A DNA stretch of 27,791 bases, taken from a virus. Lineage: Duplodnaviria > Caudoviricetes. Positions within the stretch are counted from its first letter, which is position 1, and the number at the start of each line of letters is the position of its first letter. The notes under the pieces are model-generated. The model was not told where the DNA came from, did not search any database, and worked only from the letters and a program-made list of their open reading frames with translations. The position numbers and the translations under genes are program-made. Of this stretch, positions 1 through 27,791 are shown piece after piece. Where the stretch lies: positions 1-27,791 of the IMG/VR virus record IMGVR_UViG_3300032225_001008; one strand, written 5' to 3'.

Positions 1-1278
1 CCCGTTTTTAGCGAAAAAACAGGGGTAGACCTTCTCACGCAGGTCGATGCGTGGATCGTTGCGACCCGCGAGCTCGACGGGCAGGCCGAGATGCACGTCC
101 GCCAGGCTGCGCGCTGGGTGCGCGACTGGCTGGAGCACGTCAAGGCGAACGCGCGCGAGATCGGCCCGGGCTCCTGCATCGAGTGGCTGCGCGAAATGAC
201 GCGCGAGGCCACGCTCGCGCCGCAGACCATCCGCAACCGAATGAGCGCATGCAGGCGCTTCGCCGGCTGGCTGCTGATTCAGGGGCTCATCGACTCGAAC
301 CCGTGGGCGCACGTCCCCAGCCCGCGCGGGCGCGCTGGTCAAGGCCGCGATGCATTCACCGACGCCGAGGTCGAGCGCCTGATCGCCCACGCGCGCGAGC
401 AATCGACGAAGGGCGCGTCTCCAGCCATCCGAGCGAGCGCGAGTAACCGAGCGAACCTGTACAGATTCCTGAGTCTCACCGGCCTGCGCCGCGGCGAGGC
501 GCACGCGCAGCTCTGGTCCGACGTGGACCTCGACGCAGGCACCCTCGTGGTCAGCCTGGACAAGGCGCGCCGGCGCGACAACATCCCGCTCGCGAGCGCC
601 GCGGTGGAACTGCTTCGCGAGATGCGCAAGGCGAAGGACGGGCCAAAACTGTTCAAGCGCACCGTTTCCTACAAGGGGCTCGCGACCGATCTGGCGGCTG
701 CAGGGCTCTCCGGGCGCTACGGGTTTCACTCGTTTCGCTGCGGCTACATCACCGAATCCTTTGAGAACGGCACCCCGCCGGAACTGATCCAGCGCCTCGT
801 CCGGCATCGCTCTATCGACCAGACCCACCGATACTTGCGTCACCGTGAGCCCCGCCTGCGGGAGGCGGCCGAGAGCCGCGGCGGAAAAATCTCAAAAAAT
901 TCTCCCCCGAAAACTAGTGCGGTCGATAGGTTGCCCACGCAATCGACTATGGCCTACGGCGCTCCTATCACGGCGAACATGACGATGACCAGCGCGAGCT
1001 TCGCGCCTACGGCCGTCGATTGCACCTCTCGCGCTGGTCTTCGACATGCTCGCAGCCGTTCGGTCCCGTCTGCTAATGAAAAGTGGGCGCTACAGGATTC
1101 GAACCTTCGCCCCCACCTACGGGCTGAACGGCTTCTGGAAGCGGCGCTGATGCTAACGCAAGCGGGCCACAATGAAGGTGCCCTCGTGCTGATGCATCAC
1201 GCCCAGATGCTGCTGACGCAGCAGGGAGCCGGCGATGGAGCAAGCGATGGAACGCCTCCGCTGGGGGCAGGTCGTTGA
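1..1278 (+). CDS. int: Tyrosine recombinase/integrase with long C-terminal extension (5' part continues from 27702..27791 if circular)
   Basis: Catalytic motifs TGLRRGE (R), LDKARR (K), HSFR (HxxR), VRH (H), THRY (Y, nt 832-834). SAM-like N-domain (LAPQTIRNRMSACRRFAGWL). Frame is open from position 1 upstream of ATG 91. Confidence 0.93.
   Translation, partial: PVFSEKTGVDLLTQVDAWIVATRELDGQAEMHVRQAARWVRDWLEHVKANAREIGPGSCIEWLREMTREATLAPQTIRNRMSACRRFAGWLLIQGLIDSNPWAHVPSPRGRAGQGRDAFTDAEVERLIAHAREQSTKGASPAIRASASNRANLYRFLSLTGLRRGEAHAQLWSDVDLDAGTLVVSLDKARRRDNIPLASAAVELLREMRKAKDGPKLFKRTVSYKGLATDLAAAGLSGRYGFHSFRCGYITESFENGTPPELIQRLVRHRSIDQTHRYLRHREPRLREAAESRGGKISKNSPPKTSAVDRLPTQSTMAYGAPITANMTMTSASFAPTAVDCTSRAGLRHARSRSVPSANEKWALQDSNLRPHLRAERLLEAALMLTQAGHNEGALVLMHHAQMLLTQQGAGDGASDGTPPLGAGR
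978..1048. repeat. 21-bp imperfect inverted repeat adjacent to attP core
   Basis: CATGACGATGACCAGCGCGAG (978-998) pairs with CTCGCGCTGGTCTTCGACATG (1028-1048), 2 mismatches, inner 12 bp perfect. Confidence 0.8.
1084..1106 (-). other. attP: attP core: copy of a tRNA 3' end (T-arm + acceptor strand; Val-like)
   Basis: Minus strand reads AGG-TTCGAAT-CCTGT-AGCGCCC-A, i.e. partial T-stem, canonical T-loop, 3' T-stem, acceptor 3' strand and discriminator A. The rest of the tRNA is absent. It lies within the integrase ORF. Confidence 0.85.
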
Positions 1279-1615
1279 AGACTGTGGTTTGGCGGTTCAG
1301 GATCTCCTGAACGCAGGCCGGAGCATGGATGCGATGCGGGTGCGGCTGGTGATGCTGCACAACCTGCATGAAACCATTTCACTGCTGACCGAAACCCACA
1401 AGTCGGGGCGCATCGAGGCGCCGGCGGTGGTCGCTGCGGTCGATGCGATCCTGAACAAGTCGGCGCGCCCGGCGCAGGTGCCGCTGGTCTCTCTGGGCCA
1501 AGGCGACTACCGCCGCGACTACTTCGAGGCCGAGATGGTGAAGGCCGAGGTGAAGAAGTCTGAGGGCCGCAACTGGCTGCGCGAGCTGTGCGCGCGGATT
1601 GGGGGCACCCGATGA
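1235..1615 (+). CDS. Hypothetical protein (126 aa)
   Basis: GGGAG RBS upstream, typical codon usage, stop overlaps next ATG (ATGA). Confidence 0.75.
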   Translation: MEQAMERLRWGQVVEDCGLAVQDLLNAGRSMDAMRVRLVMLHNLHETISLLTETHKSGRIEAPAVVAAVDAILNKSARPAQVPLVSLGQGDYRRDYFEAEMVKAEVKKSEGRNWLRELCARIGGTR

Positions 1616-1761
1616 GCCAGCAGGAAGTCGCCGAGCTGCTCGGCTGCGATCGCAAGACGGTCGCTTACCACGAAAAGAAGGCGCTGCAGAAGATCCGCCT
1701 CGCGATCATGCTGGATCGTGAACTGAAGGCGCTCGCCGCGGAGGCCTGCGATGAAAATTGA
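1612..1761 (+). CDS. 49-aa sigma70 region-4-like HTH protein (not in ORF track)
   Basis: MSQQEVAELLGCDRKTVAYHEKKALQKIRLAIMLDRELKALAAEACDEN resembles the region 4.2 pattern (xxEVAxxLGxxRxTVxxxExKALxKLR). It overlaps both neighbouring genes. Confidence 0.8.
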   Translation: MSQQEVAELLGCDRKTVAYHEKKALQKIRLAIMLDRELKALAAEACDEN

Positions 1762-2605
1762 GCAGCTCCTGCCGAACCGCATCGTCGAGGACATGCCGGC
1801 TGCGGTCTATCACGCCGTGGACGCGCTCGGCTCGAGCACGCTGCGCAAGGTGCTCTCGGCGTCCCCCGCTCACGCGATGGCTGCCATCCGCAACCGCGAG
1901 GAGACCGCCAGCCAGCGGCTCGGCACGGCCCTGCATGCTGCGCTGCTCGAGCCCGCGAAGTTCGAGGCCCAGATCGCCATCGCGCCCGAGTGCGACCGCC
2001 GCACGAAGGACGGGAAGGCTGTCTGGGAGGCGTTCCAGCTGCAGGCCGAAGGCCGCACCGTAATCACCGCCGATCAGGGCGAAGCGCTGGCCGGAATGGT
2101 CGAGGCTGTGAAGGGCTCGAAGGCTGCAGCCGGGCTGCTGCGGATCGCAAACGTGCGCGAGGTGTCGCTGTTCGCCGAGGAACCTATGACGGGCCTGCCG
2201 ATCAAGGCGCGCCTGGACGCATGGGCACCGGGCGACCGCGGCGAGTTCATCGTGGACATCAAGACCACGAGCGGGCTGGCGTCGCGCAGCGAGTTCGAGC
2301 GCACGCTCGCCTCTTACGGCTACGGGGCGCAGGCCGCGTTCTACATGCGCGTGGCGCGTGCTGCCGGGCTGAAGGTGAGCGAGTTCATCTTCATCGCGGT
2401 CGAGACCAGCGACCCCTACGGAGTGGGCTGCTACGCGCTCGACGAGGAGATCGTCGCGCTGTTTGAGCCAGAGGTCGATCGTGCGATCGAGGCGTGGGCC
2501 GTGGCGAAGCGTGATGGTGTGTTCCGGGCCTACCCCGACAAAGTTCAGAAACTGGGCGCTCCCAAGTGGCTGCGCCGTCAACTGGAAGAAGGAGTCGCAG
2601 CATGA
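1751..2605 (+). CDS. RecE/exonuclease VIII-like PD-(D/E)XK nuclease (DUF3799-like)
   Basis: YHA..ALGSSTLRK, GTALHAALLEP, KARLD, IVDIKTT, YGYGAQAAFY motifs. Confidence 0.88.
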   Translation: MKIEQLLPNRIVEDMPAAVYHAVDALGSSTLRKVLSASPAHAMAAIRNREETASQRLGTALHAALLEPAKFEAQIAIAPECDRRTKDGKAVWEAFQLQAEGRTVITADQGEALAGMVEAVKGSKAAAGLLRIANVREVSLFAEEPMTGLPIKARLDAWAPGDRGEFIVDIKTTSGLASRSEFERTLASYGYGAQAAFYMRVARAAGLKVSEFIFIAVETSDPYGVGCYALDEEIVALFEPEVDRAIEAWAVAKRDGVFRAYPDKVQKLGAPKWLRRQLEEGVAA

Positions 2606-2985
2606 GTTTTCAAACTCAGGTTGAGTACGAGCAAGAACTGTCAAAGATTCTTGAGTGCAACAATTGGACCAAAGATGCGCACAAGCATTACTTGGATCTG
2701 TTGAACCGTATTAGCAACGGCGTCTATTTGCCATTGTCTGAATTGGAGGCAAAGGTGTGGAATCATCTTTCAGACGTGCGCGAGGAAAAGATGCCACTCG
2801 TGCGCAAAATGAACACGCGAATAGTTCAAATTATTTGCGGTCCGCACGGTGAGATGGTGGCTCTTGATGATCACTCTCAGCTGTGGAAACGGCATTCCCA
2901 TTCTTGGTTTTATCTAGGTGATGCTCGTCATTCAGACCACATCACTGCTGGAGAGTTTTACCGAATCAGGAGCATGCTCATATGA
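2602..2985 (+). CDS. Hypothetical AT-rich protein (127 aa), likely moron
   Basis: ATG overlaps the exonuclease stop after AAGGAG. Markedly lower GC than the flanks. Confidence 0.7.
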   Translation: MSFQTQVEYEQELSKILECNNWTKDAHKHYLDLLNRISNGVYLPLSELEAKVWNHLSDVREEKMPLVRKMNTRIVQIICGPHGEMVALDDHSQLWKRHSHSWFYLGDARHSDHITAGEFYRIRSMLI

Positions 2986-3779
2986 GCCTGGCAACAATCG
3001 ACACCGAAACGCGCGCGCTGCTGGAGTACGCGATCCCGCGCGGCACTGATATGGACAAGCTCGCGATGCTGCAACTGATGCGCAGCATGGATCTCAACCC
3101 CCTGCGCAAGGAGGTCTACGCGATCCCTTATCAGGGGCGGCTGCAGATCGTGATCGGCGTGGACGGGTGGCGCAAGGCCGCGCACGCGACCGGGCGCTAC
3201 CTGAGCGGCGAAGCGGTCTACGGCGAGGACGAGTGCGGTGTCTTCTGTACCTACACCGTTCTTACGACTGTCGGCGGCCGTTTCTCTGCCACCTGCTGGC
3301 TGAGTGAGTTCAAGGGCGGCAGCCCGCTGTGGAACCGAATGCCGCGCCACATGCTGGCGGTGAAGGCCGAGGTGCACGCCCTGAAGCGCGGGTTCGGATT
3401 GGCTGGACCTACCGAGTGGGATCACGACGAAGGCCGCGAGACCATCGTGGGCGAGCCCCTGCGCGTTGCGCAGGATGACCGGCTTGCCGCGATGAATCGC
3501 CTACTGACATCCAGCGCGGACCTCCCGACGGAGGTGTCCGCGGTGGCTCCCCAGGCAGCGCCGGCGGTGGAGCAGCCGCCGGCGCCTGCTGCGGAGCCGC
3601 TCGAAGTGCTGGCTGAGCAGGTCGCGGAACTGGCCCGCTCACAAGGACAGAAGCGCACCGCGATGCAGGCGCTGGCAGCAGCGAAGAAGAAGGGCAAGGA
3701 CGAAGCAGGCACCCGTGCGGTGCTTGAGGAATGGCATGAGGCACTGAGCAACACCAACAACAAGGAGAACATGAAGTGA
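2982..3779 (+). CDS. bet: Single-strand annealing protein, Bet/RecT family
   Basis: LNPLRKEVYAIPY, IVIGVDGWRKAAH, WNRMPRHMLAVKAEVHALKRGF motifs. Close to the exonuclease gene. Confidence 0.88.
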   Translation: MSLATIDTETRALLEYAIPRGTDMDKLAMLQLMRSMDLNPLRKEVYAIPYQGRLQIVIGVDGWRKAAHATGRYLSGEAVYGEDECGVFCTYTVLTTVGGRFSATCWLSEFKGGSPLWNRMPRHMLAVKAEVHALKRGFGLAGPTEWDHDEGRETIVGEPLRVAQDDRLAAMNRLLTSSADLPTEVSAVAPQAAPAVEQPPAPAAEPLEVLAEQVAELARSQGQKRTAMQALAAAKKKGKDEAGTRAVLEEWHEALSNTNNKENMK

Positions 3780-4249
3780 AGCTGATCTGGAACAGCGGCG
3801 AAGAGAAGGCACGCAAGGAACCCATGACCGTCTCGCAGGAAGTCCTGCCGGCTGGCGAGCACGAGGCCGAGGTCGTGAAGAGCGAGTCGCGGCAGAGCCC
3901 GTTCGACAACGTCAAGACCGCGCAGAACCCGGAAGGCTGGGAGCTGAGTTTGTGGCTCGACGTGCATGTCAATGGGAAGCGCTTTCGCGTGTTCGATGGC
4001 ATCCCCGCCACGCACACCGAGCGCATCACCACCGTGCTTGCATCGGCCGGGCTTCCTGTCCCGTCTGCCGGCATGAAGGACTTCAACGAGGAGGTGCTGC
4101 TGGGCAGGACCGTGCGCATCCGCACCTACCTCAGCAAGACCACGGGCAAGGCGAAGGTGGGCGACTACCTCGCGCCGAAGGCCGTGATCGAAGGCAAGAA
4201 GGCCGGACCCGGCAAGGTGAAGGTCGATGCGTCAGACATTCCGTTCTGA
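3776..4249 (+). CDS. Phage ssDNA-binding protein (DUF669-like) with DIPF tail
   Basis: LPAGEHEAEV N-motif, C-terminal ...ASDIPF, position after the annealase. Confidence 0.7.
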   Translation: MKLIWNSGEEKARKEPMTVSQEVLPAGEHEAEVVKSESRQSPFDNVKTAQNPEGWELSLWLDVHVNGKRFRVFDGIPATHTERITTVLASAGLPVPSAGMKDFNEEVLLGRTVRIRTYLSKTTGKAKVGDYLAPKAVIEGKKAGPGKVKVDASDIPF

Positions 4250-4251
4250 AC

Positions 4252-4290
4252 CCCCGGAAGGCCGGGGCGGTGGCGCAAGCCCCGCCCTGG
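4252..4290 (+). promoter_or_regulatory. Overlapping, mutually exclusive hairpins after the SSB-like gene
   Basis: CCCCGG-AAGG-CCGGGG (4252-4267) vs CCGGGGCGG-T-GGC-GCAA-GCC-CCGCCCTGG (4262-4290, GNRA loop). No U tract. Confidence 0.5.
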
Positions 4291-4384
4291 CTACTTCCCC
4301 AACCGTCGGAGAGATCACCACCTTCTGGCTTGGATTCGCGCCTGCGGCGTTTCTCGCCGGCGCGTGGTGCAAGGAGGTTTTCCT

Positions 4385-4672
4385 GTGGATGATTCCGTGA
4401 CATGCCCGCCGCGAGCGCGGCTACTGCTGAAGGCTGCCGACATTGTCGTCGAGCGTGGACTGCACTATGGGCCGCCGCGCGAACACTTCGAGCGCACCGT
4501 GCGCGCGGCGCTCGCGCTCATGCCTGACCTGTTTGCGCGAACCCCAGAGCCCGAGGACTGGGCGAAATTGATGATCATCGACAAGTTGGCGCGCGACGCC
4601 GAGGTGGCGAAGGAAGACAACGCCATCGACATCGCGGGCTATGCGGCGTGCATGCACGAGGTGCGGGCATGA
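4385..4672 (+). CDS. DUF6378-like protein (all-alpha nucleotide pyrophosphatase-like)
   Basis: A..IV..RG..YG.P..HF, LMIIDKLAR, DNAIDIAGYAAC motifs. AAGGAGG RBS before GTG 4385. Confidence 0.75.
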   Translation: MDDSVTCPPRARLLLKAADIVVERGLHYGPPREHFERTVRAALALMPDLFARTPEPEDWAKLMIIDKLARDAEVAKEDNAIDIAGYAACMHEVRA

Positions 4673-4965
4673 GTGGCACCAACATCATGCAACTTCGACA
4701 GCAGGTGTCGAATTTGCAGGCAAAACTTGATCGGATCATGGAAGGGCTGGAAGGCACCTGCATGACCTGCGAACCAGTCGGGGTTCGCAATCAGCAGATG
4801 ACGCAGGACATCAAGACGCTAAAGGCAGAGCGAAACGTAGCCCGGCGAGAGGTGTGCAGGAGTCGCGCTAGTTGCATTCAGGGCAAGAGCCCTCTGCACA
4901 TTGCCGATGCGCTCGGCTGGGACTGCTTTGCGGATGAAACTGCAGACACATCTGAACATCTGTAG
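4669..4965 (+). CDS. Hypothetical coiled-coil protein with CxxC
   Basis: ATGA overlap with the previous gene, heptad pattern, CMTC. Confidence 0.65.
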   Translation: MSGTNIMQLRQQVSNLQAKLDRIMEGLEGTCMTCEPVGVRNQQMTQDIKTLKAERNVARREVCRSRASCIQGKSPLHIADALGWDCFADETADTSEHL

Positions 4966-4992
4966 CGGATTCAATCCGCCGGCGAGGACGCC

Positions 4993-7038
4993 ATGACCAC
5001 CACCGACACCGCAGCCGCAGCCATCGAGGCCGCGTACCAGCTGCTCGGATTCATCTTCGACGCCGACGACCTGATCGAGTTCCGCACGCTCGGCAAAATT
5101 GTCGGCTCGACCTGGGCGAAGCAGCGCGAAGCCGCGCAGGCCATCGCCAAACTCGCGACGCTGGGGCACGGCGTTCAGGTGTACTTCGGCGCCAACCCGC
5201 GCAAGCGACGCGGCGGCAAGGCCGACGACGTTGCCATCGCTCGCTGCCTGTTTGCAGACTTCGATGGTGGCACCACCGTCGAGCAGGCGCGCATTCGCTG
5301 GAGCGAGGCGTGCATTCCAGAGCCCACCGTGATCGTGATCACGGGCGGCGGGTTGCATGCCTACTGGAAGCTGCAGGAGCCGATGCAAGACTTGGCCCTG
5401 TGGACTCAGCATCAGAAGGCGCTGGCCCGCCGGCTGGGCTCGGACCAGTCGGTGACAGACGCGCCTCGCATCCTTCGTTTGCCTGGCTTCGTGAACTGGA
5501 AGTATCAGCACCAGCCCCTGTGCGTGGTCGATTCATGCGATCCCGACAACGCCTACAGCCTGGACGAGTTTCCCGACCCCACCCAGTTTGTCGAGCCGCC
5601 GGCGGCACCCGTCGAGCCTGAGCCCGTCACCGCGGGCACCCTGAGCGACCTGTCGCGGCGGTTCCTCGAAAGCGGCTACCTGATCCCCGGGCGTGGCCGG
5701 CGGGACACGATCTACACCGTGGCCTGCGACATGCGGGCGCGCCAGTGGAGGCAGGGCGACGCCGAGGCGGCGATCTTGAACCGCGCGCGCGAGCTGGGCC
5801 TGACCGCCGACGACCTGCTCGACTTGCCGCGCCAGATCGGCAACGCCTTCGCGAAGGAGCGCACGCCGATCCTTGGGAGGGCTGAGGAGGCGCAGGTGGT
5901 GCCCCAGCATGGGCCGATCGTTCCGGTGCCTCTCGGGCAACTTGTTCAGCAGCACCAGAAGATGCGGCCCGTGGTGATCGAAGGACTTCTCCGAGAAGGG
6001 GAGGTCATGAACATCGTCAGCTCCCCGAAAATCGGGAAGTCCTGGCTCGTCAACGACCTTGCGATCTGTGTCGCCAGCGGCATGGATTGGCTGGACAAGT
6101 TCAGGGTGGTGCCTGGGCGCGTCCTGATCATCGACAACGAGCTGCACCCAGAGACCACCGCCAACCGCCTGCCGAAGGTCGTGAGCGCGAAGGAAATGAG
6201 CATGGACGTGGTGGGCAACAAGGTGGACGTGCTGAACCTGCGCGGGAAACTAATGAGCTTCGACGACCTTGAGCGGGAACTGATCAAGACCGACCTGATG
6301 AAGTCGGCCGGCTATCGGCTGGTGATCCTCGACGCCTTCTACCGTTTCAACATCGGGCCGAATGCCAACGAGAACGACAACGCCTACATGGCGAAGGTGT
6401 TCAACCAGATCGACAGCTGGGGTGCCGAGCTAGGGTGCGCCTTCGTCTGCGTGCACCACTCGTCAAAAGGAGATCAGAGTCAGAAATCGGTCGTTGACGT
6501 GGGATCTGGCGCCGGAGTGTTCAGCCGTGCGGTGGACGCCCACTTGGTCCTCCGGCGCCACGAGGAGGAGGGGCATGTGTCCGTGGACGCTGCGGTTCGA
6601 TCGTTCCAGCAGTTCGATCCGTTCGTGCTCAGCTTCAACTGGCCCCTGTTCAAGGTCGCCGAAGGTCTCAACCCTGAAGCCCTGTACAAGGCCAACCAGC
6701 AGGCCGCGGAGCCGTTCCCGCCCACCGACATGGTGTCCTACTGCAAGCACGTCTGGGAGCCAGCAGCGACGATCCTGGAGCGCGCCAAGCAGGTCAACAA
6801 GGGCTTCGGTGAGAAGCGCCTGCGAGCCAGCCTTGACGGAGCAGTGGCCGACGGGCTGGTCGAAACCAACGGAGCCAAGACCGCCGGCCGCCGTTACCGC
6901 CGTCTTGGCCCCTGTCTCTGCTTCCCCCGTTGCCAAGATGAAAAGACCCCCGGCAGTGGTTGTCTTGTCTCTCCGCGCCCCCCTAAAGGGGTGCGCGAAG
7001 AGAAAGACAACACAGCCTCTGCCCTAGCCCAGCCATGA
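4993..7038 (+). CDS. Primase-helicase: RepB-type (AEP) primase domain fused to AAA_25/RepA-like helicase
   Basis: CLFADFD, TGGGLHAYW, DAPRILRLPGF primase motifs. Walker A SSPKIGKS, Walker B LVILDAF, VHHSSK, GSGAG..RAVDA. Confidence 0.88.
   Translation: MTTTDTAAAAIEAAYQLLGFIFDADDLIEFRTLGKIVGSTWAKQREAAQAIAKLATLGHGVQVYFGANPRKRRGGKADDVAIARCLFADFDGGTTVEQARIRWSEACIPEPTVIVITGGGLHAYWKLQEPMQDLALWTQHQKALARRLGSDQSVTDAPRILRLPGFVNWKYQHQPLCVVDSCDPDNAYSLDEFPDPTQFVEPPAAPVEPEPVTAGTLSDLSRRFLESGYLIPGRGRRDTIYTVACDMRARQWRQGDAEAAILNRARELGLTADDLLDLPRQIGNAFAKERTPILGRAEEAQVVPQHGPIVPVPLGQLVQQHQKMRPVVIEGLLREGEVMNIVSSPKIGKSWLVNDLAICVASGMDWLDKFRVVPGRVLIIDNELHPETTANRLPKVVSAKEMSMDVVGNKVDVLNLRGKLMSFDDLERELIKTDLMKSAGYRLVILDAFYRFNIGPNANENDNAYMAKVFNQIDSWGAELGCAFVCVHHSSKGDQSQKSVVDVGSGAGVFSRAVDAHLVLRRHEEEGHVSVDAAVRSFQQFDPFVLSFNWPLFKVAEGLNPEALYKANQQAAEPFPPTDMVSYCKHVWEPAATILERAKQVNKGFGEKRLRASLDGAVADGLVETNGAKTAGRRYRRLGPCLCFPRCQDEKTPGSGCLVSPRPPKGVREEKDNTASALAQP
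6959..7011. repeat. Long palindrome centred on CCCC-TAAA-GGGG; candidate replication origin/priming signal
   Basis: 22 paired positions, 2 mismatches, 1 bulge. Lies in the 3' tail of the primase-helicase gene. Confidence 0.6.
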
Positions 7039-7346
7039 CCCGCCCACACCCCACCGCCGTTGTCCGGGCTCTGTGCTCGCTGGAGACGGGCAAGGCCCAG
7101 GGCAACGCCATGCGTTCGTGGCTGGCGAACCTATCCCGCGACCGCGAGCAGCTCGTGATGGCCGTGTGGGTGATCGTGGTGGTCTGTGAGGCCGACCCGT
7201 GCGACGCCTGCCTGAGCCTTGGGCAGCGCGACTGCATGCGGTGCATGGCGCGCCTCAAGGACAACCCAGTGCAAGACGAGAACCTGCTGGCGATGGTCGC
7301 GCTCGTGTACGACGCGCTGGGCGTGCCGCCAGGGGGTAGACGGTGA
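7035..7346 (+). CDS. Hypothetical protein with clustered cysteines
   Basis: ATGA overlap, CDAC and CMRC pairs. Confidence 0.6.
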   Translation: MTRPHPTAVVRALCSLETGKAQGNAMRSWLANLSRDREQLVMAVWVIVVVCEADPCDACLSLGQRDCMRCMARLKDNPVQDENLLAMVALVYDALGVPPGGRR

Positions 7347-7370
7347 ACGATCCCGTGAGACGATGCGCGC

Positions 7371-7613
7371 ATGACCGAGACGCAGCTGCGCTGGGGACCA
7401 TGCGACGGAGACACCCTGACCATCGAGGAAGGGGTGACCGAGGTGCGCGTGCCCGTGGTCTGCGGCGTGTGCCTGGACGAACTACCGGCCAACCTCGGGC
7501 GCGACGTGTACACCGAGGCGATCTACCTCCCCGACGCGGCTGGGGTGTGGTGGTACGCGGGTCGGATGCGCTACAGCGACGCGGGCGGGAGCGCGTACTG
7601 GTCGCCAGCCTGA
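7371..7613 (+). CDS. Hypothetical protein (80 aa)
   Basis: Protein-like composition (WGPCDG, YLPD) and GC3-rich codons, unlike the overlapping frames. Confidence 0.65.
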   Translation: MTETQLRWGPCDGDTLTIEEGVTEVRVPVVCGVCLDELPANLGRDVYTEAIYLPDAAGVWWYAGRMRYSDAGGSAYWSPA

Positions 7614-7614
7614 G

Positions 7615-7653
7615 CCCCCCGCCCTTGCGGAGCGCATTTCCCGTGGGAGAGTG
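7615..7653 (+). promoter_or_regulatory. Putative phage middle/late promoter, copy 1
   Basis: CCCCCCGCCCTTGC-N18-GAGAGTG. The same 14-mer and spacing occur at 13993. Confidence 0.55.
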
Positions 7654-7658
7654 TGCGC

Positions 7659-8027
7659 ATGGGTAAAGCCAGCCGGCAGAAGGGGAAACGCGGCGAGCGC
7701 GAAGCCGCCGCCCAACTTGCGCACCACTGGAACGCACTCGACGCCCGGCGCAGTGTCCAGTTTTGTGGGCGCGTCGGCGATGCCGACCTTGTGGGCGTTC
7801 CCGGCATCCACGTCGAGGTCAAGCGATACGCCGCGATCAGTGCCCTGCGATTCTTGAAGCAGGCCGAGACCGACGCGACGCCAGGCACCGTGCCCGTCGT
7901 GGTGATGCGCGAGGACGCGGAGACCGAGTGGACCGTGATGCTGCGGGTATCTGACGCGCCCGAGTTCGCGCGCCGGCTCGTGCAGCTGCTGGGCGAGGCG
8001 ACCGTGCCCGTGGAGGTGAAGCCGTGA
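7659..8027 (+). CDS. Holliday junction resolvase-like PD-(D/E)XK nuclease
   Basis: SRQKGKRGEREAA, ADL, HVEVKR motifs (Hjc-like). Confidence 0.8.
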   Translation: MGKASRQKGKRGEREAAAQLAHHWNALDARRSVQFCGRVGDADLVGVPGIHVEVKRYAAISALRFLKQAETDATPGTVPVVVMREDAETEWTVMLRVSDAPEFARRLVQLLGEATVPVEVKP

Positions 8028-8779
8028 AGATTGCGGCGATCAGCTGCACGCACTCTCCGCACACGCCAATGGCGACGCATCACTGGCTGCTGAAGACGCT
8101 GGCCGACCTAAAGGGCATCACGCACTTTGTTCATTTGGGCGACGTGTTCGAGGCGAGCGCCGCGAGCGTGCATCCTGACGAGGCCGGGCATTCGCTGTTG
8201 GATGAGTACAGGCATGCGGCCGCGTTCTTGAAGTCGATCCGCGAGGTGCTGCCGCGCAAGGCACGATGCCACATCACGGAAGGCAACCACGACGACAACC
8301 TGCGCAGCCAAGATCCCCGCCGTATCCCTCGCGCGTTGCGGGCCGTGGCAGACTTCATGCACGCCGAACCGTTCGCAACCGAGGCCAAGCGCTGGCACTG
8401 GACCCCATACCGCAAGGATCGCAGTGGGTGCTTGGAACTTGGCCCGGTGGTCGCTACACACGGGTTCGACGTGGGACAGAACAGCGACGAGCTTGAGGCG
8501 CTGCAATTCTTCAACGCGACAGGCGGCGCACCGCATCGCTTGTTCATTCGGGGCCACACGCATCGCCCCGTACATCCGACGCAGTGCAGGCGCACGCGAT
8601 CCATTCCGCTGCCGTACTGGTATGCGAATGCTGGAACCTGCGGACCCCTGCAGCCCGGCTGGATGAGTCGCCGGGACACATCGCAATGGGGCAGCGCGAT
8701 CATCGTGATCGACGTGGGTGAGCCCATGACTCGCCGTCGTGGTCGGAACTGGGAAGCCAGACTGGTGGAGATGCCATGA
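8024..8779 (+). CDS. Calcineurin-like metallophosphoesterase
   Basis: HLGDVFE, GNHD, THG, GHTH motifs. The first motif reads SCTH instead of SDxH. Confidence 0.85.
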   Translation: MKIAAISCTHSPHTPMATHHWLLKTLADLKGITHFVHLGDVFEASAASVHPDEAGHSLLDEYRHAAAFLKSIREVLPRKARCHITEGNHDDNLRSQDPRRIPRALRAVADFMHAEPFATEAKRWHWTPYRKDRSGCLELGPVVATHGFDVGQNSDELEALQFFNATGGAPHRLFIRGHTHRPVHPTQCRRTRSIPLPYWYANAGTCGPLQPGWMSRRDTSQWGSAIIVIDVGEPMTRRRGRNWEARLVEMP

Positions 8780-9063
8780 AGGGCAACGAGTTCCGCAGCA
8801 AGATCGCGGGCCGTACTTGGCGCATCGTGTACGAGGACGCGAAGACGATGGGCAAGGACTGGGGACGATGCTGGCTGCCCGCCGGTCGGCACCCGCTCAT
8901 CCAGCTGCGACGCGCCCTGCGCGGCTACCGGGCGATGGACGTGCTGGTGCATGAGGTGCTGCACGCCGCACGCCCTGAGCTTGACGAGCAGGCAGTCGAG
9001 GCCACGGCCACGGCTATCGCGCGCGCACTGTGGAAGGCCGGCTATCGGAGGATGGATCAGTGA
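8776..9063 (+). CDS. Small HEXXH zinc-metallopeptidase-like protein
   Basis: DWGRC...IQL...VLVHEVLHA...EQAV. Confidence 0.7.
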   Translation: MKGNEFRSKIAGRTWRIVYEDAKTMGKDWGRCWLPAGRHPLIQLRRALRGYRAMDVLVHEVLHAARPELDEQAVEATATAIARALWKAGYRRMDQ

Positions 9064-9419
9064 GGCAGCGCCCGCCCAGGCTGCGCGTGGGCAAGCCGCG
9101 CGAGATGCCGATGGCTGTTGCACCTGAGCGCGCGCCGGGCTCGACGCATGAGCGCGGCTACGGGTGGAACTGGCAGCAGGCTCGGCGCGTCGCGCTCAAC
9201 CGTGAGCCGTTGTGCCGCTACTGCATGGAGCGTGGCATGGTCACGGCAGCGACTGAGGTCGATCACATACGCGCGTTGCGCGACGGCGGCGACAACGCGC
9301 TCGACAACCTTGCCCCTTGCTGTCACGAGTGTCACCTGCGGAAGACGATGCGCGACGTGTCTGGAAGGAAACGGCGTCAGACCGGGGGGGGTGGCAATTC
9401 TGGCTTGCCATTGGCATGA
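9060..9419 (+). CDS. HNH endonuclease (HK97 gp74-like packaging cofactor)
   Basis: RGYGWNW, PLCRYC, EVDHI, NLAPCCHECH. Immediately upstream of terminase. Confidence 0.9.
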   Translation: MRQRPPRLRVGKPREMPMAVAPERAPGSTHERGYGWNWQQARRVALNREPLCRYCMERGMVTAATEVDHIRALRDGGDNALDNLAPCCHECHLRKTMRDVSGRKRRQTGGGGNSGLPLA

Positions 9420-9640
9420 CCAACCTTCGGCCCTCAACACACGCGGCTCCTAGTTTGCCGCATGGCTTTCTAGGAGCCTCCAGGCTGCGTTGCGTGGGGG
9501 ATGCGTGCGCCGTTGGCGGTGTTTTTTGCGCGCGTGGCTTGTAAGCGATCGTAGCGGCCGCGCATTTTTTGTATGGGACATTGGCGGCGTTTTGACGCCG
9601 TAGAAACGCAGGCATCGACAGCCTGCAGAGAGGAAGTATT
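9380..9640. other. Probable cos/packaging region
   Basis: G8 run at the end of HNH, then a non-coding gap with T-tracts and a CGGCGT-TTTG-ACGCCG palindrome before terS. This is the usual cos position in HNH/P27-terminase phages. The exact cut site is not identifiable. Confidence 0.5.
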
Positions 9641-9641
9641 C

Positions 9642-10118
9642 ATGGGTCAGAGAGGACCAAAACCAACGCCGACGAGCGTGCTGAAGTTCCGAGGAAGTGA
9701 GAAGGGCATGGCGCGCGAGGCTGAACCAGAGGGCAGCGACGGCCCCCCGCTGCTGCTGCCGTTCGTCGCCAGCGACGAGGTGGCTCGGCGCTACTTCGAC
9801 CGCCTGATCGAAGACCTGCGCCGGCTGGGACTGTATGCCGCCGAGGACTACCAGGCGCACAACGCGCTAGCGCATGCGTCGGCCGAGTTTGAGCGGGCGC
9901 AGGCTGCAGTTCAAGAAAAGGGTCTGGTACTTGAAACGCCGCATGGGCCTGTTATCAATCCGATGAAGAAGGCGCGCGATGATGCGAGGGCTGAGGTCGC
10001 GCGCCTGTCTCGCTGCTTCGGCTTGACGCCGAGCGACCGTGTCGGGTTAGTGTCTTCCAAGAGAGCGAAGGGGGATGCCAGCGGGATCGAGTCGATCCTC
10101 AAGTCGAAGACGGCCTAA
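9642..10118 (+). CDS. terS: Terminase small subunit, P27 family
   Basis: MGQRGPKPTPT start, VINP, FGLTPSDR motifs. AGGAAG RBS. Confidence 0.92.
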   Translation: MGQRGPKPTPTSVLKFRGSEKGMAREAEPEGSDGPPLLLPFVASDEVARRYFDRLIEDLRRLGLYAAEDYQAHNALAHASAEFERAQAAVQEKGLVLETPHGPVINPMKKARDDARAEVARLSRCFGLTPSDRVGLVSSKRAKGDASGIESILKSKTA

Positions 10119-11712
10119 GCTCGCGCCCGTCGCGGGCTTCAACGCATCGGCAACCGCCGCAAAGGGCGACTGGTTCGACGCCGACGAACTGGCGCGCATA
10201 GACAAGTTCTTCGGCCTGTTGTCGCACCAGAAAGGCGTCTGGGCCGGCAAGGCGTTCGAGCTGTTGCCGTGGCAGCGCGACCTGCTCGGCTCGCTGCTGT
10301 GCTGGAAGCGCGCGGACGGCACCCGACGATTCCGTCAGACCTACATCTGCGTGCCACGCAAAAACGGCAAGAGCACGCTGGTCGCCGGCCTCGCGCTGTG
10401 GCTGCTGCTCGCCGATCGCGAGCCGGGCGCTGAGGTCTACTGCTGCGCGAGTGCGCGCGACCAGGCTGCGATCGTGGGCGATGCCTGTCGGCAGATGGTG
10501 CAGTCGAACCCGGCGCTGGCGAAGGCGGTCGAGGTGTTCCGCAACGTGATCACCTTCGGCAACAGCAAGCTGGAGATCCTGAGCAGCGACGCGGGCACGA
10601 AGCACGGCAAGAACGCGAGCGCGGTGATCTTCGACGAAGTGCATACGTTCGCAGATCGCGACCTGTACGACGCGATGGTGACTTCGATGGGCGCGCGCCA
10701 GCAGCCGCTGATCGTGTCGATCACGACCGCGGGCCACAACCGCGAGAGCCTGTGCTGGGAACTGCATGCCTACGCCGAGAAGGTGCGCGACGGACTGATC
10801 GAGGATCACGCTTTCTATCCTGCGGTGTTTAGCGCGCCAATCGACGCAAACTGGAAGAGCCCGAAGGTGTGGCACAAGGCGAACCCCAGCCTGGGCGTCA
10901 CCGTCACCGAGGCGTTCCTGCAGGGTGAGTGCGACAAGGCGAAGGAGCTGCCCGCCTACGAGACGACCTTCCGCCAACTGTACCTGTGCCAGTGGACCGA
11001 GTCGAAGCGCGCATGGATCAGCACTGACGCCTGGGCGGCGTGCGCGTCGAGCGATGCGACCGCCGAGCGCCTCGCCGGCCGCGAGTGTTACGGCGGGCTC
11101 GATCTCTCAACGACCACCGACCTGTCGGCGCTGTCGCTGATCTTCCCGTGCGACGACGGCAGCGTGGACGTGCTGTTTTGGGTCTGGTGCCCCGAGGAGG
11201 GCATCCGCAGGCGCAGCCGCAGCGACCGCGCACCGTATGACGTGTGGGCCTCGAAGGGCTTCCTGCACCCCACGCCGGGCGCGGTGGTCGATTACGACTT
11301 CATCGCCGAGACCATCCGCCAGTGCTGCAAGCGCTTCGCGGTGAAGTCGCTCGGCTTCGACCCGTGGAACGCGACGCAGCTCGCGAGCGGGCTGTACGGC
11401 GAGGGCGTGCCGATGATCGAAGTGCGCCAGGGCTACCGCACACTCAGCGAGCCGGCGAAGAAATTGGAGGCGCTGGTGGTGTCGCGCAAGATTCGGCACC
11501 CAAACAATGCGCTCGCCAACTGGTGCCTCGGCCACGCAACCATCGACACCGATCCAGCTGGGAACATAAAACTTTCCAAAGGTAGCAGCACCGAACGAAT
11601 CGACGCAGCTGCGGCGCTGGTGACGGCGCTCGCGACATGGCTGCACCAGAAGACCGACGCAACCGGACCAAGCGTCTACGAACAACCCGAAAGGACCATT
11701 CAATGGCTTTGA
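10075..11712 (+). CDS. terL: Terminase large subunit
   Basis: LLPWQ, PRKNGKS Walker A, IFDEVH Walker B, ITTAG, GGLDLS, FDPWNA, RIDAAAA. Confidence 0.96.
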   Translation: MPAGSSRSSSRRRPKLAPVAGFNASATAAKGDWFDADELARIDKFFGLLSHQKGVWAGKAFELLPWQRDLLGSLLCWKRADGTRRFRQTYICVPRKNGKSTLVAGLALWLLLADREPGAEVYCCASARDQAAIVGDACRQMVQSNPALAKAVEVFRNVITFGNSKLEILSSDAGTKHGKNASAVIFDEVHTFADRDLYDAMVTSMGARQQPLIVSITTAGHNRESLCWELHAYAEKVRDGLIEDHAFYPAVFSAPIDANWKSPKVWHKANPSLGVTVTEAFLQGECDKAKELPAYETTFRQLYLCQWTESKRAWISTDAWAACASSDATAERLAGRECYGGLDLSTTTDLSALSLIFPCDDGSVDVLFWVWCPEEGIRRRSRSDRAPYDVWASKGFLHPTPGAVVDYDFIAETIRQCCKRFAVKSLGFDPWNATQLASGLYGEGVPMIEVRQGYRTLSEPAKKLEALVVSRKIRHPNNALANWCLGHATIDTDPAGNIKLSKGSSTERIDAAAALVTALATWLHQKTDATGPSVYEQPERTIQWL

Positions 11713-13481
11713 TCGACATCCTGCGCCGATACCTCGGCCCCACCCCGCCGCGCTCCGACTTCGAGGACACCGTGCCGATCGGCCAGCCGACGAGCGGAAG
11801 CGTGCAGTCGTATGTGCAGTCGTACTCCTACACGGGCGAGAGCATCACGCCGGCACGCGCGCTCGAAGCGCCGACGGTGTTCGCATGCGTGCGCCTGATC
11901 GCGTCGAGCATCAGCCGCCTCGACTGGCAGGTGCTGCGCGAGACGCCCGAGGGCAAGGTCGCGGACAGCGAGCACCCGCTCTACAACCTGCTGAACTACG
12001 AGGCGTCCGACGACATCGGCGCGATCCAGTGGCGCGAGATGGCACTCACCTCGGCGCTGCTCACGGGCAACTTCTTCGCCTACATCCACCGCGACAAGGC
12101 GGGCCGTCCGGTGGCGCTGGAGCCCCTGCGCAGCGACTACGTCGCCATGTACCGCGACGGCGACAACCAGCCCTACTACCAGGTGTGGACGGGCAAGTAC
12201 ACGGGCAAGAACGAAGAGAAGGCCATGCGTCGCTTCCGCGGCTACGACATGTTTCACCTCGTCGGGCCGACCACGTTTGAGGGCATGCTCGGCGTCGCAT
12301 TCATCCACCAGATGCGCGACCTGATCGGGCTGGAGCTGGAGGTCACGGAGTACGTGACGCGTTTTTTCGCTCAGGGCGCAGTGCCCGGTGGCGTGCTGAA
12401 GATGCCGGGCCGCCTGAGCCCCGAGGCCAGCAAGCGCCTGCGCGATGCGTGGCAGGCGGCGCACGGCGGTGCGAGCCGCGCCGGCCGCGTGGCCGTGCTG
12501 GAAGATGGCCTGACGTATGAACCCATCACGCAGACCGCCCGCGACAACGAGCTGATCGAGATGCGGAAGTATTGCCGCCAGCAGATCGCGGCGGCCCTCG
12601 GCGTGCCGGCGCACAAGGTCGGCGACACTGAAAGCCAGTCGTACTCCTCGAACGAGCAGGCGGATACAGAGTTCGTCAAGATGACACTCGCGGGCTGGGC
12701 GGCGCGACTGGAGCAGGAAGCCAGCCGCAAGCTGATCCAGCGCGGCGAGCCATATTGCACGCGGGTCAACTTCGACTCGCTCCTCAGAGCAGACATGTCC
12801 ACCCGCTTTGCTGCCTACGCAGTCGCCGTCACGAACGGCATCCTGACCCCGAACGAGATCCGCGCGCGCGAAGGTCTGCCGGCGGTCGAGGGTGGCGACA
12901 GCATCCGCTTGCCGATGAACACTGAGGCACCAGGGCAGCCCGCTCCAGCGCCGAGCAAGCCCGCTGCGCCGTCGGACGGCGTGCCCCCGTCTGTGGACGT
13001 GGAGCCCGAAGCGGTCGCTCCTAGCGTGGATCTCGACGCGCAGGACGAGGCTGATGCGTTCAACGCGGCGCGCGCGGCGGCGTCGGCAATGGCTGCCGTG
13101 CGTCCCGCGGTGGAGAGCGCCTTCCGTCGCCATCTGCAGCGGGTGTCGGATTACCTGCTGAAGCAGCGCACCCAGTCGAAGCTGGACAGGTGGGAGCCGC
13201 CCATCGACTGCATCGACGACGACCTGCGCGCGACGGTGCGGACTCTGGGCGGCCTCCTGGGCAACGAGGAGCGCGCCACGAAGGCGCTCGACGCCGCCCT
13301 GCTGCGACACGCCCGCCACCTGCGCAACGCGGTGACGGCCATCGGCACCCTGTCCGAAACGATCGACGGCTGGCGCGACCTTCCCCAACTGGCGGCCGAC
13401 GAGCTGCTGGAGATGGTGCGCCTCGAAACCACACACGCACCCCTGCTGGAGACCACCACCAATGCCAACCCCAAAGCCTGA
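11703..13481 (+). CDS. Portal protein, HK97 family, with C-terminal extension (592 aa)
   Basis: VFACVRLIA, LLTGNFFA, GVPAHKVG, SSNEQ, GILTPNEIRAREGLP..GGD. Confidence 0.95.
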   Translation: MALIDILRRYLGPTPPRSDFEDTVPIGQPTSGSVQSYVQSYSYTGESITPARALEAPTVFACVRLIASSISRLDWQVLRETPEGKVADSEHPLYNLLNYEASDDIGAIQWREMALTSALLTGNFFAYIHRDKAGRPVALEPLRSDYVAMYRDGDNQPYYQVWTGKYTGKNEEKAMRRFRGYDMFHLVGPTTFEGMLGVAFIHQMRDLIGLELEVTEYVTRFFAQGAVPGGVLKMPGRLSPEASKRLRDAWQAAHGGASRAGRVAVLEDGLTYEPITQTARDNELIEMRKYCRQQIAAALGVPAHKVGDTESQSYSSNEQADTEFVKMTLAGWAARLEQEASRKLIQRGEPYCTRVNFDSLLRADMSTRFAAYAVAVTNGILTPNEIRAREGLPAVEGGDSIRLPMNTEAPGQPAPAPSKPAAPSDGVPPSVDVEPEAVAPSVDLDAQDEADAFNAARAAASAMAAVRPAVESAFRRHLQRVSDYLLKQRTQSKLDRWEPPIDCIDDDLRATVRTLGGLLGNEERATKALDAALLRHARHLRNAVTAIGTLSETIDGWRDLPQLAADELLEMVRLETTHAPLLETTTNANPKA

Positions 13482-13992
13482 AACCCGTTCCCTCGGCACC
13501 CTTGCCCCCGCCGCCGACCTGAAGGTGCGCGGCTACGCCGTCGTTTGGGAACCCGCCTATGACATGGGTCGCGAGATGGAGCGGGTCGATCCCAACGCCT
13601 TCGCGCGCTCGATGGAAGAGCCCGGCGATATCGCCCTGCTCTGGAACCACGATACCGGCAAGCCGTTAGCCCGGGTGCGCGCCGGCAACTTGCGCCTGTT
13701 CACAGACGCCACGGGTCTCGGCTTCGAGGCCACCCTGCCAGACACCGCGACGGCCCGCGAGGCCCACGCCCTGGTCGAGAGCGGCGTGGTGAGCCAGTGC
13801 AGCTTCGGCTTCATGGTGCGGGCTGAGAAGTACGAGAAGGGCGTGGACAAGCCCGTGCGGGTCATCCTCGACGCCGACCTGTTGGAGATCTCGCTCGTGA
13901 CGTTCCCGGCGAACAGTGCCACCAGTGTCGAGGCTCGCGAGGCGCAGGCCGAGGCGGTTCGCCGCACGATCCGGCTCCTGCCGCCGCGTTGA
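13462..13992 (+). CDS. Prohead protease, HK97 family
   Basis: GYAVVW, LLWNHD, CSFGF, EISLVTFPA. Confidence 0.93.
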   Translation: MPTPKPETRSLGTLAPAADLKVRGYAVVWEPAYDMGREMERVDPNAFARSMEEPGDIALLWNHDTGKPLARVRAGNLRLFTDATGLGFEATLPDTATAREAHALVESGVVSQCSFGFMVRAEKYEKGVDKPVRVILDADLLEISLVTFPANSATSVEAREAQAEAVRRTIRLLPPR

Positions 13993-14031
13993 CCCCCCGC
14001 CCTTGCATCGCGTTTTTTTGACGCGACAATG
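13993..14031 (+). promoter_or_regulatory. Putative phage late promoter, copy 2
   Basis: CCCCCCGCCCTTGC-N18-GACAATG (TTGCAT-N16-GACAAT). The spacer overlaps a TCGCGT/ACGCGA inverted repeat. Confidence 0.55.
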
Positions 14032-14119
14032 GCGGCCAATTGAATACCTGCCGCGCGTGGGTGCCCCTGCCTAGTGCATGCACACCGCCGCGCGAGACAG
14101 ACCTCCGTGCAGCCCTCGT

Positions 14120-14186
14120 GGCGCACTGGCCTGCATGCGGACGTTGAACTGGAAGACAACGAACCGCCGGGCTAGTGCGCCTTTTT
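14120..14186 (+). ncRNA. Structured leader / attenuator-like hairpin upstream of capsid genes
   Basis: 14-bp outer stem (14120-14133/14168-14181), inner GCGG/CCGC and CGTTG/CAACG stems, 10-nt loop, followed by TTTTT. Confidence 0.55.
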
Positions 14187-14217
14187 CGTCGCACCCCGGC
14201 GCTAACCGGAGACTGCG

Positions 14218-15243
14218 ATGGAGAAGAAGAACCAACTGGATCGAAATGGCGAGGAGTACCGCGGGCTGTTCCAGCGCTACCTGCAGCACGGCCAAGGCCG
14301 AATGACCGATGCGGAAGTGCGCGCCCTGAGCAACAGCGGCACCGGACTCGGCAACGTCATCGCCCCCACTGGCTGGAGCGATTTCATCGAACTGTCGATG
14401 CGCCAGGACACCATCCTGAGTCGCGTCCGCAAGGTGAACACCGCCGGCAAGTTCACGCAGATCATCAACGTGGCCGACGCGACGGTCAACACCAACCAGA
14501 GCGAGACCAACATCGGCACCGAGGCGTGGACTTCCGGCACGGCGCTCGCACTGCCCCAGCAGGGCTCCGGCGGCAGCACGACCTACACCTTCAGCCTGAA
14601 GAAGATCACCGCTTGGACCAAGGTCACGAACGAGCTGCTGGAGGATTCAACCGCCGCCGCGAGCATCGAGGAGTTCATCCAAGCAGAACTGGTTGCCGAA
14701 CTGATCACGCAGATCAACTCGCAGATCCTGATCGGCGACGGCAGCACCGGATGCCAGGGCGCGTTCAACTCGGCCAAGGCATATAGCCGCACCGCCAGCA
14801 CCGGCGTGGCGACGACCAACAAGCCCAGCGACATCCTTGCCGCAGCCTGGGCATCGACGAACAGCGCGCAGTCGCCGCTGGCATTTGAGTCGTGGAAGAA
14901 CTCGGTCGCGGTCATCAACAGCCGCCTGACCGGATCGTTCGACAGCACCTTCTTCCCGCCACTGTTCCCGTTGTTTGCCGGAAACATGGAGACCGGGACA
15001 TCTGTCGAAGGTCTGCCCACCATCTACCACCGCCTGTCCGCCACCACCCCGACAACCGGCGACACGCTCGTGATGTTCTTCGACCCCAGCAAGTACCTGC
15101 TGGCGACTTCGATGCGCGACTTTACCGTCACGCGTCTGACCGAAACTTTTGCAGCAAACGACCAAACGGCATTCGTCGCCAGCGTGCGAGCGGACGGTTG
15201 CCTGCTTCACACCACTGGCGTGCTCAACGTGAACCGCGCCTGA
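14218..15243 (+). CDS. HK97-fold capsid protein paralog A (short N-terminus, 341 aa)
   Basis: RALSNSGTGLGNVIAPT, KKITAWTKVTNELLEDS, ILIGDG, FAANDQTAFVASVRADG. Confidence 0.85.
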   Translation: MEKKNQLDRNGEEYRGLFQRYLQHGQGRMTDAEVRALSNSGTGLGNVIAPTGWSDFIELSMRQDTILSRVRKVNTAGKFTQIINVADATVNTNQSETNIGTEAWTSGTALALPQQGSGGSTTYTFSLKKITAWTKVTNELLEDSTAAASIEEFIQAELVAELITQINSQILIGDGSTGCQGAFNSAKAYSRTASTGVATTNKPSDILAAAWASTNSAQSPLAFESWKNSVAVINSRLTGSFDSTFFPPLFPLFAGNMETGTSVEGLPTIYHRLSATTPTTGDTLVMFFDPSKYLLATSMRDFTVTRLTETFAANDQTAFVASVRADGCLLHTTGVLNVNRA

Positions 15244-15268
15244 CCACTCCGCACGAAAGGAAAGAACC

Positions 15269-16576
15269 ATGAAGAACTACAAGGAACTGCGCGAGGGCAA
15301 CGACGCCCGCTATCGCGCCATGCAGGAAATGATCGAGGCGGCAAACGCGAACGGCGGCGACATGACCGCCGACGACACCGCCAAGTTCGACGCGCTGAGC
15401 GCCGAGTATCGCAAGGTGCAGCAGCAGATCGAGCGCAACCACGCGCTGATGGGCTTGGCTGCGAAGGACAAGGACGCGGGCTTCATTGATGTCGGCCCGG
15501 ACGCGCCCGAAGTTCGTCGCGCTCCCGCTGCTCGCGAGACCGCGCAGCGCGCCCCGCGCTTCGGCGACTTTCGCTGCAGCGACGAGTTCATGCGCGCCTA
15601 CGAGACCTACCTCAAGCGCGGCGAACACACCCCGATGACCGAAATGCGCGCTCTCTCTGAGGGTGGCACGGGCCTCGGCGACATCGTTGCCCCGACTGAG
15701 TTCCAGAGCCGCATGGCCGAATTGCTGCAGAAGGTGGTGACCCTGCGCAAGATCGCGACTGTGATGCCGCTGGGCTCGTGGAAGCGCGACATCGCGATCG
15801 AAAGCGCCCTTGCGAGCGTCAACTGGACGACCGAAGGTTCCTCAATCACCGACTCGCTGGCGACCAACCCAACGTACAGCAACGTGGTCCTGCAGCCCAA
15901 GAAGCTCGCCGGCCGCGCCGTTGTCAGCCGCGAACTGATCGACGATGCCCCCGCTCGCGGCCCTGGCTTCTCGATCGAGAACGTGATCACGAACAGCTTC
16001 GCGAAGGCGTTTGCGCAGACCGAAGAGGACGGCATGCTGAACGGCACCGGCTCGTCCGGACAGCCCACGGGCATCCTGACCATCGCTTCCAGCGGGCCGG
16101 GCATCGGAAAGCAGCTCAACGCAAACACTGCAGTTACTGGCGCAGAAGTGATCGACTGGGTGTACAGCCTCGGCCGCGAGTATCGCCAGCATCCCAGCGC
16201 TGCGATCCTGCTGTCCGATACGGCCCTCGGATACATCCGCAAGGCCGGCACCGCTGGCGGCACCGTCAGCTACTTCTGGCAGCCGTCAAGCGTGCTCGGC
16301 GAGCCCGATCGCATCCTGGGCATCCCGGTGTACGCCTCGGCCTACGTCCCCGCCCCAGCCACCTCGTCGCAGGGCTTTGCCAGCGGCGGCGGCATCTGCG
16401 GCATGATCGGTGCATTCGACTACTGCGTCATCGGCGAGCGCTCCGGCTACAGCCTGCGCGTGCTGAATGAGCTGTATGCCCAGAATGACCAGGTCGGATT
16501 TGTGTGTACGAACAGGGTGGACGTGAAGCTGACGAACATGTCGGCGTTCAAGTACCTGAAGGGATCGGCCGCCTAA
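15269..16576 (+). CDS. Major capsid protein, HK97 family (paralog B, with delta domain, 435 aa)
   Basis: Coiled-coil N-terminus, RALSEGGTGLGDIVAPT, KKLAG..VSRELIDD, LNGTGSSGQPTGIL, ILGIPV, YAQNDQVGF. GAAAGGA RBS. Confidence 0.95.
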   Translation: MKNYKELREGNDARYRAMQEMIEAANANGGDMTADDTAKFDALSAEYRKVQQQIERNHALMGLAAKDKDAGFIDVGPDAPEVRRAPAARETAQRAPRFGDFRCSDEFMRAYETYLKRGEHTPMTEMRALSEGGTGLGDIVAPTEFQSRMAELLQKVVTLRKIATVMPLGSWKRDIAIESALASVNWTTEGSSITDSLATNPTYSNVVLQPKKLAGRAVVSRELIDDAPARGPGFSIENVITNSFAKAFAQTEEDGMLNGTGSSGQPTGILTIASSGPGIGKQLNANTAVTGAEVIDWVYSLGREYRQHPSAAILLSDTALGYIRKAGTAGGTVSYFWQPSSVLGEPDRILGIPVYASAYVPAPATSSQGFASGGGICGMIGAFDYCVIGERSGYSLRVLNELYAQNDQVGFVCTNRVDVKLTNMSAFKYLKGSAA

Positions 16577-16596
16577 TCGGCTGACACTGCAACAAC

Positions 16597-16628
16597 CCCC
16601 GTGGGAGGGAAACCTCCCACGGGGATTT
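16597..16628 (+). terminator. Stable hairpin (terminator/processing) after the major capsid gene
   Basis: Perfect 12-bp stem CCCCGTGGGAGG-GAAA-CCTCCCACGGGG, short ATTT tail. Confidence 0.7.
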
Positions 16629-16639
16629 CAAGGAGTCGC

Positions 16640-16843
16640 ATGCGAGTCAAGATGCTGCAAACGGTCGGGACTGCAGACGAGGGCTTCGGCGAGGGCCAGG
16701 TCTATGACCTGAGCGAATCGCGTGCGATTGAGTTCATGTCTCTTGGATGGGCCGAGCGCGCCGACGTTCACCCAGACCAGCCCGAAGCGTGCGTGAAGCC
16801 GGAGTTCTGCAAGGCAACAAAAAAGGGAGCAAAGCGATGCTGA
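16640..16843 (+). CDS. Small head-associated protein (67 aa)
   Basis: AAGGAG RBS. MRVKML...G.VYDL...A......GWAE pattern is common in genes following HK97 capsids. Confidence 0.7.
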   Translation: MRVKMLQTVGTADEGFGEGQVYDLSESRAIEFMSLGWAERADVHPDQPEACVKPEFCKATKKGAKRC

Positions 16844-18483
16844 TCACATGGCGACGAGAGTCACGCAGAACAGGCCCGGGCGTTTACGGTTCAGAAACAG
16901 CGTGCCGGTTCATCAAAGACCTGGCATCCGGAACCGATTCGCTCGATCTCGTTATCATCGGAGATAGCAACACGGGTTCCGCCTTGAGCGGAATGTGGGG
17001 ATATCACGGCGGATTCAGCCAAGCGATGTTTGAACTTGGATGGAATTGCTACGGCCTTCCGATCTATCCCGCGATGACCATGTGGTCGCCATCGTCGTAT
17101 GCACTCGGTGGATGGAACGCAAGCGCGTTCCTGTACGCGCCCACGGGAAACCTTGCTAGCGGAAATGTGAGCGGGTCTGCCACCGCATACAACACTTGGA
17201 CACCGGGCAAGTCTGCGACGGTCACCATATCGAATGCAAGTCCCGGAGTGATTACCTACACCGCGCACGCACTCCCGGTCGGTTCACCAATCTTTCTCTC
17301 TACAACTGGTGCGCTTCCAACAGGATTGTCAGCAGGCACAACTTACTATGTGAAAACCATATTGACTGCTGACACATTCACAGTTGCGTCTACGCCAAGC
17401 GGATCGGCAATCAACACCAGCAGCGCAGGAAGTGGAACGCACACCTTGCGGACATGTCCGTGGGTGCGATACGGCAGCACAACCGCTACACCTCCAGCAC
17501 AAGACGATTGGGCCTACATTGCGAGCGGTTCATACGGCCAGCAATACAACGCGGTCGAAATGAGCGTTGATCATCCGCTGAACAACACGGCACTGACGCT
17601 GTGGCATCGCGTTCGATTCGGCACTTTTACCGCGTCTGGCGGTTCGTTTCAGGCGCGAGCGCGTGCCTACGATGGAAGTCCAGTTTACGCAAGCGGATCG
17701 GTTCAAAGCACGCAGGGTGCCGCATCGTCTTTCAGTACCTACGAGTATTCGTTTAGCGTCAGCGCACCAATCGAATACATGCACGCATCGTGGAGCGGCG
17801 GCGCGGGCGGCGCGGTTGGCCCCTGTGCAATTCATTCGCACACCATCTACTGCAAGCGAAAGGGCTGGTCTGTGACCAGCCACGGATATCTCGCGGGCTA
17901 TGACAGCGCAACAATCAACAAGGTGGCGACACAAATTGGTTCGACCTTGTTGCAAACGCATCTACAAGAATTGCGCGAACGGCAGATAGCCGCTGGTGGC
18001 ACGGGTCGAGTCCTGTTGGTCAGTCACAGCGGAATCAATGGAAACGAGACTGCGACCGATTGGACAGATTGTCATACCGCAATCTGGAACACATACAAGG
18101 CAGCGTGGTCAGCACTCGGCTACCCAGCAAGCGATCTCGCAATCGTTGCTTTTGTTGGCGTTCCAGCAAACTCGGCAGATACCAGCAACAGCGGTTCGAC
18201 CGGAAATCTCATCGCTGTTCGTGCTGCTGCAAATGCGTTGGCAAATACTCAACCAGATATGACTGTGATCGATGTCAAATCATTGATGCCATATAGCCGA
18301 GCGATCGTGGGTGTCGGAAATGGTCGCTCGTACTACCAGCGCACGAACAACCTGCCAAACGCAGGTTCTGACATTACGGTGCATCTGTCCGGCGGAATTT
18401 ATACGGGTTCGACCCGGGACACATCTGATGGGTACACCGTTTTGGCGCATCAAATCATTCAAACTTTGATGAACAGCGCATGA
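16837..18483 (+). CDS. SGNH/GDSL-hydrolase-like virion-associated protein with beta-rich insert (548 aa)
   Basis: LVIIGDSNT (block I), SGING (block III-like), DITVHLS (block V-like). Ser/Thr/Gly-rich insert. Lower GC. Confidence 0.6.
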   Translation: MLITWRRESRRTGPGVYGSETACRFIKDLASGTDSLDLVIIGDSNTGSALSGMWGYHGGFSQAMFELGWNCYGLPIYPAMTMWSPSSYALGGWNASAFLYAPTGNLASGNVSGSATAYNTWTPGKSATVTISNASPGVITYTAHALPVGSPIFLSTTGALPTGLSAGTTYYVKTILTADTFTVASTPSGSAINTSSAGSGTHTLRTCPWVRYGSTTATPPAQDDWAYIASGSYGQQYNAVEMSVDHPLNNTALTLWHRVRFGTFTASGGSFQARARAYDGSPVYASGSVQSTQGAASSFSTYEYSFSVSAPIEYMHASWSGGAGGAVGPCAIHSHTIYCKRKGWSVTSHGYLAGYDSATINKVATQIGSTLLQTHLQELRERQIAAGGTGRVLLVSHSGINGNETATDWTDCHTAIWNTYKAAWSALGYPASDLAIVAFVGVPANSADTSNSGSTGNLIAVRAAANALANTQPDMTVIDVKSLMPYSRAIVGVGNGRSYYQRTNNLPNAGSDITVHLSGGIYTGSTRDTSDGYTVLAHQIIQTLMNSA

Positions 18484-19064
18484 AAACCAACCTGACCGAC
18501 GCAGGCGCAGTTACCGCGGCCGTGAGCACTAGCGACCTGAAGACGCACGCACGTGTCTATCACGCGCAGGACGACGCATACATCGCCACGCTGGTGCTCA
18601 CGGCCACGCAGTGCATCGAGAACGAGACCCGGCGTGCCCTGATCACCCGGGCGTTCTCCTACCAGCTGGAGGAGTTCCCCGCGTCCGGGCAGATCATCCT
18701 GCCCCGCTCGCCCTGGCTGAGCGTCTCCAGCATCACCTACAGCGACACCGCCGGCGCGACGCAGACGCTGGCGAGCAGCGAGTACCACGCCTACTCGGTG
18801 GACAATATCGGCCGCGTCGTGCTGAAGAGCACCTCCTCCTGGCCGGCCACGCTGGGCACTGGCGCGCTCGACGTGACGGTGAACTTCACCGCGGGCTATG
18901 GCGCAGCCAGCGCCAACATCCCCGCCGCCCTTCGCCACGCCGTGCTGCTGCAGGCTGCGCACCTGTACGACAACCGCACCGCCGTCGGCCCGACGCAGCT
19001 CTACGAGATCCCGCGCACCGTTGAGCGCCTGATCGTGCAGTACCACTCGGGGGACTACCAGTGA
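18480..19064 (+). CDS. Head-tail connector (gp6/phiE125 gp8-like)
   Basis: LKTHARV...DDAYI..L..TA...E..T.RAL, FTAGYG, IPAALRHAVLLQAAHLYDNR. Confidence 0.9.
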   Translation: MKTNLTDAGAVTAAVSTSDLKTHARVYHAQDDAYIATLVLTATQCIENETRRALITRAFSYQLEEFPASGQIILPRSPWLSVSSITYSDTAGATQTLASSEYHAYSVDNIGRVVLKSTSSWPATLGTGALDVTVNFTAGYGAASANIPAALRHAVLLQAAHLYDNRTAVGPTQLYEIPRTVERLIVQYHSGDYQ

Positions 19065-19411
19065 ACCCGGGCTACATGCGCACCCCGCTCGAGCTGCTCG
19101 GCGCGTCCACCAGCACCGACGAGTACGGTCAGCCCGTGCGCACCGTGAACGCCTCCGGCAGCGGCACGATGCTCTTTGCCGCGATCAATGAAGCGAGCGC
19201 AGACGAGAAGACGCAGCATCGCCAGCTGAACCAGGTAGTGACGCACCGCATCCGCATGCGCTGGCACCCCACCGTCAGCCACCGCAGCCAACTCCGCACC
19301 GTCAGCGACGAGCAGGGCATGGTGTCGCGCACATGGGAGGTCGTGACGGTCGTGGACTGGCAAGAACGCCGGCAGTACCTCGACCTCATGTGCCGGGAGA
19401 TCGTGACGTAA
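19061..19411 (+). CDS. Head closure/head-tail adaptor (SPP1 gp16-like)
   Basis: MNPGYMR, DEYGQ, THRIRMR, LDLMCRE. Synteny. Confidence 0.85.
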   Translation: MNPGYMRTPLELLGASTSTDEYGQPVRTVNASGSGTMLFAAINEASADEKTQHRQLNQVVTHRIRMRWHPTVSHRSQLRTVSDEQGMVSRTWEVVTVVDWQERRQYLDLMCREIVT

Positions 19412-19944
19412 TGGGCTACTCGAACGTGCACAAGGCAGTCGCGGTGCAAGGCGTCGAGCAGGTCAACAAGGCCATGCGCGAACTTGGCACCACTGTGCTC
19501 AAGCAGCTCACCGAGGAGATAATGACCGAGGCAATGGAGCCCGTGCGCATGGGCCTGCTCTCCGAGTTCTCCGCACGCGGCGGCAAGCACGACAGCCAGA
19601 AGCCCTCAAAGACCGGGCGCTGGAATCGCTGGATGTTCAAGACTTACAAGACAGGCTCCGCGCCCGGCTTCTCGCGTGCGCAGGTGAAGCGCGCTTTCAC
19701 CATCAAGGGCTTCGGCTTTCACTTCTGGACCGACAAGCGCGGCAACTTCCGTTCCCGAACAAAGGCGTGGGCGCCAGGCATCTGGATCATCGACGCCGGC
19801 CGCTACTCGGGCCTCGCCACCTACCCGGGCTGGCGCGTCATCCTCAACCTGTACAAGCGCCTCACGGGCGGAATCAATGCGCACATGGCGACCGAACTGC
19901 CGCGGCGCATCCTGCTTGAAGCAGCGAAGCGAGGTCTGTCGTGA
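19411..19944 (+). CDS. HK97 gp10-like neck/tail protein
   Basis: VQGVEQVNKAMREL N-terminus, basic composition, synteny. Confidence 0.6.
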   Translation: MGYSNVHKAVAVQGVEQVNKAMRELGTTVLKQLTEEIMTEAMEPVRMGLLSEFSARGGKHDSQKPSKTGRWNRWMFKTYKTGSAPGFSRAQVKRAFTIKGFGFHFWTDKRGNFRSRTKAWAPGIWIIDAGRYSGLATYPGWRVILNLYKRLTGGINAHMATELPRRILLEAAKRGLS

Positions 19945-20399
19945 GCAGCCAGGCGATCGTCGCAGCCGTCCGCGATGCCCTGACGCAATCGACCAGCGTG
20001 ACGGCGCTGGTTTCCACGCGCATCTTCACCGCGTTCCGCGACACCACCACGCTCCCCGCCATCGTGCTCACCACCGGGCAGGATGCGAACGTGTCGCCGA
20101 CCTTCGGCCGCACCGACTGCCTGCGCAAGTTCACCGTCGAGGTGGACTGCATCGCATCCACGCTGAAGGTGTCGCGGCAGATCGCCGAGGCCGTGCGAAT
20201 CAAGATGCACGGCGCAGCCGGCACGAGCCGCAGCGTGCAGATCTTTGAGATCCGCGAGACCGGGATCACCAGCCAGTACGACGTGGGCAGCGAGGCCACC
20301 GAGACCGGCATCCACGTCACGACTGTCACGCTGGAAGCGACGTACCGCTCCAGCTCTGTTTCACCCACGACCATCACCGAAGCCGGTGGTGGCGCTTGA
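19941..20399 (+). CDS. Tail terminator (DUF3168/gp17-like)
   Basis: AL......VTALVSTRIF, LPAIV, VEVDC, IAEAVR. Synteny. Confidence 0.8.
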   Translation: MSSQAIVAAVRDALTQSTSVTALVSTRIFTAFRDTTTLPAIVLTTGQDANVSPTFGRTDCLRKFTVEVDCIASTLKVSRQIAEAVRIKMHGAAGTSRSVQIFEIRETGITSQYDVGSEATETGIHVTTVTLEATYRSSSVSPTTITEAGGGA

Positions 20400-20416
20400 T
20401 CTAGGAGGATCAACCC

Positions 20417-20830
20417 ATGGCAATCACCGCAGCTGTGCCCACATTCGGCACCACCATCACCTTCAACAGCGTCGCAGTCGCCGAAGTTCTCAGCCTGAAC
20501 ATCGACGGCCTCAAGCTGAACACCATCGACGTGACCACGCTGGCCGATCGGCATCGCAAGTTCGTCGCGGGCCTGATCGACAGCGGAACGATTTCGATGG
20601 AAGTGAACATCCTCAGCGCGCACAGCGCCCTGTGGGATCAGCTCGACGACACCGCAGCATCAACCGCCCCGAGCGCCAAGGCATTCTCCCTTTCGTTCGG
20701 CAGCAGCACCAACGTGCACACCGCCTCCGGCAACTGCTTTGTGACCGACTACTCAGTCAAGGGCGGCCTGGACTCGGCGCTCACCGCGTCGTTCACCATG
20801 AAGATCACCGGCGCCGTGACCCTGGCCTAA
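20417..20830 (+). CDS. Major tail (tube) protein
   Basis: IDVTTL, KFVAGLIDSGTISME, ASFTMKITG. AGGAGG RBS. Confidence 0.85.
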   Translation: MAITAAVPTFGTTITFNSVAVAEVLSLNIDGLKLNTIDVTTLADRHRKFVAGLIDSGTISMEVNILSAHSALWDQLDDTAASTAPSAKAFSLSFGSSTNVHTASGNCFVTDYSVKGGLDSALTASFTMKITGAVTLA

Positions 20831-20832
20831 CC

Positions 20833-21189
20833 ATGAGCGAGATCAAGGACAAGCTGCTGGGCCTGAAGTCGAAGGTGCCATCTGAAACCGTGTCCATCCC
20901 CGGCGTCGGTGAGGTCGAAGTGCGTGGCCTCACCGCCGCCAAGCGGGACAGGTGGGAGATGGAGACCTTCAGCAACAAGGGCAACACCGTCCGCAACATC
21001 CGAGCCAGCCTGGTGTCGTTGTGTCTGTACCACGACGGCGCCCCGCTGCTCGGACCCGCTGACGTTGACGCCCTCGGAGAACTTCCCGCCGGCCTCGTCG
21101 ATCACCTGTATGACATCGCGAGCCGCGTCAGCGGCTTGGGCGTCAAGGATCGCGAAGTGCTGGAGGGAAACTCCGACAGCGTCAGCTGA
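20833..21189 (+). CDS. Tail assembly chaperone (gpG-like)
   Basis: ATG 20833 after the tube gene, VEVRGLTA..RD. Slippery heptamer near the end. Confidence 0.8.
   Translation: MSEIKDKLLGLKSKVPSETVSIPGVGEVEVRGLTAAKRDRWEMETFSNKGNTVRNIRASLVSLCLYHDGAPLLGPADVDALGELPAGLVDHLYDIASRVSGLGVKDREVLEGNSDSVS
21165..21171 (+). promoter_or_regulatory. Programmed -1 frameshift site G GGA AAC
   Basis: X XXY YYZ heptamer in the correct phase. The -1 frame (GKLRQRQLRQFMFRL...) is open into 21198..21500. Confidence 0.85.
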
Positions 21190-21197
21190 GACAGTTC

Positions 21198-21500
21198 ATG
21201 TTTCGGCTGGCGCTGGCGTTGGGCAGGACGGTGGCAGAACTAGAGGAGACCATGAGCAGCCACGAACTGAGTGAGTGGATGGCCTTCGAGGCGATCGACG
21301 GACCGATCGGAAACCAGCGCGCCGACATGCGCGCCGGGATCATCGCCGCCACGATCGCGAACTGCCACCGCACCGCGAAGTCGAAGCCGTTCAGCCATCT
21401 TGACTTCATGCCATACGCAGAGAAGCCCAAGACCTCGCAGGAACAGATGGCCGAGATGCTGGCGAAGGCGTTCGGCGTGAAGCCGAAGTGGAAGGAGTAA
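21198..21500 (+). CDS. Tail assembly chaperone gpT-like part (expressed as gpGT fusion)
   Basis: LALALGRTVAEL...MSSHELSEWMAF, RADMRAGIIAA, DFMP. Confidence 0.8.
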   Translation: MFRLALALGRTVAELEETMSSHELSEWMAFEAIDGPIGNQRADMRAGIIAATIANCHRTAKSKPFSHLDFMPYAEKPKTSQEQMAEMLAKAFGVKPKWKE

Positions 21501-21503
21501 GCC

Positions 21504-23150
21504 GTGGCAAGTTCGAGCATCAAGATCGCGCTGGAGATGACGGGCGTGCAGGCTTACGCCAACGCGACCGAGCGGGCAGCGCAGGCGAACGAGAAGCTGG
21601 CCGAGCGGTCGAAGAAGTCGATCGCCGGGATCATGTCCTCTACCCAGCGCATGGTGGATATGGCGACGAAGTCGAAGGAGCAGATGACGCTGGAGAAGCT
21701 CTCGGCCAGCGGAGCGTCGCCCGAGCAGATCTCGGAGGTCAAGGCCCGGTTCGCCCAGGTCGAGCAGGTGCGGACAGCCGAGAAGGCGGCCGCAGCGGCG
21801 AAGGCGGCCGAGGAGCAGCGCGCGAAGGAGCAGGCGATGGCGCAGGCTGCGGCGGCACGGGAGGCGGCCGAGGCTCGGCGCGCCGCCGAGGTGGCTGCAG
21901 CTCAGAAGGCGAAGCAGACGCAGCTGAAGATCCACAAGGAACTGATGTCCGAAAAGGCGGCCGCCGATCAGAAGTACCAGCGCACGCAGCAGTACGCGGA
22001 GAGCACAAAGAGCGGGCCTATGTTCGGCAAGACCCTCGGCCCGCTGCTGAAGGGCTTTGTTGGGTTCAAGGCTGTCGATCTCGGGCTGGGGGCGCTGTCT
22101 GAAGGACTGGCGCAGCTTGCGTCCGGCGGCAAGATCGACGCGATGCAGATGTACGCCACGACCGTCACGGACTTCGTGAAGGGTCTGCCAGGCGGCGACA
22201 AGATCTACAGCATCGCCCAATCGGTGCACAAGCTGTTCGGCGGCGGGCCAAGTGCCGAAGAGATTCAGAAGCAGACCGATGCGATGGTGGCCGCGAGCAA
22301 CAAGCGCATCAGCGCCGTGGCTGCATTCGACGCCATTCAAGAGGGCGTGAGCGGAAAGCGCGCGCGCGTGGGCAAGTCTGACGACGAGATCGCACGCATG
22401 GATCGCGAGGAAATGCTCGCCAACGAGCGGAAGAAACTGATCGCCGGCGGATTGAACGACACGCAGGCCGACTCAAAGGTGGCCGGGCTTCGTCGTGCGA
22501 TGCTGGAACTGCAGGACGCCGAGAGGTCTGCAGCCAACGCCCAGCAGGCCCGCCAACTCGACCCCGCCCTGTTCACCTCGATGCTGGAGGAGCAGCAGCA
22601 GGCTGCCGATCAACTGATCGGGACCGAGCGCGAGCTGTACTTCTCAAAGGTCAACCGGCTGGTGGTCGAGCGCAAGATCACCGAAGATCAGGAGAACCAA
22701 CTCCGCGCGGCATTTGACCGCACGCAGGCAGCGCGCGCAGAAGCCGATGCAAAGAAGGCGGCCGAGTCGAAGGCCAAGCAGCAAGCCACAGACGCGCAGC
22801 AGTTCATGGATCAGCTGCAGCAGTCATACGACCAGCAGATGCTTGGCGAGGATCAACTCTTTCAGAAGAAACTGAAGGGGCTGGCGCTGTCTGCTGCTCA
22901 GGTTGAGCAAGCGAACAGGCTGCACGAGGCGATGAGTCGGCAGACCAAGGAAGCCGAAGCCCGCAGCGCCGTGGAGCGCATGAACGGTTTCAGCAACGTT
23001 GAAAGCGTGAACACGGCCATCGGCGGCGTGAAGGTGGCGGGCATGACCTCCTTCAGCCTGGAGCGCATGATGCCGACGCAGGATGCCATCAAGCTTGCCG
23101 TGCAGCAGATCGCAAAGAACACCGCCCCCCTCGCAGCAGGAGCACCCTGA
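21504..23150 (+). CDS. Tape measure protein (short, 548 aa)
   Basis: Ala/Gln/Glu/Lys-rich helical protein directly after the G/GT chaperones. Confidence 0.8.
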   Translation: MASSSIKIALEMTGVQAYANATERAAQANEKLAERSKKSIAGIMSSTQRMVDMATKSKEQMTLEKLSASGASPEQISEVKARFAQVEQVRTAEKAAAAAKAAEEQRAKEQAMAQAAAAREAAEARRAAEVAAAQKAKQTQLKIHKELMSEKAAADQKYQRTQQYAESTKSGPMFGKTLGPLLKGFVGFKAVDLGLGALSEGLAQLASGGKIDAMQMYATTVTDFVKGLPGGDKIYSIAQSVHKLFGGGPSAEEIQKQTDAMVAASNKRISAVAAFDAIQEGVSGKRARVGKSDDEIARMDREEMLANERKKLIAGGLNDTQADSKVAGLRRAMLELQDAERSAANAQQARQLDPALFTSMLEEQQQAADQLIGTERELYFSKVNRLVVERKITEDQENQLRAAFDRTQAARAEADAKKAAESKAKQQATDAQQFMDQLQQSYDQQMLGEDQLFQKKLKGLALSAAQVEQANRLHEAMSRQTKEAEARSAVERMNGFSNVESVNTAIGGVKVAGMTSFSLERMMPTQDAIKLAVQQIAKNTAPLAAGAP

Positions 23151-24082
23151 TGGCTATCACAATTGCCCAAAAGCCCAACGGCACCAACATCAGTTTCGAC
23201 CGCGGCAAGTGGCAGGCTTCCAGCGCATACGTCATCCGAGACGACGCCGGCGCGCAGCTGAACGCCGGGCAGATCATGTCGGACACGAACGTGAACGCGA
23301 AGCTTGGCCCGTCCGACATGGGCGGCAGCAGCGGCGCGCTCGATGAACTGGACGGCGCTGGCGTTTCCGGCAGCGCCATTTACTTCTCCGGCCGCCTGCG
23401 CCAGGTTGGGTTCGACCTGAAGCAGGTCGATGATGGCGGCTACGTCTGGGAGGCGGTCGTGCAGTTCGACTCTAGCGTGGGCGACAGCACTGGCACGATC
23501 ACGCCAGTCGATGCGCGCAACGAGGGGCAGCCGTCCTTCATCGCGATCGAGTACAGCGTGCAGGGCGAGCCGGTGGATATCTGGCGCTCCGGCGCGACGG
23601 CTCCTGCAAACAAGTCGACGCCGGCCGACACCGACATCGGCGGCACAAAGGTGGACAGCGGCGGCGAACCGATCAGCAGCTTCAACAACGTCGCGCGCGT
23701 GACCGTGCGAAACGTGATCGTCGGCCGACCAACTCCACCGCTCAGCTTCATCAACAGGCGCAACAGCAATTCGTACTCGATCGGGCCGTACTCGTTCCCG
23801 GCCGACACCCTGCTCTTCACGGGCTGCAACATCAGCCGCGTCGGAAGCAGCACCTACGAGATCGTGTACTCGTTCGCCTACGACGAGAAGTTTCACCTGC
23901 GACAGATCGCGAAGAAGAGCGCAGAGAACGGCGAGGTGGTCAAGTCTGCAAAGGCCGACACTTGCGGCGGCACCCCGACCGCCCCGCCGAGCGGACAGAC
24001 TTCGCACGCATCCTGCGTCTTCTGGCGCCAGCCGTTCCCAGACACCACCACATTTCCGCCAACCGGGATGTTCACGTCGTGA
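23150..24082 (+). CDS. Putative tail tip/hub protein (310 aa)
   Basis: Follows TMP, beta-rich. No family recognised. Confidence 0.6.
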   Translation: MAITIAQKPNGTNISFDRGKWQASSAYVIRDDAGAQLNAGQIMSDTNVNAKLGPSDMGGSSGALDELDGAGVSGSAIYFSGRLRQVGFDLKQVDDGGYVWEAVVQFDSSVGDSTGTITPVDARNEGQPSFIAIEYSVQGEPVDIWRSGATAPANKSTPADTDIGGTKVDSGGEPISSFNNVARVTVRNVIVGRPTPPLSFINRRNSNSYSIGPYSFPADTLLFTGCNISRVGSSTYEIVYSFAYDEKFHLRQIAKKSAENGEVVKSAKADTCGGTPTAPPSGQTSHASCVFWRQPFPDTTTFPPTGMFTS

Positions 24083-24609
24083 GAGTCAACGGCGCATGGC
24101 ACCTGAAGGTCGGCCCCTGGTCTCCAAACCAGATCCGTGCCATTGCCGACGCGGTGAACAAGGTCAACGACGCCGCGCCACAGCCGAACAGCGGCGCATC
24201 GTCCGGGCCGACCGTCTTTCTCGCGCGCATCACTGGCTCCACCCCCGTCTCTGGCAAGACGGCCGTATACGGCGGAAACTCGTCGGCGCGTCCCGTTGCA
24301 TGGACCTACGACTGGGAAGAGGTCAGCGTCAACACAAGCGACGCCTACGAGACGACGAAGAGCTACCGCCGCACCAGCACGCTCGCAGGCACGAAGGGCA
24401 AGGCGTTCAACGGCTGCGAGGGCGTGCAGATGATCGGTGCCACCACCACGCTCGGGCCCGGCATCAGCACGAGCAACATCCCGAACGGCTTTACCTTTAA
24501 GGAGATCGCCACCAACACAGTGGTGCTCATGTACGCGCTCTCGCGCGACAACGGCGAGCCGCTGTTCTTCTTCTCCGTCCCGAACGCCGTGACAGGAACA
24601 TGCTCGTGA
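24079..24609 (+). CDS. Putative tail protein (176 aa)
   Basis: GTGA overlap with the previous stop, beta-rich, tail-module position. Confidence 0.6.
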   Translation: MRVNGAWHLKVGPWSPNQIRAIADAVNKVNDAAPQPNSGASSGPTVFLARITGSTPVSGKTAVYGGNSSARPVAWTYDWEEVSVNTSDAYETTKSYRRTSTLAGTKGKAFNGCEGVQMIGATTTLGPGISTSNIPNGFTFKEIATNTVVLMYALSRDNGEPLFFFSVPNAVTGTCS

Positions 24610-24893
24610 GCCCCACCCCTATCGGCCCGAGGCACCAGACCCACCCGCAACTGGCGACCGCTATAAGCGTCATGCAGCTCTTCGTCCTTGTGATCGGCGT
24701 CGCCGGCGTGTTCATCACGATCGGCCGCAAGGACGCGATCCTCGACAGGCAGGACCGCGACCTGACCGAGCTGCGCAGCATCGTGGGCGACCTGGTGAAG
24801 TCGCAGGTGCTGGGCGCCGCGAACGACCAGAAGCACGGAGAGGCGCTGCAGCAGGTCGCGAACCGCCTAGACCGTCTGGAGGGGCGTCGGTGA
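24606..24893 (+). CDS. Single-TM + coiled-coil membrane protein (holin-like)
   Basis: TM AISVMQLFVLVIGVAGVFITI followed by a coiled coil. Confidence 0.55.
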   Translation: MSPTPIGPRHQTHPQLATAISVMQLFVLVIGVAGVFITIGRKDAILDRQDRDLTELRSIVGDLVKSQVLGAANDQKHGEALQQVANRLDRLEGRR

Positions 24894-25408
24894 TCCGGTC
24901 GCTGCTGTTCCTGCTCCTCGTCGCTCTGGCTGCCTGCAGCCCCAGCCGGCAGATCGCGGTGTCCGCAACCGACGCGCAGGAGCGGGCAGGCACCATCGCC
25001 CGGCTCGCCACCCACATCGGCAGCGTCTCGACACAGCCCGACGTGGTGGCCGAGGCTGCGACGATTGTGCTGGAGGCCCAGAAGATCGAGCACGCCGCTG
25101 CGTCGATCCACGAGGCGTTGCCCGGCGTCGAAGATCAGACCCCGTGGTGGGCCAGCCTGCTTGGCTGGGGCTTCGCTGCGGTGATCGTGGTGGCCGTGGT
25201 GGTGCTGCTGTGGCAGACGGGCATCGGGCAGGCGTTGCGGGCCGCCGTGGGGCTGATCCCGCGCGCCAAGCGCACCGAGGCCGCGCTGGCCGCCGCCACC
25301 CTCAACCCGGCCCACACTGAGAACGTAAGAGAGTGGATCAGCGCCAAGCGCGCCGCCGACCCGCTCTTTGATGTCGCATTCCGCGCGCAGCAGGAGAAGC
25401 GCACATGA
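24890..25408 (+). CDS. Lipoprotein with downstream TM helix (unimolecular-spanin-like topology)
   Basis: Signal peptide MIRSLLFLLLVALAA-C (lipobox LAAC), helical linker, TM LLGWGFAAVIVVAVVVLLW. Confidence 0.6.
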   Translation: MIRSLLFLLLVALAACSPSRQIAVSATDAQERAGTIARLATHIGSVSTQPDVVAEAATIVLEAQKIEHAAASIHEALPGVEDQTPWWASLLGWGFAAVIVVAVVVLLWQTGIGQALRAAVGLIPRAKRTEAALAAATLNPAHTENVREWISAKRAADPLFDVAFRAQQEKRT

Positions 25409-25545
25409 TCATCCTCGCCAGTATCGAGAGCCTCGTCGGTTCGACCTGGGCCGCGATTGCAATGCTCGCGATCGGTTACATCGCCGGCCAGCTCGTGAGC
25501 GTGACCCGGATCGCCTCGTGGATTCCGGGCAACAAGAAGGACTGA
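25405..25545 (+). CDS. 46-aa membrane peptide (not in ORF track)
   Basis: MIILASIESLVGSTWAAIAMLAIGYIAGQLVSVTRIASWIPGNKKD. AGGAG RBS, ATGA overlap. Confidence 0.7.
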   Translation: MIILASIESLVGSTWAAIAMLAIGYIAGQLVSVTRIASWIPGNKKD

Positions 25546-25548
25546 CCT

Positions 25549-26844
25549 GTGAGCATGATGCAGGCGGGGTGCTGCTGCGCCGTGCTGTCTGGCTGTGACG
25601 TGTGCGACCTTCGCTGGCGGTGCGATTGCAACTGCCAGCGCGAGAAGATCGTGCCTATCCAGCCAGGCTCGCGCATCACCGTCGCGCTCAACGTAACGAC
25701 AAACAGATCGTGGGCGCTGTCTGGTGGCGGCACATGTTCATGCAGCATCAGCCTAGTAGTTCCCACCGTAACGCTTACGCTGGTCTGCGATGCTGACGGC
25801 GGCGCATGGTGGATCTCATCCTCAACCGTGTCCGTCAGTATGCCTATCGCAGACCCTAGCGGAACGGGCTGTAGCGCATCGACTTGCTGCGCTACGACGA
25901 TGATGAACTGCACCGTCGCCATCCGAGCCAACTGCTGGCTGAACACCGTCACTCAGGTGGCTCTCATTCCGAGTTCAGCTCATAACGCAGCAATTGCAAA
26001 CTCGCAGGCGTGCGTCGCGTACTACCAGTCGCTGACGTTGCAGGGTTCCACGCGGAACGCCTACAAGTTCAGCGCAACCCTGTCGGGCTTTGCCGCATCA
26101 TCAGCCTCGTGCCTGTACCTGTGGCAACTGAGTGGCACTGCGACGGTTTCTGGATCGACTACAAGTAATCAGAACACGGACACTACGGGCACCATTACCT
26201 ACGGCCCAATCGTTCCGGCATATGACTGGACGCCGGCGGCGCTGGGTCTGACGGCATCATCGACAGCGGAAGAGCGCTACAACGTCGCGTACAAGTACAC
26301 CGACTGGTGCAGCACTGGCACCTATTGGATTCGATACCAATGGTTCAATGATTCTTTGAGCCACGAGGGTGAATGCTTTTGTCCTGAAACATCACCCGGT
26401 CCTTGTGACGGGCGCGTCGTGAGATATGAGCAGATTCTGTCCCTTGACGGCGGCAACCCTAGCGTGGCGTGCGGGTGCAATCAGCAGGAGTTTGGTCCGG
26501 CTGCTCTTGATAATTGCGGCACGATCACCATCACTGGCTCGGGTGCTTCTGGCACGCGCACCTGGTCATGCCTGCAGGTGAAGGACTATTACATCCCTGG
26601 CTTTGCTGCAACATCGACAGCACACAGCGCAGGCTCTGCGTACATGCAGTACACCGCTGGACAGCCTGCGGTTTTGTACTTCTCAGGAGCCAGTGCAAGC
26701 AAGATTCACAACGTGACGTATCAGTGTTTGCCGTGCTACCCGACTGAGCCGCCGTGCGATTGCGGAAACCTTGAGTGCGAAGAGTCGTCCGAATCGTTCA
26801 CGCTCATCGGTTCTGCCGAGATCACATGGGTGCGCTGCACATGA
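25549..26844 (+). CDS. Cysteine-rich beta protein (32 Cys/431 aa), candidate receptor-binding protein
   Basis: N-terminal GCCC..C..C.....C.C.C, Ser/Thr-rich body, lower GC than the core genes. Confidence 0.7.
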   Translation: MSMMQAGCCCAVLSGCDVCDLRWRCDCNCQREKIVPIQPGSRITVALNVTTNRSWALSGGGTCSCSISLVVPTVTLTLVCDADGGAWWISSSTVSVSMPIADPSGTGCSASTCCATTMMNCTVAIRANCWLNTVTQVALIPSSAHNAAIANSQACVAYYQSLTLQGSTRNAYKFSATLSGFAASSASCLYLWQLSGTATVSGSTTSNQNTDTTGTITYGPIVPAYDWTPAALGLTASSTAEERYNVAYKYTDWCSTGTYWIRYQWFNDSLSHEGECFCPETSPGPCDGRVVRYEQILSLDGGNPSVACGCNQQEFGPAALDNCGTITITGSGASGTRTWSCLQVKDYYIPGFAATSTAHSAGSAYMQYTAGQPAVLYFSGASASKIHNVTYQCLPCYPTEPPCDCGNLECEESSESFTLIGSAEITWVRCT

Positions 26845-27293
26845 CACCAGAGGACGAGGCATTCTCGAAGCGCGTGCAGCAATACATCCGAGCCGAGAAT
26901 CCGAACGCCGAGCAGCCCATCGGCACCAGCATCACCTACGGCTTCATGGATCGCGCGAAGGCGTACTTGGCGGCCGAGGCGCGGCACGCCGCGCAAGGCC
27001 CGGCGAGCGTCCAAGTGCAGGCCGAGCGCGCGGCTATTTGCCGAGCGTGCGACGGCCGCGCCGACGAGATGGAAGGCAAGGCAGACCCCGGCGGCGTGGG
27101 CTTCTGCACCAAGTGCGGATGCACCAGCAAGCGCGCCGCGCTGTCCGTGAAGCTGACGCTGGCCGGCGCCACCTGCCCGCTCGCACGGTGGCAGCCAGTG
27201 ACGGGCGAAGGCGGCAGCGTCGCCACTGCGATCGAAGCGATCGGTGGCGTGGCCGGGACGGTCGCGGACCAGGTGAAGCGGCTGCTGAGTTAG
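26841..27293 (+). CDS. Cys-cluster protein (DUF6171-like)
   Basis: ERAAICRAC...FCTKCGC...K......CPLARW pattern. ATGA overlap. Confidence 0.7.
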   Translation: MTPEDEAFSKRVQQYIRAENPNAEQPIGTSITYGFMDRAKAYLAAEARHAAQGPASVQVQAERAAICRACDGRADEMEGKADPGGVGFCTKCGCTSKRAALSVKLTLAGATCPLARWQPVTGEGGSVATAIEAIGGVAGTVADQVKRLLS

Positions 27294-27553
27294 CCCGGCT
27301 TGATCATCATGATCATCACGACGAGGAAGACGAAGACGCCCACGACAAAGGCGATGGCCTTCATGTTGCGCTTCTGATTCTGTCGCCGTGCTTCCGCATC
27401 TTCGGCCGCCTGCAGCTGCATGTGGCGGTGGAGTTTCTCGCGCTCCTGGCGTTCTTTCTCTTCGCGCTGAACCTGCACGCGCACCTGTTCTTGCGCGCGG
27501 ATCTTGCGCACCTCGTCGGGACTCAGACCACCGTCTTCTTGCACTGTCGCCAT
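27290..27553 (-). CDS. 87-aa coiled-coil protein with C-terminal TM anchor; only minus-strand gene
   Basis: GGAGGAG RBS before ATG 27553. MATVQEDGG...charged helix...AIAFVVGVFVFLVVMIMMI. Confidence 0.75.
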   Translation of the reverse strand: MATVQEDGGLSPDEVRKIRAQEQVRVQVQREEKERQEREKLHRHMQLQAAEDAEARRQNQKRNMKAIAFVVGVFVFLVVMIMMIKPG

Positions 27554-27576
27554 GTGGGGCTCCTCCAGAAGCGCGC

Positions 27577-27605
27577 ACGATAGTGCTCGCGACGCGCGGC
27601 GACAA
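27577..27605 (-). promoter_or_regulatory. sigma70-type promoter for the minus-strand gene
   Basis: TTGTCG-N17-TATCGT on the minus strand just upstream of the RBS. Confidence 0.55.
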
Positions 27606-27701
27606 ACAGAAGAATCTGATGCGTTTTTCCGACTTGCATGATGGTGTGAATAATCTGTCGCGTCACCCGTTCTGGTTACGCAACGCACTAGGTTTTCCGA
27701 A

Positions 27702-27791
27702 ATGCGCGTCCGGGTGACGTTCGAGTTCGATCTGGGTGGTACTGTGGCCTCGGAGCCATGCTTGGAGATACCCCGTGTCATCCCCCCCCCC
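27702..27791 (+). CDS. int: Probable 5' end of integrase (30 codons, ends in poly-C, joins position 1 in frame)
   Basis: ATG 27702 MRVRVTFEFDLGGTVASEPCLEIPRVIPPP is exactly 90 nt to the window end and continues PVFSEKTG... at position 1. Confidence 0.6.
   Translation, partial: MRVRVTFEFDLGGTVASEPCLEIPRVIPPP

Follow-up and report, generated by a model that had tools for sequence, protein, structure and literature searches.

A predicted attachment site inside a phage integrase gene and the probable loss of the integrase tail on integration

The tyrosine integrase gene (int) of a temperate phage carries the 3′ half of a tRNA gene in its own 3′ part. Judged from the sequence, it is probable that the phage attachment site (attP) lies within int and that the integrase loses its C-terminal tail on integration. 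Recombination with the host tRNA gene would replace the last 56 residues by an immediate or nearby stop codon supplied by that tRNA, so that the free phage would make a long Int and the prophage a shorter, catalytically intact one. By analogy with phage Mx8, the tail would favor integration or raise activity, and the short form may have lower or differently directed activity, which is the least certain part of this reading. Loss of the tail would then stabilize the prophage in a system where the integrase has no recognized arm-binding domain or Xis.

Integrase gene and its tRNA-like core

The window, meaning the whole stretch of DNA analyzed here (27,791 nt), is the complete phage record IMGVR_UViG_3300032225_001008. 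It encodes terminase, portal, capsid and tail genes, and the record appears to be circular. The frame at 1–1278 is open throughout, as the first-pass annotation had described, but the gene does not begin there: its start codon is ATG 27702, from which the frame passes through a poly-C tract and on into base 1, giving an Int of 455 aa. The parts of int that bear on the main finding are as follows.

27702–27791, plus strand: 5′ end of int, 30 codons, the last of them in the poly-C tract that runs across the junction to base 1; full-length homologs have the same N-termini
1–873, plus strand: integrase core-binding and catalytic domains (Pfam PF00589, E 4e-15; PF02899 below cut-off)
1084–1106, minus strand: predicted attP core, corresponding to the T-arm and acceptor strand that form the 3′ half of a tRNA-Val, with the Val(GAC) identity taken from longer fragments in L060 and L091
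1111–1227, plus strand: helical hairpin of the tail (residues 371–409, AlphaFold), the piece predicted to be lost on integration

Int retains the R-K-H-R-H-Y residues of a tyrosine recombinase (R163, K188, H243, R246, H269 and Y278, counted from window base 1). Its best Foldseek match is XerA (E 1.8e-10), with Brujita Int at rank 9, and no N-terminal arm-binding domain is recognized in it. The AlphaFold model displays a two-domain recombinase followed by about 90 disordered residues and then the helical hairpin, where pLDDT is 68–81 by block. The frame stays open for 147 codons after Tyr278, close to the earlier count of about 148.

The 23-nt core is, in reverse complement, the T-arm and acceptor 3′ strand of a tRNA, and the int frame reads it as W-A-L-Q-D-S-N-L, which confirms the initial reading of the sequence. 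It begins 83 codons downstream of the catalytic Tyr278 and lies 56 codons ahead of the int stop; cutting Int after the Leu of the core (residue 369 of 425) removes 56 residues. A 20-nt core pattern matches 24 of 2.9 million viral contigs, 22 from this phage family and two from other phages (L060 and L091) in which the core sequence runs on into a Val(GAC) anticodon loop. Given this rarity, the presence of the core in int is not due to chance. Among relatives, five core types occupy one position, and each is in frame; two of them resemble tRNA-Val, two tRNA-Pro and one tRNA-Leu. They are read in three frames, the two Val-like cores using different ones, and they track the integrase tree with six changes, the smallest number possible. 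The clade c core lies in full tRNA-Pro genes in 19 of 24 viral matches, and the clade d and clade e cores are, we assume, of Pro and Leu type, respectively. No 9-nt arm-type repeat is common to both sides of the core. We infer that the core is the att site and the point of crossover. The earlier proposal that attP lies within the int ORF is thus supported by a selected frame, five tRNA cores at one place and two relatives that stop at the core (see below).

In clade c (L025–L037 and L057–L059), a second hairpin adjoins the core just before it, and several of these loci are then U-rich on the tRNA strand; the hairpin is likely a terminator for the restored tRNA. The poly-C tract in the 5′ end of int (27779–27791 and 1–3 in the window) is 12–22 nt long in clades a and b. 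Of the 11 loci where it could be measured (the window, L001, L005–L007, L012, L014, L016, L020, L021 and L023), 4 have it in frame and 7 have int out of frame, and many contigs break at the tract. Either the integrase is phase-variable or the homopolymer was misassembled.

Int opens a run of early genes on one strand:

1235–1615, plus strand: conserved gene of no assigned function, present in 50 of 59 loci by tblastn and without a match in Pfam, PHROG or Atlas
1612–1761, plus strand: small HTH gene, 49 aa, Sigma70_r4-like below cut-off, an Xis/Cro candidate
1751–7038, plus strand: early genes 3′ of att, encoding exonuclease VIII-like, RecT-like and primase-helicase proteins (Pfam, PHROG)

The 49-aa HTH gene falls below every Pfam cut-off, so the earlier remark that no Xis is recognizable holds only loosely. 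No cI-type repressor is recognized among 35 ORFs scanned in Pfam. Upstream of int, a small divergent gene (27290–27553, minus strand) encodes a hydrophobic C-terminus, varies among relatives and is not recognized as an excisionase; as a candidate for superinfection exclusion, it would remain part of the prophage. Elsewhere in the genome, the tandem genes 14218–15243 and 15269–16576 both match the major head protein family phrog_10, and a late gene at 25549–26844 encodes a cysteine-rich protein of 431 aa with no Pfam or PHROG match.

Predicted junction and search for the integrated form

With a host U47, the window junction reads AAC CTG TGA, as in L060 and the clade b attP sites, which retain host-like letters at the predicted junction. 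The two outside Val fragments (n = 2) differ at this position: L060 has U47, and L091 has C47, with which the junction would read TGG and a short tRNA-derived extension would be added instead. An immediate TGA at the window’s own junction is therefore likely. In clades c and d, identity between phage and tRNA extends to C56 and is lost at U55, the base that would complete a TGA. U54-U55-C56 is invariant in tRNAs, so the host side must read ATT TGA in these clades (Pro-type).

Two relatives end where such a junction would place the stop. P0118, a protein of 384 aa with a full N-terminus from a 20-kb contig, has as its last residue the Ile of the predicted ATT TGA junction, and differs from the full-length P0124 at 2 of 384 residues. 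P0321, from another clade, is 370 aa long, shares 58% identity with its nearest relative and ends at the matching motif. Both are known as proteins, and because TGC to TGA is a single change, each may instead reflect a point mutation or a contig edge. The prediction that the tail is lost on integration gains support from these two relatives, which stop exactly at the core, while the exact TGA foreseen for the window itself is only likely, given the TGG of L091.

The proposed check for attB and integrated relatives in metagenomes and MAGs yielded no junction DNA and no host match. Patterns for Val-type and Pro-type attL junctions gave zero matches in JGI metagenomes. The 1 and 24 viral matches to the junction patterns include no member of the family; the viral scans as a whole brought up attP forms of the family, tRNA genes or att pieces belonging to other phages, and a single match of no relevance. 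In eight runs, no contig has a loose end of host type at the core, and contig ends at 1105–1106 in four runs are caused by a 3-nt strain variant at 1074. The core is found in 0 of 401 genomes in each of two phyla and has no exact match in plasmids. Matches in GTDB consist of three contigs of 2.8–14 kb in MAGs labeled Rhodobacteraceae, Clavibacter and Pseudomonadota, which are probably misbinned. Our guess for the host phylum is Planctomycetota, from the bin label of P0253 and weak Phycisphaerales matches.

Selection on the tail and competing explanations

Searches for family homologs (8000 scored candidates each) yielded 45 and then 87 clusters at 90% identity, so that the family comprises at least 87 clusters. 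Nearly all family proteins with the catalytic motif (297 of 300) extend at least 135 residues beyond the Tyr; two of the three shorter ones come from contigs of about 1 kb, and only one of the 300 ends at the core. From the substitutions observed along minimum spanning trees of 45 distinct DNA loci, 16.0 stops are expected in linker 1, 10.0 in linker 2 and 9.1 in the helices (about 35), and none is seen, a zero that is partly conditioned because these loci were chosen for a closed frame open through the core. The other loci with a stop (n = 6) comprise four duplicates, the broken L017 and L038, which is open with the fifth core type. In L017 (1000–1064), a frameshift halts int just before the core, making it a natural tail-less mutant or an assembly error. 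Indels in the 45 loci are multiples of three in 26 of 28 cases, and each of the other two frames carries a stop in 45 of 45 loci.

At the protein level, dN/dS is 0.08–0.21 in the catalytic domain and about 1 in linker 2 of clades a–c. In the tail helices it is 0.26, 0.34, 0.92 and 0.53 in clades a, b, c and d, respectively, with intervals below 1 in a and b, so protein-level selection on the helices is clear only in these two clades. The pattern of substitutions and indels indicates that the open tail frame is under selection, which bears on the earlier proposal to check homologs for a conserved tail and reading frame through att. The tail was also rightly seen as helical coding sequence ending in the ribosome-binding site (RBS) of the next gene: it is predicted to form a two-helix hairpin, and both GGGAG (1224–1228) and the ATG of the next gene (1235) lie inside it, with the int stop 44 nt into that gene. 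Int C-termini in the family sit in this overlap and differ in length and sequence. A degradation tag on the removed piece was considered and rejected, as the C-termini are not conserved.

Three further elements are nested within the int frame ahead of or across the core:

874–948, plus strand: linker 1, open in-frame codons with a GATAGGTT motif conserved at the DNA level at 925–932
949–1278, plus strand: candidate nested in-frame ORF of 109 aa with a conserved ATG/GTG start
973–1053, plus strand: long imperfect hairpin of 81 nt inside the int frame, with 26-nt arms, conserved and covarying

In all 34 clade a–c loci, the spacing between ATG 949 and an invariant GATAG is constant. A motif search in clade d locates a corresponding GTG in all 11 loci, behind a TTGACA-17-TCTnnT layout; in clades d and e the arrangement is TTGACA-17-TCTnnT-6-GTG, with TTGACA-17-TCTnnT at the place that matches the GATAGGTT motif. 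The linker 1 motif is possibly an internal promoter or a recombination arm site. A sigma-70 scan finds no site in the window, and since this includes the region upstream of int, it is uninformative on an internal promoter. A TAGGTT lies 7 nt upstream of the int start. The 949 ORF has no stand-alone homolog among proteins of 59–191 aa and no Atlas match, and Pfam and PHROG give no HTH or other family match that would mark it as a repressor.

The hairpin at 973–1053 is the longest inverted repeat in the genome among those with arms within 150 nt, and it holds a conserved 1×1 pyrimidine mismatch. Across 18 selected clade a–c sequences, 11 of 22 pairs have changed on both sides; for clade d, with 9 selected sequences, the figure is 9 of 31. 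In each case, 0 of 500 shuffles score as high, and slid controls are far lower. The strand signal is mixed, with G-U pairs in clade d favoring the sense strand (19 G-U, 9 A-C), but clade a and the folding energies of the window favoring the antisense strand. No Rfam family reaches threshold. The hairpin may be a new cis-regulatory RNA. It resembles an RNase III site and may be one, or its role could lie after integration, in acting on read-through from the tRNA. One contig from an RNA library covers 977–1230 at a depth of 5; it may be DNA and carries no evidential weight.

The same signature recurs in distant integrases. A profile search of 1.84 billion representatives yielded 150 proteins, 147 of them new and 130 with a recognizable catalytic motif. 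With peptide patterns and thresholds set post hoc on protein sequence only, an antisense-tRNA-like peptide lies more than 25 residues after the catalytic motif in 50 of the 130; shuffled sequences give 5.2 on average and at most 11 (200 shuffles). It lies 45–130 residues after the Tyr (median 94) in 49 proteins. Of these, 21 reach their stop within the next 20 residues, many of them still reading tRNA antisense, whereas a hydrophobic tail follows in 15 and some other long tail in 13.

Three other explanations, which do not exclude one another, bear on these data. A nested 109-residue protein started at ATG 949 from its own promoter could be the selected unit; it would span attP and be destroyed by integration, comparably to the split repressor gene of BPs, with read-through secondary. 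All 45 loci have an ATG or a GTG at this position, with a switch from ATG to GTG between clades, the promoter-like spacing in clades d and e and the GATAG of clades a–c accompany it, and the Mx8 int linker also holds an in-frame ATG with a strong RBS. We nevertheless consider this improbable as the main account: linker 1, upstream of the nested start, is equally stop-free (16 expected, 0 seen), which means that full read-through is selected too, the first 44 codons of the 949 ORF have a dN/dS of about 1 in clades a–c, and the searches for a homolog or sigma-70 site were blank. The internal ORF, raised earlier as an alternative to a long Int, gains from its conserved start but probably exists alongside read-through rather than in its place. 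A likewise unlikely account is translational coupling and protection from polarity: the open frame would serve solely to bring ribosomes past att into the next gene, the tail would have no role as a protein, and losing it would be a by-product of interrupting the operon. The tail does end in that gene’s RBS, int stops 32–143 nt inside it across clades a–c, the C-termini vary freely and dN/dS is near 1 in linker 2 and the clade c helices; yet the helices of clades a and b are constrained, 15 distant integrases have a hydrophobic tail after the core, and the int stop does not sit at the next start, as tight coupling would favor.

That the core is no working attP, and the open frame a relic in lytic phages, would agree with the lack of an integrated copy in the DNA scans, of a cI-type repressor and of an in-frame int at most measurable poly-C tracts. 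The constrained catalytic domain, five intact tRNA cores and two proteins ending at the predicted junction make it highly improbable. We therefore favor an attP within int whose use removes the tail. A broader version of this reading is speculative and, taken whole, rather doubtful: integration would be the lysis-lysogeny switch of a repressor-less phage, with attP in the first gene of a single early operon. Insertion would separate the genes for recombination and replication from the two promoters upstream and from the RNase III-like hairpin, and would remove the helical tail, which, also made alone from the nested start, would be a built-in directionality factor for an arm-less integrase; attP-in-int would be a widespread class, seen in both states in metagenomes.

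The attP-in-int layout is a fixed state of this freshwater family, and the frame has outlived several changes of tRNA target. P0124 and P0118 offer a natural long/short integrase pair for directionality set by a tail without Xis, and the arrangement is possibly a minimal genetic switch. Integrases of this class that were annotated from prophages are probably truncated, which matters for integrase mining.

Comparison with known systems

The closest precedent is the integrase of Myxococcus phage Mx8, whose attP lies in the 3′ coding sequence; integration exchanges 112 residues for 13 and leaves a less active enzyme (PMC6070905, PMC4701971, PMC4383910). Mx8, and Mx9 as well, shares with the window a tyrosine integrase and, as predicted for the window, an attP in the 3′ part of int. 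For a changed C-terminus in the integrated form, the window family offers two proteins that end at the predicted junction, while the scans for junction DNA found none. The Mx8 int sequence shows the window’s order of Tyr, linker, antisense-tRNA-like core and tail, and in both the core lies within int, 3′ of the catalytic Tyr, with the frame open beyond it. The in-frame ATG with a strong RBS ahead of the Mx8 core (L085:6334–6351) hints that a nested start may be general. Mx8 Int is, however, no close homolog of the window Int (best segment 28% over 78 aa, E 0.004). In Mx8, genes annotated as an excisionase (uoi) and a repressor (imm) lie upstream, whereas neither is recognized in the window, where int heads an early operon; and the window family differs in its five tRNA cores read in three frames, its covarying hairpin and its conserved nested start. 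The first-pass annotation overrated the novelty of the arrangement by missing the Mx8 precedent.

In the mycobacteriophages BPs and Brujita, a phage protein loses part of its C-terminus on integration, and Int works without an RDF (PMC3694055). There attP splits the repressor gene and a degradation tag is lost, whereas in the window int is split, attP lies in no repressor gene and no C-terminal degradation tag is conserved. Archaeal suicidal integrases of the SSV1/pTN3 type also carry att inside int (PMC8371274). Their gene is divided into int(N) and int(C), the latter holding the catalytic domain, unlike the window, where the core starts 83 codons after Tyr278 and the int side keeps both domains. 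Streptococcal ICE integrases in rumA, whose integration exchanges the 3′ end of the integrase gene (PMC4701971), differ in being serine recombinases with a protein-gene target. An attP within int is described as rare among bacterial elements, in the words “very few integrative elements” (PMC4701971). A literature search, mainly over the main texts of open-access papers, returned no description of the present integrase family.

Since the defining features of the BPs and SSV1 types are absent and Mx8 is not a close relative, the window appears to work like Mx8 without belonging to its lineage. The principle is already known from Mx8; what is new is an unrelated, arm-less integrase, the 949 start, the covarying hairpin, the operon position and the signature in distant integrases.
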